Below, piece after piece: positions 1-53,157 of a stretch of 53,157 nucleotides of DNA. Positions within the stretch are counted from its first letter, which is position 1. Every line of letters starts with the position of its first letter. The stretch is from Bacillales bacterium UBA2253 (lineage in GTDB: Bacteria; Bacillota_I; Bacilli_A; ML615J-28; CAG-698). The DNA lies in contig DDXT01000036.1 in assembly GCA_002347755.1 (NCBI GenBank), positions 1-53,157 of the forward strand, read 5' to 3'. The notes beneath the pieces were generated by a model. That model was given only the letters and a program-made list of their open reading frames with translations, made no database searches and had not been told where the DNA came from. The position numbers were made by a program, and so were the translations under genes.

Positions 1-28
1 ACAACCTATATTTATTATACGTGAAATC

Positions 29-1264
29 ATGGAACCATTAGCATACAAACTTCGGCCTCTGACCATTGATGACGTCGTCGGCCAAAACCATTTGGTTGGA
101 AAAAACGGCGTGATCAGAAAAATGCTGGCCCATAAGCAGTTGCCATCGCTGATTCTTTACGGAAATCCCGGGACCGGAAAAACGACCATTGCCATGGTCA
201 TCAGTCACGATCTGAACATCCCCTTTTTTACTTTTAACGCTTCGACGGACAATAAAGCCAAATTAAAAGAGATCATCGACGCCAGCGAGAAAAATGAGCG
301 CACCATCCTGATCATTGATGAAATTCACCGGATGAAAAAAGACATCCAGGATTATCTTTTGCCTTGCGTCGAAAACGGCAGCATCACCATGATCGGGATT
401 ACAACCATCAATCCTTATCATTCCGTCAACCCCGCTGTTCGCTCCCGTTGTTTGGTTTTGAAACTCAATGCTCTGACCAACAGCGATTTGGAACAGATAT
501 TGATCAAAGCCCTCAAAGCGCTGGATCCGGAACTGACCATGGTTTCTGAAGCCAAGGATTATTTGGTGGGAATGGCCAACGGCGACGCCAGGTCGCTGAT
601 CAACATGATCGAAGGGATCTTCTTTTCGCTTGGGGATGCCAAAGCCATCAGTTATGAATTAGCCAAAGAGATCATTTTGAAACCGGCCCTGAATATTGAT
701 AAAAACGAAGACAGTTATTACGATACGCTGAGCGGACTCCATAAATCGATTCGCGGCAGCGATGTGGATGCCAGTTTGCATTATCTCGCCAAACTGCTTT
801 CCGCGGAAGATTTCCTGCCCTTGGTTCGGCGTCTTTATTGCATTTGCTATGAAGACATCTCTCTGGCCAATCCGGGCATGGGGCCGAAAGTCCGGGCTGC
901 TTGTGAAGCGGCTTTGGATCTGGGCATGCCGGAAGCCCGGCTACCGCTGGCCAGCATTGTCACGGAAATGGCCTTGTCCCCAAAGTCAAACAGCACCCTA
1001 TTAGCCATTGATGCCGCTTTAAAAGACATTGAGGAAGGCCGAAGCGGGACTTTACCGCTACATTTGAAAAACCAGTATTCATTTGATCCGCGCCAAACTC
1101 CTTATAAATACCCGCACGATTTTCCGGGCGCTTGGGTCAAACAGCAATACCTGCCGGACGCCATCAAAGACGTTCGCTACTTCACCCCCAAAATCACCAG
1201 TAAAAACGAAGAAATGTTAAAAGAACGCTGGGATGCTTTAGAAAAAGCCAAAAACCAAAAATAA
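29..1264 (+). CDS. rarA: Replication-associated recombination protein A (RarA/MgsA AAA+ ATPase)
   Basis: 411-aa ORF. Walker A GNPGTGKTT, Walker B LIIDEIHR, MgsA-type C-terminal region (YYDTLSGLHKSIRGSD). Confidence 0.9.
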   Translation: MEPLAYKLRPLTIDDVVGQNHLVGKNGVIRKMLAHKQLPSLILYGNPGTGKTTIAMVISHDLNIPFFTFNASTDNKAKLKEIIDASEKNERTILIIDEIHRMKKDIQDYLLPCVENGSITMIGITTINPYHSVNPAVRSRCLVLKLNALTNSDLEQILIKALKALDPELTMVSEAKDYLVGMANGDARSLINMIEGIFFSLGDAKAISYELAKEIILKPALNIDKNEDSYYDTLSGLHKSIRGSDVDASLHYLAKLLSAEDFLPLVRRLYCICYEDISLANPGMGPKVRAACEAALDLGMPEARLPLASIVTEMALSPKSNSTLLAIDAALKDIEEGRSGTLPLHLKNQYSFDPRQTPYKYPHDFPGAWVKQQYLPDAIKDVRYFTPKITSKNEEMLKERWDALEKAKNQK

Positions 1265-1281
1265 TCCCAGAGAAGGCCGAT

Positions 1282-2757
1282 ATGCGTAAAATAATCCTGC
1301 TTTTTCTTATTTTAACGACGATTTTATGCGGCTGTGAAGCGACGAATCCTTTTGTGATCGAAGATAGCACCATCGTCGATTTTAGGGAGGGTTCCAAGGA
1401 TCTGGTCTCGTTGGTCATTCCCGAAGGGGTTACCGAGATCCGTCCAAACTTGTCGTTTTTCCCAAATCTGAAGAATCTCTTTTTCCCCAAAACCATCACC
1501 AAGATCCCATCGTCTTTGCTTGCAGGCTGCCATGAATTGGAAGCCATAACCGTCGCTTCCGGAAATACGGCTTACGCATCCATGGACGGAATCCTTTATT
1601 CCGCGAACATGAACATTCTGGTAAAATATCCCGAAGGAAAAACCGATCAAGAGATCGTCATTGCCGTCCCAACCATTGCGAAAGGAGCCTTCCAAAACAA
1701 CCCTTATTTAAAGAAAGTGACCATGACGGAAGCGGTTCTTCGCCTCTTTCCCTCCGCTTTTGAAAATTGCGAAACCCTTTCGGAAGTAGTCCTCTCCGAA
1801 GTTTTGTTGGAAATACCGGAAAAAGCTTTTAAAAATTGCGTAAGCCTGGCGGAACTGGAAATTCCCGGGTCGGTCAAAACGATCGGAGATTTGGCTTTTG
1901 AAAACTGTCTTTCCTTGTCCGTTCTTAACATACCCGAGTCGGTTCTTTTCCTCAAATCCAAAGCCTTTGCCAACTTTTCCAACCTTCAGGTCATCAATTT
2001 CGCTCGCGGCGAAGCTTTTCAATTTTGGAACAATGACTGGGACGATAATTGCCAAGCCGTAATCAATTTTCTTGGAGAAATGGTTCTCGAAAATCTTTAC
2101 CTGGCGTTGGGAGATTCTTTGGCGGCTGGATACCAAAGCGATAACACCATGGGGAGCAGTTATACCGATTACGTTGGGGAAAAACTGCTAATCGCGGGAA
2201 TTGTCAACCGGTTCTCCAAAGAATTTGCTCTGAGCGGGATGACTTCTTATGGTCTCAGGTTCCGTTTGGAACACGATCTTTTCCAAGACTCGCAAGGGCG
2301 GACTTTGTTGGAAGCCGCCCAAACCGCTTCCATCGTTACCATTTCGATCGGCGCCAACGATTTGCTTAACCAAATTGAAATTGATTTTGAAAATTCGAAC
2401 ATCATTTACGATTTGGACGCCATCGAATATGCCCTCGGCGCTCTTACCGAAAACCTGACTTCGGTCATCAGCCAGTTGGCCGCGGTTAGTCCAAACGCCG
2501 AGATCTACGTGTTGGGGTATTATATGCCCCTCCCTTACATGGCGGGATTATTTTCCGATGCGGATTACCGGATTTTTGCTCAGCTGGACGAGACCTTGCA
2601 GGCCATCGCTTTGGAAACCGGAGCCACTTTTGTAGACATCTCTTCGGTGTCCTCAACGACCTTCATCCCCAATCCGCTCAACATTCACCCCGGCCCGGCG
2701 GGTTATCGCTACATCTCGGAAATTGTTTTTCAGGAAATCATCAATAATCGTCAATAA
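1282..2757 (+). CDS. Lipoprotein: N-terminal leucine-rich-repeat (BspA-like) domain fused to a C-terminal SGNH/GDSL hydrolase domain
   Basis: Signal peptide with lipobox ([10 protein letters not shown]). Repeated ~23-aa LxxIxIPxxVxxIgxxAFxxC units. C-terminal half has GDSLAAGY (block I), GANDL (block III) and a HPGPAGY-type block V. Confidence 0.7.
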
Positions 2758-2828
2758 TAAAAAAAAACTTGCGTTCCTTTGGATATTGTTGTATAATACA
2801 AAGTAGTAAAAAATCAGGAGGGACACAC

Positions 2829-2984
2829 ATGCGCGTTACATTTTTAATGAAGTGCTCGGTTTGTGGCGAAGAAAACTATTTGACCGAAAAAAATAAACAA
2901 ACAACTCCCGACCGCTTGGAACAAATGAAGTATTGTCCAAAATGTCGCAAACAAACTCTGCATAAAGAAAAAGCCAAAAAATAA
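2829..2984 (+). CDS. rpmG: 50S ribosomal protein L33 (zinc-ribbon form)
   Basis: [17 protein letters not shown]...[13 protein letters not shown]. The ORF-track start at 2769 was trimmed to the ATG at 2829, which follows AGGAGGG (2816-2822). Confidence 0.9.
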
Positions 2985-2994
2985 TCAAAAAAAG

Positions 2995-3020
2995 GACAAA
3001 CCAGAATTTGTCTTTTTTTT
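2995..3020 (+). terminator. Intrinsic terminator after rpmG
   Basis: Stem gacaaa/tttgtc followed by T8. Confidence 0.6.
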
Positions 3021-3106
3021 ATGCCGGCGATAAATTTCTTGATATTTTTGGTTCATTGTGTTAAAATAATCTAAGTAAAAATGAAAATATACAGAGGACA
3101 AAAAAT

Positions 3107-3562
3107 ATGGAAAATAACGTACAGCTCCCGGAGGAGAATGTCAAACCCACGAAACTTAAACGCCCAGAAAAAAGGAAACTTCGCGTGATCAACCGCTTGA
3201 TCCTTGGCGAGATCAACGGTCCGAAAGCCGCGAAACTTTTGAAGATCACCGCCCGTCAGGTTCGGAATCTGAAGCGCCAGGTCCTCCGTGAAGGCGAACT
3301 TGGGGTTGTTCACAAGAACCGCTTCCATAAACCGATCAATACCTATGACGAAGAAATACGAGTCGAATTGGCTCATGTTTATCGGACAGAATATCGGGGA
3401 ACCAACTTTACCGAATTTGCCCGCATCATGCGTGAAGAACGAGGATATACGCTCTCCCGGAGCACCATTTATAACATTCTCCGCCAAAAGCACATCCGTT
3501 CGCCGCAACGCAAACGGGTAAAACATAAGAAAACCGAAACTACAACAATTAACACTCTATAG
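3107..3562 (+). pseudogene. N-terminal HTH fragment of an rve-superfamily transposase (ISNCY/IS481-like); DDE catalytic domain missing
   Basis: 151 aa with the layout typical of these transposases (KLRVINRLILGEINGPKAAKLLKITARQVRNLKRQ...VHKNRFHKP...YRGTNFTEFARIM...YTLSRSTIYNIL). It ends after the HTH region, directly at the ispG ribosome-binding site, and no integrase core follows. Confidence 0.6.
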
Positions 3563-3571
3563 GAGGGTAAA

Positions 3572-4642
3572 ATGGCAAGAAAGATCACTCGGATCGTCAG
3601 CGTCGGAAACCTCAAAATCGGAGGAAATCATCCCATCGCCATCCAAAGCATGACGAACACCAAAACCAAAGATGTTAAGGCAACAGTTCGTCAAATCCTT
3701 GATCTGGAAAACGCCGGCTGCGAGATCATCAGGGTGGCCGTGCTGGACATGGATGATGCTTTGGCCATCAAAGCCATCAAAACGAAGATTCAAATTCCTT
3801 TGGTGGCGGACATCCATTTTGATTATCGCCTGGCCCTTGCCGCCATTGATTCGGGCGCGGACAAACTTCGCATCAATCCGGGTAACATCGGGTCAACCGA
3901 ACGAATCAAACTGGTAGTTGAAGCTTGCCAAGCAAAACACATTCCCATCCGCATCGGCATCAATGCCGGTTCGTTGGAAAAAGGCCTTCTGGAAAAGTAT
4001 CTGCATCCTTGCGCGGATGCCATGATTGAAAGTGCCCGAAAACACATTGAAATCCTTGAGAACCTCGGCTTTCATGACATTGTTTTGTCTTTGAAAGCTT
4101 CCGATGTTCCGATGACCATTGAAGCCTACCAGAAAGCCAGCGCCGCCTTTGCATACCCTCTTCACATCGGAATCACGGAATCAGGAACCAAATTCTCAGG
4201 AACCATTCGTTCTTCCATCGGTCTTGGCATCCTGCTCAATGAAGGCATCGGCGATACCATCCGCGTTTCTTTGAGCGCCGATCCGCTCGAGGAAGTCAAA
4301 GTCGCCAAAGAGATACTTTCTGCTTTTGGGTTGCTCCAAAAACCGATTTTGGTCGCTTGCCCGACCTGCGGCCGGCTGCAATATGACATGTTTCCGATCG
4401 TCAATGAGATTGAAGCCTTCTTGGACACCTTGGGAGACATCAAACTGAAAGTCGCCATCATGGGTTGTGCCGTTAACGGACCGGGTGAAGCCGCCGAAGC
4501 CGACATTGCCATCGCCGGTGGAGCCAACGGAGCGCTTCTGATCAAAAACGGAAAGATCATCCGCCGCATCGAACAGGCGGACCTCATCAGCGAACTGAAA
4601 AAAGAAATTTTCCAATATATTTCCGAAACAAAAAGAGCATGA
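3572..4642 (+). CDS. ispG: 4-hydroxy-3-methylbut-2-enyl diphosphate synthase (MEP pathway)
   Basis: 356 aa. GcpE-type sequence ([39 protein letters not shown]). RBS GGAGGG. Confidence 0.92.
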
Positions 4643-4674
4643 CCGTTGAAAGCGGTCATGCTCTTATTTTTTAT
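4635..4674 (+). terminator. Hairpin terminator between convergent ispG and copZ (probably bidirectional)
   Basis: 11-bp stem gagcatgaccg/cggtcatgctc with a 7-nt loop. T-run downstream and A-run upstream. Confidence 0.7.
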
Positions 4675-4877
4675 TTTATTTCCAGTACTTTGTAACCAAG
4701 ATCTTCGATTGCGGACCGAATGAGTTTTTCATCAATCTCTTTTTTTAAATTCAGTTCCGCGCTCTTGTTTTCAAGGCTGACAGTTGCTTGAACGCCTTTC
4801 AGGGCGTTCAGGGCTTTATCGATCCTTTTTACGCAATGTTGGCAGGACATTCCTTCAATTTTAACGGTTTTAATCAT
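4671..4877 (-). CDS. copZ: Copper chaperone, heavy-metal-associated domain
   Basis: MIKTVKIEGMSCQHCVKRI... (MxCxxC). The start was trimmed from 4931 to the ATG at 4877, which follows AGGAGGAAAA. Confidence 0.8.
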   Translation of the reverse strand: MIKTVKIEGMSCQHCVKRIDKALNALKGVQATVSLENKSAELNLKKEIDEKLIRSAIEDLGYKVLEIK

Positions 4878-4890
4878 GAATTTTCCTCCT

Positions 4891-6129
4891 TTACTTTTCC
4901 GAATCGGGTTCGTCTTCTTCCAAGAGAGCAACTTCGCTGCTTACATTGGTCAAACCCGGCAGTTTGTTTAAGCGACTTCGGATTTTTCGGGTCCGGACGC
5001 CCACTAATTTATCCAAATCATCATTGGCTTGGGTGATTTTCTTTTGCGCTTGTTCCAAAACCGTCCCGAAGTTTTCAAATTCGGTGCGGACTTCATTCAA
5101 GATCTTCCAAACCTCGCTGCTCCGTTTTTGGATGGCAATGGCGCTGAAACCCATGTGAAGCGAATTGAGCAAGGCCGCCATGGTGGTCGGACCAGCGACC
5201 ATGATTTTCGAATCCCTTTGAAGGGTTTCCGCGATCCCGCTTTTGATGACTTCGGCGTAAAGTCCTTCAACCGGAAGAAACATGATGGCAAAATCGGTGG
5301 TATTGGGAATATCAATGTACTTGTCATGGATCTTTTTGGCTTCCATGACGATTTTTTTCTTCAGAAATTCCAGACTGGCCTTGATTTCGTCCGGATTAAG
5401 GGTATCATAAGCATCCAAAAGTTTTTGATAATCCTCCAAAGGGAATTTGGCGTCGATCGGCAAGTAAACCGGCGTGCCTTCGCCCGGGAACTTAATGGCA
5501 AACTCGACTCGTTCGGTACTTCCCTTCTTGGTCGGGAAATTGGTTTCATATTGGTCCGGAGAAAGGATTTGTTCCAAAATGCTTCCGAGCTGCGTTTCTC
5601 CCATGGTGCCGCGGGTCTTGACGTTGGATAAAGTTCGTTGCAAACTGCTGACGTCTTTGGCCAGGATTTGCATCTCTCCCAAACCTTTGTAGACCTCTTC
5701 CAAGCGCTGACTGACCAAATTGAAGGATTTGGAGATTCGGTCTTCCAGAGTCTTCTGAAGCTTTTCGTCCACGGTGTTGCGGATCTCATCCAACTTTTTG
5801 GAGTTTTCGGTCGTTAAGTTGCTTACTTGAGCAATCAAAGCGCTGCGAATGTATTCCAATTTTTGTTCCGTCAGCTTACTGGAATTTTGCAGGGTGTCCG
5901 AAACCATTTTTAGGCTTTCGGTCTGTTGTTTGGAAACATGGTCATTAAGAGTCGAAAGCATGGTTCCGAGGTTTTGAATGGCGTTGGTGGTCGAATTGTT
6001 GATCTCCATGCGAGTGTTTTTCAATTCGTCCTCAAAACGGGTTTTCGGTTTTTTGAGCAGTAAAATGATCAGGATTATGATGGCCGCTACCAGCAAACCT
6101 ATGATAATCCATTCAGCGAGAGTGGGCAT
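4891..6129 (-). CDS. rmuC: DNA recombination protein RmuC
   Basis: 412 aa. N-terminal TM helix, long coiled-coil, RmuC C-terminal nuclease-like region (FAIMFLPVEGLYAE). Confidence 0.8.
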   Translation of the reverse strand: MPTLAEWIIIGLLVAAIIILIILLLKKPKTRFEDELKNTRMEINNSTTNAIQNLGTMLSTLNDHVSKQQTESLKMVSDTLQNSSKLTEQKLEYIRSALIAQVSNLTTENSKKLDEIRNTVDEKLQKTLEDRISKSFNLVSQRLEEVYKGLGEMQILAKDVSSLQRTLSNVKTRGTMGETQLGSILEQILSPDQYETNFPTKKGSTERVEFAIKFPGEGTPVYLPIDAKFPLEDYQKLLDAYDTLNPDEIKASLEFLKKKIVMEAKKIHDKYIDIPNTTDFAIMFLPVEGLYAEVIKSGIAETLQRDSKIMVAGPTTMAALLNSLHMGFSAIAIQKRSSEVWKILNEVRTEFENFGTVLEQAQKKITQANDDLDKLVGVRTRKIRSRLNKLPGLTNVSSEVALLEEDEPDSEK

Positions 6130-6146
6130 TTGATTCTCCTTTCAAT

Positions 6147-7514
6147 TTATCGGTTATTGGGTTCTTCGAGATTAGTTTTTTGATTCAAGTTATCTTGGGT
6201 GGCGCGTTTTCGGTACATTTCGCCGATTCGCGCTCGTTTGGCTTGACGAACTTGTTTTTTTATCATTTCATTGCGTTTTTTCCGGTAGCCCGGTTTGACT
6301 TTTTTGGAAACCGGAATTGAAGCATGGATCTCGGATTCGATCCGGTAATCTTTACGAACGCGGTTGCTCCGGGCATTCCGAATTTTGGTTGGAACCAGTT
6401 CGTTGTCCTTGAGCGTTTTGTAAACGCAACGCAGACCCTTGGCCTCAAGCTGATTCATGTAAGCATCGTCATCGAAGTCGTAAAAGGAAATCGCGGTTCC
6501 GGTGAAGTCGGCCCGGGCGGTTCGGCCGGTGCGGTGAATGTAAAACTCGACGTCATTCGGCAATTCATAATTGATGACATGGCTGACGCCCAGAATGTCG
6601 ATTCCCCGCGCAGCAATGTCGCTCGCGACAACATATTGAAATTCGCCGTCTTTAATGCGTTTCAGGACTTGTTTCCGGGCTCGGGCTTCCAAATCGCCGG
6701 TCAGTTTCCCGACCCGTAGTTTGTTCTCGGCCAAGAAATCCGCAATCTCATTGACTTTTGTTTTGGTATTCGCGAAAATTAGAGCCAAATACGGCTGAAA
6801 ATTGGTGAGCAAAGACAAAAGCAAATCGTTCTTGTTCTTGTTTTTCGTCGGGATGAAAATGTGAGTGATGGAACTTTTCGAGACTTCGGAAGGCGATAAG
6901 TCAATGACTTCAAATTTTCCGAAATATTTATTCAAAAAACCGAGAACTTCTTTAGGGAAGGTCGCGGAAAACACCAAAACCTGCACCTCGGGAGCGAACT
7001 TTCCGAATACCCCGTCAATTTCTTCAATTTCGGTATCCTCGAAAAGCATGTCCGCTTCGTCAATGACGATCGTCTTGGCGGTGTGGATCTTTAAAAACCC
7101 GTTGTCGAAGGCCAGATCTTTCAATTTACCGATGGTTCCGATCACGATTTGCGGTTGGCTTTTGGAAAGTTTCTCGATTTCCGAGTCCCGATTTGATCCA
7201 CCAACGAAAGTCCGGACATCAATCGGTTCGGGACTGAATTTGGTGATCTTGCGAATCTCTTCTTCCGTTTGCCCAGCCAGTTCGCGGGTCGGAACGATTA
7301 TGCAAATCTCGCAATCGTTGCCCGACCCCAAATCATTAAGGAGCGGGAGCAAAAAGGCATGCGTCTTTCCAGTCCCGGTTTGGCTTTTTCCGATGACATT
7401 CTCCCCTTTCATGATTTTAGGAATGACAATCTTCTGAATGTTGGTGGGTTCGGTGAACTTCAGTTCATCCAAACCCTGATATATGAATTTTTTGAACTGA
7501 TACTGTTTAAACAT
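6147..7514 (-). CDS. DEAD-box ATP-dependent RNA helicase
   Basis: Q-motif, GKSQTGTGKT, VIDEADML (DEAD), SAT, HRTGRTAR. Basic C-terminal tail. Confidence 0.9.
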   Translation of the reverse strand: MFKQYQFKKFIYQGLDELKFTEPTNIQKIVIPKIMKGENVIGKSQTGTGKTHAFLLPLLNDLGSGNDCEICIIVPTRELAGQTEEEIRKITKFSPEPIDVRTFVGGSNRDSEIEKLSKSQPQIVIGTIGKLKDLAFDNGFLKIHTAKTIVIDEADMLFEDTEIEEIDGVFGKFAPEVQVLVFSATFPKEVLGFLNKYFGKFEVIDLSPSEVSKSSITHIFIPTKNKNKNDLLLSLLTNFQPYLALIFANTKTKVNEIADFLAENKLRVGKLTGDLEARARKQVLKRIKDGEFQYVVASDIAARGIDILGVSHVINYELPNDVEFYIHRTGRTARADFTGTAISFYDFDDDAYMNQLEAKGLRCVYKTLKDNELVPTKIRNARSNRVRKDYRIESEIHASIPVSKKVKPGYRKKRNEMIKKQVRQAKRARIGEMYRKRATQDNLNQKTNLEEPNNR

Positions 7515-8811
7515 GGACTACCTCTTTCGCCGTTGATACCGGATATCCGGCCTTTTTTATAATTACTTTCACAAGATCGTTTTTTCGAGCCGTAAGGCTT
7601 GGAAATTCAATTTCCAAATAATTGGCCGAATGACCGAAAGCCAATCCCATTTGGTTTCTTTCTACGATGACTTCCAAAATCTGGCCTTCAAATTTTTGAC
7701 GATATTCCAAGGCCTTTTTTTGGTTTAAAGCCAACAATTCATTGACCCGGTAATGTTTGGTCATTTCATCAATTTGGTCCGGATAATTGAAAGCCGGGGT
7801 TCCGATCCGGCGGGAATAAGGAAAGATGTGCGTCTCGCCAAAATTCAGGGAATCGACGAACTGAAAGGTTTTAGAAAAATCTGCGGCGGTCTCACCGGAA
7901 AAACCAGTCATGATGTCGGTGCTGATGTTAACCCCGGGAAAGATGGCACGAATCTGGGCAATTTTATCGGAATAATATTCAAGATCGTATTTTCGATGCA
8001 TTCTTTTCAGTGTTTCATCGCATCCGCCTTGCAATGGAATATGAAAATGATCGCAGACATGAGCGGAATTGGCGCAGATGGCCTCCAATAATTTGGGGGT
8101 GACATCGGTGGCTTCAATCGAGGAAACGCGAATCCGTCCCAAATTTCGAACCTTTTGGGTCAATTCGGTAAGCAAATCGGCCAAGTCATGGTTTCCGAGG
8201 TCTTCCCCGTAGGCACCAGAATTGATTCCCGCCAAAACGATTTCCCGGATTCCCTGATCAGTAAGCAATTGAACTTCCGCGATCACATTTTCGGGTTTCC
8301 GGCTGCGAACTCGGCCCCGGGCATAGGGGATGGCGCAATAACTACAAAAGTTATTGCATCCGTCTTCGATCTTGACAAAGCCGCGGGATTTGTTCGCGAA
8401 CCGATCGATCTTCAATTCTTCATAAACTTTTTCTTGCTTGACGTCCTGGATCGCAAAATGGGGGGCTTTGTCTAAAAGCGCGGCGGAAACCAGTTCAAAT
8501 AAACGATGGCGTTCAGTCGTTCCGATCAAAACGTCCACTCCTCTGATTTTAGCGACCTCATCCAGATGAAGCTGCGCAAAACAACCCATGACCGCAACGA
8601 TCGCATCTGGGTTGCTTTTGACGGCCCGACGAATCATTTTCCGGCTTTTCACATCCGAAACCGCCGTGACGGTGCAAGTATTGATGATATATACATCGCT
8701 TTGCTCTCCAAACTCAACCAGTTCATATCCATGATTCATAAAATCATTGATGATGGCCATGGATTCGTATTCGTTGACTTTGCAGCCAAGCGAGCAATAA
8801 CTAACTTTCAT
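7507..8811 (-). CDS. mtaB: Radical-SAM methylthiotransferase, MtaB (YqeV)-like
   Basis: UPF0004 N-domain, CNNFCSYC radical-SAM motif, TRAM-like C-terminus. Gene order dnaJ-rsmE-mtaB as in Bacillus (yqeU-yqeV). Confidence 0.75.
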   Translation of the reverse strand: MKVSYCSLGCKVNEYESMAIINDFMNHGYELVEFGEQSDVYIINTCTVTAVSDVKSRKMIRRAVKSNPDAIVAVMGCFAQLHLDEVAKIRGVDVLIGTTERHRLFELVSAALLDKAPHFAIQDVKQEKVYEELKIDRFANKSRGFVKIEDGCNNFCSYCAIPYARGRVRSRKPENVIAEVQLLTDQGIREIVLAGINSGAYGEDLGNHDLADLLTELTQKVRNLGRIRVSSIEATDVTPKLLEAICANSAHVCDHFHIPLQGGCDETLKRMHRKYDLEYYSDKIAQIRAIFPGVNISTDIMTGFSGETAADFSKTFQFVDSLNFGETHIFPYSRRIGTPAFNYPDQIDEMTKHYRVNELLALNQKKALEYRQKFEGQILEVIVERNQMGLAFGHSANYLEIEFPSLTARKNDLVKVIIKKAGYPVSTAKEVVHV

Positions 8812-9550
8812 TTTTTAACTCCGCTTCATAACTAATGGCGCACATGGCATACAGAGGTGCGGTTTCACACCTGAGGATCCGGGGACCCAAACCAACCGCG
8901 TGAAAACCGCTTTGGTCCAGCCGTTCAGCTTCCTGAGGACTGATTCCCCCTTCAGGTCCGGTCAAAAACAAAATTGAACGTCCCGAAAAACGCTTTAAGA
9001 TCCCTTTCAAAGAAAAATCGTCCGTCTTTCCCCGTTCTTCATAGGCATAAAGACAGAGGTCAAAGTTTTTGCTCATTTCCAGAAAACTTTTGAAACTGGT
9101 TATTGGCAAAACCAGAAGCAGTTTATTCCGAAGCGATTGTTCGGAAGCTTCTTTGACGATCAAAGCCATCCGGTCAAGTTTCGCCCCCGGCGTAACCTTG
9201 GCCTTTACCATGCTTCGGGCCATCTCGACCGGAACAAAACCGGCCGCTCCGAGTTCGACGATCCGTCGCAGGACTTCTTCCTGTTTGGGGAATTTGGTCA
9301 GCCCCATGGCAATGGTGACTTCCCAAGGCAGTTCGGTATTGCGATCTAGCTTTTTCTCGATTTTCAAAATCACTTGATTAGTTGCCAGCTGGTCAATGAT
9401 GCAAGCATAAACGTTTCCGGTTTCATCCGCGGCTTCAACCGCCATTCCCGGCTGCATGCGCATGACATTTTTGATGTGATGGCAGTCACTTCCGAGAATG
9501 ACCACAATTCCGCTGCTAATTTGTTGGTTGGTCACAAAATATCTTTGCAT
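8801..9550 (-). CDS. rsmE: 16S rRNA (uracil1498-N3)-methyltransferase
   Basis: MQRYFV... start, trimmed from 9604. C-terminal SPOUT region (GPEGGISPQE...LGPRILRCETA). Confidence 0.85.
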   Translation of the reverse strand: MQRYFVTNQQISSGIVVILGSDCHHIKNVMRMQPGMAVEAADETGNVYACIIDQLATNQVILKIEKKLDRNTELPWEVTIAMGLTKFPKQEEVLRRIVELGAAGFVPVEMARSMVKAKVTPGAKLDRMALIVKEASEQSLRNKLLLVLPITSFKSFLEMSKNFDLCLYAYEERGKTDDFSLKGILKRFSGRSILFLTGPEGGISPQEAERLDQSGFHAVGLGPRILRCETAPLYAMCAISYEAELKNES

Positions 9551-9610
9551 ATCGTACCTTCGCAAATTACTATGGTTTATTATACCATTTTTCTGATCAA
9601 ACAAAAGAAA

Positions 9611-9630
9611 AATGCTAGATTTCTAGCATT
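9611..9630. repeat. Flanking copy 1 of the duplicated dnaJ terminator hairpin
   Basis: aatgctagatttctagcatt. It is the exact reverse complement of 9801-9820: the stems are identical and only the central loop bases are flipped. On the minus strand it is followed by the T-run tttcttttgt. Confidence 0.85.
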
Positions 9631-9800
9631 TCAGACTGATGACAAACCTCATTTTCAAAGATGGGGTTCGTTTATTGTTCCACAACCATCTTGAAAAAAC
9701 CAAAAAAACACTTTTTTAGACTCGAAAAAGATATCTTTTTGGTGCCATTGTCCCATTTTATGACAAGAAAAAACGAGCGTTGACTTTGTCAACGCTCTGA
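9631..9800. mobile_element. Miniature TIR-bounded element (MITE-like), copy 1
   Basis: 170 bp, ~94% identical by eye to 32021-32189. Imperfect terminal inverted repeats TTCAGACTGATGACAAAC / TTCAGAGCGTTGACAAAG (14/18). Three internal hairpins. Confidence 0.7.
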
Positions 9801-9820
9801 AATGCTAGAAATCTAGCATT
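9801..9820. repeat. Flanking copy 2 of the duplicated dnaJ terminator hairpin
   Basis: aatgctagaaatctagcatt. It abuts and overlaps the dnaJ stop codon. Confidence 0.85.
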
Positions 9821-10938
9821 TAACTTTTAAAAAATTTCTTAATCTTATCAAAAATCGAAGATGATTTTTCATCAGTTCGCGATAATTTCAAGAACAGGTC
9901 TTTTTGTTCCGCTGATAATTTCGACGGTGTGATCAAGTTGGTGATGACAAATTGATTTCCGGCCATTCCGGTCCGGGAATTGTAAATTCCTTTGTTGGCC
10001 AATTTGAATTTCGTTCCGGTTTGGGTTCCGGCCGGAATTTTTAGATTGACATTTCCGGTCAGAGTCGGAATTTCAATGTTGTCACCCAAAGCCGCTTGGC
10101 TGAAAGTGATCGGCATCTCCAGGATAATGTTCAAATCATCGCGGATGAATATCTCATGCGGTTTGACGGAAACATTGACGTACAGATCGCCGTTCATGCC
10201 GCCATTGGCTCCGGCTTCGCCGTAACCCGACAGTTTGAATCCTTGGTTGTCATCAATTCCCGAAGGAATCTTGACTTTGATCTTGGTGGGTTTGCGAACC
10301 CGGCCTTCGCCGCCGCAGACCGGACATTTATTCTTGATTACTTTGCCTTTTCCGCCGCAAGTCGGGCAGGTTTGTTGCGTTTGGATGCGGCCGAACGGGG
10401 TATTTTGCTCGATCACGATCCGCCCTTGGCCCCTACATTTTGGGCACACGCCAACATCATTCTTGGATTGGGCACCCAAACCGGCACAAGCCGAGCAAGT
10501 GTCATATTTCGTGATGCTGATCTCTTTCTCGCAGCCAAAGGCCGCTTCTTCAAAAGAAATGGTAAGCGTGGTCCGCAGGTCCGAGCCGCGGCTGGTAGAA
10601 CTGGACGCGGATTCGCGTCTTCCTCCTCCGAAAATGGAAGAGAGAATGTCCTCAAAACCACCGAAGCCGCCAAAACCACCGCCGCCGAAATTAAAGCCTT
10701 CAAAACCCTGCCCCATATTCGGGGACTCATGACCAAATTGATTATATTGCTCCCGTTTAGCCGGGTCGCTCAAGACTTCGTAGGCTTCCTGAACCTCTTT
10801 GAATTTTTCGGTGGCTTTGGGTTCAGTGCTGACATCAGGATGGTATTTCTTGGCGAGGGCCCGGTAAGCCTTCTTTATTTCATCATCGGTGGCAGTCTTG
10901 GAAATTCCCAGAACTTCATAATAATCTCGTTTGGCCAT
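9820..10938 (-). CDS. dnaJ: Molecular chaperone DnaJ
   Basis: J-domain with HPD, G/F-rich linker, four CxxCxGxG zinc-finger repeats. Confidence 0.97.
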
Positions 10939-10966
10939 AATCTTCTCTTTCTGAAATGATTTTAAA

Positions 10967-13449
<2,483 letters not shown>

Positions 13450-13453
13450 TTTC

Positions 13454-14470
13454 TCATATTACCTTCTTAATGTTTTTTGCGATGTACTCTAGTAACGGAA
13501 TGACTTTTTGGTATTCCATTCGGGTGGGTCCGATGACCGCAATTGCCCCGAACTCTCCGTTTTCGATTTCATAAGGAACGGTTATCACCGTACAATCCTT
13601 CATGGCCTGAATTTGGTTTTCCTGGCCGATCCGCACGGTTATTCCGCGCTGTGAGACGTTGACTGCTTTAATGATGTCTTGATGTTCGATGGCATCAAGC
13701 AGTTCCCGGATTTTGGTGATGTTTTGAAATTCCGGTTGGCTCAGCATGTTGCTTTGCCCCGACAAAAAGTATTTGTCTTTGACCATTTCCGTAAACATGC
13801 GAATCAGAGCGGAAATCAAATCATCGTAGTATTCAAAATAAGCGTTGAGTTTTTGATCAGTAAGATGTTTCTTGAGCGTTTCATCAATTTTGGAAATCGG
13901 GCAATCGCACAATATTTCATTCAAAAACCCGATGACCCGCTCAATGTCGCGGACACTGATGTTTTCGGGAACAATGATCTTCTTGCTTTCAACATAACCC
14001 CGATCGGTTACCAGCATGACGACGGCCAAACGTTCCGAAAGCGAAATGAATTGGATTTTGCGAATCTTGGCGTTGTAACTGGCCGTTCCCAAAACCACCG
14101 CTGCATAATTGGTCAGTTCGGTAACCAAAGCCATCGATTCTTTGATGGCCTGTTCCCGGCTAATCAAGTCGCGATCGAATATTTCGTCAATCAGCGGAAA
14201 TGAATCGATCTGATGATTTTTTTCATCCAGAATCGATTGCACATACACCCGATATCCTTCTTCGGAGGGAACGCGGCCGCTGGAAGTATGGGTCTTGAGG
14301 ATCAATCCAAATTGCTCCAGTTCCGCCATATCATTGCGAATGGTCGCGGGAGAAACGTTAAGCAAAAATTCCGGGCGATCAGTCAAAGTCTTTGATCCCA
14401 CCGGCTCATTGGTTTTTACGTATTCTTCAACAATGGCTTTTAAAACCATGGTTTGTCTGGAAGATAACAT
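13454..14470 (-). CDS. hrcA: Heat-inducible transcription repressor HrcA
   Basis: MLSSRQTMVLKAIVEEYVKTNEPVGSK.... The start was trimmed from 14539 to the ATG at 14470, which follows AGGAGA. CIRCE operators lie upstream. Confidence 0.93.
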   Translation of the reverse strand: MLSSRQTMVLKAIVEEYVKTNEPVGSKTLTDRPEFLLNVSPATIRNDMAELEQFGLILKTHTSSGRVPSEEGYRVYVQSILDEKNHQIDSFPLIDEIFDRDLISREQAIKESMALVTELTNYAAVVLGTASYNAKIRKIQFISLSERLAVVMLVTDRGYVESKKIIVPENISVRDIERVIGFLNEILCDCPISKIDETLKKHLTDQKLNAYFEYYDDLISALIRMFTEMVKDKYFLSGQSNMLSQPEFQNITKIRELLDAIEHQDIIKAVNVSQRGITVRIGQENQIQAMKDCTVITVPYEIENGEFGAIAVIGPTRMEYQKVIPLLEYIAKNIKKVI

Positions 14471-14479
14471 AGCGTCTCC

Positions 14480-14506
14480 TTGACACTCCGCTCTTCGGAA
14501 TGCTAA
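14480..14506 (-). promoter_or_regulatory. CIRCE-like operator 2 (between -10 and RBS of hrcA)
   Basis: TTGACACTC-N9-GAATGCTAA versus the consensus TTAGCACTC-N9-GAGTGCTAA (15/18). Confidence 0.6.
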
Positions 14507-14510
14507 AAGT

Positions 14511-14539
14511 ATTATACACCTTTTTGTTAGCACTGTCAA
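14511..14539 (-). promoter_or_regulatory. SigA-type promoter of the hrcA operon
   Basis: On the minus strand TTGACA (14539-14534), 17-nt spacer, TATAAT (14516-14511). Confidence 0.65.
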
Positions 14540-14553
14540 GTTGTGTTTGCTAA
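14527..14553 (-). promoter_or_regulatory. CIRCE-like operator 1 (overlaps the -35)
   Basis: TTAGCACTG-N9-GTTTGCTAA versus the CIRCE consensus (15/18). Confidence 0.65.
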
Positions 14554-14602
14554 TTTTTTAAAATAATTTTAAAAGAAGGGCGAGATTTTCGCACTTCTTT
14601 GG

Positions 14603-15049
14603 TTAAACCGGTTTCTCGAGAATCTTTTTGATCAACTCCAAATGCTCAAGATCCAGTTTTTTTATGTCTTCAAAAATTTGACATTGAACGAATTCGTCAA
14701 AAGCATGGAAAACGATGTCGCCTTTGAAGGAAATTTTGGTTTTTCTCCCGAGTGCTTCAAAGCCGTAGGAGTAAGTCTCCAGGATTGAAATCCGGTCGTT
14801 TTCCACCAAGATGCGCTTTTCCGGTTCAAACTCTTTGATGGTGATGATGCTGCTGACGAGTTTACCGTCAATTTTAAGCGTGAAAAGCAAATTCGTCCCC
14901 GTACCAACGAATCCCCCGGAGACGTTTTCCATTTGTTTCGCATTGGGAAAAGATTGGATTATTTTCTTGAGGTCCGTAAAAAAACCAAAGGTTTTTTGGA
15001 CTGGGCAATTGACAAGTATTTCGTTTTCAATCAAGTGCATGAAGCGCAT
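14603..15049 (-). CDS. Hypothetical protein, possibly SRPBCC/START-like fold
   Basis: 148-aa ORF with a terminator-like hairpin downstream. No diagnostic motif recognised. Confidence 0.4.
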   Translation of the reverse strand: MRFMHLIENEILVNCPVQKTFGFFTDLKKIIQSFPNAKQMENVSGGFVGTGTNLLFTLKIDGKLVSSIITIKEFEPEKRILVENDRISILETYSYGFEALGRKTKISFKGDIVFHAFDEFVQCQIFEDIKKLDLEHLELIKKILEKPV

Positions 15050-15069
15050 ACCGCCTTTTCTAGATTTGT

Positions 15070-16434
15070 TTATCTTGATTTTAAGTAAGCGTCAATGGCA
15101 AAAGCGGCCTGTTTTCCGGCTCCCATCGCCAAAATGACGGTCGCCGCGCCGGTAACGATGTCCCCGCCCGCGAAAACACCGGGGATGGTCGTCATCAAAT
15201 TGGCATCAATGATCAAGCAACCGTGTCGATCCGTTTTAAGGTTAGGGGTGGCCCCCGCCAAAAGTGGGTTGGGGAAATTACCCAGCGCCATGATGACGGT
15301 GTCGACTTCAAGAACGAAATTGGAATCCGGTTTGACGATCGGGCTTCTCCTACCGCTTCCATCCGGTTCTCCGAGGACCATTTCCACACACTCGATGCCT
15401 TTTACATTATGAGCTTCGTCGCCAATGACCCGAACCGGGTTGGTTAGAATCCGGAAATTGATGCCTTCTTCTTGGGCGTGTTCGACTTCTTCCAGCCGAG
15501 CTGGCATTTCTTCGAAACTGCGTCGGTAAATGATGTAAACTTCTTCCGCCTGGAGACGCTTGGCGCAACGAGCGGCATCCATGGCGACGTTTCCGCCGCC
15601 GACCACGGCGATCTTTTTCATTCTCTTCAATGGGGTATCGTAATCCGGCTGATTGGCTTTCATCAGATTGACTCTGGTCAAAAACTCATTGGCAGAGTAA
15701 ACGCCGTTTTGATTTTCGCCGGGGATATCCATGAATTTCGGGAGTCCGGCTCCGCTTCCGATGAAGATGGCGCCGTAGCCGTTTTCAAACAGATCATCAA
15801 TGGTCAAGGTTTTCCCGATGACCGTATCAACATGAAATTTGATTCCCAGTTTTTTAAGATTGTCGATTTCGCCGCGGACGATTTGTTTCGGAAGCCGAAA
15901 TTCGGGGATCCCGTAAATCAGAACGCCGCCGGCCGTTTGCATGGCTTCGAAAACATCGACTTCATAGCCCAAGCTTCCGAGAACCCCGCTACAAGCCAGC
16001 CCGGCTGGGCCGCTGCCAACAATGGCCACTTTGCCTTTGGTTGGTTTGAGGAAGTTTAATTCTTTTTTGGTGACATGATCAGCGGTAAAACGCTCCAGCC
16101 GACCAATGGCAACGGCTTCGCCTTTGATTCCCCGCACACAAACGGCTTCGCATTGCGTTTCCTGAGGACAAACCCGGCCGCATACTCCCGGAAGCAAATT
16201 GGCTTCGGTAATTATTTGATAAGCGCCGTTAATGTCATGATTGCGAAGTTTGTTGATGAATCCGGGAATATTAATGCTGACCGGACAGCCTTTGATGCAG
16301 GGTGCGCTTTTACAGCTCAAACAGCGCGAGGCTTCCAAAAGAGCTTCGTTTTCGGTGTAACCCAAAGCCACTTCTTCGAAATTGGTGATTCTTTTTACCG
16401 CATCTTGAATGCTCATTGGCGTTTTTTTATTCAT
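15070..16434 (-). CDS. NADPH-dependent glutamate-synthase beta-chain-like oxidoreductase (NfnB/SudA type)
   Basis: N-terminal Cys clusters (CLSCKSAPC...CP; CGRVCP), two Rossmann GxGxxG motifs (VAIVGSGPAG, IAVVGGGNVAMD). Confidence 0.8.
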   Translation of the reverse strand: MNKKTPMSIQDAVKRITNFEEVALGYTENEALLEASRCLSCKSAPCIKGCPVSINIPGFINKLRNHDINGAYQIITEANLLPGVCGRVCPQETQCEAVCVRGIKGEAVAIGRLERFTADHVTKKELNFLKPTKGKVAIVGSGPAGLACSGVLGSLGYEVDVFEAMQTAGGVLIYGIPEFRLPKQIVRGEIDNLKKLGIKFHVDTVIGKTLTIDDLFENGYGAIFIGSGAGLPKFMDIPGENQNGVYSANEFLTRVNLMKANQPDYDTPLKRMKKIAVVGGGNVAMDAARCAKRLQAEEVYIIYRRSFEEMPARLEEVEHAQEEGINFRILTNPVRVIGDEAHNVKGIECVEMVLGEPDGSGRRSPIVKPDSNFVLEVDTVIMALGNFPNPLLAGATPNLKTDRHGCLIIDANLMTTIPGVFAGGDIVTGAATVILAMGAGKQAAFAIDAYLKSR

Positions 16435-17257
16435 TTTTGTTCACTAGCCGGCAATTGGCCTCACGCTCTTCGTTTTGATACATCCGCACGCGGGCGATCG
16501 CTTCATCATAATCAATGGCAAAGCCATCAAAATCCGGACCATCCACGCAAGCGAATTTCGTTTTTCCATTAACGGTCAAACGGCAGCAGCCGCACATCCC
16601 GGTTCCGTCAATCATGATCGGATTCATGCTCACCGTGGTCTTTTGATCATATTTTTTTGTTAATAAACTGACATATTTCATCATCGGCAGCGGGCCGATG
16701 GCAAATACTTCGTCATAACGGATTCCTTGATCCAACAATTCTTTTAAGACTTCGGTGACCAGGCCTTTTCTTTCATACGATCCATCGTCGGTCGTGAAAT
16801 AAGTATGCTGGCTTAAGCTTCGAAATTCTTTTTCCAAAATGATCAATTCTTTGTTTCGGAAGCCGATGATGATGTCAACTTCGGTTCCTTGTTGATGCAA
16901 AGCTTTGGCAATGGGGTAACAGATGGCGGTCCCGACCCCGCCCGCGACCACGCAAGCGCGTTTTAAGCCGGAAATTTGAGTCGGTTTTCCAAGCGGCCCG
17001 ACGAAATCGAGGATCTCGGCGCCGACTTCCAAGCGGTTTAGCTTATTGGTCGTAAGGCCCACGATTTGAAAAATGATGGTGACGGTTCCCTTTTGAGCAT
17101 CCGTTCCCGCGATCGTCAAGGGGATCCGCTCCCCGTGGTCATCGACTCGCAAAACGACGAACTGACCAGCCCGAGCCCGCTTGGAGATCTCCGGGGCTTC
17201 AACTTCCATCAAGGTAACGCTGGGGTTCAAAGGTTCTTTTTTAACAATTTTCGCCAT
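16427..17257 (-). CDS. PyrK-like FAD/NAD-binding [2Fe-2S] subunit (NfnA/SudB type)
   Basis: 276 aa. Ferredoxin-reductase fold and a C-terminal GTGMCGCCR...C cluster. Overlaps the large-subunit gene by 8 nt. Confidence 0.75.
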   Translation of the reverse strand: MAKIVKKEPLNPSVTLMEVEAPEISKRARAGQFVVLRVDDHGERIPLTIAGTDAQKGTVTIIFQIVGLTTNKLNRLEVGAEILDFVGPLGKPTQISGLKRACVVAGGVGTAICYPIAKALHQQGTEVDIIIGFRNKELIILEKEFRSLSQHTYFTTDDGSYERKGLVTEVLKELLDQGIRYDEVFAIGPLPMMKYVSLLTKKYDQKTTVSMNPIMIDGTGMCGCCRLTVNGKTKFACVDGPDFDGFAIDYDEAIARVRMYQNEEREANCRLVNKNE

Positions 17258-17876
17258 TTTTTCTCCTAATGAAATATCGGTTGTGTTCTTTTTCGTAATT
17301 CAAAGTGGTCGATTCCCCATGTCCGGGAAAGACCCGGTAATCACGTCTGAGATTGCGAAGTTTTTCGATCGTCAGCTGCATGCTGCAAGAATTTCCAGTA
17401 TAAAGGTCGGTCCGCCCGACCGTCCCTCGGAAAAGGGTGTCGCCGCTGAACATTAGGTTTCCCGTCAAAATGCAGATCGAGCAGTCCGTATGACCCGGAG
17501 TCTCGATGATCATTAGTTTTTCTTCCAAGACCTCGATCATCGAACGATCATGAACGATGACTTTTTGTTCGGCCTTGATGTCATAAGACAGCCTTTCTTC
17601 AAAAAAGGCAGAATAATTCTTTTGGGAGTCCGTTAGTTTTTCTTCGCATTTCTTGTGCATGTAAATTTTTATGTTGTCTTTCATTAAATAGGAGGATAAT
17701 TGATTGATGTGGTCGACGTGCCCGTGCGTGATGATCACTCCCGCGAGCACCGCCGTTTCATTTTTAAAAACTCGTTCATAACTAACGCAAGGATCAATGA
17801 CGATGGCTTTGATCCTGTCAGTCAACAAATAACAATTCGCGCCCAGGATGTCCGAAACAAAAGTTTTAGTTTCCAT
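17241..17876 (-). CDS. MBL-fold metallo-hydrolase
   Basis: THGHVDH motif. The start was trimmed from 17939 to METKTF (ATG at 17876). Confidence 0.75.
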   Translation of the reverse strand: METKTFVSDILGANCYLLTDRIKAIVIDPCVSYERVFKNETAVLAGVIITHGHVDHINQLSSYLMKDNIKIYMHKKCEEKLTDSQKNYSAFFEERLSYDIKAEQKVIVHDRSMIEVLEEKLMIIETPGHTDCSICILTGNLMFSGDTLFRGTVGRTDLYTGNSCSMQLTIEKLRNLRRDYRVFPGHGESTTLNYEKEHNRYFIRRKNGENC

Positions 17877-18789
17877 AGATTTTTTTGCGAACGGCGAAAC
17901 CATCGCCGTATATTCCGGCGTCGTTCCCGAGTTCCGCAAGACGGAATTCGGTGTCGCGAACGGAGTAGAAAGCCAATTCGCGGAACCGCTTTTGCAATCT
18001 GGTCAATAAAAAGCCCCCGGCTTTGCTCACGCCCCCGCCAATCAGGATGGCTTCGGGATTAATTATATTGGCAATGGCCGCGGTCGCCGTCGCGAGTTTT
18101 TCAATCATTTGGGCCACCACTTCCAAACAAACCTCATCCCCCAGTTTCGCCTGATCAAAAATGTTTTTGGAGGTCACTTCAATGCGGTTTAAAACGGTAT
18201 CTCGTCCCTGGCGAAGCTGATTTCCCGTTTTCACGATGCCAGTCGCGCTGGCATATTGTTCGATGCAATCATAAAGCCCGCAAGTGCATTGTCTTTCATT
18301 TCCGAAAGCGACGCGAATGTGGCCGATTTCTCCGGACGAGCCAGTGGCTCCTTCAACCAGCTGCCCATTGATGACGATTCCGCCGCCGATCCCGGTCCCG
18401 ATGGTCATGAAAACAAAATTTTGATATTTTTTAGCTCCGCCTTGGTCCATTTCCCCAAGCGCGGCGCTGTTGGCATCATTCAGCACGGCGATCTCGCAAT
18501 TCGGATATCGTTCTTTGAGGATCCGCTGGGCTTCGATCCGTTTCCAGTTCAGGTTTTGCGCGCCTAAGACGACGCCGTTCACCACCGGTCCCGGAACGCC
18601 GATGCCGATGCCTTCGGCCGTGTCGTTTTGCGTCAGTTCATCGATTTTTAGAAAGATATCGGAAAAAATATGGTTTCCGCCATCGCTGACATTGGTTTTG
18701 ATCGAGGTCTTCAAAACCAAATGTTCCTGATAGAATTTACCGATTTTGATCTCGGTTCCCCCGATGTCAATTCCGAATATGCAGTTCAT
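17866..18789 (-). CDS. glcK: ROK-family glucokinase
   Basis: GIDIGGT N-terminus and ROK signature with CxCGxxxC (CTCGLYDC). Confidence 0.8.
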   Translation of the reverse strand: MNCIFGIDIGGTEIKIGKFYQEHLVLKTSIKTNVSDGGNHIFSDIFLKIDELTQNDTAEGIGIGVPGPVVNGVVLGAQNLNWKRIEAQRILKERYPNCEIAVLNDANSAALGEMDQGGAKKYQNFVFMTIGTGIGGGIVINGQLVEGATGSSGEIGHIRVAFGNERQCTCGLYDCIEQYASATGIVKTGNQLRQGRDTVLNRIEVTSKNIFDQAKLGDEVCLEVVAQMIEKLATATAAIANIINPEAILIGGGVSKAGGFLLTRLQKRFRELAFYSVRDTEFRLAELGNDAGIYGDGFAVRKKIYGN

Positions 18790-18848
18790 AATTTCCCTCC
18801 AACATGTTTATCATTATAACATGCCAATCTTCGTTTGTTAAGAAAATC

Positions 18849-18874
18849 CAAAAAAAACAGAGGGTAAACTCTGT
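18849..18874 (-). terminator. Intrinsic terminator after rsfS
   Basis: Stem acagag/ctctgt plus T7 on the minus strand, 10 nt past the stop. Confidence 0.65.
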
Positions 18875-18884
18875 ATTTTAGATA

Positions 18885-19226
18885 TCAGATCAAATCAGCG
18901 AGGTCGATTTGGGGCAGATCTTTCCAAAGTTTGTCTAAATCGTAGCGCTCCCGCTCTTCAGCGGTAAAGACGTGAACGATGACATCGCCCAGATCGGCCA
19001 ATACCCAAGAACCGCTTTGTTTTCCTTCCACCCCGCGAATGCCGATCAAGCCCTCGTCTTCGGCTTGGCGAAAATGACCGACGACTGACGAAAGCATCCG
19101 TCCGGATAAGGCGGTCATGACGATCGCATAATCGTAGAAAGGGGTCAAATGGCCGGTCTTGTAGATCCGAACATCTTTGACTTTCATGGAATTGATGATT
19201 TTGGCGATGTTTTTAAGCGAATCCAT
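18885..19226 (-). CDS. rsfS: Ribosomal silencing factor RsfS
   Basis: MDSLKNIAKIINSMKVKDVRIY...YDYAIVMTALS.... The start was trimmed from 19313. TAATG overlap with yqeK. Confidence 0.85.
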   Translation of the reverse strand: MDSLKNIAKIINSMKVKDVRIYKTGHLTPFYDYAIVMTALSGRMLSSVVGHFRQAEDEGLIGIRGVEGKQSGSWVLADLGDVIVHVFTAEERERYDLDKLWKDLPQIDLADLI

Positions 19227-19807
19227 TAATCCTCCCGATATTTTTGATACATGGTTTTCAATTCTTCGGTTACGAATTGAGGTTCCTTGAGCATCCGCTG
19301 ATGGATTTTGCAAGCAATGGCTTGGTGAAAATCGACTTTGGAAAGGGCTTTGGCTTCCCGGAAATACTCGCCTTCGCGGGTTTCATCGGTATAATCAGCC
19401 AGAAAAATGATCTCGGAAAGCAAACTCATGTTGCTTCCTCCTAAAGTATGATCGCGGATGGCGTCCAGGATCTCCGGATCGTCGATCCCCAATTCTTTTT
19501 TGACCACGTATCCCCCCAGGATCGAATGCCAAATCTTGGGGCTGGTCTCCAAAAGCTGTTTGTCTAAATGGTTTTCTTTAATGATTTGGACATATTCTTC
19601 CCAGGTGGTGAATTTGGCGTAATCATGAAGCAAAGCCGCCACCATCAGTTTGTGTTCATCGACGGGCAGGCTAAAGGTTTTCTTTATTTCCAAAGCTTTT
19701 TTCAAAACGCCGAGCGAATGGCGGTAGCGGGATTCGGCCCGGGGGCTCTGACTATTTTGGAATTTGTTCCAAAGAATTTTTTTGTATTCCTCGAGGCTAT
19801 CTTTCAT
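19226..19807 (-). CDS. yqeK: HD-domain protein YqeK (bis(5'-nucleosyl)-tetraphosphatase-like)
   Basis: RYRHSLGV...LLHDYAK HD motifs. Located between yqeH and rsfS. The start was trimmed from 19852. Confidence 0.8.
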   Translation of the reverse strand: MKDSLEEYKKILWNKFQNSQSPRAESRYRHSLGVLKKALEIKKTFSLPVDEHKLMVAALLHDYAKFTTWEEYVQIIKENHLDKQLLETSPKIWHSILGGYVVKKELGIDDPEILDAIRDHTLGGSNMSLLSEIIFLADYTDETREGEYFREAKALSKVDFHQAIACKIHQRMLKEPQFVTEELKTMYQKYRED

Positions 19808-20901
19808 ACAATGGCCTCGCGAATCCCGATCTTGATCTTTTCGAAGCTCCAAACTTCGATTTCTCCGTTTCCAACCAAAGCAACAAACCCAAGTCCGCTG
19901 ATGGTCAAATCCTTTTTATCTTCGGCGAAAGTGAATTTGTGAGCCACCATTTTTCCCATTTTGGATCGCTCGTTTTCATTTGGGATCTTCAAAAGGTCAT
20001 CTTTGTGTTCGGCGTAAAAAGCATCGGCGTTTTCCAATTTGGTCCGGTGAATGACCACACCCGAAGGAACGTTGACGATCATCGACGACCGGGTCCCTTT
20101 GAGGAACTTGATGATGACAAAGCCGCCAATGAACAAAGCTTGTTCCGGGTTTAACTGATAAGCCGCCGGTTTGATGAAGGTCTTGGGAGTCAATAGATTC
20201 AGGTTGGCTTTATCGAGGTAATAAGTGACCTGAAAATCGTTGATGATCCCCGGCGAATCAATGATGAAGGTTCCGTTTGGCAAGCCGATTTTTATGAAGT
20301 CCAGCGTGGTGCTGATCGAATTGTTGACGACAATGCGGGCATCCTTTTTGTAAAAACGGTTAATGCCGTTGATGATGGAAGATTTCCCGGTATTGGTCAT
20401 CCCGAAAAGATAAACATCTTGGCCGTCTTGCATGTCATGAATGTTTTTTAACAGCCGTTTGATGTCCTCTTCGTTCAAACTGGAGATGATCAGCGTTTTT
20501 TCGGCGTGAATGTTTTGGTTTTTCAGAAATTCGTTCAGATAAGTCCGGACTTTGGTGACTTTGACGGAATTTAGGAACAAGTCGAATTTGTTGGCAACCA
20601 ACAAAATCCGATTGTTCGGAAAGTATTCGTTGATTTTTTTAATGACCGTCCCGTCGAGATCGAAGATGTCGACGACATGAACGACCAGACTGCCACTGGC
20701 TGCAATTTTCTGGACATTTTCCAAAAATCCGGCTTCGCTGTATTCGACTTCGGTGTTGCGATTGTAATGTAAAAGATTGAAACAACGTTCGCAATAGAAA
20801 TTATCGGGGTTTTTCAAATATACTTCGCTTTTGATATATCCTTTTTGAGTGGGATCAGTGGTTTGGATCTTGGCTCCGCAACCTTCACATCTAGTTTTCA
20901 T
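19804..20901 (-). CDS. yqeH: Ribosome-biogenesis GTPase YqeH
   Basis: N-terminal CxxC...CxxC zinc finger. Circularly permuted GTPase motifs (NKFD ... GMTNTGKSS). Confidence 0.88.
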   Translation of the reverse strand: MKTRCEGCGAKIQTTDPTQKGYIKSEVYLKNPDNFYCERCFNLLHYNRNTEVEYSEAGFLENVQKIAASGSLVVHVVDIFDLDGTVIKKINEYFPNNRILLVANKFDLFLNSVKVTKVRTYLNEFLKNQNIHAEKTLIISSLNEEDIKRLLKNIHDMQDGQDVYLFGMTNTGKSSIINGINRFYKKDARIVVNNSISTTLDFIKIGLPNGTFIIDSPGIINDFQVTYYLDKANLNLLTPKTFIKPAAYQLNPEQALFIGGFVIIKFLKGTRSSMIVNVPSGVVIHRTKLENADAFYAEHKDDLLKIPNENERSKMGKMVAHKFTFAEDKKDLTISGLGFVALVGNGEIEVWSFEKIKIGIREAIV

Positions 20902-21452
20902 TCCATTATTTCCTTTATCTTTCCGTATGTATCCGGATATTTTTCTTTCATTTCCGCGATGATCCGGCTCTCAGTCCGGCGGTTGATCTTGGTAAACCAT
21001 TTTTCGTTTTTCTTTTTCAAAGCTCGGACCAAAATGATGTCCAGGCCGCTGCGTCTTGAACCCAAGACATCGGTAAGAATTTGGTCTCCGACCGAAAGGA
21101 CCTCCACGTTTGGACAGCCGGCCATTTTTTTGGCTCTTCGGTATCCCCATTTCAAAGGTTTGTTTGAATTGGCTACAAATCGCTCTCCGGCCGCATCAGC
21201 GAATTTCTTAACCCGTTTTTTATGATTGTTGGACATGAAAATGATCTGAAACCCGATTTTTTTAATCTGGGCAAACAATTCCTTAAGAGGCTGGGTCGGC
21301 AGGTCTTCGTCATAAGGAACCAATGTATTGTCAATATCAAAAAAAATGACTCTTTTTCCAAGATCAAACATTTGTTGGTAATCTATGTGGTAAACGTCCA
21401 AGCTGCAATCGCTGGGAACAAATTTCTTTAATCCAAAAATAAATGTGAGCAT
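20898..21452 (-). CDS. yqeG: YqeG-family HAD phosphatase
   Basis: FFDIDNTL (DxDxT), SNN, GDQILTD motifs. Upstream of yqeH as in Bacillus. Confidence 0.85.
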   Translation of the reverse strand: MLTFIFGLKKFVPSDCSLDVYHIDYQQMFDLGKRVIFFDIDNTLVPYDEDLPTQPLKELFAQIKKIGFQIIFMSNNHKKRVKKFADAAGERFVANSNKPLKWGYRRAKKMAGCPNVEVLSVGDQILTDVLGSRRSGLDIILVRALKKKNEKWFTKINRRTESRIIAEMKEKYPDTYGKIKEIME

Positions 21453-21557
21453 AGCTCCTCCGCTGAATTCATTATATCAAAAATCACTGCATAAGTCCAA
21501 AGAAAGAAAAAAACCATTTAGAAAAACTAAACAGATTTCCTCTTTCCAATGGTTTAT

Positions 21558-22034
21558 TTATTTCAAAAATTCCAGAATCTCTTGAGCGTTGGTGTCCGGG
21601 TTAGCTTTCGTAAAGACCTTGGCGATAACGCCTTTCTCATCGATGACGAAAGTTGAACGGATCACTCCCATGCTTTTGATCCCGTAAAGGTTCTTTTCTC
21701 CCCAAACGCCGAAAGCTTTGATGGCTTCCAACTCCGGGTCGGCTAGCAGAATGAAAGGCAATTGGTAATCCGCGATGAATTTCCGGTGGGATTCAATGGA
21801 ATCTTTGCTCACGCCGATGACAACGATGTTTTTCTTTTTAAATCCGTCATAGGCATCGCGAAACGCGCAGGCCTGACGGGTGCATCCGGGGGTATGATCT
21901 TTTGGATAAAAATAAACGACAACTTTTTTCCCTAAAAAGTCCGATAATTTGACAATGTTGTCATTTTGGTCTTTAAGACTAAAAATCGGGGCGATGGTTT
22001 TTTCTTGTAACATATAATATCCATTCATAAACAT
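21558..22034 (-). CDS. bcp: Thioredoxin-dependent peroxiredoxin Bcp
   Basis: FYPKDHTPGCTRQAC active-site motif. The exact start is uncertain: there are ATGs at 22034, 22028 and 22013. Confidence 0.85.
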   Translation of the reverse strand: MFMNGYYMLQEKTIAPIFSLKDQNDNIVKLSDFLGKKVVVYFYPKDHTPGCTRQACAFRDAYDGFKKKNIVVIGVSKDSIESHRKFIADYQLPFILLADPELEAIKAFGVWGEKNLYGIKSMGVIRSTFVIDEKGVIAKVFTKANPDTNAQEILEFLK

Positions 22035-22137
22035 TTTCCTTAAGGATATTATATCATATCTGAATTCCAGCGGGTCCCGGACGCAACAATATAAAACCGA
22101 TAAGCCGGAAATTCAAGGCCTATCGGTGTATTGTTTT

Positions 22138-23511
22138 TTATTTAATGATTGGAAGACAAGCCGCGGCATAAGATTGACCAACCCGGCGGCTCATTTCGTC
22201 CGGCATGGAAAGCTTAATCGATTTAAGTTCCGGGAATTCGTCATACAAAACCGTCTTGGCGACTTTCAGGATCGTATCGCCGCCTTTTCCGGAAACAACG
22301 CGGCCGAGCAAAAGCACATGTTTGATCTGATAGAATTCCGCGTAATAAGCAATCGCGTATCCCAAGTAAATCCCGATGTTCTCAAATATCTCGTTGGCGA
22401 CTGAATGGCCTTCTTCGTTGAGTTTTTGAACATATTTAAGCTTTTGAGCCAGCGAAAGGTTCTCGTCAAAGACGATTCCTCCGGCCCGTGCCAATTTGAT
22501 GACTGAGTCCTGCGAAAAATATTTGACGCCACAGCCGTAATCGCCGCTCCATTCATCAACCATGCTGTTGGGGTTGAAATCGACCGGAACAAACGCCAAT
22601 TCGCTCAACCAGCCTTTGAGGTTGCCGTTTTCATCAACGTATCCCGCGGCTTCGGAAGTGCCCATGGCCAAACCGAGAATCTGATTGTCTTTCAGTTCAA
22701 TGGCCCCGGCCAGCGCCGAGACATCGCCGTCATTGGCGACCACCAGCGGAACATCACCGAATTCATTCTTCGCGATGTCAATGTACATGTTTTTCACATG
22801 CCGATCAAAATCGTCTTTCGAAACTTTCAAAAACAGCGAAGCCGCCCTGATCCGGTTGTCAACATAGATGCCCGCCGAAGAGACCCCGATGGCGTCAACT
22901 CTTGGCATATAAGATGCGGCTCTCTTCATGGAATCCAGAATGCCGTCATGATGATATTGCGGGTTGGAATTCAGTTTCGGAAGCCAAGCCACTTCTTCGC
23001 TGTAAACAGCTTGACCATCAATGACCGCGGAAACCTTTCGGTCGCTGCCGCCGGCGTCGAATCCGATTCGGCAACCGTTGACATTGGCAGTAAAAAAAAT
23101 ATTTTGGGGTTTAAAAGCCGGAATGGAACCGTAATTTACGAAGTGAACGAAAAACGGACTTTCATAAGCTTTGGCCAAAAAATCGGCGTCAAATTCGCGG
23201 CGTCCGCCCGGTTGATAATCAGCTAAAATTTGCTCATATATGGCTTTTGACCCCGCGATGTAGATCTTGAAACCGCCAATCAACCAAAGCAGGGTTTTAA
23301 TGATTCTTTCCACGATCTCATAATTTTCTTTATCATGCCCAGCATGATCTTTGAAAGTATCGATTTTATAGATGTAGTTATATCCGTCATTTCTTTCAAT
23401 GCAAATGACGACTAATTGTTTTGAAACTCCCGCTTTTATCTTTTTTTGAAAATCATGGAGTTTCAAAATCATGGGTGAAAAATTTTTATCTAGTGACGGA
23501 ATGTATTTCAT
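22138..23511 (-). CDS. ROK/ASKHA-superfamily sugar-kinase-like protein with an uncharacterised ~135-aa N-terminal extension
   Basis: GFDAGGSD (phosphate 1), ANDGDVSALAGA and GLAMGTSEAAGY motifs in the C-terminal ~320 aa. No match recognised for the N-terminal part. Confidence 0.6.
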   Translation of the reverse strand: MKYIPSLDKNFSPMILKLHDFQKKIKAGVSKQLVVICIERNDGYNYIYKIDTFKDHAGHDKENYEIVERIIKTLLWLIGGFKIYIAGSKAIYEQILADYQPGGRREFDADFLAKAYESPFFVHFVNYGSIPAFKPQNIFFTANVNGCRIGFDAGGSDRKVSAVIDGQAVYSEEVAWLPKLNSNPQYHHDGILDSMKRAASYMPRVDAIGVSSAGIYVDNRIRAASLFLKVSKDDFDRHVKNMYIDIAKNEFGDVPLVVANDGDVSALAGAIELKDNQILGLAMGTSEAAGYVDENGNLKGWLSELAFVPVDFNPNSMVDEWSGDYGCGVKYFSQDSVIKLARAGGIVFDENLSLAQKLKYVQKLNEEGHSVANEIFENIGIYLGYAIAYYAEFYQIKHVLLLGRVVSGKGGDTILKVAKTVLYDEFPELKSIKLSMPDEMSRRVGQSYAAACLPIIK

Positions 23512-23520
23512 GATCGAACC

Positions 23521-23985
23521 TCAGTTAATTTTTTTAATTATGACGTAAAATTCGTAACCGGTTTCGGTTTTTACCAGAACTTTATCTCCGACTTTTTGAT
23601 TGAGGATGGCAGCTCCCAAAGGCGATTCATTGGAAATCTTGCCCTGGAGCGGATCAGCTTCCAAACTTCCGACCAAAGAAAACTCATCAACAGTCTTGTC
23701 TTCAAACTCCAGAACAATCTCTTTTCCGAGATTTGAGGCGGTGGCTTTGCTTTCATCAATGACCACCGCGTTTTTGATGATGTTTTCGAGTTCTTTGATT
23801 CGCGCTTCCAAGCGAGCTTGTTCATCTCGTGCAGCGTCATAATCGGCGTTTTCAGACAAATCCCCTTGAGCACGAGCTTCTTTTAAGGATTCAATAACCC
23901 GGCCTCGTTCATGGTTCTTCAAAAAATCCAATTCTTGCTTGCATTTTTCAAGTCCTTCGGCTGTCAATTGATGTTTACCATTCAT
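23521..23985 (-). CDS. greA: Transcription elongation factor GreA
   Basis: Coiled-coil N-domain with GDLSENADYDAARDEQ. 154 aa. Confidence 0.95.
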   Translation of the reverse strand: MNGKHQLTAEGLEKCKQELDFLKNHERGRVIESLKEARAQGDLSENADYDAARDEQARLEARIKELENIIKNAVVIDESKATASNLGKEIVLEFEDKTVDEFSLVGSLEADPLQGKISNESPLGAAILNQKVGDKVLVKTETGYEFYVIIKKIN

Positions 23986-24031
23986 TGTTATTCCCCCTTA
24001 TGTTTTTAAGACTATTATACGCTTCCGGAAC

Positions 24032-24061
24032 GAAAAATGCAATCATTTTTTGTGATTGCAT
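24032..24061 (-). terminator. Intrinsic terminator after the U32 operon
   Basis: Stem tgcaatca/tgattgca plus T5 on the minus strand, immediately after the stop. Confidence 0.65.
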
Positions 24062-24063
24062 TT

Positions 24064-25266
24064 TCAGCGTTTGGTTCCCGGGGCCTTGCGAATCATGTCA
24101 CCGGGAGAAACCGAAAAATCAACTTTGAGTTTTACGATCTGGAGAGCATGGCGGGCCGCCGCAAGAGGGATGTTGTTCTCGTCCCCCATTTCCCGGATGA
24201 TCATCCGGCGGTTTTCGGACTTTGGCCCGAAAAATTCGACCTCATCGCCGATTTCAAAATAGTTTCGTTCCTGAACCGTGGCCGTTTGGGTAATGGGATC
24301 ATAGTCCAAAACCATTCCGATGAATTCTTTGGTCGGCATCAGCTCTTCATTATTGTACACTTGTTCGTTAACGCCGGGTTTATGAAATAAAAATCCCGTA
24401 CCCGTCGCCCGGTTCTCGGCTTTGGAGATCTCCTCTTTATATTTCGAAACATCAAAGTTCCCATGGTTTTTTAGGCAGTCATCGATCAGCATCCGGTATC
24501 CGCGGACCACGGTCGCGATGTAATAAATGGATTTCATCCGGCCTTCTATTTTCAGAGATTTCACTCCCAGTTTGATCAATTCGGGAAGGGCGGAAACGGC
24601 GCACAAGTCCCGCGAGCCCATGGAAAAGAAAACATCATCAATGTTCAAGGCTTTTCCGTTTAAAAAAAGCGAATAATTCCAGCGGCAGGAATGGGCGCAA
24701 CCGCCCCGATTGGCATCCCGGTTGGTCATGTGATTGCTCAGCATGCACCTTCCGGAATAGGAGACGCACATTCCCCCATGAATGAATACTTCCAAATCGG
24801 CGTCGGTCTTGGTACGAATCTGGCGGATCTGTTCCAAACCGACTTCCCGGGCCAAAACAAATCGAGAAAAACCCCATTTTCGCAAGAATTCGATCGTTTG
24901 GGAGTTTGATACGGAAAATTGGGTACTCAAATGCCGTTCGATCCGCGGCGTCAGCCGTTTGGCCACTTCGGCGATTTTGAGACTGGTAACAATGATGCCG
25001 TCAACTTCGAACGAATCCAGAGCCAAAAGATAATCTTCCAAGCCCTCGAAATCGGAATCATGAGGAACGATATTCATCGTCACATAGACCTTGGCGCCAT
25101 GAGAATGAGCAAATTCGCAGCCTTCTTTGATGTCTTTTAATCCAAAATTGCTGGCCCGAGCCCGAAGGCTGAATTTCTTTCCCCCGATGTAAACCGCATT
25201 AGCTCCATATAAAATGGCTACTTTTAACCGCTCCAAGTCCCCGGCGGGAGCCAATAATTCAATCAT
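24064..25266 (-). CDS. Peptidase U32 family protein (YrrO/TrhP-like, tRNA ho5U-associated)
   Basis: 400 aa. U32 N-terminal signature (ELLAPAGD...AVYIGGKKFSLRARA) and a Cys-rich centre. Same order and size as B. subtilis yrrO. Confidence 0.75.
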   Translation of the reverse strand: MIELLAPAGDLERLKVAILYGANAVYIGGKKFSLRARASNFGLKDIKEGCEFAHSHGAKVYVTMNIVPHDSDFEGLEDYLLALDSFEVDGIIVTSLKIAEVAKRLTPRIERHLSTQFSVSNSQTIEFLRKWGFSRFVLAREVGLEQIRQIRTKTDADLEVFIHGGMCVSYSGRCMLSNHMTNRDANRGGCAHSCRWNYSLFLNGKALNIDDVFFSMGSRDLCAVSALPELIKLGVKSLKIEGRMKSIYYIATVVRGYRMLIDDCLKNHGNFDVSKYKEEISKAENRATGTGFLFHKPGVNEQVYNNEELMPTKEFIGMVLDYDPITQTATVQERNYFEIGDEVEFFGPKSENRRMIIREMGDENNIPLAAARHALQIVKLKVDFSVSPGDMIRKAPGTKR

Positions 25267-26140
25267 GGTTTTTTCCCTCCGGAGAATCTTTCACTTGATG
25301 CAAATAATCGGTTCCCAAATTGGGATTTATGGCCTTCAGCCGGGTTTGCAATTCCAGCAGGCTTCGGTAATTTCCATTCAAAAGTTCGCGGTAAAGCCCG
25401 ATGACGGATATCAATTCCGCCTCCGGAACAAACAACCCGCTTATTTTGGCGAAACGCAATTCCGGAAGACTTTTAAGTTCCGCAAAAAGGCAATAACGAT
25501 AAGGCGTGTAGACGAAAGTCCCGTGTCCGGATTGAAAAATGGAATAACGATCGTCGCGAAGTTCTTCTTTTAAGCCTAATCTTTGATCGGCCAGTTGCAA
25601 ATTCTTCCCCTGAAACTCCGAAAAGGTGGACAACAGATTTCGTCGCGAATAAGCCATCTGGTGATAGCCGTAGACTTCCATGACGGTGTTGCCGGCTTCG
25701 GTGATTGGTTTTATTTCTTCCAAAGTCAGTTCATTGGCGATCATGGCCAAACTTCCGAGATCTTTTAGGATCTGGGCGTCAAAGCGGTTGGTGATCAGCG
25801 TCTGGGGATTGTAGATCAATTGGTCCGATATCCCGTTTTCTTGAAAATAAGCAATCGCCGCAAAATCGCCGCCGATGACGTAATCAAATCCCAATTCCCA
25901 ATATGACCTGATGGTTTGATAAAAATCTTCCAGTTCTTCCTCTTCGATAATCCGGTCCAGGTTGATGATCGAGACCAACCCCTTTTTTTTACAGTATTCC
26001 AGCGAAAAACAAATCTCTTCAGCGCTCAAAAATCGGTCATTGTAGCAAGAAAACTTCGGATCGTTGATGATGATCCCATCAACAAGGTACTCGCCGAGGC
26101 GTTCCGCTGACTTCAGGTCCGCAATTAATTTGATTTTCAT
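25259..26140 (-). CDS. Peptidase U32 family protein (YrrN-like)
   Basis: 293 aa, U32-like. 8-nt overlap with the downstream U32 gene and 4-nt overlap with the methyltransferase gene. Confidence 0.65.
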   Translation of the reverse strand: MKIKLIADLKSAERLGEYLVDGIIINDPKFSCYNDRFLSAEEICFSLEYCKKKGLVSIINLDRIIEEEELEDFYQTIRSYWELGFDYVIGGDFAAIAYFQENGISDQLIYNPQTLITNRFDAQILKDLGSLAMIANELTLEEIKPITEAGNTVMEVYGYHQMAYSRRNLLSTFSEFQGKNLQLADQRLGLKEELRDDRYSIFQSGHGTFVYTPYRYCLFAELKSLPELRFAKISGLFVPEAELISVIGLYRELLNGNYRSLLELQTRLKAINPNLGTDYLHQVKDSPEGKNHD

Positions 26141-26778
26141 TTGAGTCTCCTGGTGACGGCCATTCCATCCCCGATTGCCAAAAAGAGCGTCTTAAAGTCC
26201 TTTTGTTTCGATAACCAAACGTTATAATCCCGGATCTTGTCCACCAAACTGCGAAGATTGCGGTTTTCAATCCGTGCGTCTTTCTCCACCAGACCGTGGA
26301 AAAGCAGATTATCGGAAACAATGATTCCGTCTTCAGCCAAAAATGGCGAAAATTTCTCGAAGAATCGGACATATTGGGCCTTGGCCGCATCAATGAAGAT
26401 GATGTCAAAGCGATAATCAATTTTGGAAGTGTCGAATTCCAAGGCATCGCCCAGACTGATTCGGATTCGGTCGGTCATTTTGGCGGCTTCCACGTTCTTC
26501 ACGGCTTCCTGATACATCTCATTGTTCTTCTCGATGGTATCGATGACGACGCCGTCGCAAGCGGTGGCCACGTTGATGACACAAAAGCCGATGGCAGTCC
26601 CGATTTCCAAAAAATGCTTCGGTTTGACCAAATCAACCAGTTGCAACATCAGCGCCAATCCGTCATCATTCAAAACCGGAATTTTATTTGTTTGCGCGTA
26701 TTTGCGCATTTCCTTAATGGTTTTGCCATTGGGAAAATCGTTTAAATTTTGAAAATGTTCACTCATAAAAATCACCAT
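26137..26778 (-). CDS. trmR: Class I SAM-dependent O-methyltransferase (YrrM/TrmR-like)
   Basis: LEIGTAIGF SAM motif and DAAKAQY, a catechol-OMT-like fold. First gene of a yrrM-yrrN-yrrO-like cluster. The start could be 26778 (no SD, possibly leaderless) or 26766. Confidence 0.7.
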   Translation of the reverse strand: MVIFMSEHFQNLNDFPNGKTIKEMRKYAQTNKIPVLNDDGLALMLQLVDLVKPKHFLEIGTAIGFCVINVATACDGVVIDTIEKNNEMYQEAVKNVEAAKMTDRIRISLGDALEFDTSKIDYRFDIIFIDAAKAQYVRFFEKFSPFLAEDGIIVSDNLLFHGLVEKDARIENRNLRSLVDKIRDYNVWLSKQKDFKTLFLAIGDGMAVTRRLK

Positions 26779-26921
26779 TAATAATTATAAGGTAAAAGCC
26801 CTAATTATGCAAATAATAAGTTCATCAGAAAACTAACAAAGACCATTTGAATTTTTTCTGCCTTTAGAAAAACATACTGCCAAAAAAAAAGAGCTTTTTT
26901 CGCTCCTTATTAACTTTGATT

Positions 26922-26939
26922 ATGTAACTTAGTTGGTAG
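26922..26939 (+). repeat. Island repeat copy G (aTGTAACTTAGTTGGtaG)
   Basis: 15/18 match to CTGTAACTTAGTTGGGGG, plus-strand orientation. Confidence 0.8.
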
Positions 26940-26950
26940 TGTAAGTATAA

Positions 26951-26970
26951 CTGTAACTTTGTTGGTGGTC
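26951..26970 (+). repeat. Island repeat copy F (CTGTAACTTtGTTGGtGGTC)
   Basis: 18/20 match, plus-strand orientation. Forms a hairpin/palindrome with copy E. Confidence 0.8.
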
Positions 26971-26971
26971 T

Positions 26972-26989
26972 CCCCCATAAAAGTTACAG
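26972..26989 (-). repeat. Island repeat copy E (CTGTAACTTttaTGGGGG on minus strand)
   Basis: 15/18 match, opposite orientation to F, 1 nt away. Confidence 0.7.
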
Positions 26990-27185
26990 CTTTTTTATAA
27001 TAACACGTTCTTTTCAAGATAAGTGTTGCTGGTTCCTTTTCGGGAAAAGAGCAAATTGAATAAACAAGCAAATCTAAAAAGACGTTGAGGAAAATCGGTA
27101 AAACATTTACACTTATTCAAGACATACCAAGAAAAAAGTGTAAATTGTATTGAGAAAGGCATTCGGTTGAAACCGGATGCCTTTA

Positions 27186-27213
27186 TTTTGACCCCCAACT
27201 AAGTTACAGAGCC
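27186..27213 (-). repeat. Island repeat copy D, longest unit (GGCTCTGTAACTTAGTTGGGGGTCAAAA on minus strand)
   Basis: It shares the GGCT flank with copy A and the TCAAAA flank with copy C. Confidence 0.9.
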
Positions 27214-27333
27214 CTTTTATCGAATACCGTCGCATCTACCTAATTTATGGTTCCTTTTGCTTTTTAAAAACTTTTGATCGTAAAGTTGAGCTTCTTTTTA
27301 ATTTGGCAGTTTACTTGCCAAAAGTTCTTTGGA

Positions 27334-27837
27334 TTATATTTTCCTTTGCGCATTGCTTTTATTAAAGAAAGAAAAAACAAACATCGAAACGCATGAAATC
27401 ATATTAATAGCAAACAATATTATGGCGCCAATACCAATCGATGGTATTTGGTTGGAAAAAATATATTTAGTTGACATCACATCAGCAAAATGTATTAATG
27501 CAGGTAATCCAATAGCGTTGCTTATAAAGAACAAAAGAATCAAGACATAGAAAACACCCTTAGGTAATACTTTTTTTAGATTGGATTTATCTTGAAGAGA
27601 TATTAATCCTATAATCAACATTATCATAGAGAGCATAAAAATAACTAAAGAAATAATGGTAATGATTGGGCCCTCATCATATGGGGAATTAAACCATGAG
27701 AATAATTCGTAGCCATTATAAAATGATGGTATTAAGCCTTCAAACACAATAAATGGAGTCAAATACAATATTAGGTTGATTATTCCTAATACGATTAAAC
27801 AAAAACTATTGAGGTTTTTAAAAATATTATTTTTCAT
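27334..27837 (-). CDS. Small multi-pass membrane protein, unknown function
   Basis: MKNNIFKNLNSFCLIVLGIINLILYL..., about 5 hydrophobic helices. ATG at 27837 follows GAGGAAAAC (trimmed from 27888). AT-rich codon usage. Confidence 0.6.
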   Translation of the reverse strand: MKNNIFKNLNSFCLIVLGIINLILYLTPFIVFEGLIPSFYNGYELFSWFNSPYDEGPIITIISLVIFMLSMIMLIIGLISLQDKSNLKKVLPKGVFYVLILLFFISNAIGLPALIHFADVMSTKYIFSNQIPSIGIGAIILFAINMISCVSMFVFSFFNKSNAQRKI

Positions 27838-27847
27838 GTTTTCCTCA

Positions 27848-28297
27848 CTAAGTCGTAATATGCAAGAAACACTTGATGCAATAAGCAATAGGGTCCGGAA
27901 ACTGAATCTCTATATTATGTTCTTCAAGCTTACTATACCCACACTGTCTGCATGTTGCAATATGATATTGAAAATCTCTTGGGAAATAATTACCAGCATA
28001 AGCATGTGTACAAAGAATACTAATCCCAGAAGAATTATATGAAGAGAAAGTAATGTTATCACTTCCTGTTGTTAGCCAATTACCGACTTGCCCTAAACGC
28101 AACGTAAAACTAGAAGAACTTGTATTGTTAGAATGCCTCAAAAAGAATACATTGCTATTTCCGGCATCTGAAGCAACAACAGTTCCAATAGAATTTACAA
28201 GTTCTAAATTATATTTTGTAAATACTGGGTTAATTGCGATGCCGCCATTGGATGGATTAGACCCACCCCAAACAGAATTAAATCTTTTGACCCCCAA
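27848..28297 (-). pseudogene. 5'-truncated ORF (Ser/Asn/Gly-rich region plus C-terminal H/C-rich CxxC...CxxC segment)
   Basis: The 149-codon frame has no ATG and no SD. It opens at a TTG inside repeat copy C, immediately after the repeat's in-frame TAG. Confidence 0.5.
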
Positions 28298-28308
28298 CTA
28301 AGTTACAG
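28285..28308 (-). repeat. Island repeat copy C (CTGTAACTTAGTTGGGGGTCAAAA)
   Basis: Perfect core; TCAAAA flank shared with copy D. Confidence 0.9.
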
Positions 28309-28316
28309 GCGAAATA

Positions 28317-28334
28317 CCACCAACTAAGTTACAG
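28317..28334 (-). repeat. Island repeat copy B (CTGTAACTTAGTTGGtGG)
   Basis: 17/18 match. 26 bp start-to-start from C. Confidence 0.9.
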
Positions 28335-28349
28335 GTTGTATTTCATATA

Positions 28350-28371
28350 CCCCCAACTAAGTTACAGAGCC
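28350..28371 (-). repeat. Island repeat copy A (GGCTCTGTAACTTAGTTGGGGG)
   Basis: Perfect core; GGCT flank shared with copy D. 33 bp start-to-start from B and 27 nt after the regulator stop. Confidence 0.9.
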
Positions 28372-28397
28372 AAAACTTTTTCATTGATTAATCATGG

Positions 28398-29669
28398 TCA
28401 TTGAGAAAGAATGATTCTACAATTTTGTTTGACGGTGGTCTTCAAGCCGGTTTGGTAGTAAAAGGCCTCTTTGTACTTAGAAGTGTGGCATAAATACTCT
28501 AGATAATAACGATCGTAAACTTCCCCATACAGATGATGGCTGTATAAAGCGTTATAAGGCAAGGCTTCATACTTCAGGTATTCAATCAGCGCATATTTCT
28601 TTTCGCTGGTAAATTTGATCAGCATGAACTTGATGAATATCTTGTGAATGGTTTCATTTTCCTCGTAAATTTGGTCTTTAATCAATTCTACCGCTTGGCT
28701 CCGGTAATTATCGTCATCAATCGTATCGACAGTGTAGAGCAATAAAGCGGCGAAACGGGCATCCGAGTATAAATGATTGTCAACGATTTCATCGAAAACA
28801 TCAAACCATTTGTTCCCCCTCAACATTATTTGGAGTTTCCAAGCCCGAGCTTCACTGGAAAGCCGATCATCCATTTGATTAAGGTTCAGATTTTCAATTT
28901 CTTTTTCAACTTCTTCAAAATACTCTTTGGATTCGATGTCAAGCAGCATCAGCCGGATGATCAATTGTCGTTGGCTGGGATAGCCGATGTTAAAATTGGA
29001 CATCAACTTCCGGTAATATTTAAAGACCATGGCCGAACATTTAAGGTTATAGCCAGTCACAAAATGCTGTTCGTAAATCAACCAGCTTATTTCTTTCATC
29101 TCGAAAGTAAGTTTATCCAAATATTTTAGATATTTCTCGGCTTCACCGAACTGATAAGTGTTCACATAATATTGAACAACCAGGAACATGAAAACTCCCA
29201 CGTCTTCCAAAAGCAAAGTATCCTTGATGTTATCGATGGTTTTGACGATTTCCTTAAACTCCAAATATTTTTCGTTAACCAAGTAGTAAAAGCCTTTGAT
29301 CAAACAGTTCTGAACATTAAAAATGGAATCATCGATCATTAAATAATATCTTTCAATTTCCTCGAATTTATCATAAAGATAAGCTTTGACCACGTTTTTG
29401 ACGCCTTCTTCAATGATGTTCATTCCCACTTTCGTATAATCGAGGTTAACGCGTTCAAAAATGGCTTTAATGTAATCCTCGTCAACATTGATGGCGTTCT
29501 TTTCAAACTTGCAAAGATAACTGATCGAACAAATTCCATGGGCCATCTCCGAAAGCGTCATCTTGCGGCGGGTTCGTTCATTCCGAATAATCTGCGAATA
29601 CAAATAAGTCTTTCCGGGATTTTTCCTATTTCCCAGCAACAAATCGAATTTTTCAATTTTGGTAATCAT
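28398..29669 (-). CDS. XRE-type HTH plus helical-repeat (TPR-like) transcriptional regulator, RNPP/Rgg-like architecture
   Basis: N-terminal HTH (RNERTRRKMTLSEMAHGICSISYLCKFEKNAINVDEDYIKAIFERVNL) followed by ~340 aa of helical, Tyr/Leu/Glu-rich repeats. RBS AAGGAGAGGGG. Confidence 0.7.
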   Translation of the reverse strand: MITKIEKFDLLLGNRKNPGKTYLYSQIIRNERTRRKMTLSEMAHGICSISYLCKFEKNAINVDEDYIKAIFERVNLDYTKVGMNIIEEGVKNVVKAYLYDKFEEIERYYLMIDDSIFNVQNCLIKGFYYLVNEKYLEFKEIVKTIDNIKDTLLLEDVGVFMFLVVQYYVNTYQFGEAEKYLKYLDKLTFEMKEISWLIYEQHFVTGYNLKCSAMVFKYYRKLMSNFNIGYPSQRQLIIRLMLLDIESKEYFEEVEKEIENLNLNQMDDRLSSEARAWKLQIMLRGNKWFDVFDEIVDNHLYSDARFAALLLYTVDTIDDDNYRSQAVELIKDQIYEENETIHKIFIKFMLIKFTSEKKYALIEYLKYEALPYNALYSHHLYGEVYDRYYLEYLCHTSKYKEAFYYQTGLKTTVKQNCRIILSQ

Positions 29670-29795
29670 TTTTCCCCTCTCCTTCTAAAAAATACTTCTC
29701 AATTATAGTATTCTCAGTCAATTTTTTCAAGTGAAACCTCTTGAAAAAAACCAAGTATTTTTGATGATATCGATAGTATGCAAGAAAAGTCAGGG

Positions 29796-30521
29796 TTAAA
29801 TTTTCTCTGGCTTTTCGGTCAATAAAAAGGCATATTTTTTGATTTCTCGTTCCAAAACGCGATGATTTGGTAAAATTATTTCAATAATGGCGTGGAAATT
29901 TGTTTTGTGGTTTGGTTCTTGAAAATGAGCAAATTCATGAACGATCACGTAATCAATCAGTTTTAAGGACACATGGATCAGTTTTTTGTTCAAAGTGATT
30001 TTTCCGGTTCGCCGGTTGCAGCTTCCCCACCGGGATTTCATGGTCCGGAAACAAAGCGTCGGCGTCTTCATCAAGTTTCCGGAATATTGGGACAGCCACC
30101 CTGAGAATTGTTCAGCAATGATCTCCAAAGTATCCCGTTCCAGTTTTTTCAGGAGCGAAGAATAATCATTTTTATAGAAAACCCGGTTCTCATTAAATGC
30201 GTATTCAGTTTTCAAATCTTGGTTTGGGATCAGATCATAAAGTTTCCCCAAGACCCAGATCTGGCGGTGATCCCATATTCCTTGAGCGGACATTTCTTCC
30301 AAGACGGCTTTCTGTTTGTTGATGATTTTTTTAATCCACGAATCATGCTCGGAAAGAAAAACCATGGCTTGTTTTTCGCTGACCGAAAAAGGCTTGTTGA
30401 CCAAAATGTCCAACCGGTTATTGATCCGCACGGTCACATTGCGTCCCCGTTTGGAAACAAAATTGACCCGGTAAGGATTCTCATCGATGATGATGAATTG
30501 CGTTTTGGGAACGGTTTTCAT
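29796..30521 (-). CDS. YgjP-like (DUF45/M48-like) zinc metallohydrolase
   Basis: C-terminal HEFAH motif in the WSSCN-type context (RWGSCN...IDYVIVHEFAHFQEPNH). Confidence 0.75.
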   Translation of the reverse strand: MKTVPKTQFIIIDENPYRVNFVSKRGRNVTVRINNRLDILVNKPFSVSEKQAMVFLSEHDSWIKKIINKQKAVLEEMSAQGIWDHRQIWVLGKLYDLIPNQDLKTEYAFNENRVFYKNDYSSLLKKLERDTLEIIAEQFSGWLSQYSGNLMKTPTLCFRTMKSRWGSCNRRTGKITLNKKLIHVSLKLIDYVIVHEFAHFQEPNHKTNFHAIIEIILPNHRVLEREIKKYAFLLTEKPEKI

Positions 30522-30539
30522 AAATCCACCAAACTTTGC

Positions 30540-31181
30540 TTATAAATTCAAGATGAAAGCAACCGCGGAAGAGATGGCTTCAAGAGCCCATCCGTGAAGC
30601 AGGTTCAACGGGACGTCCAAAACGCCCAGGAACAAAAGGACGATCAAAGCGATCATTCCGAAATACTCGTAGCGCAAAACAAAGACGTAACTTTTCTCCG
30701 GAAGGAAGGATAGCACTACTTTGGATCCGTCAAGGGGCGGAAATGGGATCAAATTAAAGACTCCCAAACCAACGTTGATGACGGAAAGGTAGTAAAAAAA
30801 CAGATTCAAATGATACAGAAACCCGGTCAGATCATAACCGGCCGTTTTGACGATGATGCCGCAGACAAACATCGCCAAAAACGCAATGATGAAATTGATC
30901 ACCGGTCCGGCCAGAGCCACCAGCGCGGTCCCCAAACGGACGTTTTTGTAATAACGGGGATTTATCTGCACCGGTTTGGCCCACCCAAATCCGAAGAAAA
31001 TCAAACTAAGGGTTCCCAAAATATCAATGTGCCGAAAAATATTCAACGAAATCCGACCTTGAGCTTTGGGGGTCGGGTCGCCCAACCAGTATGAAACCAA
31101 ACCATGAGCCGATTCATGCAGCATGATCGCCAACAAAGCCGCGGGAACTATATAAACCAATTCAAAAGACAAATCAAACAT
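30540..31181 (-). CDS. Site-2 protease (M50) family membrane metalloprotease
   Basis: HESAHG in TM1. Multi-pass membrane protein with a downstream NLIPFPPLDG motif. Confidence 0.8.
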   Translation of the reverse strand: MFDLSFELVYIVPAALLAIMLHESAHGLVSYWLGDPTPKAQGRISLNIFRHIDILGTLSLIFFGFGWAKPVQINPRYYKNVRLGTALVALAGPVINFIIAFLAMFVCGIIVKTAGYDLTGFLYHLNLFFYYLSVINVGLGVFNLIPFPPLDGSKVVLSFLPEKSYVFVLRYEYFGMIALIVLLFLGVLDVPLNLLHGWALEAISSAVAFILNL

Positions 31182-31258
31182 CAGAATACTCCTAAATTTG
31201 GTTTATTATAACATAAATGGACCGCTTTTTAAAGTAAAATGCGGAAATAACCCTCTGA

Positions 31259-31951
31259 TTATGTCATCTTTTGTTGCTCCAAAAGACTGAAATAACGGTT
31301 TTTTCCGATGATGATGTGATCAACCACCAAAATATCCACCATTTTGGCGGCTTGGATCAATTTCTTCGTCACCATGATATCTTCAGCGCTCGCTTCGGGG
31401 TTGCCGCTCGGATGATTGTGAGCCACGATGATGGCCGTCGCCGAAAGTTTGAGAGCCCATTTCAAAATGTCGCGGGGATTGAAGATGGTCTGGTTGACCG
31501 TGCCGATGGTAACGGTTTTTTTGGCAATTACTTCACTTTTGTTGTTCAGGTAAATGCAAACTAAAGATTCTTGCGATAAATGTTGCATGGAATCTTTCAG
31601 ATACAGGTAGGATTGGTACGGGCTGGTGATTACCGTTTGCGATGACAGCGGAATGTTGATTCGCTTCCCTAGTTCAATGGCGGCCAGAATTTCGATGGCT
31701 TTCGCTTCCCCAATCCCTTTTATTTGCATCAGTTCGGTAATCGTTGCTTCATTTAATTTGTCTATGGATTCGAAATGAAAAAGCAAGGTTTTCGCCACAT
31801 CGAGCGCGGAAGTGTTGGCACAGCCCGTTCGCAAGACAATGGCCAGTAACTCATGAGTGGCCAGGGATTGAACTCCGGCTTTTCGCAGTCTTTCCCGCGG
31901 CCGTTCGTCAATGGGCATCTCTCGAACCAAAAAACTCATAAAGGACCTCAT
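31259..31951 (-). CDS. radC: RadC-family JAB-domain protein
   Basis: ERPRERL, HhH region and HNHPSG JAMM motif. The start could be 31951 or 31939. Confidence 0.88.
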   Translation of the reverse strand: MRSFMSFLVREMPIDERPRERLRKAGVQSLATHELLAIVLRTGCANTSALDVAKTLLFHFESIDKLNEATITELMQIKGIGEAKAIEILAAIELGKRINIPLSSQTVITSPYQSYLYLKDSMQHLSQESLVCIYLNNKSEVIAKKTVTIGTVNQTIFNPRDILKWALKLSATAIIVAHNHPSGNPEASAEDIMVTKKLIQAAKMVDILVVDHIIIGKNRYFSLLEQQKMT

Positions 31952-31995
31952 TTCCGCTTATATATTAGAACAAAATCAGTTTTTTTCGTCAAAAA

Positions 31996-32020
31996 AGAGA
32001 TGAAAATCAATTTCATCTCT
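31996..32020. repeat. Flanking copy 1 of the duplicated folC terminator hairpin
   Basis: agagatgaaaatcaatttcatctct (10-bp stem, 5-nt loop), identical and direct to 32190-32214. On the minus strand a T-run follows it. Confidence 0.9.
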
Positions 32021-32189
32021 TCAGACTGATGACAAACCCCATTTCCAAAGATGGGGTTCGTTTATTTTTCCACAACTATCTTGAAATAACAAAAAAACAC
32101 TTTTTTAGACAAGAAAAAGATATCTTTTTGGTGCCTTTGTCCCATTTTATTACAAGAAAAAATGAGCGTTGACTTTGTCAACGCTCTGA
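32021..32189. mobile_element. Miniature TIR-bounded element (MITE-like), copy 2
   Basis: 169 bp, ~94% identical to 9631-9800, with the same orientation relative to the flanking minus-strand genes. Confidence 0.7.
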
Positions 32190-32214
32190 AGAGATGAAAA
32201 TCAATTTCATCTCT
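32190..32214. repeat. Flanking copy 2 of the duplicated folC terminator hairpin
   Basis: Identical 25-mer, 4 nt from the folC stop. Confidence 0.9.
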
Positions 32215-32218
32215 TGTT

Positions 32219-33487
32219 TTATTTAAATTTCGATAATAGCTCGCTGACGAAATACAGGCTGCCGCAGAATACCGTGATTTGATCCTTTTTGGCTTTGACT
32301 TCCGCGAGGATTTTGTCCACATCTTTTTCCATTCGTTTGTTAGGATGTTTGGACAACTCAAAAATCGTTTCCGGAATGTCGCTGCGTTTGTAATTGTAAC
32401 GCGTAAAAATGATCTCGTCGGCGACGGTGTCAAGCATGGGGATCATTTTATCTTTGGCTTTATCCGCCGATACTGCAAACACGATGCACAGGCGTTTTTG
32501 ACCTTTGATGACTCGCAAAAATTCCGTCAACCGCGTAACGGCATCAATGTTGTGAGCACCGTCGATGATGATGAGCGGATCCCGGGAAACAATTTGCAAG
32601 CGACCCGGCCAATAAGTCTCCCAAATTCCCTGATGAATCAATTTGTTGGAAAGCGGTAACCCATATCGTTCGCGAAGGACTTTGGCTACGACCGCCGCCA
32701 AACTGGCGTTTTCGGTCTGAACAATTCCCAGGAGTTTGGTGCGAAGACCCTTAAATTCCATATAATCGAAAGCCGTATCGTCCAGATTTACATCAATGTT
32801 TTTAATGTCCTTTTTGTCAACCAGAATCAATTCGCTCCCATGGGCTTGGCAGCTTTCCTTAAATTGCTTCAAAAGCTGATCATTTTTGATGGTTACTAGC
32901 GGAATGCCGTCTTTGACGATTCCCAGTTTATTAAAGGCGATCTCCTCCAAGGTATCACCCAACACATTCATATGGTCAAAAGTGACATTGGTGATGACGG
33001 AAACCAGCGGGGTAACAATGTTGGTGGCATCAAGCCGCCCTCCCAAACCGACTTCCAAAGTCACAAAATCCAGTTCTTTGATCCGGGAAAAAAACACGTA
33101 GGCAATCAAAGTCACGAACTCGAAGAAAGTGGGGAGTTCGATTCCCTGAGCTTCGATCTCCGGATATTTTGATAGCAGATAATTTCCTATTTCCAATAGG
33201 TCGTCATCCGAAATGAATTGGTCATTATAAGAAATTCTTTCGTTGAAACTGACCACAAACGGCGAAATGTATGATCCGACGTTATAACCGGCTTTTCGCA
33301 GAATGCTCTTCACAAACGAAACCACGGATCCTTTTCCGTTGGTCCCGCCAACATGAATGTACTTAATGCCCTCGTGCGGATTCCCGTAAACGGCGCTAAG
33401 TTTTCGCATTTTTTCCATCGATACTTTGGGTGAGTGGCGCTTTTGGCTCTCGATCCAAGCAATCAATTCTGGTGCATTGGTAAACAT
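32219..33487 (-). CDS. folC: Bifunctional folylpolyglutamate synthase/dihydrofolate synthase
   Basis: HVGGTNGKGS P-loop, Mur-ligase middle and C-terminal domains (IIDGAHN). Confidence 0.9.
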   Translation of the reverse strand: MFTNAPELIAWIESQKRHSPKVSMEKMRKLSAVYGNPHEGIKYIHVGGTNGKGSVVSFVKSILRKAGYNVGSYISPFVVSFNERISYNDQFISDDDLLEIGNYLLSKYPEIEAQGIELPTFFEFVTLIAYVFFSRIKELDFVTLEVGLGGRLDATNIVTPLVSVITNVTFDHMNVLGDTLEEIAFNKLGIVKDGIPLVTIKNDQLLKQFKESCQAHGSELILVDKKDIKNIDVNLDDTAFDYMEFKGLRTKLLGIVQTENASLAAVVAKVLRERYGLPLSNKLIHQGIWETYWPGRLQIVSRDPLIIIDGAHNIDAVTRLTEFLRVIKGQKRLCIVFAVSADKAKDKMIPMLDTVADEIIFTRYNYKRSDIPETIFELSKHPNKRMEKDVDKILAEVKAKKDQITVFCGSLYFVSELLSKFK

Positions 33488-33531
33488 TATTTAACCCGTC
33501 CTTTGATGCAGCGCATCCTTTGTTCAATTGA

Positions 33532-36153
33532 TCAATTATTGGTTTGGTATTCGCCAAGCAGTTTTTTTACTTCTGATAATTGGCTTTGATAATCGGCCCG
33601 TTTGGCTTTTTCCCTTAGGATCTTTTCGGCCGGAGCTTTACTCACAAAATTAGGGTTATTAAGCATACCTGAGCAACGGGAAATTTCGCCTTCCAAGTGG
33701 ATTTGGGATTGTTTAAGCTTTTCGATTTCCTCTTGCAAATCAACCAATTGCTTCAGCGGAATGGCCAGAACGATGTCGCTCATGACCTTGACGATCTTCT
33801 TTGAAGTCTCAATCGCGGATTCGGTGATGCTAAGCTTTTGATAATTGGCGAACCGCTTCAAATAATGAGCGTTTCTATTCAGAAATGCCCCGGTCTCCGA
33901 CTCCCGGACCTGGATCTCCAAATCAATTGGTTTGGAATTAGGAACATTTTTTTCGACCCGAACGTTCCGGACCGCCGTGATCAGATCGAATAAGGTCGAA
34001 ACCCGGTTCATCCCTGAAAAAGCAAATTCTTCCGAAACCATCGGCCAAGAGCTGACCATGATGCTTCCTTCGTTGAAGGATTGAAAAATTTCTTCGGTTA
34101 CAAACGGCATGAACGGATGAAGCAGTTTCAAAATGGCCGTCAGAACATGGCTAAGAATCGCGCAGGCATTAATCTTTTCGGCCTGATTGTTTCCATTAAT
34201 GACCACTTTGGCCATTTCCACGTACCATGAAGCGAAATCATTCCAACTGAATTTATAGATGAGGTGAGCGGCTTCCCCGAATTCATATTTTTCGAAACTG
34301 GCGTCGGCGGCTAAAATGACTTCATTTAGGGAAGCTAGGATCCAACGATCAATGTCGTTAAGAAGTTTTTGGTCGATTTTTTCTTTTTCATAACCGCAAT
34401 TTTCAAAACTCAAACCAACGAAACGGGAAATGTTCCAAATCTTGTTGATGAAGTTCCAGGAAGCTTCGATTTTTTCTTCGGAATAGCGGATATCTTGTCC
34501 TGGAGAAGAAACGGTGGTCAGAAAATAACGAAGACTGTCCATTCCGTATTTGTCCCGAACATCCATCATTTCCGCGCCGTTACCAAGTGATTTGCTGACC
34601 TTTCGGCCCAGTTCGTCGCGGATCAGGCCATGGATCAGAACATCTTTGAACGGTCGCCTTCCCATCAGATATTTCGATTGGAAAGCCATTCGGGAAACCC
34701 AGAAAAAGATGATGTCATAAGCCGTGACCAAGACGTCGGTCGGGAAGAATCTTTCCAAATCCGGAGTTTGATCCGGCCATCCCAAAGTTGAGAACGGCCA
34801 CAAAGCGCTGGAAAACCAAGTGTCCAAAGCATCTTCATCCCGGACCCAGCCTTCTTCATCGGGAGCGCTCATGCCAACAAAAACCTGATCGTTCTTATAC
34901 CAAGCCGGTATTTGATGTCCCCACCATAATTGTCGGGAAATGCACCAGTCCTGCAAATTGTTCAGCCAGTTGGCAAATATTTTTTCGAACCGGGCCGGGT
35001 AAAAGTCGATTCGGTCTTCAGTTTCTTGCATCGCCAACAAATCTTTGGCAAGTTTATCCATGGCCACAAACCATTGTTTTGAAAGACGCGGTTCAACGAT
35101 GACGCCGGTTCGTTCGCTATGCCCCAGCGGAATGATTTTCTTTTCAATTTTGACGCAAAGGCCAAGCTTTTTTAAATCTTCAACCAGAGCCTCGCGGCAG
35201 GCAAAACGATCCAGGCCTTGATATTTCTCGGCGAGTTCATTCATGGTTCCGTCTTCGTTCATGCACAGCGGATGACCAAGATGGTGGCGCAGGCCAACTT
35301 CATAATCATTCGGATCATGAGCCGGAGTGACTTTCACAACTCCGGTTCCAAACTGGAGATCGACGTATTCATCGGTGATGATCGGAATCTGGCGTTTGGT
35401 TCCGGGAATGAAAACCTTCTTGCCCACGAACTTCGAGTAACGTTCGTCATCCGGATGAACCATCAGCGCCGTATCTCCGAACATGGTTTCCGGACGGGTG
35501 GTGGCAATGGTCATCCCGTCTTTGCCATCAACGAACGGATAAACAAAATAATAAAACGCTCCTTCGGTGTCTTGATATTCGACTTCGATGTTCGACAAAG
35601 CGGTTTTGCTCTGAACATCCCAGTTGATGATTTTCTCGCCCCGGTAAATCAGGCCCTCATTATACATTTTTACAAAAACGGTATTGACGGCGCGGTTTAA
35701 TCCGTCATCCAAAGTAAAACGTTCCCGGGAAAAGTCCAGACTTAAACCGATGGTCTCCCATTGGTTTCGGATCAGCTTGGCATACTCTTCTTTCCATTCC
35801 CAGGCGACTTTCAAAAACCCCTCCCGGCCCAGGTCATAACGGGAAATTCCTTGAGCCCGAAGTTTGGCTTCAATCTTCGCTTGGGTGGCGATGCTGGCAT
35901 GATCCATTCCCGGTAGGAACAGGGCATCATAACCCTGCATCCGTTTTCGCCGGATGATGATGTCTTGCATGGTCGTATCCCATACATGCCCCAAATGCAA
36001 TTTTCCGGTAATGTTTGGGGGAGGAATGACGATGCAATACGGTTTTTTGCTCAGATCGCCGGCCGTGAAATAACCTTTTTCCAGCCAATCCTGATACTTG
36101 TCTTTTTCGACGCTGTTAAAGTCGTATTTGCTTGGTAAGTCTTTTAATTTCAT
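33532..36153 (-). CDS. valS: Valine-tRNA ligase
   Basis: PPPNITGKLHLGH (HIGH), KVSKSLGN (KMSKS), C-terminal coiled coil. The ATG at 36153 follows GGAG (trimmed from the GTG at 36162). T-box leader upstream. Confidence 0.97.
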   Translation of the reverse strand: MKLKDLPSKYDFNSVEKDKYQDWLEKGYFTAGDLSKKPYCIVIPPPNITGKLHLGHVWDTTMQDIIIRRKRMQGYDALFLPGMDHASIATQAKIEAKLRAQGISRYDLGREGFLKVAWEWKEEYAKLIRNQWETIGLSLDFSRERFTLDDGLNRAVNTVFVKMYNEGLIYRGEKIINWDVQSKTALSNIEVEYQDTEGAFYYFVYPFVDGKDGMTIATTRPETMFGDTALMVHPDDERYSKFVGKKVFIPGTKRQIPIITDEYVDLQFGTGVVKVTPAHDPNDYEVGLRHHLGHPLCMNEDGTMNELAEKYQGLDRFACREALVEDLKKLGLCVKIEKKIIPLGHSERTGVIVEPRLSKQWFVAMDKLAKDLLAMQETEDRIDFYPARFEKIFANWLNNLQDWCISRQLWWGHQIPAWYKNDQVFVGMSAPDEEGWVRDEDALDTWFSSALWPFSTLGWPDQTPDLERFFPTDVLVTAYDIIFFWVSRMAFQSKYLMGRRPFKDVLIHGLIRDELGRKVSKSLGNGAEMMDVRDKYGMDSLRYFLTTVSSPGQDIRYSEEKIEASWNFINKIWNISRFVGLSFENCGYEKEKIDQKLLNDIDRWILASLNEVILAADASFEKYEFGEAAHLIYKFSWNDFASWYVEMAKVVINGNNQAEKINACAILSHVLTAILKLLHPFMPFVTEEIFQSFNEGSIMVSSWPMVSEEFAFSGMNRVSTLFDLITAVRNVRVEKNVPNSKPIDLEIQVRESETGAFLNRNAHYLKRFANYQKLSITESAIETSKKIVKVMSDIVLAIPLKQLVDLQEEIEKLKQSQIHLEGEISRCSGMLNNPNFVSKAPAEKILREKAKRADYQSQLSEVKKLLGEYQTNN

Positions 36154-36169
36154 GATTTCCACTCCGTTT

Positions 36170-36396
36170 CAAATAAAAAGTCCTTAAGTTTTTGCTTAAG
36201 GACGATTGTGCGCCGTGGTACCACCTTATTTCAACATTGCTGTTGCGCTCATTTCCTTTAACGCAAATGCCACGGACGAAACTACTTGGTTCATTTCATC
36301 AACTCCAAGGCGACTTTCACAACTTCCCAATCGGACTTCACACCAACTGTCCTTCTCTGGTTTGGGGAGGGCTGCTACTCTTCCTCTTCATCGTTT
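36170..36396 (-). promoter_or_regulatory. T-box riboswitch leader of valS
   Basis: On the minus strand: GATGAAGAGGAAGAGTA (GA/S-turn region), AGAGA bulge, candidate specifier GAAA-GTC-G (GUC = Val, 36314-36312), T-box GGTGGTACCACGGCG (36225-36211), terminator gtccttaag...cttaaggac + T-run (36203-36171). Confidence 0.88.
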
Positions 36397-36402
36397 TTGT
36401 TA

Positions 36403-36431
36403 ATTATATAACCAAATGATTCAAATGTCAA
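36403..36431 (-). promoter_or_regulatory. SigA-type promoter of the valS leader
   Basis: TTGACA (36431-36426), 17 nt, TATAAT (36408-36403). Confidence 0.75.
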
Positions 36432-36465
36432 TCCCATTGTGATCGTTATCCGAATTACAAATTTC

Positions 36466-38355
36466 TTATTTATTTTTGGATTCGGTATTGACCCGGTAAA
36501 TATCGCCGTTCAGCCGCAGTTCGGTTCGTGGCGAAAGCGAAATTCCCAGAATTTTGGCGCCCTCAGGCATGCTCAGCCGTTTGTATTGTTGCGAATAGAA
36601 ACGCTGGTTGAAATGATCAACCGCGGCTTTGGCCTTCAGCGGTTCCATTCCAAAAGCTTTGGTCATCAGATAAGCGATGCGGCCGCCGTCATCGCCATTG
36701 ACCAGAAAATGATAAAGAATAAAATCGTTGATCTCATATTTTCCGATGATGTCTTCGGTTTTTTGTTTGTTGTTGGACAATTCCGGAGAAATCGGGGTTT
36801 CCAGAACGGAGTCAATCACGGCCGCGACTTCCGGGTAGATGCCCTTGTAAAAACGAACGGTTTCTTTGACGGCCGTCTTGGTCAGCCCGGCGTTCAAACC
36901 ATACATGGCCATTTGGTCGCCGTTGAAAGTCGACCAGCCCAAAGCCACTTCGCTCATGTCGGAAGTGCCGATGACAATTCCTTTTTCCAGATTGGCCAGA
37001 TTCATCAGCGTATAGGTGCGGAACCGGGCTTGGATGTTCTCGTAAGTGACATCCTTCGGCTCTTTCTTGTGGCCGATGAGGTTCATCTGCCGATTGACGT
37101 CTTCCTGAATGGGAATTTCTTTATAAGTTACTTTGAGTTTGGAGATGAGTTCTTTGGCGTTTTTGAAGGTGATCTCGCTGTTTTCCTGCGAAGGCAAGGT
37201 AACGGCAATGATGTCTTTGCGATTCAGATGGTATCGGTCATAAGCATAGCAAAGCGAAAGCAAAGCCAAAGTCGAATCAAGTCCGCCGCTGACGCCCAGA
37301 ACGGTCTTGGTGATCCCGATATAATCGAGCCGTTTGATGACGCTGGCCGCTTGAATGTTTATGACGTCAACGTAGTCATCCCGGTGTTTCGGAACAAAAG
37401 GCAGTTTTTCGATTTCGTGTTCGAATACATAATCTTCATCATTATCCAGATCGAATTGGACGATGTTGATCGATTCATCGCGGATCGAATCCTGAATGCT
37501 CTTGTAATAACAATTGTTGCGGCGAAGGTAATGAAGTTTGAGAATGTCGATGTCGCCGTAAATGATGCTGCTTTTCAAAGAAATATCATCATCTTCGGCG
37601 ATGATGTTCCCGTTTTCGGAAATCAGTTTATGGCTGCTGAAAACAGCTTCGCTGCTTGATTCGCTGGCATTGTTGGAAACATAAACATAGGCGCCGTTGA
37701 ACTTCAAACTGATGCTTTCGGTCAGGATCTGCCGTTTAAAACGTTTCCCAACATGCGCCGGCGAAGCGCTGGCGTTAAAAACAATCAACGCACCGTTGCC
37801 ATATAATCTTTCATTCGGGGAGATCGGCGCCCACATGTCCGCGCAAACTTCGGCTCCGAATTTGACTTCCTGGGTGGAATTTTGGAAGATGATCTTTCCA
37901 AACGGGATGTCTTGGTCAAAAAGGTGAACGCTGCGCAAATCTTTGCTGACATTGGTGCCCGCCGCAAACCACCTGGCCTCGTAGAACTCGTTGGTATGAG
38001 GAAGAAAATTTTTGGGAACGATTCCCAGGATCCGGTCTTTTTGCGCAATGAAGCCGCAATTATAGATGGTATCATTAATGACTACGAAAGATCCGAAAAT
38101 TATGATGCCTTTGAAAGGATTGTGAGCCAGCAGATATTTGATTCCCGCCAATGAATCGTCGTAAAGATACTTTTGGAAAACCAGATCACCCACCGAATAG
38201 CCGGAAATGCATAGTTCCGGAAAGCATATGATGGCGGGATCTTTCTTGGTGGCATTCTCCAACATTCGAAGCATTTCATTGACGTTAAACATTACATCGC
38301 CGACTCGGGCAGTCGGGCAAGCCGCAGCGACTTTTAAAAATCCATGTGAATACAT
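36466..38355 (-). CDS. nadE: Glutamine-dependent NAD+ synthetase
   Basis: 629 aa. N-terminal CN-hydrolase domain and a C-terminal synthetase domain with the SGGLDS PP-loop. Confidence 0.92.
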   Translation of the reverse strand: MYSHGFLKVAAACPTARVGDVMFNVNEMLRMLENATKKDPAIICFPELCISGYSVGDLVFQKYLYDDSLAGIKYLLAHNPFKGIIIFGSFVVINDTIYNCGFIAQKDRILGIVPKNFLPHTNEFYEARWFAAGTNVSKDLRSVHLFDQDIPFGKIIFQNSTQEVKFGAEVCADMWAPISPNERLYGNGALIVFNASASPAHVGKRFKRQILTESISLKFNGAYVYVSNNASESSSEAVFSSHKLISENGNIIAEDDDISLKSSIIYGDIDILKLHYLRRNNCYYKSIQDSIRDESINIVQFDLDNDEDYVFEHEIEKLPFVPKHRDDYVDVINIQAASVIKRLDYIGITKTVLGVSGGLDSTLALLSLCYAYDRYHLNRKDIIAVTLPSQENSEITFKNAKELISKLKVTYKEIPIQEDVNRQMNLIGHKKEPKDVTYENIQARFRTYTLMNLANLEKGIVIGTSDMSEVALGWSTFNGDQMAMYGLNAGLTKTAVKETVRFYKGIYPEVAAVIDSVLETPISPELSNNKQKTEDIIGKYEINDFILYHFLVNGDDGGRIAYLMTKAFGMEPLKAKAAVDHFNQRFYSQQYKRLSMPEGAKILGISLSPRTELRLNGDIYRVNTESKNK

Positions 38356-38358
38356 CTT

Positions 38359-38922
38359 TTACTCCTTATACAATTGGTTTTTCGCAATATATTCTGCTAC
38401 TTCCGGAAGCAAGTATTGGGGATCTTGAGTTTTCCGGTATTCGCTTGAAGAAATGTATACTTCCTTGAAATCAAAAAGAATGGTGAATTGGGTTCGGTTT
38501 TCCGCTAGTACGGGGTTACTTTGGAAAATGGCCTCAATGTCGATTCCGTTTCGGGGGACAACCAGAAAATGGTTGTTTTTGACCACATTCGGATAATTAA
38601 TCCAAGTATGAATGGTTTGAAGATTGTCCGCGCCAAGGACGAACCAGGAATCCGGAAAATGGCCAAGAGTATAAGCGGTTCCATAATAATGGTCAAGTTT
38701 CAATTCAAAATCGCTGATTTTGGCTCTTCTTCCCAGTTTCTTGCCCATGATCCGAAGCAGTTTCAGCCGAATTCGGAAATCTTTCAAGTTATCTTTTTCA
38801 TAAAAGTTGTTTGTTGGCAAAAATATGAAATCGTCCTTAGGAAATTTTTCCATGATGAACCGGGCAATCAAAAAGTGTGCCAAAGTCGGGGGATTAAAGG
38901 ATCCTCCGTAAATTATTTGCAT
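38359..38922 (-). CDS. nadD: Nicotinate-nucleotide adenylyltransferase
   Basis: YGGSFNPPTLAH (HxGH-type) and ISSSEYR motifs. Confidence 0.9.
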   Translation of the reverse strand: MQIIYGGSFNPPTLAHFLIARFIMEKFPKDDFIFLPTNNFYEKDNLKDFRIRLKLLRIMGKKLGRRAKISDFELKLDHYYGTAYTLGHFPDSWFVLGADNLQTIHTWINYPNVVKNNHFLVVPRNGIDIEAIFQSNPVLAENRTQFTILFDFKEVYISSSEYRKTQDPQYLLPEVAEYIAKNQLYKE

Positions 38923-39108
38923 AACCTCACCTGTTAAACGAAAAATGGCTTAGCCTGAAAATCCGTTAAAATTCGTTTGCATTGTTATTTTATCATAGTT
39001 ATTGCTTTTTGTTAAGCGATTTCGTGCAAACAAAAAACACACGGTTCCGAAAATGATGAAAAAAGTCATTTCCCAGAAATCGTGTGCTCTGCGGATTGCT
39101 TGATAAAG

Positions 39109-39162
39109 TTATTTTGCCGGACGCGGGCAAATCGGCTTTGGTAATGGTCTGAAGTTGCTCAT
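39109..39162 (-). CDS. Candidate 17-aa proline-rich micro-ORF (MSNFRPLPKPICPRPAK)
   Basis: Perfect AGGAGG that overlaps the rsmH TAG stop, 6 nt before the ATG. A long hairpin plus T6 follows. No homology assessed. Confidence 0.3.
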   Translation of the reverse strand: MSNFRPLPKPICPRPAK

Positions 39163-39172
39163 AATGTACCTC

Positions 39173-40108
39173 CTAAATTTTTTCCAAAATTCTGAGCTTA
39201 GCGCTATGAGAGCGATGATTGTTTTGTAGTTCCTCTTCGGTTGGGGTGATCACTTTATTATTTACCAATCGGAAATAATGAGGGATGTCGCGATCCCGAA
39301 TCGGAAGCTTTGACGGCATTTGACTTTCGATTTGCTCTTTGAAAATATGCTTGCAAATCCGATCTTCCAAAGAATGGAAAGTAATAACCGCGATTCTTCC
39401 GCCGCTGCGAAGCAATGAGATGGCATCAGTAAGACTTTTTTCGAAGACATTGAGTTCATCGTTGACCGCGATGCGCAAAGCTTGGAAGACTTGTTTGGCC
39501 GGATGGCCGCCCGTTCGCCGTGCAAAAGCCGGAATGCCTTTTTTGATGATTTCCACCAACTCGAAAGTTGTTTCGATCGGTGAGTCCTCGCGGGCTTGAA
39601 TGATCTTTTTCGCGATGCCAGGGGCAAATCTTTCTTCCCCGTAATCATAGAAAATTTTCTTCAGTTCTTCGAAACTGTAATAATTCACGATGTCAAAAGC
39701 TGTTAATTCTTGGTTTTGATTCATCCTCATGTCGAGGCGCGAGTCAAAATTGTAACTGAACCCGCGTTCGCCGACGTCAAATTGAAAGGCGGATACTCCC
39801 AGATCATACAGAATACCGTCAACGGCTTCAACTTCGATGTTTTTTAAATCTTGTTTAATGTTGGCAAAGTTGTCCGGAATAACCGTAAAGTTATTGCCTA
39901 TCTCCAAAAGCCGAGCTGAGCCTCGATAAATAGCATGTTCATCTTGATCAAAGCAATAAAGATGCCCATTTTTTGATAGTCTCCTTAAAATTTCGGAAGA
40001 GTGGCCCGCCCCGCCCATGGTGCAGTCGACATAGATGCCGCTCTCCCTTATATTTAAACCTTCAATGGTTTCTCGCAACATAACTGGAATATGCTTCTGT
40101 ATTTCCAT
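39173..40108 (-). CDS. rsmH: 16S rRNA (cytosine1402-N4)-methyltransferase
   Basis: HIPVML...YVDCTMGGAGHS... signature. TAATG overlap with mraZ. Confidence 0.95.
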   Translation of the reverse strand: MEIQKHIPVMLRETIEGLNIRESGIYVDCTMGGAGHSSEILRRLSKNGHLYCFDQDEHAIYRGSARLLEIGNNFTVIPDNFANIKQDLKNIEVEAVDGILYDLGVSAFQFDVGERGFSYNFDSRLDMRMNQNQELTAFDIVNYYSFEELKKIFYDYGEERFAPGIAKKIIQAREDSPIETTFELVEIIKKGIPAFARRTGGHPAKQVFQALRIAVNDELNVFEKSLTDAISLLRSGGRIAVITFHSLEDRICKHIFKEQIESQMPSKLPIRDRDIPHYFRLVNNKVITPTEEELQNNHRSHSAKLRILEKI

Positions 40109-40536
40109 TATACATCCAGCTCGATTTCTTCGCTGATTGAGTCAATTACTGACTGGCGATCCTGATAGTACTTGATCCACGCTTCTTTATCCCAAATTTC
40201 CAATCTTTGGCCAACGCCAAGAATTACGCAATCTTTCTTTAATCCCGAATATTCGATGAGGATTGAATCCAGATTGATTCGTCCTTTGGTATCAATTTCG
40301 CGTTGATAAGCGCCGGATAGGAACAAACGGCTGAATTCACGGTTGTTTTTCTTGGTAAACGAGAGGTTGGATATTTTATCCACCATGACTTTCCAAGCAT
40401 CGGTCGGATAGACGTAGAGACATTTTTCGATTCCGCGGGCGACTATCACTTCTTCCCCCAAACCTTTTCGGAGCTCGCTGGGAAGAAAAAGCCGGCCTTT
40501 TTCGTCGATGTTAAAATGAAATTCGCCTATAAACAT
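40108..40536 (-). CDS. mraZ: Transcriptional regulator MraZ
   Basis: MFIGEFHFNIDEKGRLFLP... with two SpoVT/AbrB-like repeats (DxxGR). The ATG at 40536 follows GGAGG (trimmed from the GTG at 40548). Confidence 0.93.
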   Translation of the reverse strand: MFIGEFHFNIDEKGRLFLPSELRKGLGEEVIVARGIEKCLYVYPTDAWKVMVDKISNLSFTKKNNREFSRLFLSGAYQREIDTKGRINLDSILIEYSGLKKDCVILGVGQRLEIWDKEAWIKYYQDRQSVIDSISEEIELDV

Positions 40537-40543
40537 AGATTCC

Positions 40544-40568
40544 TCCACTTTTACCCACTTTGACCCAC
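40544..40568 (-). promoter_or_regulatory. MraZ operator: three GTGGG/GTGGA boxes at 10-nt spacing
   Basis: On the minus strand GTGGGtcaaaGTGGGtaaaaGTGGAgg, directly upstream of and overlapping the mraZ RBS. Confidence 0.65.
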
Positions 40569-40659
40569 ATTTATGGTATCACGATACTTTTTTAAATGCA
40601 ATAACTATTTTAAAATATTTTCCAAATATTTTACGATTTTTGGCTATTTTTGCCAAATA

Positions 40660-40690
40660 AAATTAAAAAGCACTCTTTTCGAGTGCTTTT
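40660..40690 (-). terminator. Intrinsic terminator after rpmF
   Basis: Stem aaagcactc/gagtgcttt plus a T-run on the minus strand. Confidence 0.7.
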
Positions 40691-40710
40691 AATGAAGTAA
40701 AAATGAATTT

Positions 40711-41076
40711 TTACTTGCCTTCGGCCGGTTTTTTGACCGCGCTTACGGTTGATTTAACTTCGGATTTGGTTCCCAAGCTAACTTTGCTTCCTCCGGCTTT
40801 GTTGGATTTCATTGATTGTTTACGAGCGGTAGCAGTCTTGGCTTTGCTTTCAGCTTTTGCTTCAGCAGTTTCTTCGGTTGCTTCCGGAGTTTCCTTTACC
40901 TTGATTTCTTTAACGAGTTTCCCATCGTAGAAACCGCACTCTTTGCAAATCGTGTGGGCGAGTTTCATCTCTCCGCAATTCGGACATACCATCATTCCTG
41001 GTAATTCCAATTTGAAATGAGTACGACGAAGGCGTTTTCTAGTCTTGGATGTTCTTCTCTGAGGACAGATTGCCAT
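40711..41076 (-). CDS. rpmF: 50S ribosomal protein L32 with a ~60-aa Lys/Ala/Glu/Ser/Thr-rich C-terminal extension
   Basis: The N-terminal 58 aa are canonical L32 ([17 protein letters not shown]...[18 protein letters not shown]). The ORF continues in frame for another ~60 residues. Confidence 0.85.
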
Positions 41077-41096
41077 TTCTTCTTTTCACCTCTGCT

Positions 41097-41495
41097 TTAC
41101 TGTTGATTATTCGGTATTTCTTCTTTGACGATCCGTAGGGGTTTTTCCAAATAAAGGTCTTCCCAAACGATGTCATGCAAATCAATGGTGTTCTTTTCGA
41201 TGACTCGGGTGTCGTCGTCGTAAAGTTCGACGTCAAATATTTCCGTAACTTGGATGTCCATCGGATATTCAATGGGATCCAAAGTCCGGGCATCTTCAAC
41301 GGTGAGAACCGCCACGATGTGCAGATCAAATTTGAATCGATCGGCATAAAGGTTTTGGCCGACGCCATCAATCTTAACCAATGAAATTGCCAAAATGTCA
41401 TCAATGTTTTCGATTTCTTTGGTAAAATCAAATGTGGTTTGGAAGGTAAACGGCCGGCCTAAGTATTTGTGTAATTGTTGAAGCGACCATTTCAT
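41097..41495 (-). CDS. yceD: YceD (DUF177) family protein
   Basis: Conserved position immediately upstream of rpmF. 132 aa, acidic. Confidence 0.75.
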   Translation of the reverse strand: MKWSLQQLHKYLGRPFTFQTTFDFTKEIENIDDILAISLVKIDGVGQNLYADRFKFDLHIVAVLTVEDARTLDPIEYPMDIQVTEIFDVELYDDDTRVIEKNTIDLHDIVWEDLYLEKPLRIVKEEIPNNQQ

Positions 41496-41518
41496 AGTAA
41501 CACCTAATAACCTTGTTT

Positions 41519-41547
41519 ATTATACACTTTTCCTTAAAAAAAGTCAA
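41519..41547 (-). promoter_or_regulatory. SigA-type promoter of yceD-rpmF
   Basis: TTGACT (41547-41542), 17 nt, TATAAT (41524-41519). Confidence 0.65.
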
Positions 41548-41564
41548 ATGAATTTTTGTGGTTT

Positions 41565-42800
41565 TTATTCCAATCCAGCCAAAGCATTTTTAATCCGAGC
41601 GGCCAATCCGGTGACTTCGCTCAAAGTAATGCCACAAAGGGCAACGCGGACCGAGTCGTCAAACGGAAGCAAGTAAAGCTTGGCCGTTTCTTTCAAAGCC
41701 ATTAAGGCTTGGTCTTTGTCTTTGACGGGAATGGTAACAAAGAACCCGCTGTGATACGGATAAGTCTTCAGCCCGACGGCTTGGGCTTCTTTCAAAAACA
41801 AGTCGGAGCGTCTCTTGATCGTGGCAACCACGTCATCTAGTTCCTTCAAAAAGGTTTGTTTGATGGTGGGATTCTTGTCAAAGCCGATCAGAATGCTGAT
41901 CAAGCCTTTGTTGCAATTGGACCAGTTGTTTCGGGCCGTGAAGTTGGCCGCATTATAAAAATCCCTGACGGCTTCCCGGTCTTTGCCAACAATGATCTGG
42001 GAGCCCAAGCGTTGGCCATAAACCGCAAACGTTTTGGAGGCGCTGAAAGCCACATTGATCAGAACATTTTCGTTGGCTTTGGCGAAAAGGCGGAACTTGG
42101 CCCGGGAGGCGTTTCGGCCTTCATAAGCAAAATCCAAATAAGCCGCATCATAAATCAAAACGGATGGGCATTTCTGCCGGTTCAGGTATTCAATGATCTT
42201 TTCCAGTTCCAATGGAGATAATGAATAACCGGTTGGGTTGTTGCAAGGATCGTTGATGATGGTCACCAGCTTATTTTGTTTGGCAATGATCTGATCGGCT
42301 TTTAGGACAAAAGACTCAAAATCAAAATGATCGCCATTTAGAAATCGGTATTTTGAGACATTCAAATTCCGGTTGGCCGCAATGCCCGAATAAGGGCCCC
42401 AAGCCAAATTGGGAAAAAGCAAGATTTCTCCCGCGTCCAAACTGTTGAAAATGATGCTGCTTAGCGCTCCGGTTCCGCCGGGAGTCGGGATGGCTTTGAG
42501 AAACATTTGTTCCTCGATAAACCCTCGTTCCGCTTCGAAAACCCAATTCAAAACCGCGTTTTCAAAATCAGGTCCGCCATCACTGGTGGCATAAGCAAAC
42601 ACTTGATCGTCAGGCAAACTAAAAAGGAAGTCTTTGACGGTTTGAAAAGTCCGGAATTGGTGGTCTTCGTAATGAAAGGTTCCCAAAGTACAATCCAAGA
42701 CGGCAGGGTCAAGTTTTTTGGCGTTCTTCGCTTCCGTGGAAATTTGGAAGGCATCGCTTTTCAGGACTTTTCCGGTGGCATGGTTGGCAAGTATTTTCAT
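41565..42800 (-). CDS. Class-I (AspC/TyrB-type) PLP-dependent aminotransferase
   Basis: SASKTFAVYGQRLG matches the SxSKNFGLYxERxG PLP-lysine motif of subfamily I-alpha. 411 aa. Confidence 0.8.
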   Translation of the reverse strand: MKILANHATGKVLKSDAFQISTEAKNAKKLDPAVLDCTLGTFHYEDHQFRTFQTVKDFLFSLPDDQVFAYATSDGGPDFENAVLNWVFEAERGFIEEQMFLKAIPTPGGTGALSSIIFNSLDAGEILLFPNLAWGPYSGIAANRNLNVSKYRFLNGDHFDFESFVLKADQIIAKQNKLVTIINDPCNNPTGYSLSPLELEKIIEYLNRQKCPSVLIYDAAYLDFAYEGRNASRAKFRLFAKANENVLINVAFSASKTFAVYGQRLGSQIIVGKDREAVRDFYNAANFTARNNWSNCNKGLISILIGFDKNPTIKQTFLKELDDVVATIKRRSDLFLKEAQAVGLKTYPYHSGFFVTIPVKDKDQALMALKETAKLYLLPFDDSVRVALCGITLSEVTGLAARIKNALAGLE

Positions 42801-43351
42801 TCTTTCACCTTTTTTATTTTATTGATTATTTTTTCGCGATATTTTAGTAACAAGATCAAAGATTTCGCATCGGTTATCTCCCCGCGGTCAACCATTTCGA
42901 AAGCTTGGTCAATCGGAATGGAAACTACATCCAAAAATTCGTCTTCATCAAGCGCGTTTTTGGAAAGCCCAAAATCATCGGTAAAATACAAATAAAGCTT
43001 TTCTTCCGAATATCCGGGAGACGGATAGCAAAATCCGGCTTTTTCAATGGAGTTGACAGTGGCTCCGGTCTCTTCCTTCAATTCGCGGATGATGGTGGCA
43101 TCCGGTTCTTCACCTTTCTCGATTTTTCCAGCCGGAAGTTCCATAAGGATGCCTTGGCAGGGAACCCGGAATTGGCTGACAAACAAAATGCAACCGTCTT
43201 TCACCGCCAAGGCGCAAACCCCGCCGCGATGTTCGACGATTTCCCGGCGGGCGGTTTTCCCGTTTGGAAGCCGAACTTCGTCCTGACGAACGTTGAGGAT
43301 CTTTCCCTCGTAAACACGGATTTGGGATAAAGTTTCTTCAATCTTTTTCAT
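42797..43351 (-). CDS. Nudix hydrolase (ADP-ribose pyrophosphatase-like)
   Basis: Nudix box GKIEKGEEPDATIIRELKEETG. The start was trimmed from 43378 to MKKIEETL. Confidence 0.8.
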   Translation of the reverse strand: MKKIEETLSQIRVYEGKILNVRQDEVRLPNGKTARREIVEHRGGVCALAVKDGCILFVSQFRVPCQGILMELPAGKIEKGEEPDATIIRELKEETGATVNSIEKAGFCYPSPGYSEEKLYLYFTDDFGLSKNALDEDEFLDVVSIPIDQAFEMVDRGEITDAKSLILLLKYREKIINKIKKVKE

Positions 43352-43419
43352 AAAAACCCCATTTACATTATATACCAAAAAAAAGGATTAATCAACAAAA
43401 AGGCAAAAAGATGCCTAGA

Positions 43420-43989
43420 TCATTTAAGCATTTCCCGGACTTTTTCGAATCCGATTTTCTTAACCGAGGAGGTCATGATCAAATCGTTTTCGCCGATGTT
43501 CAGTTTCTCTTTTATGGCTTTCTGACGGGCAAAAAGAAGATTGTTTCCGACTTTGTCTGATTTGGTGGCGATTACGACGATCTTCAAGTGCAGTGACCGT
43601 AAAAATTCGCACATCAGAACGTCATCTTCGGTCGGGCCCACTTTGGTATCAACCAGCAAAAAAGCCACTTGCAAATTCTGATTATTGAAAAGATATTCCT
43701 TAACGTAGTTCTTAAAAGATTCCCTGGTTTCATGGCTTTGAGCCGCATACCCATATCCAGGAGCGTCCACAATGAAAAAACGATGGTCAATCAAATAAAA
43801 ATTGAGGAACCGGGTTTTCCCGGGTTTCGAGGATGTGTAGGCCAGTTTTTTTTGGTTGGTCAAGGCGTTGATGAAACTGCTTTTCCCGACGTTTGAACGC
43901 CCTAAAAAAACATACTCGTTCAAACCGGTTTGGTTCGGGTATTGTTCTTTTCCGACCGCGCTAATGATGTATTCACAAATGTTGAACAT
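43420..43989 (-). CDS. engB: Ribosome-biogenesis GTPase EngB/YsxC
   Basis: GRSNVGKSS (G1), DAPGYG (G3), TKSDK (G4). Confidence 0.9.
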   Translation of the reverse strand: MFNICEYIISAVGKEQYPNQTGLNEYVFLGRSNVGKSSFINALTNQKKLAYTSSKPGKTRFLNFYLIDHRFFIVDAPGYGYAAQSHETRESFKNYVKEYLFNNQNLQVAFLLVDTKVGPTEDDVLMCEFLRSLHLKIVVIATKSDKVGNNLLFARQKAIKEKLNIGENDLIMTSSVKKIGFEKVREMLK

Positions 43990-44001
43990 ATTAACCTCAT
44001 A

Positions 44002-44030
44002 TAAAAAATCCCATATGAAGACTCATATGT
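44002..44030 (-). terminator. Hairpin terminator after rnpB
   Basis: Stem catatga/tcatatg plus T6 on the minus strand. Confidence 0.5.
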
Positions 44031-44049
44031 GATTTAAAGGACGTATTCT

Positions 44050-44385
44050 GTAAGCCTTGTTCTGTTCTTCTTTCGAAGCGGTAATCATTTATCTCTGTTT
44101 TAAAGCAGTCTTGACTTCGTTCGATTCCGTCATCAAGATTCCCCTACCAAAATTTGGGTTTCTAGCTTATGGGGTTTACCCGTTCCACTCCTCTCGTTTC
44201 CAAGAGGCATCGTCACTGTGGCACTTTATGAAAACTAGCCATTTGAAAGGTGTTGTTTTCGCCATCGCATTCCAAGCGTCCTAACTTATTAATTAATTAG
44301 GCATAAACATTACAGCATCACAGCATGTGCTAGCAAGGACTTTCCTAACGGACTTCAAGAGTCCGCTCGATTACCCGAATACGGC
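44050..44385 (-). ncRNA. rnpB: RNase P RNA, bacterial type B
   Basis: On the minus strand: TTCGGGTAATCG, AGGAAAGTCC, AAAGTGCCACAGTGACG, GTGGAACGGGTAAACCCC, GAAACCCAAATTTTGGTAGGGGAA, AGATAAATGATTACCGC, CAAGGCTTACAGAA. These blocks are collinear with B. subtilis rnpB. P1 pairs CGTATTC with GAATACG. The ends are approximate (+/-5 nt). Confidence 0.93.
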
Positions 44386-44387
44386 TT

Positions 44388-44416
44388 ATTATACACCAAA
44401 TTCGCCAATCTATCAA
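44388..44416 (-). promoter_or_regulatory. SigA-type promoter of rnpB
   Basis: TTGATA (44416-44411), 17 nt, TATAAT (44393-44388). Confidence 0.65.
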
Positions 44417-44417
44417 T

Positions 44418-44460
44418 AAAAATAAAATAAAAGAGAACCCTTCAATAATGAAAGGTTCTC
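44418..44460 (-). terminator. Intrinsic terminator after pnp
   Basis: Stem gagaacc.../...ggttctc followed by a long T-rich run on the minus strand. Confidence 0.65.
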
Positions 44461-44478
44461 GCTTGTGTATTCTTCGTT

Positions 44479-46749
44479 TTAGTCATTGTTCGGTTTTTCA
44501 GCAATTGGGGCTGCTGAAACGTTTTCGCTCGGTTTTCCTACGGCTGGCCGATCGGAATGTTGTTCGCGATTCGGAGTAAATGGCCGTCTTGGCCGATCAT
44601 GATCGAATTGACGGCGCGGACGTTCTTCGCCTTCCTGAGGTTGGCGACGTCCTTCCAAAGCCGCTTTAGTAGCTAAATTGACGCGGCCTTTATCGTCGAT
44701 CTCAGTTACTTTGACCATGATTTCATCGCCAAGGGCCAACACATCTTCAACTTTTCCCAGCTTTTCAGCGGTGATTTTGGAGATATGTAGCAGTCCGTCG
44801 GTTCCCGGCCATAATTCCACGAAAGCTCCGAACTTTTCAATTCGAACGACTTTCCCGGTATACCATTTGCCGACTTCAGCGACTTTTACGATGTTTTGGA
44901 TCATTTCCGCGGCTTTGTCAATCCAATCTTTGTCCATGTGCATGATGGAAACGCGTCCATCCTGCTCAATGTCGATCTTGACATTATTGCAACGGGTGAT
45001 GATGTCATTGATTATTTTTCCGCCCGATCCAATGACGTCGCGGATCTTGTCCGGATCAATCATGAATACGGCGACTTTTGGAGCATATTTGCTCAATTCC
45101 GGACGAACGGTTGGGATGGTGGACAGCATGTGTTCCAAAATCTTGGTTCTTCCAGTTTTGGCTTGGGCCAAAGCCTCTCCAAGAATCTTATAAGTAATTC
45201 CCGAGATTTTAATGTCCATTTGCAAAGCGGTGATTCCGTTCTTGGTTCCGGCGACTTTAAAGTCCATATCCCCAAAATGATCTTCCATTCCTTGAATGTC
45301 GGTCAGAATGGTATATTTCTTGCCATCGGAGATCAAACCCATGGCAATTCCGGCGACCGGTGCTTTAATCGGTACACCCGCATCCATCAAGGCCATTGTT
45401 CCCGCGCAAATTGAAGCTTGCGAAGAGGAACCATTGGATTCCAAAATTTCGCTGACGACTCGGATGGTGTATGGGAATTCCTCTTCGCTGGGAATAACCT
45501 GAAGCAAAGCTCTTTCGCCCAATGCGCCATGACCGATTTCGCGGCGGCCCGGTGATCCATAACGTCCGCATTCGCCGACGCTAAAAGCCGGGAAATTATA
45601 ATGCAGCATGAAGCGCTTGCTTTCTTCAACTCCCAAACCATCAATGATCTGGTATTCGCCCAAAGCCCCCAAAGTAACGACGCTCAAAGCTTGAGTCTGT
45701 CCGCGAGTAAATAAAGCGGAGCCGTGAGTCCGATCAAAAAGTCCAACGCTGGAAGACAAAGGCCGGATTTCATCAACCGCCCGTCCATCCGGACGAATCT
45801 TTTCTTCGGTGATCAAACGTCTTACTTCCGTAGCGACGATTGTTTCCAAGGATTCTTTTACATAATTGATTTTTTGTTCGGCATCTTCATCGCCATGGAA
45901 TTTTAGGGTCAGTTCGTCAACGACTGCATCGCTGATCTCATCGATTTTGGCAAATCGAGCCAATTTTTCCTTGATGACAATGGCTTTCAACAAATCTTTT
46001 TCCGCCATTTTGCGAACCAGTTTGTCGATGTCGTCCGGGATCTTGTGAAGTTCAACGACCGCTTTTTGTTTTCCGATTTCGGCTTGAATCTTCTTCTGGA
46101 AGGCACAAAGCTTCTTGACTTCGGCGTGGCCGAACATCAAAGCCTTCAACATGTCTTCTTCGGATACTTCTTTGGCTCCGGATTCAACCATGTTGATGGC
46201 GTCTTCCGTTCCGGCGACGATCAGGTTAATGTCGGAAACTTCCAATTCGGCGGAGGTTGGATTGATGACAAACTCACCGTTTACCCGGCCGACGACCACT
46301 CCCGCGATCGGACCTTTAAAGGGGATTTCCGAAACGCAAAGGGCCAATGACGAACCAAGCATGGCAGCCATCTGACTGGAATTATCGGGATTGGCGCTGA
46401 CAACGGTGTTGATGACTTGGACTTCGTTACGGAAGCCTTCGTCAAACAATGGCCGAATCGGCCGGTCAATCAAACGCGATGTTAAGGTTTCAAGTTCGCT
46501 TGGACGGCCTTCTCTTTTTAAGAATCCACCAGGAATTTTACCACCAGCGTAAAGTTTTTCAACATAAAGTACTGTTAAAGGAAAAAAATCATCCGTTGAC
46601 ACTTTTTGGCTAAAAACGGCGGCCGATAAAACAGCAGTGTCTTCAAAACGGACTAAAACTGCCCCATTGGCTTGCTTGGCAAGTTCACCGACTTCCACAA
46701 CAAATTTCCGACTGCCCTGGGCATACTCATAGACTTTTTTTTCACTCAT
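44479..46749 (-). CDS. pnp: Polyribonucleotide nucleotidyltransferase (PNPase)
   Basis: Two RNase PH domains, KH and S1 domains. Arg/Pro-rich C-terminal tail. 756 aa. Confidence 0.97.
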
Positions 46750-46773
46750 TTATTTATTTGCTCCTTTTTCTTT

Positions 46774-46799
46774 TCAAAAAGGGTATTGTTATACCCTTT
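46774..46799 (-). terminator. rpsO terminator/attenuator hairpin preceding pnp
   Basis: Stem aaagggtat/ataccctttt overlapping the rpsO stop. The pnp RBS AAGGAG lies downstream. Confidence 0.6.
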
Positions 46800-47070
46800 A
46801 TTTTCGTAACTTCAATTCCGTAATCAGATTACGGTAACTATCGATGTCTTTTTTACGTAAATAGTTCAACAGATTACGGCGATGGCCGACTTTCTGAAGC
46901 AAACCACGTCCTGAATGAAAATCATGGACATGGGTTTGCAAATGTTCGTTTAAGCGAGTGATTTCGGCGGTCAAAATGGCGATTTGCACTTCGACTGATC
47001 CCGAGTCAGTGGCTCCTTTTCCGAACTTGGCGACTAATTGCGCTTTTTCTTCTTTAGAAATACATGACAT
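46798..47070 (-). CDS. rpsO: 30S ribosomal protein S15
   Basis: MSCISKEEKAQLVAKFG...HDFHSGRGLLQKVGHRRNLLNYL. The ATG at 47070 lies 10 nt after AAGGAGG (the ORF-track TTG at 47076 was rejected). Confidence 0.95.
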   Translation of the reverse strand: MSCISKEEKAQLVAKFGKGATDSGSVEVQIAILTAEITRLNEHLQTHVHDFHSGRGLLQKVGHRRNLLNYLRKKDIDSYRNLITELKLRK

Positions 47071-47154
47071 TTCCAAATTCCTCCTTTTGTTGATTTATGC
47101 CTAGAGCTGAGAAAAACGTCGGAGAGTCGTTGATCAAAGGTTTAGGATTTGTTT

Positions 47155-47183
47155 ATTATAGCACATCTCCCCAAAAATGTAAA
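47155..47183 (-). promoter_or_regulatory. SigA-type promoter of rpsO
   Basis: TTTACA (47183-47178), 17 nt, TATAAT (47160-47155) with an upstream TGc. Confidence 0.55.
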
Positions 47184-47191
47184 TACAAATC

Positions 47192-47887
47192 TCACAAGAT
47201 TTCCAGCAGCCCCAAAACGAACAAGTTGCTGTTTAAGCAGGCACCTTCGAGATTGTCTTCAAATTCGCTATGTTGATTTTCGCCGATCACGTCACTGACG
47301 GCCCGGATCGAAAGGAAAGGTTTTTGATAGAAATAACAAGCCTGAGCAAAGGCCGCGCTTTCCATGTCAAAGCAACAAACATTAAGCTGGGAAAAATGTT
47401 CCGAGATCAATTGGTTCGTCGATTGGGAGTCAACAACGAATTTATCGCTCGTCACCACGGAACCGAGAAGATAAGGAAGCTGCAAACGGGACTTGATCTT
47501 ACCAAGCATGTCTTCGTCGGCCGCGAAAGTCGGAGGACAATTGCTCATTTGACCGTAAACATATTTCCCGGCCAAAGAAATATCCACATCGCCATAGACC
47601 GCCTGCTGATTAACAATGATATCGCCGATTGCCGTTTTCCCGCTGACTCCGCCGGCCACGCCGACGTTGATGATCTTGCCCAGTTCGGGATAAAGGAGAT
47701 TCAGACTGGCAACCTGCATCCCGGCCGCGGTTTTCCCCACCCCGCCCTGAACCACGACCAGTTCGTGACCGGCGTAAAAGCCTTCATAAAAAAGGTAGCC
47801 GTTATTCCGACGCATGGTCGGATGATTCAGTTTGGTGATCAAGAAATCGGTCTCTTGAGTCATCGCGGAAATGATCGCAATTTTCAT
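47192..47887 (-). CDS. mtnN: 5'-methylthioadenosine/S-adenosylhomocysteine nucleosidase
   Basis: MKIAIISAMTQE..., GVGKTAA, FDMESAA motifs. Confidence 0.9.
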   Translation of the reverse strand: MKIAIISAMTQETDFLITKLNHPTMRRNNGYLFYEGFYAGHELVVVQGGVGKTAAGMQVASLNLLYPELGKIINVGVAGGVSGKTAIGDIIVNQQAVYGDVDISLAGKYVYGQMSNCPPTFAADEDMLGKIKSRLQLPYLLGSVVTSDKFVVDSQSTNQLISEHFSQLNVCCFDMESAAFAQACYFYQKPFLSIRAVSDVIGENQHSEFEDNLEGACLNSNLFVLGLLEIL

Positions 47888-48801
47888 GTTTGTTCTCCCA
47901 ACAATTGGATGGTATTCTCAATGTCCTGATGGATTTGAGTGATTAGGGCCTCAACCGTGTCAAAGTGGATCTCTTCCCGGAGATACACCACAAAATCCAC
48001 GGAAAGAACTTGGTCATAGATCATGGAATTAAAATCCAAGATATGAACTTCCAGTCGCGGCCGCTTGATGTAGTTTAAGGTCGGATTGTTGCCGATATTG
48101 CAAACCCCCAAATATTTCTTGCCATTCAGAGTAACATAAACTCCATAAACGCCTTTTTTTAGCAGTTGGTATTCTTCGCTCAAAGTAATGTTGGCAGTTC
48201 GAAACCCAATTCGTCTCCCAACTTGATTGCCTTTTTCAACAACTCCGGTAATATTGTAATACCGGCCGAGCATTTTGGTAGCTTCTTCCATTCGTCCCTC
48301 AAGGAGGAGATCCCGAACGGCATTGGACCCGATTTTTTGGTTCTCGAAATTGATTCTTTCAATGATGGTAATGGAATAATTTTTGGCCAACGAAGCCGCA
48401 TTTCCCGCGCCTTTGAACCCATAGCGGAAATCAAAGCCAACAATGAGATGAACAATCTCAAACTGTTTGAGGATTTGGTTTTCAAATTCAGTCGGGCTTT
48501 GTTTGCTCAGTTCCAACGTGAACGGAACGATGATCAGATAATCAACTCCCAATTCCTCCAATATTTGAATTTTGACGTTAAGCGGAGTCAAATAACCCAA
48601 ATACGATCTTCGTCTTAAAATAAAATCAGGATGCGGGTCAAAAGTCAGGACCGCACTTTTGGCCCCGATGCTTTTCGATAAATCAATGGTTTTTTGGATC
48701 AAGGCCTGATGCGCAACATGCAATCCATCGAATTCACCCAAGGCGACGACTAAGGCTCCCAGGGCATAAGTCTGGTTATTTTCAAAGCGAATTATTTCCA
48801 T
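47884..48801 (-). CDS. ribF: Bifunctional riboflavin kinase/FAD synthetase
   Basis: GEFDGLHVAH N-domain and a C-terminal riboflavin-kinase domain (GFRTANI...PRLEVHILDF). Confidence 0.93.
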   Translation of the reverse strand: MEIIRFENNQTYALGALVVALGEFDGLHVAHQALIQKTIDLSKSIGAKSAVLTFDPHPDFILRRRSYLGYLTPLNVKIQILEELGVDYLIIVPFTLELSKQSPTEFENQILKQFEIVHLIVGFDFRYGFKGAGNAASLAKNYSITIIERINFENQKIGSNAVRDLLLEGRMEEATKMLGRYYNITGVVEKGNQVGRRIGFRTANITLSEEYQLLKKGVYGVYVTLNGKKYLGVCNIGNNPTLNYIKRPRLEVHILDFNSMIYDQVLSVDFVVYLREEIHFDTVEALITQIHQDIENTIQLLGEQT

Positions 48802-49655
48802 ACGCGTTTTGCTCGATACTTTCCGGATTCCAATTTATAGATGGCCAACAATTGTTGGTCTTGCCTCAAAACCACCAGCGGCAGGTCGCATTTCAGTTCG
48901 TTCGGTTCCAACGCCACGCCGTCGCCGATTTTCTTCTTCTGCTCATCGTTGACGTTAATCTGCGGGTAGCCGTCCAAAGCAGTGAGCATGTCAACCAGTT
49001 GGAAACGGCCGTTTCGGACGTCATCCAAAGAAAAAGCGTTCACTAGACTGAATTTCCCCGAGGTAAGCCGTTGGAGTTTGCCCATTCGCGCCGGATAATT
49101 CAGGCTTTTACCGATGTCGACGCACAGAGTCCGAACATAAGTACCTTTTGAAGCCTTTACATAAAATGAAAATCGGGCTTTTGCGTCTTGGTATTCAATG
49201 ACGCTGGTTCGCTTGATCATGAATATCTCAATCGAGCGGGGTTTTCGATCAACGATAAAGCCTTTCCGAGCCAATTCATAAAGCTTTTTACCCTGGATTT
49301 TGATAGCCGAATACATGGGCGGGATTTGGGTTTGTTTCCCAATAAAAGCCGATAAAATGACGTCAACATCGCCCAAATCGCTCACCGTTTTTTGGGAAGT
49401 CACTTGACCTTCGCCGTCTTCGGTGGTGGTGCTTTCGCCGATGACGACTTCGGCGACGTATTCTTTCTGGTCTTCAATGAGATAATCGGCCAATTTGGTG
49501 GCTTCATTTAACAAAACCACCAGAAGTCCAATGGCGTTGGGATCTAGAGTGCCAACATGCCCGATTTTGTTGATATTCAAGATTTTTTTGATTTGATGGA
49601 CGACATCATGGGAAGTCATTCCTTTTTCTTTGTTAATTAATAAGATTCCATTCAT
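48792..49655 (-). CDS. truB: tRNA pseudouridine(55) synthase
   Basis: GILLINKEKGMTSHD...GHVGTLDP catalytic Asp motif. Confidence 0.95.
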   Translation of the reverse strand: MNGILLINKEKGMTSHDVVHQIKKILNINKIGHVGTLDPNAIGLLVVLLNEATKLADYLIEDQKEYVAEVVIGESTTTEDGEGQVTSQKTVSDLGDVDVILSAFIGKQTQIPPMYSAIKIQGKKLYELARKGFIVDRKPRSIEIFMIKRTSVIEYQDAKARFSFYVKASKGTYVRTLCVDIGKSLNYPARMGKLQRLTSGKFSLVNAFSLDDVRNGRFQLVDMLTALDGYPQINVNDEQKKKIGDGVALEPNELKCDLPLVVLRQDQQLLAIYKLESGKYRAKRVWK

Positions 49656-49734
49656 AATTTCACCTAAAACTATTATAACATACCCGTCGAAAAATGAGTA
49701 GGTGGTTTGGACATTATCCAGCCAAAAAAAGCAA

Positions 49735-50400
49735 TCACTTGGTGACCGCTTCGGTGTTTTGGTTGGCTTTTGCTTGCGGGTCCGTTAACCCGTATCCGTT
49801 GGTGGCAATCTCCCAAATATAGAAAGATGCGACCGTGGCATAAGGGGTAAATCGGCTTTGGTATTCATCAAATAATTCTTTGGTTATCTCAGAATGCCCA
49901 TAAAGCATTCGCAAACCTTTTTGAATGGCGAAATCATTGAAGCTGAGAATGTTGGGCCGAGCCAAGGAGAAAATCAGCATCATTTCCGCGGTCCAAGGTC
50001 CGATCCCTTTTAGTTCATCAAGCCGGCGGATTATTTCGGCGTCGGGAAGGTCCGCCAATTCTTCAATCTTGAATTCATGGTTGAGAACTTTTTCCGAAAA
50101 GTCCCGAATGTACGAAACTTTCCGCCAACTAAGACCGCAAGACTGCAGGGCTTCGTCCGCACATTGGCAGATGTTTTCCGGGGTGACCGAACCAACTTTT
50201 TCCAGGATCCGGTTCCAAACCGTATCGGCGGCTTTACCGGAGATTTGTTGAGCAACGATGGCCCCGATCAGCGACGCGAAGAGATCCGGGTCGATCAGGC
50301 GGTCAAGGTGACCGATGACATCGATCATTTTCCCCAATTTTTGGTCTTTTGATTTTAGATAATCGGTCTGGGTGGTTCCGTAGGGAAAATACTGTTTCAT
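49735..50400 (-). CDS. HhH-GPD DNA glycosylase (AlkA-like 3-methyladenine glycosylase II)
   Basis: LKGIGPWTAEMMLIFSL HhH motif followed by the conserved D (NDFAIQKG). Confidence 0.75.
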   Translation of the reverse strand: MKQYFPYGTTQTDYLKSKDQKLGKMIDVIGHLDRLIDPDLFASLIGAIVAQQISGKAADTVWNRILEKVGSVTPENICQCADEALQSCGLSWRKVSYIRDFSEKVLNHEFKIEELADLPDAEIIRRLDELKGIGPWTAEMMLIFSLARPNILSFNDFAIQKGLRMLYGHSEITKELFDEYQSRFTPYATVASFYIWEIATNGYGLTDPQAKANQNTEAVTK

Positions 50401-50413
50401 TCCGTTCTCCTTG

Positions 50414-51448
50414 TCATTGTGGTCGGCTTATTTCCGGATAGCAAGCCTGAATGGTCAGTTTGATGCTCTCCAAGACATCCTTTCCGCCCTCAAAACCCAA
50501 TTCTTGATAATTCATTCGGGTCTTGAACTCGTCCGGATCAACATAAAAAGTACGATTGCATATCTGCGTCATCAGTTTTGCATGGTTCAGTCCGCTTTCC
50601 AAACCCTGTTTTCGCAGTTTTCGGTCCACATTTCCTGCCCAAATTGCGCAGATCCAAGCGGGAACGCCCTGAAACCGACGCGGGTCATCAATGGCTTCCA
50701 TCATTCGGTTGATGAGTTCTTCAAAGCTCAAGTTGATTTGACCGATCGGATAACGCATTCCCGGTTCACCGTTGATGGAAGCCGCCACGATGGCTTCCGC
50801 GACTCCGGAGACATCAATGGCGGCCGTCCCCCCATGGTGCGGATACATGATCGATTTAAGCCCATCAAAATGGGTTAAAAAATGTTCCCGCCACAGCGGC
50901 TTCCGGCCGGGCATGGTTCCGAATATATACGGAAGTTCCAAGATCATGACTTCAAAAACCCCAGGTTCCCCAAGGCTTATAAGCTCTTCTGCCTGTTCGA
51001 CTCGGGCTTTAATGTAAGGATGAGATTCTGCTAATTTTCCGCCCGTCAAACGATCGAAATAAGCAAAATAAGAATTCAAGACGACGCATCTTCTGATTCC
51101 GGCGTTTTTAGCCGCCAAGCAGATCTTTTTGGCTTCCGAAACCAATTTGTCATGAAAGAAAACCGCAGCCGGAGCCGGAGGCGTGACCCGATCATCCGGA
51201 CCAAGAGCATAAATGAAAGCATCGTAGTTTTTGTCTTTCAAAAGAGCGGCTATCTCTTCGCCGCTCATCTGAAACAGGTTTCCGAACTGCAGTCCGATTG
51301 CTTTTGGAAACCATTCTCCCAAACTGATCTCATTCGGGAGGGCGATGGTATCAACGGCCATGCCTTTTTCCAAAAACAATTTACTCGCGTGGAATCCCAA
51401 AAACCCCGTTCCTCCCGCGATGAAAACTTTTTTTATTTCGTTGCGCAA
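50414..51448 (-). CDS. NAD(P)-dependent epimerase/dehydratase-family (extended SDR) protein
   Basis: IAGGTGFLG Rossmann motif. 344 aa. Confidence 0.7.
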   Translation of the reverse strand: MRNEIKKVFIAGGTGFLGFHASKLFLEKGMAVDTIALPNEISLGEWFPKAIGLQFGNLFQMSGEEIAALLKDKNYDAFIYALGPDDRVTPPAPAAVFFHDKLVSEAKKICLAAKNAGIRRCVVLNSYFAYFDRLTGGKLAESHPYIKARVEQAEELISLGEPGVFEVMILELPYIFGTMPGRKPLWREHFLTHFDGLKSIMYPHHGGTAAIDVSGVAEAIVAASINGEPGMRYPIGQINLSFEELINRMMEAIDDPRRFQGVPAWICAIWAGNVDRKLRKQGLESGLNHAKLMTQICNRTFYVDPDEFKTRMNYQELGFEGGKDVLESIKLTIQACYPEISRPQ

Positions 51449-51449
51449 T

Positions 51450-51917
51450 TTACCACACCTTGGATCCGTCTAAAAAGTCTAGGTTTTTGTTTTGTTTGAA
51501 ACTGATGACATCCAAGACCAGGCAATTGTCTTTTTCGATTCCTTGCAAGTGCAGAATGTCTTGGACCCGACATTTCATGGTAACGCGAGCGCCGTCGATC
51601 AGAATGGCGGTCTCATCAAGGTGAAAGGTCACATTTTGGAATTTATCGACCTTGTCGCTATGTCCTTCGCCCAAAACGAAAGCAATGTCTTTTTGACCAT
51701 TAGCCAAAGCGCTGACGCCAACGATATCGTTGACTTTAAGGATGTTCCCGGTAATGCTCTGCGCTCCAAGGTGAAGCATGACTTTTTCATAGTCGACCAT
51801 CATCGCCCAAGAACAACACATTCCGTATTTTTTTCCGTTTTTGAGGATTGCTACAATGTTGCAACCGGTATTGAAAGCTTCCAAGCCCATAAATCCACCT
51901 TTTTCATCGTTTGACAT
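51450..51917 (-). CDS. Flavin-reductase-like (FMN-binding split-barrel) protein
   Basis: ~155 aa from MSNDEKGG.... The ORF-track N-terminal extension to 51995 runs to the IS end and was rejected. Confidence 0.5.
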   Translation of the reverse strand: MSNDEKGGFMGLEAFNTGCNIVAILKNGKKYGMCCSWAMMVDYEKVMLHLGAQSITGNILKVNDIVGVSALANGQKDIAFVLGEGHSDKVDKFQNVTFHLDETAILIDGARVTMKCRVQDILHLQGIEKDNCLVLDVISFKQNKNLDFLDGSKVW

Positions 51918-51994
51918 TTTATTATGCCTTATTTTTTTGAATTTTAAAATAGCGATTATTTTGAGTAAGGATGAAATTGTAGTGTTACAATACA

Positions 51995-53078
51995 TGTGAG
52001 ACCAAGCAAATTTGAAAAAAGGCCCGAAACTCCTGTATAATTTCAGTTACCACACAAAAACACACAAAGGAGGTCAGACCCATGTTTATTATAACACGAA
52101 TCCCCCACTCCATCAAGACTCGGATCAGCGCCGTTTCCACTTATCGCAGCTTTCGATGCAAGGTCGAGTTTATCGGCGGTAAGTATCATGTTTCCAAAGC
52201 TTCCCTGATGCGCTGGAATCTTCGGTACGACGGAACCGCCAAATCCTTGGAAGATCGGTCGAAAAGGCCGCTTACTCCGCATCCCAATGCCCATACGGAA
52301 GCGGAGATGACCAAAATCAGAAATCTCATCAGGCGCAATCCGCACATCGGGTTAATCGAACTTTATACCAAACTGCGAGTCGAGATTGGATATTCCCGTC
52401 ATTATGCCAGTTTATATCGGGTGTTGAGACGGATCGGTTTCTATCGGATGCCCGTCATCTTAAAAAAGCCTTATGTCCCAAAGCCTTACCTGACTCTGCT
52501 TTGTGTCGGCGAAAAGATGCAAATGGATGTTAAATTCGTTCCCAGAGCCTGTTATTCCGCCTTGGCTGCGTCGAATGAAAGGTTTTACCAATATACCGTC
52601 ATTGATGAAGCTTCCAGGGAAAGGTTCATTTATCCTTACCGGGAACAATCCAGTTACAGCAGCGTGGACTTCTTAAAGCGAGCCATCGCTTACTTCGGGT
52701 ATGTTCCCAGGTGTGTGCAGACAGACAACGGCTTTGAATTCGCTCATTTCAAAGAAACGGCCATGGTTCATCCGTTTGATGTCTTATGTTCTTCCTTGGG
52801 GATCGAACACAAGCTTATCAAGCCGCGGACTCCCCGTCATAACGGTAAAGTCGAAAGATCGCACCGCAACGACAGCGAACGATTCTATCAGGACCGCTTG
52901 TTCTATTCCTATGACGATCTGCTCAAACAAATGAAGCATTATTTATACCGCAGCAACCGAATCCTTTCTTCGGTCATTGATTGGAAATCTCCGATCGAAA
53001 AACGAATTCAGCTCGTCAAAACCGGTTATTTCAATTATACGCCGGCCTACTAATTATTTATCCCCTTTTGGTCTCACA
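51995..53078 (+). mobile_element. Insertion sequence, IS481-type (single rve transposase, TGT... ends)
   Basis: 11-bp perfect terminal inverted repeats TGTGAGACCAA (51995-52005) and TTGGTCTCACA (53068-53078), 12 bp if the flanking A/T is counted. One transposase ORF inside. Confidence 0.8.
52082..53053 (+). CDS. IS481-family DDE (rve integrase-core) transposase
   Basis: 323 aa. N-terminal HTH, DDE residues in QMDVK..., VQTDNGFEF, HNGKVER contexts. RBS AAGGAGG 8 nt upstream. Confidence 0.85.
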   Translation: MFIITRIPHSIKTRISAVSTYRSFRCKVEFIGGKYHVSKASLMRWNLRYDGTAKSLEDRSKRPLTPHPNAHTEAEMTKIRNLIRRNPHIGLIELYTKLRVEIGYSRHYASLYRVLRRIGFYRMPVILKKPYVPKPYLTLLCVGEKMQMDVKFVPRACYSALAASNERFYQYTVIDEASRERFIYPYREQSSYSSVDFLKRAIAYFGYVPRCVQTDNGFEFAHFKETAMVHPFDVLCSSLGIEHKLIKPRTPRHNGKVERSHRNDSERFYQDRLFYSYDDLLKQMKHYLYRSNRILSSVIDWKSPIEKRIQLVKTGYFNYTPAY

Positions 53079-53157
53079 TCATTTACAAATATACAAATAT
53101 TTTTCTGAAAAGGGATTCCGGTTAAACAAAAAATGAACTGAACCCAAATAGTTGGAC

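Follow-up and report, generated by a model that had tools for sequence, protein, structure and literature searches.

[quoted passage not shown] The element most probably owes its mobility to an IS1182-family DDE transposase acting in trans. Its insertion targets are intrinsic (rho-independent) terminator hairpins, as predicted by a terminator scan, at the 3' ends of genes.

Two copies of the element and their insertion sites

The two window copies (Table 1) align with 157 matches, 10 substitutions and one 1-nt indel, exactly the count that an earlier sequence-only reading of this DNA had given (about 94% identity). With this divergence of 6.5% both copies may be old and immobile. The same reading had delimited a core of 170 bp at 9631–9800 bounded by 18-bp terminal inverted repeats with 14/18 matches. 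The element is real and the 14/18 match stands, but its limits had to be shifted. Full-length relatives and other copies start at CAG after varied bases, so the outer TT/AA belongs to the duplicated target and the proper span of copy A is 168 nt. From the limits CAG...CTG it follows that the terminal inverted repeats are 16 bp long (consensus CAGNCTGWTGACAAAS) and that the duplication at copy A, which had been recognised with a length of 20 bp, measures 22 bp.

Matches to the terminal 18-mers in the window were confined to the two elements, with 0.10 and 0.04 matches expected by chance. By analogy with the full-length insertion sequences, copy A has its IRL-type end at 9799 and its IRR-type end at 9632, and its sense strand is therefore the minus strand of the window. 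Only two ORFs, of 40 and 45 codons, are present in the window copies, and both run across the central part of the element, where subfamilies show no conservation. The window copies are small (167–168 nt) and lack a transposase gene, and no such gene was found elsewhere in the window or in any MITE-adjacent locus. No Rfam family covered the element at the gathering threshold, and comparison of its DNA with viral contigs and with plasmid and phage collections gave only chance-level short matches.

Table 1. Position of the element copies, duplicated hairpins, terminator-like sites and neighbouring genes in the window
Feature	Position	Strand	Details and evidence
rsmE-like 16S rRNA methyltransferase gene, 249-aa form, downstream of copy A	8801–9550	minus	ORF; 249-aa orthologues with PF04452
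Copy A, dnaJ-distal duplicated hairpin	9610–9631		Plus strand AAATGCTAGATTTCTAGCATTT; sequence, terminator scan, orthologous single hairpin at empty sites
MITE copy A	9632–9799	minus	168 nt, no credible ORF
Copy A, IRR-type 16-bp terminal inverted repeat CAGACTGATGACAAAC	9632–9647	plus	15/16 to the ends of the L104 insertion sequence
Copy A, subterminal hairpin with T-rich tail	9645–9678	plus	Terminator-like, facing inward from the left; terminator scan
Copy A, IRL fold-back hairpin GAGCGTTGAC-AAA-GTCAACGCTC followed by GTTTTTTCTT	9765–9797	minus	Terminator-like, facing inward from the dnaJ side; terminator scan
Copy A, IRL-type 16-bp terminal inverted repeat CAGAGCGTTGACAAAG	9784–9799	minus (as read)	
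Copy A, dnaJ-proximal duplicated hairpin	9800–9821		Minus strand AAATGCTAGATTTCTAGCATTT; sequence, loop as in the L117 empty site
dnaJ, 372 aa, own terminator struck by copy A	9820–10938	minus	ORF; Pfam DnaJ domains
radC, downstream of copy B	31259–31951	minus	ORF; RadC homologues
Copy B, left 27-bp duplicated hairpin AAGAGATGAAAATCAATTTCATCTCTT	31995–32021		Direct repeat, 100% identical; on the minus strand followed by TTTTTGACG
MITE copy B	32022–32188	minus	167 nt; same orientation as copy A
Copy B, inward-facing terminator-like hairpins	32035–32058; 32186–32164	plus; minus	Terminator scan
Copy B, right 27-bp duplicated hairpin	32189–32215		3 nt past the folC-like stop codon
folC-like folylpolyglutamate synthase gene, 422 aa, terminator struck by copy B	32219–33487	minus	ORF; Mur_ligase domains at orthologous loci

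The sequence-only reading had proposed that insertion doubled one terminator hairpin next to dnaJ. The flanks it described, aatgctagatttctagcatt (9611–9630) and aatgctagaaatctagcatt (9801–9820), are both there and are exact reverse complements, as are the full 22-mers. Beyond the distal flank it had noted the T-run of a normal terminator; on the minus strand this flank is indeed followed by TTTCTTTTGTTT, and the original T-run lies at 9599–9609. The distal hairpin has thus remained complete as an intrinsic terminator, called at 9632–9609 in the terminator scan. The proximal hairpin has lost its T-run to the insertion. It does not merely touch the dnaJ stop codon (9820–9822), as had been seen, but covers its last two bases.

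Empty dnaJ-rsmE sites were found in four relatives, in which dnaJ is followed by a single hairpin AAATGCTAG(n3-4)CTAGCATTT, a T-run and rsmE. The relatives compared have DnaJ proteins 77–83% identical to that of the window, with one further contig of about 91% nucleotide identity. The intergenic gap is 74–87 nt in relatives against 269 nt in the window, and BLAST against the closest relative leaves a gap of 168 nt with a doubly aligned overlap of 22 nt. The loops of the dnaJ terminator differ among relatives (TCTC, CTAC, TTTC, ATTT), which means that this loop is mutable. At the folC-radC site three contigs of relatives are empty and carry one hairpin; one of them comes from a MAG with the element at another place. 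Since close relatives are empty at both loci, with one hairpin and a T-run, both window sites are true insertions, and the proposed doubling of a single hairpin holds for both. It should be mentioned that the perfect 27-bp direct repeat around copy B was absent from the earlier reading.

Distribution and end structure of the element

In total, 46 distinct complete copies were found by scanning public genomes and metagenomes, in uncultured Bacilli/Acholeplasmatales-like MAGs. They occupy 46 distinct contexts in about 12 MAG species and many metagenomes, which contradicts a syntenic spacer; the element is both multicopy and polymorphic in presence, as the two empty window sites in relatives demonstrate. 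Many copies stand at contig ends, and short-read contigs end inside the element, as they do at repeats. A scan of the window and of the first 54 loci for further elements flanked by duplicated palindromes returned MITE copies only.

Clean duplications, for which the flanking repeats had to reach 12 nt and differ at no more than 2 positions, were present at 39 of the 46 copies. In each case a copy-specific hairpin of 16–27 bp (median 20) was doubled, with a mean hairpin energy of -9 kcal/mol. The other seven copies have differing hairpins on either side or truncated flanks. The duplicated sequences lack a consensus and their length always equals that of the palindrome. Among the 39 informative copies, direct orientation fits better than inverted in 37; copy A is the single exception, and locus L033 also looks inverted but is degenerate. 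Thus, of the outcomes that would have spoken against a mobile element (tandem hairpins already present in relatives, a syntenic spacer, undoubled flanks at other copies), none occurred.

The targets lie at the ends of genes. The end of an ORF (frame of at least 100 aa) is located within 130 nt for 37 of 40 copies and on both sides in 18, these 18 standing between convergent genes, and orientation is unbiased (8 vs 11). Of the 39 clean copies, 30 are T-rich in the adjoining 8 nt on the right (5 T or more) and 28 are A-rich in the adjoining 8 nt on the left (5 A or more). The flanking hairpins of both window copies are called by the terminator scan. The same terminator was found occupied in opposite orientations in two pairs of loci (L006/L013 and L020/L076); all copies of the subfamily concerned are identical, which leaves a comparison of in-situ inversion with independent insertion without power.

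Terminator-like sites facing inward were revealed at both ends of both window copies, against a chance expectation of 0.1–0.3. The stem on the IRR side has undergone compensatory double changes at 6 of 11 pairs across subfamilies. In copy A the IRL hairpin begins 2 nt beyond the proximal target hairpin and is the first terminator-like site of the element met by transcripts leaving dnaJ. Transcription of dnaJ, whose own hairpin is now without a T-run, would stop there. The end hairpins of the element replace the terminator context of dnaJ and folC, and so may alter how 3' ends form and how much transcription continues into rsmE and radC. Two CCCAC boxes on one strand are conserved, in contrast to the centre of the element. 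No sigma-70 promoter was found in the window copies at the threshold of the scan. By eye, -10-like hexamers were seen in other MITE subfamilies.

Relation to the IS1182 family and alternative readings

A longer element with similar ends and a transposase, which the sequence-only reading had proposed to look for, does exist. At locus L104 a 477-aa ORF scores 351 bits on the NCBIfam model NF033551 "IS1182 family transposase" (cut-off 270) and also carries Pfam DDE_Tnp_1_6 and DUF772. This insertion sequence is bounded by perfect CAGACTGTTGACAAAC repeats, to which the MITE ends in the window match at 15/16 (IRR) and 13/16 positions (IRL). Full-length IS1182-family elements with MITE-like ends are 1.65 kb long and likewise duplicate whole hairpins. 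The long-read MAG JBMNLY01 holds at least three copies of 1647 bp, encoding a 469-aa transposase, with duplicated hairpins of 16, 26 and 17 bp, together with eight MITE copies of 190 nt, seven of them identical, so that in this genome MITEs and an autonomous partner occur together. Annotated IS1182-family elements on Listeria, Peribacillus and Bacillus plasmids have similar ends and hairpin duplications of 19–24 bp (19, 21, 24). Thus, the duplications of the insertion sequences (16, 17, 19, 21, 24 and 26 bp) and the 16–27-bp hairpins at the MITEs represent a shared behaviour. The earlier remark that hairpin duplications of 20–25 bp are unusual is fair for insertion sequences generally, but in this IS1182-family clade they are the norm. 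L104 and L109–L114 were left out of the duplication counts, their two flanks carrying different hairpins. The partners of some flanks were found on other contigs (the left flank of L114 equals the right flank of L109; the left flank of L113 is the reverse complement of the right flank of L110), which indicates that these short-read contigs are mosaics across repeated insertion sequences, or recombinants.

None of the sampled full-length copies has the exact ends of the MITE, whose IRL variant CAGAGCGTTGACAAAGTCAACGCTC was seen on MITEs only. Beyond the 16-bp repeats, the MITE and the sampled insertion sequences have only their architecture in common: the terminal inverted repeat folds back at IRL and is followed by a T-run, with a different sequence in the full-length element, and a terminator lies near IRR. 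As the ends are identical at only 13–15 of 16 positions and similarity ceases just inside the repeats, the MITE is not a recent deletion derivative of the sampled elements. The absence of a shared interior lowers the case for a deletion derivative of these particular insertion sequences, not that for mobilisation by the IS1182 family.

Our first lead was that the MITE belongs to the IS30 family and is a relative of Mycoplasma fermentans IS1630. The host lineage of the MITE is Mollicutes-like, and the insertion phenotype of IS1630, as described in papers that cite its primary report, is alike, with variable palindromic duplications derived from terminators. However, the MITE ends match elements with an IS1182-family transposase and not IS30, tblastn with the IS30 transposase gave no match in the window or in 55 related loci, and the repeats of IS1630 are given in those papers as 27 bp, against 16 bp in the MITE. 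On the negative tblastn search and the IS1182-family partner transposase this parentage was dropped, and we consider it extremely improbable. A likeness of the MITE ends to the E. coli IS30 repeat was uninformative, the shared GTCAAC/GTTGAC hexamer being palindromic and placed at another distance from the tip, and a resemblance to IS6-family ends (GGTTCTGTTGCAAAGT) was superseded by the IS1182 match. An immobile, conserved intergenic module between tandem terminators, such as a small RNA gene or a regulatory spacer, would agree with the conserved covarying hairpins, the CCCAC boxes and the lack of a nearby transposase. It is practically untenable given the orthologous sites in close relatives, which are empty and have one hairpin, and given 46 unrelated contexts with their own duplicated hairpins, no Rfam match and short-read contigs that break inside the element.

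Two further readings concern details of a mobile element. The reverse-complement flanks of copy A had suggested a hairpin-specific mechanism, for instance one in which each flank comes from a different strand of a cruciform; the exact 22-mers and the degenerate flanks of L033 agree with such a footprint. As a general rule it fails against direct duplication at 37 of 39 informative MITE copies and at all clean full-length copies with asymmetric loops (e.g., L108, L132), and the loop at the empty site L117 is that of the proximal hairpin, which leaves the distal hairpin of copy A as the one that was altered; the loop of this terminator also varies among relatives. We therefore hold a mechanistic footprint to be very unlikely; later recombination or two point changes, the other options named at the outset, remain for the flip at copy A. 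Besides being a selfish MITE, the element could also be kept by its hosts as a portable two-way terminator or insulator, perhaps also as a small promoter or RNA module between genes, a use that would add to the IS1182 reading and not replace it. An inward hairpin with a T-run at both ends maintained by compensatory change across species, the IRL terminator 2 nt after a target hairpin deprived of its T-run, the copies between convergent genes and the conserved CCCAC boxes speak for it. Against it, the autonomous insertion sequence has similar end hairpins, explained by shielding from read-in and by termination of the transposase gene, presence/absence polymorphism in close relatives argues against a needed function, and a consensus promoter was not found in the window copies. 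Such host use appears rather unlikely.

Putative mechanism and comparison with known systems

Returning to the IS1182-type MITE, duplications of 16–27 bp that always equal the palindrome and have no sequence consensus point to target selection by structure, in which an IS1182-family transposase would recognise the shape of the terminator hairpin. The simplest geometry would be strand transfer to both strands at the foot of the stem; extrusion of a cruciform, or of hairpins on unwound DNA, would bring these two positions together, although in linear DNA the full length of the palindrome separates them. Gap repair would then leave two directly repeated hairpins. The flipped loop on the distal side of copy A would be a later, copy-specific change, as it is the only exception among directly duplicated copies. 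Transposition, this cruciform or hairpin geometry and terminator activity of the element ends are all deduced from sequence.

As a tentative extension, which we regard as possible but not probable, the DDE transposase might bind cruciforms or unwound hairpins and join the ends at the stem base, so that a stagger fixed in three dimensions gives duplications of palindrome length. The fold-backs at the ends of the element might then mimic the target, the same domain reading both. Flanks that are both direct and inverted repeats could let the element invert in situ and let loops flip through template switching, and such events would explain the occupancy of terminators in opposite orientations and the dnaJ loop flip.

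The mechanism of transposition in the IS1182 family was listed as unknown in a review table of 2018 (PMC6199540). The 46 MITE copies and about 10 insertions of the full-length element, with each duplication consisting of one variable-length palindrome of unrelated sequence, speak for a DDE transposase that is guided to its target by structure. For annotation, it should be mentioned that such short repeats break MAG assemblies, and that doubled terminator hairpins beside core genes can pass for tandem terminators or attenuators.

The Correia element of Neisseria and RUP of Streptococcus pneumoniae are likewise short, non-coding, multicopy intergenic MITEs bounded by terminal inverted repeats; they are presumed to be moved in trans by the transposase of a related insertion sequence and can carry promoter or terminator signals. 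They produce 2-bp (TA) duplications at sites defined by sequence, whereas at the MITE described here a whole structure of variable length is duplicated. IS1630 of the IS30 family (Calcutt et al., 1999, as cited in PMC3317919 and PMC7648426) has, according to these citing papers, duplicated junctions of 16–26 bp formed by inverted repeats from terminators. It differs from the MITE in its unrelated transposase family, its 27-bp terminal repeats and its autonomy at 1.38 kb, and the likeness is a convergence in target choice, not membership.

Within the IS1182 family, some members have been reported to target palindromes (PMC4923244). IS1272 and TnSha1 of staphylococci insert at terminator hairpins in either orientation and irrespective of primary sequence, and a single hairpin can be struck repeatedly (Furi et al., 2016; PMC4923244). 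The hairpin targeting is like that of the MITE, but IS1272 is reported to insert bluntly, with partial deletion of the target hairpin and no duplication (Furi et al., PMC4923244), whereas 39 of the 46 MITE copies have an intact, doubled hairpin; members of the family thus do not all behave alike. TnSha1, unlike the MITE, also has a passenger gene and a transposase.

The closest likeness is to the CAGRCTGTNGACAAA-ended clade of IS1182 elements in Firmicutes, which includes the 1647-bp element of JBMNLY01 and annotated copies on Listeria monocytogenes pLIS32, on Peribacillus pB and on a Bacillus subtilis plasmid. These have nearly the same 16-bp repeats, target terminator-like palindromes beside A- and T-runs with direct duplication of the whole palindrome (16–26 bp), and carry a fold-back hairpin followed by a T-run at the IRL end. 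The window element differs from them in its length of 168 nt and its lack of a transposase, with only the terminal repeats (13–15/16) and the end architecture in common. It is a further member of a known, little-studied kind of element that duplicates the hairpin into which it inserts.

Window copies and their empty sites

Two copies of a transposase-less MITE are present in the window, copy A after dnaJ and copy B after a folC-like gene, both directly 3' of the stop codon of a minus-strand gene. Reading and alignment of both regions (157 matches, 10 substitutions and one 1-nt indel) agreed almost to the base with the sequence-only reading, and the terminal 18-mers have no other occurrence in the window (chance expectation 0.10 and 0.04). 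The flanks of copy A, aatgctagatttctagcatt and aatgctagaaatctagcatt, are exact reverse complements of each other, and copy B lies between two identical 27-nt direct repeats (31995-32021 and 32189-32215), which had escaped that reading. A terminator scan called three sites per copy against 0.1-0.3 expected, namely the flanking target hairpin and one inward-pointing hairpin with a T-run at each element end. An Rfam search of the element returned no family.

Features of the window and flanking duplications of full-length insertion sequences (IS)
Feature	Position	Strand	Description
MITE copy A core	9632-9799	minus (sense)	168 nt
MITE copy B core	32022-32188	minus (sense)	167 nt; same strand as copy A
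dnaJ	9820-10938	minus	upstream of copy A; rsmE-like gene downstream
folC-like gene	32219-33487	minus	upstream of copy B; radC downstream
XRE-HTH/TPR regulator-like ORF	28398-29669	minus	
T-box leader	36195-36400	minus	115 bits
RNase P RNA class B	44046-44382	minus	260 bits
JBMNLY01 IS, L108			duplication AGGCATTTCCATGCCT, twice
JBMNLY01 IS, L118			duplication AAAGAATGATTAATCAATCATTCTTT, twice
JBMNLY01 IS, L120			duplication AAGAGCATT(A/G)AGCTCTT, twice
Listeria monocytogenes pLIS32 IS			ends CAGACTGTAGACAAAG; duplication AGACAGCCGCAATGGCTGTCT, twice
Peribacillus pB IS			ends CAGACTGTAGACAAAC; duplication AACAGACATAGGTATATGTCTGTT, twice
Bacillus subtilis plasmid IS			ends partly located; duplication ACAGCAATTAAATTGCTGT, twice

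Comparison with relatives revealed that both copies are insertions. The contigs of three DnaJ homologues (83, 82 and 77% identity) were examined; in each, dnaJ is followed by a single hairpin (AAATGCTAG-TCTC/CTAC/TTTC-...CTAGCATTT), TTTTCTTTT and rsmE. The dnaJ-rsmE gap is 74-87 nt in these three relatives versus 269 nt in the window, i.e., about 79 + 168 + 22. In a closer relative (L117, ~91% nucleotide identity to the window) the site holds the single hairpin AAATGCTAGATTTCTAGCATTT, and its BLAST alignment with the window leaves a 168-nt gap and aligns the 22-nt hairpin twice. Similarly, the folC-radC interval of three close-relative contigs (RadC 94-95% identical) holds one hairpin, AAGAGATGAAAT(n)CATTTTCATCTCTT, with a T-run; one of these contigs is part of the MAG CAYQUB01, in which other loci carry the element. 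Thus, the proposal that insertion had duplicated a terminator hairpin holds at both loci. A Logan contig with an identical DnaJ ends ~50 nt into the element, in the way that assemblies break at repeats.

It should be mentioned that the MAG bins CAYPLR01 and CAYQUB01 (L006, L011, L019, etc.) are titled 'uncultured Bacteroidales bacterium'. They have near-identical loci, and a RadC of 95% identity, in common with the Bacilli-type window organism, so this label looks wrong. The RNase P RNA class B and T-box leader of the window are consistent with a Bacillota/Mollicutes-like host. The window also contains an 18-24-nt motif, TTTTGACCCCCAACTAAGTTACAG, in four direct (three within 85 nt) and two inverted copies at 26915-26975, 27186-27209 and 28285-28367. 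They lie in a low-GC island (36% versus about 45%) adjoining the regulator-like ORF and a small membrane ORF, and may represent operator sites or a small cassette.

Distribution of the MITE and structure of its target duplications

Species-representative genomes and metagenome contigs were scanned with one exact 20-mer of the right end, TTGACTTTGTCAACGCTCTG, which matched 54 and 41 stretches, respectively, many of them at contig ends. The hosts were MAGs labelled Bacilli, Bacillota or Acholeplasmatales, together with some mislabelled bins. After removal of duplicates, 46 distinct complete copies of 153-238 nt were obtained, whose invariant right end is a product of the search pattern and not evidence of constraint. 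Flanking repeats (at least 12 nt, at most two mismatches) were found in 39 of the 46 copies; they are 16-27 bp long (median 20), and all are copy-specific near-perfect palindromes with a mean fold energy of -9 kcal/mol. At least five T in the 8 nt to the right were present in 30 of these 39 copies, at least five A in the 8 nt to the left in 28, and both in 22. An ORF end (frame of at least 100 aa) lies within 130 nt of 37 of the 40 copies with enough flank, and 18 of the 40 have ORF ends on both sides, i.e., convergent genes. There was no orientation preference (8 versus 11).

Several unusual copies were also revealed. The MITE at L013 2629-2843 has an internal 28-nt tandem duplication (CCCCACAAATGCCTATATATGAAATAAAT twice) and is 215 nt long, versus 187 nt for the same-site copy in another MAG. 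Solo IRL ends (IRL and IRR being the two 16-bp terminal inverted repeats) of ~50 nt occur in L012 (6150-6198), L079 and L105. A single hairpin adjoins each of them, an IRR end is absent over 2.5 kb, and they are truncated element remnants. Copies of a second subfamily, shorter at 153-168 nt and bounded by TAGACTGAYGACAAAC and ...ACAGTCTACATATCGTTGACTTTGTCAACGCTCTG, were found in L067, L069, L089 and L107 (right ends), L094, L096 and L106; this subfamily duplicates hairpins too, e.g., TATACAGCTTGGCTGTATA in L106.

Through loops and imperfect stems, 38 of the 39 duplications are informative for orientation, the remaining one being a perfect palindrome. The direct reading fits better in 37, the inverted one in window copy A alone; a reverse-complement relation of the flanks, which had suggested a hairpin-specific mechanism, is therefore not supported as a general feature. 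The data show insertion at the terminator hairpin, with exactly this palindrome duplicated in direct orientation. The empty site of L117 has the loop of the dnaJ-proximal hairpin of copy A, so only the distal copy changed. This terminator has a different loop in each of the relatives compared, and the loop hence evolves fast. We conclude from these comparisons that the flip is probably a post-insertion change. It may have arisen by two adjacent substitutions, by template-switch loop inversion or by antiparallel gene conversion between the palindromic flanks, which lie 190 bp apart; the sequences fit all three equally.

At some terminators, different assemblies carry the same element in opposite orientations, namely the MITE in the pairs L006/L013 and L020/L076 and a full-length IS in L113 versus L110/L112. 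The hairpin loops keep their genomic orientation. Such hairpins may be hot spots that are hit more than once, as has been reported for TnSha1 (PMC4923244), or the element may have inverted in place between the palindromic flanks; the two are indistinguishable, as all copies of that subfamily are identical.

The related transposase and element ends

IS1630 of the IS30 family duplicates 16-26-bp inverted repeats derived from terminators, according to two papers that cite its original description (PMC3317919, PMC7648426). This parentage, our first lead, was dropped: an IS30 transposase query matched neither the window nor any of the first 54 loci, and the partner ORF belongs to the IS1182 family. 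In L104, a contig from the metagenome scan, a 477-aa ORF lies between the left end CAGACTGTTGACAAAC and the perfect inverse of that end; it matches NCBIfam NF033551 'IS1182 family transposase' (351 bits, cut-off 270), with the Pfam domains DDE_Tnp_1_6, DUF772 and DDE_Tnp_1. The right side of this full-length IS (312-1990) abuts a solo MITE IRL hairpin, AGAGCGTTGACTTTGTCAACGCTCT, and its left side an unrelated hairpin. The IS may have inserted into the end hairpin of a MITE, which would then itself be a target; alternatively, this 2-kb contig may be a mosaic.

Homologues of this ORF, P0181 and P0245 (a 90%-identity cluster member), are located on 727-kb and 224-kb contigs of the long-read MAG JBMNLY01, which has eight MITE copies of 190 nt, seven of them identical. 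Three IS copies of this MAG are each 1647 bp long, with ends CAGGCTGTTGACAAAG and CAGACTGTTGACAAAA. A second IS (P0138) has a hairpin at each junction, but the matching partners are on different short-read contigs, which are therefore mosaics. We also located the ends of annotated IS1182-family genes on complete plasmids of cultured Firmicutes. Taken together, the flanks of the JBMNLY01 and plasmid IS indicate that whole-hairpin duplication with CAGRCTGTNGACAAA ends is a habit of one IS1182-family clade. The longer transposase-bearing element with similar ends that the sequence-only reading had advised looking for thus exists. Duplications listed in ISfinder for the IS1182 family are 0-60 bp.

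The left repeat of the IS folds on itself (e.g., GCTGTTGAC-AAA-GTCAGCAGC); together with the T-run behind it, it forms a predicted inward terminator ahead of the transposase promoter. A second terminator lies 3' of the transposase gene, near the right repeat. This layout recurs at the MITE end at 9775-9799, where the stem differs but is compensated (GAGCGTTGAC-AAA-GTCAACGCTC and T-run); this end is therefore IRL-type, and the window minus strand is the sense strand. The other end (9632-9678) consists of the repeat followed by a hairpin with a T-rich tail; among 14 subfamily representatives, compensatory double changes affect 6 of 11 pairs of this hairpin. The element centre varies between subfamilies, except for two same-strand CCCAC boxes. 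Past the 16-bp repeats the MITE has no identity with the sampled IS copies, and its IRL variant was seen on MITEs only; it is thus a relative sharing recognition ends rather than a fresh deletion product of these IS.

Proposed mechanism and comparison with known elements

It can be hypothesized that the 16-bp ends of the MITE are recognised by a DDE transposase acting in trans, which picks its target by structure, since the length of the duplication follows that of the palindrome (16-27 bp) without shared sequence. The attacked phosphates, one per strand at the stem base, would be neighbours only with the palindrome extruded, and gap repair would then give a direct repeat. At dnaJ, TCAGAGCG now stands behind the proximal hairpin in place of a T-run, so dnaJ transcripts should end at the IRL hairpin of the element, 2 nt further; the distal hairpin retains the T-run, ahead of the rsmE promoter region.

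The finding holds up, as does its original interpretation, and specialists would consider it tidy rather than surprising. Its main value is a clean data set on IS1182-family transposition, the mechanism of which is given as unknown in a 2018 review table (PMC6199540). The MITE is a non-autonomous addition, from an uncultured Bacilli/Acholeplasmatales-like lineage, to the known hairpin-targeting elements of this family. The literature agrees with it in part: some members are said to target palindromes, and IS1272/TnSha1 inserts into terminator hairpins in both orientations and without sequence specificity (PMC4923244). However, IS1272/TnSha1 is reported to delete part of the hairpin without duplication (PMC4923244), whereas 39 of the 46 MITE copies and the six tabulated IS are flanked by a duplicated one.

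Follow-up and report, generated by a model that had tools for sequence, protein, structure and literature searches.

Transposons with several binding sites at each end, such as Tn7 and Tn7-like elements, Mu, Tn552, Tn402/Tn5053 and the IS21 family, have ends that start with TGT, and target-site duplications of the Tn7/Mu type are ~5-7 bp; within Mu the R3 site is found in the opposite orientation. The ends of ISL3 elements are, to our knowledge, single inverted repeats with no tandem subterminal copies. MITEs have terminal inverted repeats without a transposase and are multi-copy, the CIMEs of Streptococcus thermophilus are small integrase-less islets flanked by repeats, and the sfx/Rci shufflon of R64 is what seven short repeats in both orientations recall. 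ISL3 elements can also carry cargo, an example being the ISL3-based cargo transposon Tn7546, with the inverted repeat GGGTCTTCGGA and an 8-bp duplication (PMC9782665).

The repeats considered here belong to a lineage-specific insert of ~1.45 kb (26918/26922-28371) in the window, the whole 53-kb stretch of DNA (53,157 nucleotides) that was analysed. On one side of the insert is the stop codon of a 423-aa regulator gene and on the other a terminator. The insert begins and ends at the outermost repeats, A and G, which are mutually inverted, with A 26 nt from the regulator stop codon and G within 13 nt of the terminator. Its GC content is 33% against 44.6% for the window, in agreement with an earlier note on this DNA that had described the enclosed segment as AT-rich. 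A comparison with relatives, proposed in the same note as a way of finding the empty site, does find an empty junction; in five lineages that keep the order ValRS-FolC-RadC-M50-YgjP-regulator-methyltransferase-U32-U32-GreA the gap between the regulator and the O-methyltransferase is 45-65 bp, which holds the methyltransferase promoter, compared with 1620 bp in the window. These empty-site relatives are distant, with 61-67% protein identity. The regulator of the nearest relative (L004) is 94% identical and the contig ends 73 nt past it; a hairpin, AAGGAGCGTTTTACGCTCCTT, is found 3' of this orthologue and is comparable to the terminator at the left of the insert, which is presumed to be the original regulator terminator, later parted from its gene by the insert. 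The locus illustrates how foreign DNA split the junction of two conserved genes of housekeeping type in a lineage of uncultured Bacilli that is poorly known.

The regulator is not a member of an island, a correction to the first account; it is a conserved backbone gene that is syntenic in the relatives. It has the RRNPP fold, with an HTH and TPR fold like that of NprR, PlcR and ComR; its GC content is intrinsically low in all relatives, and it is therefore placed outside the insert. None of the Pfam and NCBIfam models matched it, and a conserved RRNPP-type receptor beyond the reach of these models may outlast the repeats in interest.

Table 1. Repeat copies, genes and flanking features at the insert, in order of window position.
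Feature	Sequence	Position	Strand	Remarks
Intrinsic terminator	AAGGAGCGAAAAAAGCTCTTT + T-run	26888..26908	-	
Candidate target-site duplication	AACTTT	26912..26917	.	Directly left of left end
Copy G	ATGTAACTTAGTTGGTAG	26922..26939	+	Left end, outermost repeat; TGT begins 26923
Copy F	CTGTAACTTTGTTGGTGG	26951..26968	+	Left end, second repeat
Copy E	CTGTAACTTTTATGGGGG	26972..26989	-	Inverted, 3 bp from copy F
GC-rich hairpin	AAAGGCATTCGGTT/AACCGGATGCCTTT	27155..27184	.	Abuts copy D
Copy D	GGCTCTGTAACTTAGTTGGGGGTCAAAA (full 28-mer)	27186-27213; core match 27192	-	
Membrane-protein gene		27334..27837	-	167 aa, multi-pass; GAGGAA RBS
S8 subtilase pseudogene		27848..28284	-	C-terminal ~140 aa of ~635-aa secreted S8 subtilase
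Copy C	core + TCAAAA	28285..28308; core match 28291	-	Right end, innermost repeat
Copy B	CTGTAACTTAGTTGGTGG	28317..28334	-	Right end, second repeat
Copy A	GGCT + core	28350..28371	-	Right end, outermost repeat
Candidate target-site duplication	AACTTT	28374..28379	.	2 nt right of right end

The core CTGTAACTTAGTTGGGGG occurs seven times in the window at up to three mismatches (observed range 0-3), where 100 dinucleotide-preserving shuffles give an expected count of 0.00, and an eighth copy was not found anywhere in the 53 kb. The earlier note had reported these seven copies with their positions and strands, the periodicity of A, B and C, the mixed flanks of D and the palindrome within the core, all of which is confirmed. 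The start-to-start spacings of A-B-C are 33 and 26 bp, and copy D has the outer flank of A (GGCT), the core and the inner flank of C (TCAAAA). The 4+1+4 palindrome, AACTNAGTT, is present in five copies against 0.48 expected. Five of the seven copies (A, B, C, D and E) are direct repeats. The cores of A, C and D are identical at 18/18 positions, and over 22-24 nt with their flanks, whereas G, F and E show 2-3 differences; a GGTGGT variant is common to F and B. Both C and D (24 bp, 100% identical) and A and D (22-23 bp) form direct repeats that flank the S8 fragment and the membrane-protein gene, whilst F and E together make a 39-nt hairpin-capable palindrome (26951-26989, z = -3.5).

The arrangement of these copies recalls transposons of the Tn7/Mu type. 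The left end (G, F) and the right end (A, B) are imperfect inverted repeats of ~50 nt with two cores in the same order, 78% identical over their aligned length, running from TGT at 26923 to ACA ending at 28366. As in Tn7 and Mu there are two to three direct ~18-bp cores per end, the ends are mutually inverted and the termini are TGT...ACA, and the subterminal copy E is oppositely oriented, like the R3 site of Mu. AACTTT is found on both flanks, with a chance probability of ~0.2-0.5% per boundary choice for a match that is short, offset by 2 nt on one side and post hoc; as a candidate 6-bp duplication it is within the range for Tn7/Mu but imperfectly placed, and the 5 bp that adjoin TGT and ACA do not match (GATTA vs GAGCC). 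The insert differs from these transposons in having no TnsB/MuA/TniA/IstA-type gene or ATPase partner, in a core that equals no known end, in its extra internal copy D and in being merely 1.45 kb long with a truncated cargo gene.

The cargo itself is one gene and a part of another. With the partner gene in L024 the 167-aa membrane protein shares 47% identity, and it weakly resembles the gene downstream of the full-length S8 gene in L022. What had been taken as the second ORF of a two-ORF module, of 149 aa, is the C-terminal piece of an S8 peptidase gene that has lost its start. The fragment (47% identity to the C-terminal end of the S8 subtilases P0032/P0033) consists of the beta domain and a CxxC...CxxC zinc ribbon, has neither start codon nor RBS, and its homology starts at the inner edge of copy C, which forms the junction with the truncated gene. 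This homology was revealed only by an exhaustive HMMER search; a word-indexed protein search with the same ORF found no match, and Pfam, NCBIfam, PADLOC and PHROGs gave nothing useful for the two cargo ORFs and found no recombinase or transposase gene in the insert, as the earlier note had said of the island. The pairing of an S8 gene with a membrane-protein gene recurs elsewhere without the motif, and related repeats are absent from the homologous loci L022, L023, L024 and L025. The hairpin next to copy D is likely to be the terminator of the cargo operon. Restoration of the reading frame of the 149-aa ORF by deletions among A, B and C was rejected on inspection of the sequence, as no such deletion works, and, as TGA is also the stop codon of the regulator, a code in which TGA is read as sense is unlikely. 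The loss of one G from the G-run of copy C would enter the frame of this ORF; a start codon was not found.

The repeats are best explained, albeit tentatively and with somewhat less than even probability, as the multi-site ends of a DDE-type transposon that survives as a decayed, non-autonomous and possibly composite remnant. A cut-and-paste DDE element would have entered the conserved RRNPP-type regulator gene past its stop codon but before its terminator, with mutually inverted ends that begin TGT and bear the 18-bp core for transposase binding in two or three direct copies, the left end being G and F (and possibly E) and the right end A, B and C. Its cargo may have been a foreign, AT-rich operon encoding an S8 peptidase together with a membrane protein. 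A later internal deletion with its breakpoint at the inner edge of copy C would account for the loss of three quarters of the S8 gene from its 5' side, and the same deletion would have taken the transposition gene or genes, if this copy ever had any. Copy D is the exact product to be expected from recombination between the cores of A and C and may best be read as the collapsed right end of a second copy, so that the structure may originally have been composite, with an element on either side of the S8 and membrane-protein genes, although this account of copy D is speculative. The identity of A, C and D against the divergence of G, F and E could reflect a functional site under selection or gene conversion. 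Transposon-like ends had already been proposed for this array, and the empty junctions, the inverted two-core ends, the boundaries and the flanking repeat favour them, whilst D and E are superfluous for a simple two-ended element, which does not explain them. Neither a transposase with matching ends nor a second copy of the motif was found, so that the mobility of the element is putative. If the ends do belong to an active element, they offer a new end architecture and a handle with which to find its transposase; the locus is in any case a worked example of a repeat array with a regulatory look for which a mobile-element scar is the better explanation.

The sole transposase gene in the window (52082-53053) has an rve domain and unrelated ends, TGTGAGACCAA. 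Exact and near-exact searches with the 18-mer in GTDB representative genomes, JGI metagenomes and IMG/VR gave single chance matches in unrelated contexts, no match came from blastn searches of plasmids and phages with the insert or of plasmids with the 39-nt unit, and a full-text literature search for the core sequence returned no paper. The motif is thus found only here and is invariant, within the window, the public collections and the assembled contigs, a pattern that the earlier note had taken to argue against mobility or inversion.

Other families of element were compared as well. The full repeat unit starts GGCTCT in copies A and D only, with GATTAT in copy G, a possible likeness over six bases to the GG(C/G)TCTT end of ISL3 in a comparison made with one paper (PMC9782665). 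ISL3 elements are typically of this size, ~1.45 kb, and where an 8-bp duplication would be expected the abutting 8 bp, TTAACTTT (26910-26917) and AAAACTTT (28372-28379), are identical at 6/8 positions; however, a DDE_Tnp_ISL3 gene was found neither in the insert nor in window ORFs of at least 150 aa, smaller ORFs having been scanned inside the insert. With MITEs the insert shares terminal inverted repeats without a transposase and an intergenic position beside a terminator, and G...D alone would be a MITE-like unit of 292 bp with internal hairpins. MITEs are multi-copy, though, whereas the motif has no second copy in the 53 kb or in the public collections searched, and the insert also differs in bearing protein-coding cargo.

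It is also conceivable, if unlikely, that the repeats serve as core sites for a trans-acting site-specific recombinase. Two versions may be distinguished, in one of which small integrase-less islets would integrate and accrete in tandem at the 3' end of the regulator and leave att-type direct repeats, like the CIMEs that adjoin ICEs, and in the other of which the repeats would be the crossover sites of a shufflon-like switch that flips the enclosed module. The array does begin at the 3' end of a conserved gene, and repeats of 18-28 bp flank a foreign module there, as in the CIMEs of S. thermophilus; copies A to E are directly repeated, the two-gene module is framed precisely by C and D, which are perfect 24-bp direct repeats, copy D is what A x C recombination would give, and two independent Logan contigs end at copy B. 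An attB site must, however, hold the core, and at up to five mismatches the core is absent both from the 73 nt that follow the regulator in L004 and from the five empty regulator-methyltransferase junctions. The transposon is favoured over an att site because it needs no core at its target. As for inversion, seven copies in both orientations are reminiscent of the R64 sfx/Rci shufflon and the opposite orientation of G and F to A-C could support it, but the region has one arrangement at 100% identity in every assembly that covers it (L003 in full, L010 and L002 in part), the S8 piece has no constant N-terminal partner, and deletions among A, B and C restore no frame. Unlike CIMEs and shufflons, the insert is without a recombinase, a core at the empty sites, isoforms in the assemblies or a constant coding partner; neither Phage_integrase nor Resolvase matched any scanned ORF of the window. 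The suggestion that the module is inverted or shuffled thus finds no support in the 53 kb, whose scanned ORFs include no tyrosine or serine recombinase, or in the single arrangement of the recovered assemblies.

An unlikely extension of both the transposon and the recombinase readings is that the cores are the ends of an uncharacterised family of mobile elements in uncultured Bacilli, with a module that a trans-acting enzyme could still move. Were this true, the perfect match among A, C and D would be a sign of present activity and not of decay, the family could consist of transposons with tandem binding-site ends or of recombinase-driven cassettes, and an enzyme encoded elsewhere in the genome could move, invert or excise the module of S8 fragment and membrane protein.

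A regulatory role for the repeats, as an operator or iteron-like array bound by the RRNPP-type regulator or by a co-acquired protein and controlling the inserted operon, is very unlikely. Three direct copies at spacings of 33 and 26 bp lie immediately upstream of the two cargo ORFs, the protein next to them combines HTH and TPR in a fold like that of NprR, PlcR and ComR, the core contains a 4+1+4 palindrome, and selection could be the reason why A, C and D are perfectly identical. Yet four of the seven copies are downstream of the operon, past its terminator, and the promoter region of the regulator itself has no copy. The boxes of PlcR and ComR are palindromes of ~16-20 bp, whereas that of the core, at 9 bp, would not be long enough for an HTH dimer; the spacings would appear to be non-integral helical repeats. 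What weakens the operator array once proposed for the adjacent regulator is that its orthologues, conserved backbone genes, have no such repeats nearby and that the motif is restricted to the foreign DNA; the coincidence of the insert boundaries and the S8 truncation with the repeat edges would also be left without explanation.

RRNPP receptors usually adjoin the gene for a pro-peptide, and SHP pheromones end ..VGG. As copies A and D lie inside small ORFs with an ATG start that read LCNLVGG, and as the fold of the regulator matches RRNPP receptors, the repeat might owe its conservation to the motif (L)CNLVGG that it encodes, which could be the end, of double-glycine or SHP-like type, of small secreted peptides to which the regulator responds; one such peptide, MKKFWLCNLVGGI, would be encoded 13 nt past the regulator stop. 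This is extremely unlikely, as that ORF has no RBS and is merely 13 aa long, conservation is limited to the DNA unit of 18-28 nt and excludes the start codon and leader, the copies use every frame and either orientation, the relatives have no space for an ORF 3' of the regulator, a conserved small ORF is absent from the orthologous loci, and the chance 18-mer matches in other genomes have unrelated contexts.

Integron attC and dif/Xer sites did not fit by inspection. The LytTR box is similar to the core at 8/9 positions, but the spacing here is 26-33 bp and that of LytTR boxes 21 bp. Rfam and tRNA scans were negative, and the RNA hairpin that can be drawn across A-C probably arises only because the core is partly palindromic.

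The repeat set between 26922 and 28371 is real and non-random. A search of the window with CTGTAACTTAGTTGGGGG, allowing up to three mismatches, recovered exactly seven copies where chance would give 0.00, at the places and on the strands described in the earlier note (G and F on the plus strand, E, D, C, B and A on the minus strand, with A to C nearest the regulator gene and G outermost on the opposite side), and no eighth copy across the whole 53,157 bp. The shorter core GTAACTTAGTTGG gave six matches with up to two mismatches against 0.5 expected, and the palindrome AACTNAGTT five against 0.48. The spacings in the A-B-C array are again 33 and 26 bp on re-measuring, and the description of copy D as a hybrid holds, D being GGCT, the core and TCAAAA, that is the outer flank of A plus the inner flank of C, with identity to C over 24 nt and to A over 22-23 nt. 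Beyond the window the exact 18-mer has one chance match among 185,579 representative genomes and its K-degenerate form six single matches in JGI metagenomes, the contexts of which are all unrelated. IMG/VR gave no match to the 18-mer, blastn with the insert as a whole and with the 39-nt unit found none in plasmids or phages, and a literature search for the motif found nothing.

The adjacent 423-aa regulator had been placed within the AT-rich island, a placement that synteny contradicts. The loci of five orthologues of 61-67% identity (L005-L009, L017, L018, L020) have the order ValRS-FolC-RadC-M50 peptidase-YgjP-regulator-O-methyltransferase-U32-U32-GreA, and the lower GC of the regulator gene is present in every relative and is thus no sign of foreign origin; as the regulator is a backbone gene, the island narrows to the repeat-bearing AT-rich segment. 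The protein had no match in Pfam, NCBIfam or PDB sequence searches, its about 30 homologues all come from uncultured 'Bacilli bacterium' assemblies, and its AlphaFold model (27 homologues, pLDDT 85) resembles RRNPP quorum-sensing receptors, with NprR (TM 0.61/0.72), PlcR, ComR, PrgX, Rap and AimR among the structural matches. The position of the gene is fixed in many uncultured Bacilli (YgjP-regulator-tRNA-modification operon), with no space 3' of it in relatives for a pro-peptide gene. The window also encodes a 457-aa protein with no Pfam match whose place beside greA is conserved; every relative has it there (456 aa), and one of these copies has a weak ROK match.

In the comparison with related empty sites proposed in the earlier note, the regulator stop and the methyltransferase ATG are 45-65 bp apart in the five-orthologue loci, the spacer holding nothing but a TTGCAA-17-TATAAT promoter and an RBS, GGTGATTTT, against 1620 bp in the window, where the same promoter is kept. 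On the methyltransferase side the segment edge is 13 nt from an intrinsic terminator that is like the hairpin 3' of the regulator gene in L004, the closest relative (94% identity at the protein level), and on the other side it is 26 nt from the regulator stop codon, thus copies G and A bound an insertion that separates a gene from its terminator. That the copies form an operator array for the regulator, as had been suggested, is weakened to an improbable reading, as the regulator belongs to the backbone and its orthologues are without the motif, the majority of the copies are downstream of the operon and the boundary coincidences would be left unexplained. It is more improbable still, and by some way, that the repeat encodes a peptide (LCNLVGG), as only the DNA unit is conserved, copies are present in either orientation and the loci of relatives leave no space for a downstream ORF.

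When the plus strand of the left end is aligned with the minus strand of the right end, the two prove to be imperfect inverted repeats with 78% column identity. Both open with TGT and have a GGTGGT variant in the second core; as for the third core, that of the left end (E) is inverted, lies 3 bp from F and forms a 39-nt hairpin with it, and that of the right end (C) is direct. The hexamer AACTTT adjoins the left end and recurs 2 nt outside the right end, a coincidence with a resampled chance of 0.2-0.5% per boundary choice, rising to roughly 1-2% once the number of available choices is taken into account, and the octamers abutting the ends, TTAACTTT and AAAACTTT, match at 6/8 positions.

Features of the insert, its surroundings and related loci (window coordinates unless a locus is named)
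Feature	Position	Strand	Details
Left end of insert		+	GATTATGTAACTTAGTTGGTAG-(11 nt)-CTGTAACTTTGTTGGTGG
Right end of insert		-	GGCTCTGTAACTTAGTTGGGGG-(15 nt)-CTGTAACTTAGTTGGTGG
Retained promoter	about 26784-26812		
Intrinsic terminator	26888-26908	-	
Membrane-protein gene	27334-27837		good RBS; 167-aa multi-pass product
ORF149	27848-28297	-	no ATG; no RBS
Mini-ORF ATG...MKKFWLCNLVGGI*	28343-28384	-	begins 13 nt past regulator stop
Regulator gene	28398-29669	-	423 aa
457-aa protein gene	22138-23511	-	
FolC-RadC gap	31998-32215; L004 7301-7351		insert about 32023-32189
IS481-like insertion sequence	51995-53078	+	323-aa rve-domain transposase 52082-53053 (+)
IS481-like inverted ends	51995-52005; 53068-53078		TGTGAGACCAA; TTGGTCTCACA; unrelated to CTGTAAC repeat
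151-aa ORF	3107-3562	+	only transposase-type HTH (HTH_28/HTH_23/HTH_32); between BspA-LRR/GDSL lipase gene and gcpE
Stand-alone ribbon and membrane-protein pair	L024 1242-1920; L025 147-825		55-aa ribbon with own RBS; membrane protein 165 aa

The cargo is foreign and truncated. ORF149 was not called by the gene caller in an independent assembly and a word-indexed protein search gave no match, but an exhaustive HMMER search found it 39-47% identical to the C-terminal ~140 residues of S8 subtilases (three matches, of which two are full-length proteins of 634-635 aa and the third a partial gene call of 353 aa; best E-value 6e-29), a region of beta-rich domain and CxxC...CxxC zinc ribbon. The probability of 149 open codons is about 1e-5 given the local composition, so ORF149 is what is left of a real gene that was fragmented recently, and the homology begins at ...FNSVW directly past the TCAAAA closing copy C, so the break in the S8 gene is at the repeat edge. 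The 167-aa membrane protein is encoded downstream of ORF149; in L022 a protein weakly similar to it comes after a full-length S8 gene, and in L024 and L025, loci of an AT-rich organism, a protein consisting of the zinc ribbon alone (70% identical) precedes a membrane protein of 47% identity, thus the cargo is a shortened version of a two-gene module that recurs elsewhere, of which the ribbon and membrane-protein pair may be able to work without the protease. The repeat was not found in the other loci with homologous S8 or membrane genes. The mini-ORF shares the frame of ORF149, from which a TGA and a TAG separate it, the TAG lying within copy C; copy B also falls in this frame and reads CNLVGGI.

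The insertion is most probably a decayed mobile element of unclassified type marked by its end repeats. Tn7, Mu, Tn552, Tn402 and IS21 have ends with several binding-site repeats, and the insert is like them in its multiple repeats per end. That the repeats are the ends of such a transposon-type insertion, now non-autonomous, has a little under an even chance and is the best fit of the readings, given the limits of the insert, its inverted ends with two cores each, the TGT at both termini, the AACTTT beside them, a cargo that is foreign and truncated, and related empty sites without the core. This much of the transposon proposal in the earlier note stands, with ISL3, the family it named, no more than a candidate. 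One documented ISL3 cargo transposon (PMC9782665) has a GGGTCTTCGGA inverted repeat and an 8-bp duplication, and the insert recalls ISL3 in the GGCTCT of two copies and the partly matching octamers, but no ISL3 transposase was found in the insert or among the window ORFs scanned, and the left end is different.

Under the transposon-type reading the junction of the S8 fragment with copy C would have been produced by an internal deletion, and the similarity of C and D must stop there because the deletion begins there. Copy D has the form expected of an A x C crossover product and may represent another right end, since collapsed, in which case the arrangement would once have been composite. The same likeness of D to an A x C product, together with the direct repeats C and D enclosing the module, would suit site-specific recombination sites, either att accretion or inversion; this is nevertheless unlikely, as Pfam scans of most window ORFs of at least 150 aa revealed neither a tyrosine nor a serine recombinase, the core is absent from related empty sites and all assemblies have one arrangement. 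The independent assemblies are 100% identical to the window, L003 in full and L002 and L010 in part.

L002 and L010 are Logan contigs from different samples, the former recorded identically in two samples, that break a few nt from copy B (L002 ending and L010 starting there, 28322 and 28340). All repeats here are shorter than the assembler k-mer (assumed 31), yet both contigs terminate at copy B, which could reflect low coverage alone or else, in the samples concerned, a variant or an additional copy.

The same Pfam scans gave housekeeping genes with two exceptions of transposase type, the IS481-like element and the 151-aa HTH ORF, which is probably a transposase remnant; neither is related to the repeat motif. 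A further insertion, of ~170 bp relative to the 87%-identical L004, lies in the FolC-RadC gap, with a terminator-like hairpin, AGAGATGAAAATCAATTTCATCTCTT, duplicated on its two flanks. The opening 30 nt of this insertion (CAGACTGATGACAAACCCCATTTCCAA) are also present in L004, right after the hairpin 3' of the regulator orthologue, at the contig end, and L002 also breaks inside it; it looks like a small MITE-like element landing beside terminator hairpins.

Follow-up and report, generated by a model that had tools for sequence, protein, structure and literature searches.

The non-coding element between folC and radC in the window (the whole 53,157-nucleotide stretch of contig DDXT01000036.1 from Bacillales bacterium UBA2253 that was analyzed) is very probably a MITE of the ISEfa7-like branch of the IS1182 family, which a DDE transposase acting in trans would insert into hairpins while duplicating the whole stem-loop. 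The element has been inserted and has duplicated its target; across the family the duplications are centred on a hairpin, the tips match those of full-length IS1182 elements, and these full-length elements behave in the same way. The original prediction, which had described two copies of a mobile element in the window (copy 1 between dnaJ and rsmE, copy 2 between folC and radC), is supported both in its observation and in its core interpretation.

For copy 2 it had been claimed that the core is flanked on both sides, in direct orientation, by one 25-mer (AGAGATGAAAATCAATTTCATCTCT) with a 10-bp stem and a 5-nt loop. This 25-mer occurs exactly twice on the forward strand of the window (31996-32020 and 32190-32214), with no copies expected by chance (100 shuffles). 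A dispersed repeat, named beforehand as an observation that would count against a target duplication, is not what is seen, as only the two flanking occurrences were found. Identity runs one nucleotide further on each side, yielding 27-mers (31995-32021 and 32189-32215) that fold as an 11-bp stem with the 5-nt loop ATCAA; because this loop is asymmetric, the repeat is direct and not inverted. The core was correctly recognized as the element, with boundaries that had been placed one base too wide on each side (32021-32189 instead of 32022-32188). It is 93% identical to the core of copy 1 (9632-9799), and a 1-nt indel in copy 1 disrupts the reading frame of its sole ORF (47 aa), for which reason the core is considered non-coding. 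An overview of all features is given in Table 1.

Table 1. Positions in the window of the element, its target hairpins and the adjoining genes. By definition the plus strand of the element is read from its left tip towards its right tip, and transcription from folC arrives at the latter.
Feature	Position	Strand	Basis or remark
Flipped-loop hairpin (9610-9631), 168-bp core (9632-9799) and ancestral-loop hairpin (9800-9821) of copy 1	9610-9821	+	
radC (next co-directional gene)	31259-31951	-	NF000642, 249 bits
radC-proximal target hairpin (31995-32021) with original T-run TTTTGACG (gene strand)	31987-32021	-	Aligns to empty sites
Core of copy 2, 167 bp, non-coding	32022-32188	+	93% to copy 1; absent in four related genomes
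Left terminal inverted repeat CAGACTGATGACAAAC	32022-32037	+	Same in 60/61 matching public-genome stretches
Left subterminal hairpin AACCCCATTTCCAAAGATGGGGTT with T-rich tail	32035-32068	+	Terminator scan; kept in three Bacilli species
Central palindrome AAAAAGATATCTTTTT	32114-32129	.	Read from sequence
Right subterminal hairpin GAGCGTTGAC-AAA-GTCAACGCTC, then ATTTTTTCTT on the gene strand	32154-32186	-	Terminator scan, fold
Right terminal inverted repeat CTTTGTCAACGCTCTG	32173-32188	+	15/16 to CTTTGTCAACGGTCTG, right tip of full-length elements L118-L130
folC-proximal duplicated target hairpin, 27 nt, 11-bp stem, 5-nt loop	32189-32215	-	Exact repeat; single copy in relatives
folC (terminator hit by the insertion)	32219-33487	-	TIGR01499, 354 bits

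All genes around both copies are on the minus strand (valS, folC and radC for copy 2; dnaK, dnaJ and rsmE for copy 1), and the predicted neighbours dnaJ/rsmE and folC/radC were assigned correctly. The true start of radC is likely at 31939, the database relatives of RadC being 226 aa long; these relatives are labelled only as uncultured 'Bacilli bacterium' or as Acholeplasmataceae-like MAGs. The window has a G+C content of 44.6% and contains a T-box leader upstream of valS and a class B RNase P RNA (36195-36400 and 44046-44382), both ordinary and consistent with a Bacillota host.

The origin of the flanking repeat can be read from related genomes. In four of them (L002, L003, L004 and L006, with RadC 94-95% identical) folC is followed by one hairpin and the T-run TTTTTTGACG, in a folC-radC spacer of about 80-90 nt; this is an ordinary intrinsic terminator. 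In the window the order after folC is hairpin, 167-bp core, hairpin and TTTTTTGACG. Since four relatives show the empty site, the flank is a target-site duplication of the whole folC terminator hairpin. On the gene strand the folC-proximal hairpin now runs into the tip of the element in place of a T-run, and the radC-proximal hairpin with its T-run is the surviving original folC terminator. Both window hairpins share the loop base G (C in three of the four empty sites), so that the terminator of the window lineage itself was the source of the duplication. An empty site is also found for copy 1, in a relative (L131) with one AAATGCTAGATTTCTAGCATTT hairpin and a T-run between dnaJ and rsmE. The flanks of the two copies are indeed unrelated in sequence, and the claim that they derive from the target and not from the element holds at both sites.

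A third copy adjoins the terminator hairpin of a 425-aa gene downstream of radC in L004, and the same terminator is empty in L002. Relative to the gene its orientation is opposite to that of both window copies; the shared orientation that had been pointed out is therefore true of the window pair and is not a rule (see also below). As expected of a dispersed repeat, the short-read assemblies L001 and L004 break inside the element. With empty sites at copies 1 and 2 and dispersed copies elsewhere, the proposal of a MITE-like insertion stands.

The terminator that bears the L004 copy lies, in the window, in a spacer that draws attention for another reason. From the 423-aa gene to the O-methyltransferase gene (26779-28397) this spacer measures about 1.6 kb, against 171 nt in L002. 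The extra DNA holds a 184-aa ORF (27334-27888, minus strand) that has no Pfam match and at least five copies of the motif CTGTAACTTAGTTGG(G/T)GG (direct at 27186-27209, 28285-28308, 28311-28334 and 28344-28367; inverted at 26915-26947), and may be another inserted element. A similar motif adjoins a MITE copy in L039.

Copy 1 differs from copy 2 in that its flanks are exact reverse complements (loop TT against AA) and not a direct repeat. Comparison to the empty site shows that the dnaJ-proximal hairpin keeps the ancestral loop and that the distal one is flipped. Exact inverted flank pairs were found three times: at copy 1, in L045 and at site B of a full-length IS. Loop inversion in short perfect palindromes recurs here at a few per cent, and the element itself offers an example: its right tip sits in a perfect 10-bp hairpin formed by an extra CGTTGAC, whose loop (32174-32176 in the window) reads TTT in the majority of copies but AAA in about six (L021, L038, L039, L045, L092 and L111). 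The 3-nt loop of this right-end palindrome thus flips repeatedly, like the loops of the three flanking hairpins. Given these TTT/AAA flips, we propose that the three inverted pairs probably arose by loop inversion after insertion, in which case a special insertion mechanism would not be needed.

To describe the family, the 21-nt left tip was scanned against one public genome per species (61 stretches), and a right-tip scan of metagenomes returned 45 stretches plus several further subfamilies. Left-tip matches are present in the Bacilli MAG JBFXGS01 (13), in MAG CAYQUB01, which carries a close RadC relative (8), in a MAG labelled Desulfovibrionaceae (2) and, unexpectedly, in Enterobacterales (about three dozen, in Buttiauxella, Serratia, Cedecea, Scandinavium and Dryocola); the 21-nt tip is identical in MITEs of Enterobacterales and of uncultured Bacilli. 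The single betaproteobacterial match (L017) is probably due to chance. Further unannotated copies with diverged tips were obtained with Blast in Klebsiella, and the matches in a plasmid collection are intergenic copies on chromosomes of Klebsiella and Providencia, likewise without annotation. Among 5,426 E. coli genomes none matches the enterobacterial form, and the window element has no match among annotated plasmids or phages; tip-only queries of annotated collections gave chance matches only, and viral contigs gave one chance match, within a phage gene. None of the copies examined in annotated records carried an annotation.

Some of these genomes deserve a separate remark. MAG CAYQUB01 is labelled 'uncultured Bacteroidales' yet has a Bacilli-type RadC (P0002, L005) next to its eight tip matches (L016, L018, L027, L045, L054, L056, L058 and L062), and the Desulfovibrionaceae-labelled MAG CAYJOQ01 (L015, L031) holds a variant of 154 bp; this may reflect errors of taxonomic labelling or of binning, or else transfer of the element across phyla. 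The draft of Buttiauxella warmboldiae CCUG 35512 has a dozen contigs that stop within the element, at a depth of 20-80 nt (L009, L019, L022, L024, L025, L028, L034, L036, L044, L053, L057 and L059), from which it follows that the element is a major cause of assembly breaks there and must be present in high copy number. An orthologue of a yidA-like 270-aa gene is adjoined by copies in Cedecea colo (L026), Serratia sp. (L066, truncated) and Klebsiella aerogenes (L070). The duplicated hairpins in L026 and L070 differ, which suggests independent insertions into the terminator of one gene rather than one old insertion. Finally, an enterobacterial copy at 6716-6900 of L011 has two different flanking hairpins (gggccgcccggagggtggccc and aagccgccggcaggcggct) and may be a recombination product of two copies.

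Throughout the family the element is 137-192 bp long, with conserved tips and subterminal parts and an interior that varies by host; other subfamilies have a different central palindrome at the position of AAAAAGATATCTTTTT. The general characteristics of MITEs are all present: a length below 300 bp, no coding capacity, IS-like terminal inverted repeats, a duplication as compared to the empty site, and multiple dispersed copies. In almost all copies both tips are immediately adjoined by a stem-loop whose sequence is unique. Other genomes contribute some 40 more copies, which adjoin duplicated hairpins of mutually unrelated sequence, while matching flanks are absent in about 12 of some 50 copies. 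Copies lacking hairpins or duplications had been named as evidence that would speak against terminator targeting; most copies do adjoin duplicated hairpins. Judging from flanking A or T runs, most targets are terminators, and these include the terminators of housekeeping genes (folC, dnaJ, yidA and others).

The lengths of the duplications and their position relative to the stem-loop, which the original prediction had proposed to tabulate, were determined for 38 independent, non-redundant insertions. The duplication always comprises a complete stem-loop and measures 16-32 bp (median 21); its centre is offset from the hairpin dyad by 0.09 ± 0.71 nt (34/38 within 1 nt). Its length is correlated with the span of the hairpin (r = 0.83), and the stem-loop accounts for 94% of the duplicated bases. 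Orientation relative to the gene is unbiased (13 against 9, plus 16 insertions in bidirectional terminators). It might be argued that the transposase simply makes a long random stagger of roughly 20-27 bp and that the association with terminators results from selection, the structure of the hairpin not being read. Intergenic 3' regions are after all the least harmful for insertion, and many MITE families are enriched there (PMC3049150). Random insertion followed by selection would not yield the register described here, however, with the dyad centred within 1 nt, a length that follows the hairpin and nearly all duplicated bases in the stem-loop, and we consider such an explanation highly unlikely. 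The geometry instead agrees with the targeting of intrinsic terminators that had been predicted.

The element folds much better than shuffled sequence (z = -6) and has a terminator-like hairpin near each end. The left subterminal hairpin resembles an inward-facing terminator for transcription arriving from the left; the right one is a terminator-like, inward-facing site which folC transcripts would meet first. These two hairpins and the strong folding could also fit a module with a function in the host (for example a small RNA gene or a terminator/insulator cassette) that owes its spread to recombination and not to transposition. Yet the element is absent at the same site in genomes with RadC 94-95% identical, its interior differs between species while the tips are conserved, and its target duplications are precise. 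Moreover, Rfam has no family for the element at gathering or permissive thresholds (window and six loci), and no promoter-like site was found in it. Altogether this leaves a host module with a very small probability, and a transposed MITE as the preferred reading.

No transposase gene was found in the window or in any MITE-bearing locus (multi-copy ORFs were checked among all MITE loci), and because of this we can only infer mobilization in trans. Candidate sources are nevertheless available. In a metagenomic contig (L114) a 477-aa ORF is bounded by a perfect 16-bp terminal inverted repeat, CAGACTGTTGACAAAC, which matches the left tip of the MITE at 15/16 positions. The ORF scores 351 bits on the NCBIfam model for IS1182 family transposases (NF033551, cut-off 270) and has the Pfam domains DUF772, DDE_Tnp_1 and DDE_Tnp_1_6. 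Its homologs (56-84% identity) are common in the same kinds of samples, some of them under the name 'IS1182 family transposase [Bacilli bacterium]'. Full-length elements L118-L130, retrieved by protein similarity alone and not by their tips, are about 1.65 kb long and have the tips CAGACTGTTGACAAAG and CTTTGTCAACGGTCTG, with a hairpin at every flank. Between the MITE tips CAGACTGATGACAAAC/CTTTGTCAACGCTCTG and the IS tips CAGACTGTTGACAAA(C/G)/CTTTGTCAACGGTCTG 15 of 16 positions agree at each end, and at the right end homology extends past the tip (MITE AAAAAATGAG[CGTTGAC]TTTGTCAACGCTCTG, IS AAAAAAATGAGTTTGTCAACGGTCTG). The flanks of these IS comprise a 28-nt direct duplication (site A), a 20-nt loop-flipped pair and one hairpin of ~58 nt; left and right flanks were paired across contigs, as the metagenome contigs that run through the IS are chimeric.

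Annotated elements from cultured bacteria are arranged in the same manner. Plasmid pLIS32 of Listeria monocytogenes (NZ_MZ127841.1) carries a gene annotated as 'IS1182 family transposase' between the tips CAGACTGTAGACAAAG and CTACAGTCTG (the former agreeing with the MITE left tip at 13/16 positions), and this IS is bracketed by the 21-nt hairpin AGACAGCCGCAATGGCTGTCT, which is repeated in direct orientation on its two sides. The tip motif also opens ISEfa7 of Enterococcus faecium and an IS of Lactococcus. A full-length element with exactly the tips of the window element was not found (best 15/16 at each end), nor was a full-length partner of the enterobacterial MITE subfamily. Other candidates were dismissed: the neighbours of the L037 copy are ordinary genes, and none of six right-end matches of a 'second class' (L073, L075, L097, L103, L105 and L116) is a full-length IS, L103, L105 and L116 forming another MITE subfamily with tip TAGACTGATGACAAAC. 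At 1949-1990 of L114 the IS right tip GTTTGTCAACAGTCTG is directly followed by AGAGCGTTGACTTTGTCAACGCTCTG, which has the right-end hairpin and tip of a MITE; this points either to insertion of the IS into the hairpin at a MITE end or to a chimeric contig.

Direct repeats in the IS1182 family range from 0 to 60 bp according to ISfinder. The element shares its ends with transposase-encoding elements and has hairpin targets with a duplication of variable length, as expected of an IS1182 derivative. An ORF matching NF033551 with DUF772, DDE_Tnp_1 and DDE_Tnp_1_6 is present in the full-length relatives and absent from the element, which is therefore filed as a non-autonomous IS1182 derivative and not as a member.

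The matching tips also bear on two other possible origins. A comparison to the long duplications of the IS1202 group had been recommended, and a MITE derived from an IS1202-family element would be in line with the size of the duplication: 27 bp here, as in IS1202 itself, and within the 16-28 bp of the long-duplication subgroup (IS1202, ISTde1) (PMC10132070). Only this length is alike. IS1202-family elements have 5'-TGT...ACA-3' ends and TnsB-like transposases, with no target preference found in the long-duplication subgroup and with no reported hairpin target (PMC10132070), whereas the tips here are CAGAC...TCTG, match elements whose transposase reaches 351 bits on the IS1182 model, and enclose a duplication that varies with the hairpin. 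An IS1202 origin is close to refuted, and we leave it next to no probability.

The second possible origin involves an HUH enzyme that moves a single-strand, hairpin-dependent element (PATEs of IS200/IS605 type, or REP/RAYT type). Such enzymes recognize DNA hairpins, and the element both has subterminal hairpins at its two ends and adjoins hairpins. IS200/IS605 elements, on the other hand, leave the target unduplicated and enter it 3' of a fixed tetra- or pentanucleotide, and REPs share one conserved hairpin sequence, so that REP/REPIN (RAYT) systems spread one palindrome genome-wide. The flanking hairpins here are all different, duplicated and already present in the empty sites, and the element has true terminal inverted repeats as are common to DDE elements. 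An HUH origin is accordingly judged very improbable, and the ISEfa7-like IS1182 branch remains the preferred source.

The steps by which such a MITE would be inserted can be outlined from the tips and the duplications. A full-length relative from the ISEfa7-like branch (tips CAGACTGnnGACAAA) would supply the DDE transposase, which would bind the two 16-bp tips. Its target would be a DNA palindrome able to form a hairpin or cruciform, in practice nearly always an intrinsic terminator. Strand transfer is expected on both strands in a dyad-symmetric manner, no more than one or two bases away from the 5' feet of the stem, after which gap repair would copy the whole stem-loop to both sides of the element. 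It would then be the hairpin, and not a fixed ruler in the enzyme, that determines how long the duplication is: 27 bp in copy 2, 16-32 bp at other sites and ~58 bp for one IS. The proposal is compatible with recognition of any of three target forms, namely a cruciform, a hairpin in single-stranded DNA or a symmetric duplex. A hypothetical pathway drawn for IS1272 by Wan et al. (pathway b, Fig. [quoted passage not shown]

For transcription the insertion may have limited effect. A folC transcript would pass first the proximal hairpin without a T-run, then GAGCGTTGAC-AAA-GTCAACGCTC followed by ATTTTTT, and then the original terminator. Because both ends of the element carry inward-facing terminator-like hairpins, termination of the upstream gene is probably kept whichever the orientation of the insertion. 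All the same, a single terminator is replaced by the series hairpin, terminator, terminator, hairpin, which may alter read-through and the structure of the 3' UTR.

A broader scenario is possible, and we put it forward tentatively, as somewhat more doubtful than not. The transposases of this branch might read DNA shape and attack the 5' feet of a cruciform or of a hairpin exposed during replication, and might have spawned an unrecognized, cross-phylum superfamily of terminator MITEs that is near-neutral for transcription. If so, the duplication (16 to ~58 bp) would copy any stem-loop that is hit, and the MITEs would bring their own two-way terminators.

The findings have some practical consequences as well. 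Standard MITE and IS finders expect short duplications of fixed length and would therefore miss these elements or misplace their boundaries. A second consequence is that short-read assemblies break at these elements, as in L001, in L004 and at many contig ends of Buttiauxella. Furthermore, the tight centring on the dyad provides a clean natural dataset on cruciform or hairpin recognition by a DDE transposase. In the IS1182 family this question has so far been raised via IS1272 alone, whose insertion removes the hairpin and leaves no geometry to be read.

Our literature searches (the main IS-family review lay outside them) returned no published account of these MITEs, of their presence in Enterobacterales, of whole-hairpin duplication or of the dyad-centred geometry, and searches by tip sequence gave unrelated primer matches only. 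Hairpin targeting as such is already known from the staphylococcal IS1272/TnSha1 of the IS1182 family, which inserts into terminator hairpins guided by structure, without sequence specificity, in both orientations and repeatedly into the same hairpin (PMC4923244; PMC5678879). IS1272 has also been reported with tandem duplicated ends (PMC5678879). According to passages in both papers that cite Siguier et al. 2015, some IS1182 members target palindromes (PMC4923244; PMC5678879). IS1272 removes part or all of the stem-loop and makes no duplication (PMC5678879; PMC4923244), whereas the elements described here duplicate the stem-loop as a whole and show no such replacement; behavior thus differs within the IS1182 family.

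Other mobile sequences offer partial likenesses. SPRITE of S. pneumoniae was considered as a match but is another element: its ends are AAAA/TTTT, and it lacks a defined duplication (PMC3049150). The classical bacterial MITEs (RUP, Correia/NEMIS, ERIC and Nezha; overview in PMC10969869) are likewise short, non-coding, intergenic and present in many copies, with terminal inverted repeats and mobilization in trans by a related IS (which would apply here too), but their duplications are short and fixed, where here a structure of variable length is duplicated. A group IIC intron has the structure of a group II ribozyme and is inserted after a terminator without duplication; the element of 167 bp has no Rfam intron match and does have a duplication. 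For RUP, Correia/NEMIS, ERIC and Nezha the duplication is typically TA or a few bp. A mechanistic analogy can be drawn with CRISPR spacer integration, in which Cas1-Cas2 attacks a partly palindromic repeat at its two ends in a staggered fashion and the entire repeat is thereby duplicated, even though that enzyme is unrelated, specific for the repeat sequence and without homology. The closest likeness is with the ISEfa7-like branch of IS1182: the tips agree (left CAGACTGnnGACAAA, right ...GTCTG), the elements adjoin hairpins, and in pLIS32 a 21-nt stem-loop is duplicated, the difference being that these IS are about 1.65 kb long with a DDE transposase of ~470 aa and the window element is 167 bp without a gene. 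Overall, the element behaves like members of an established family and does not represent a new class.
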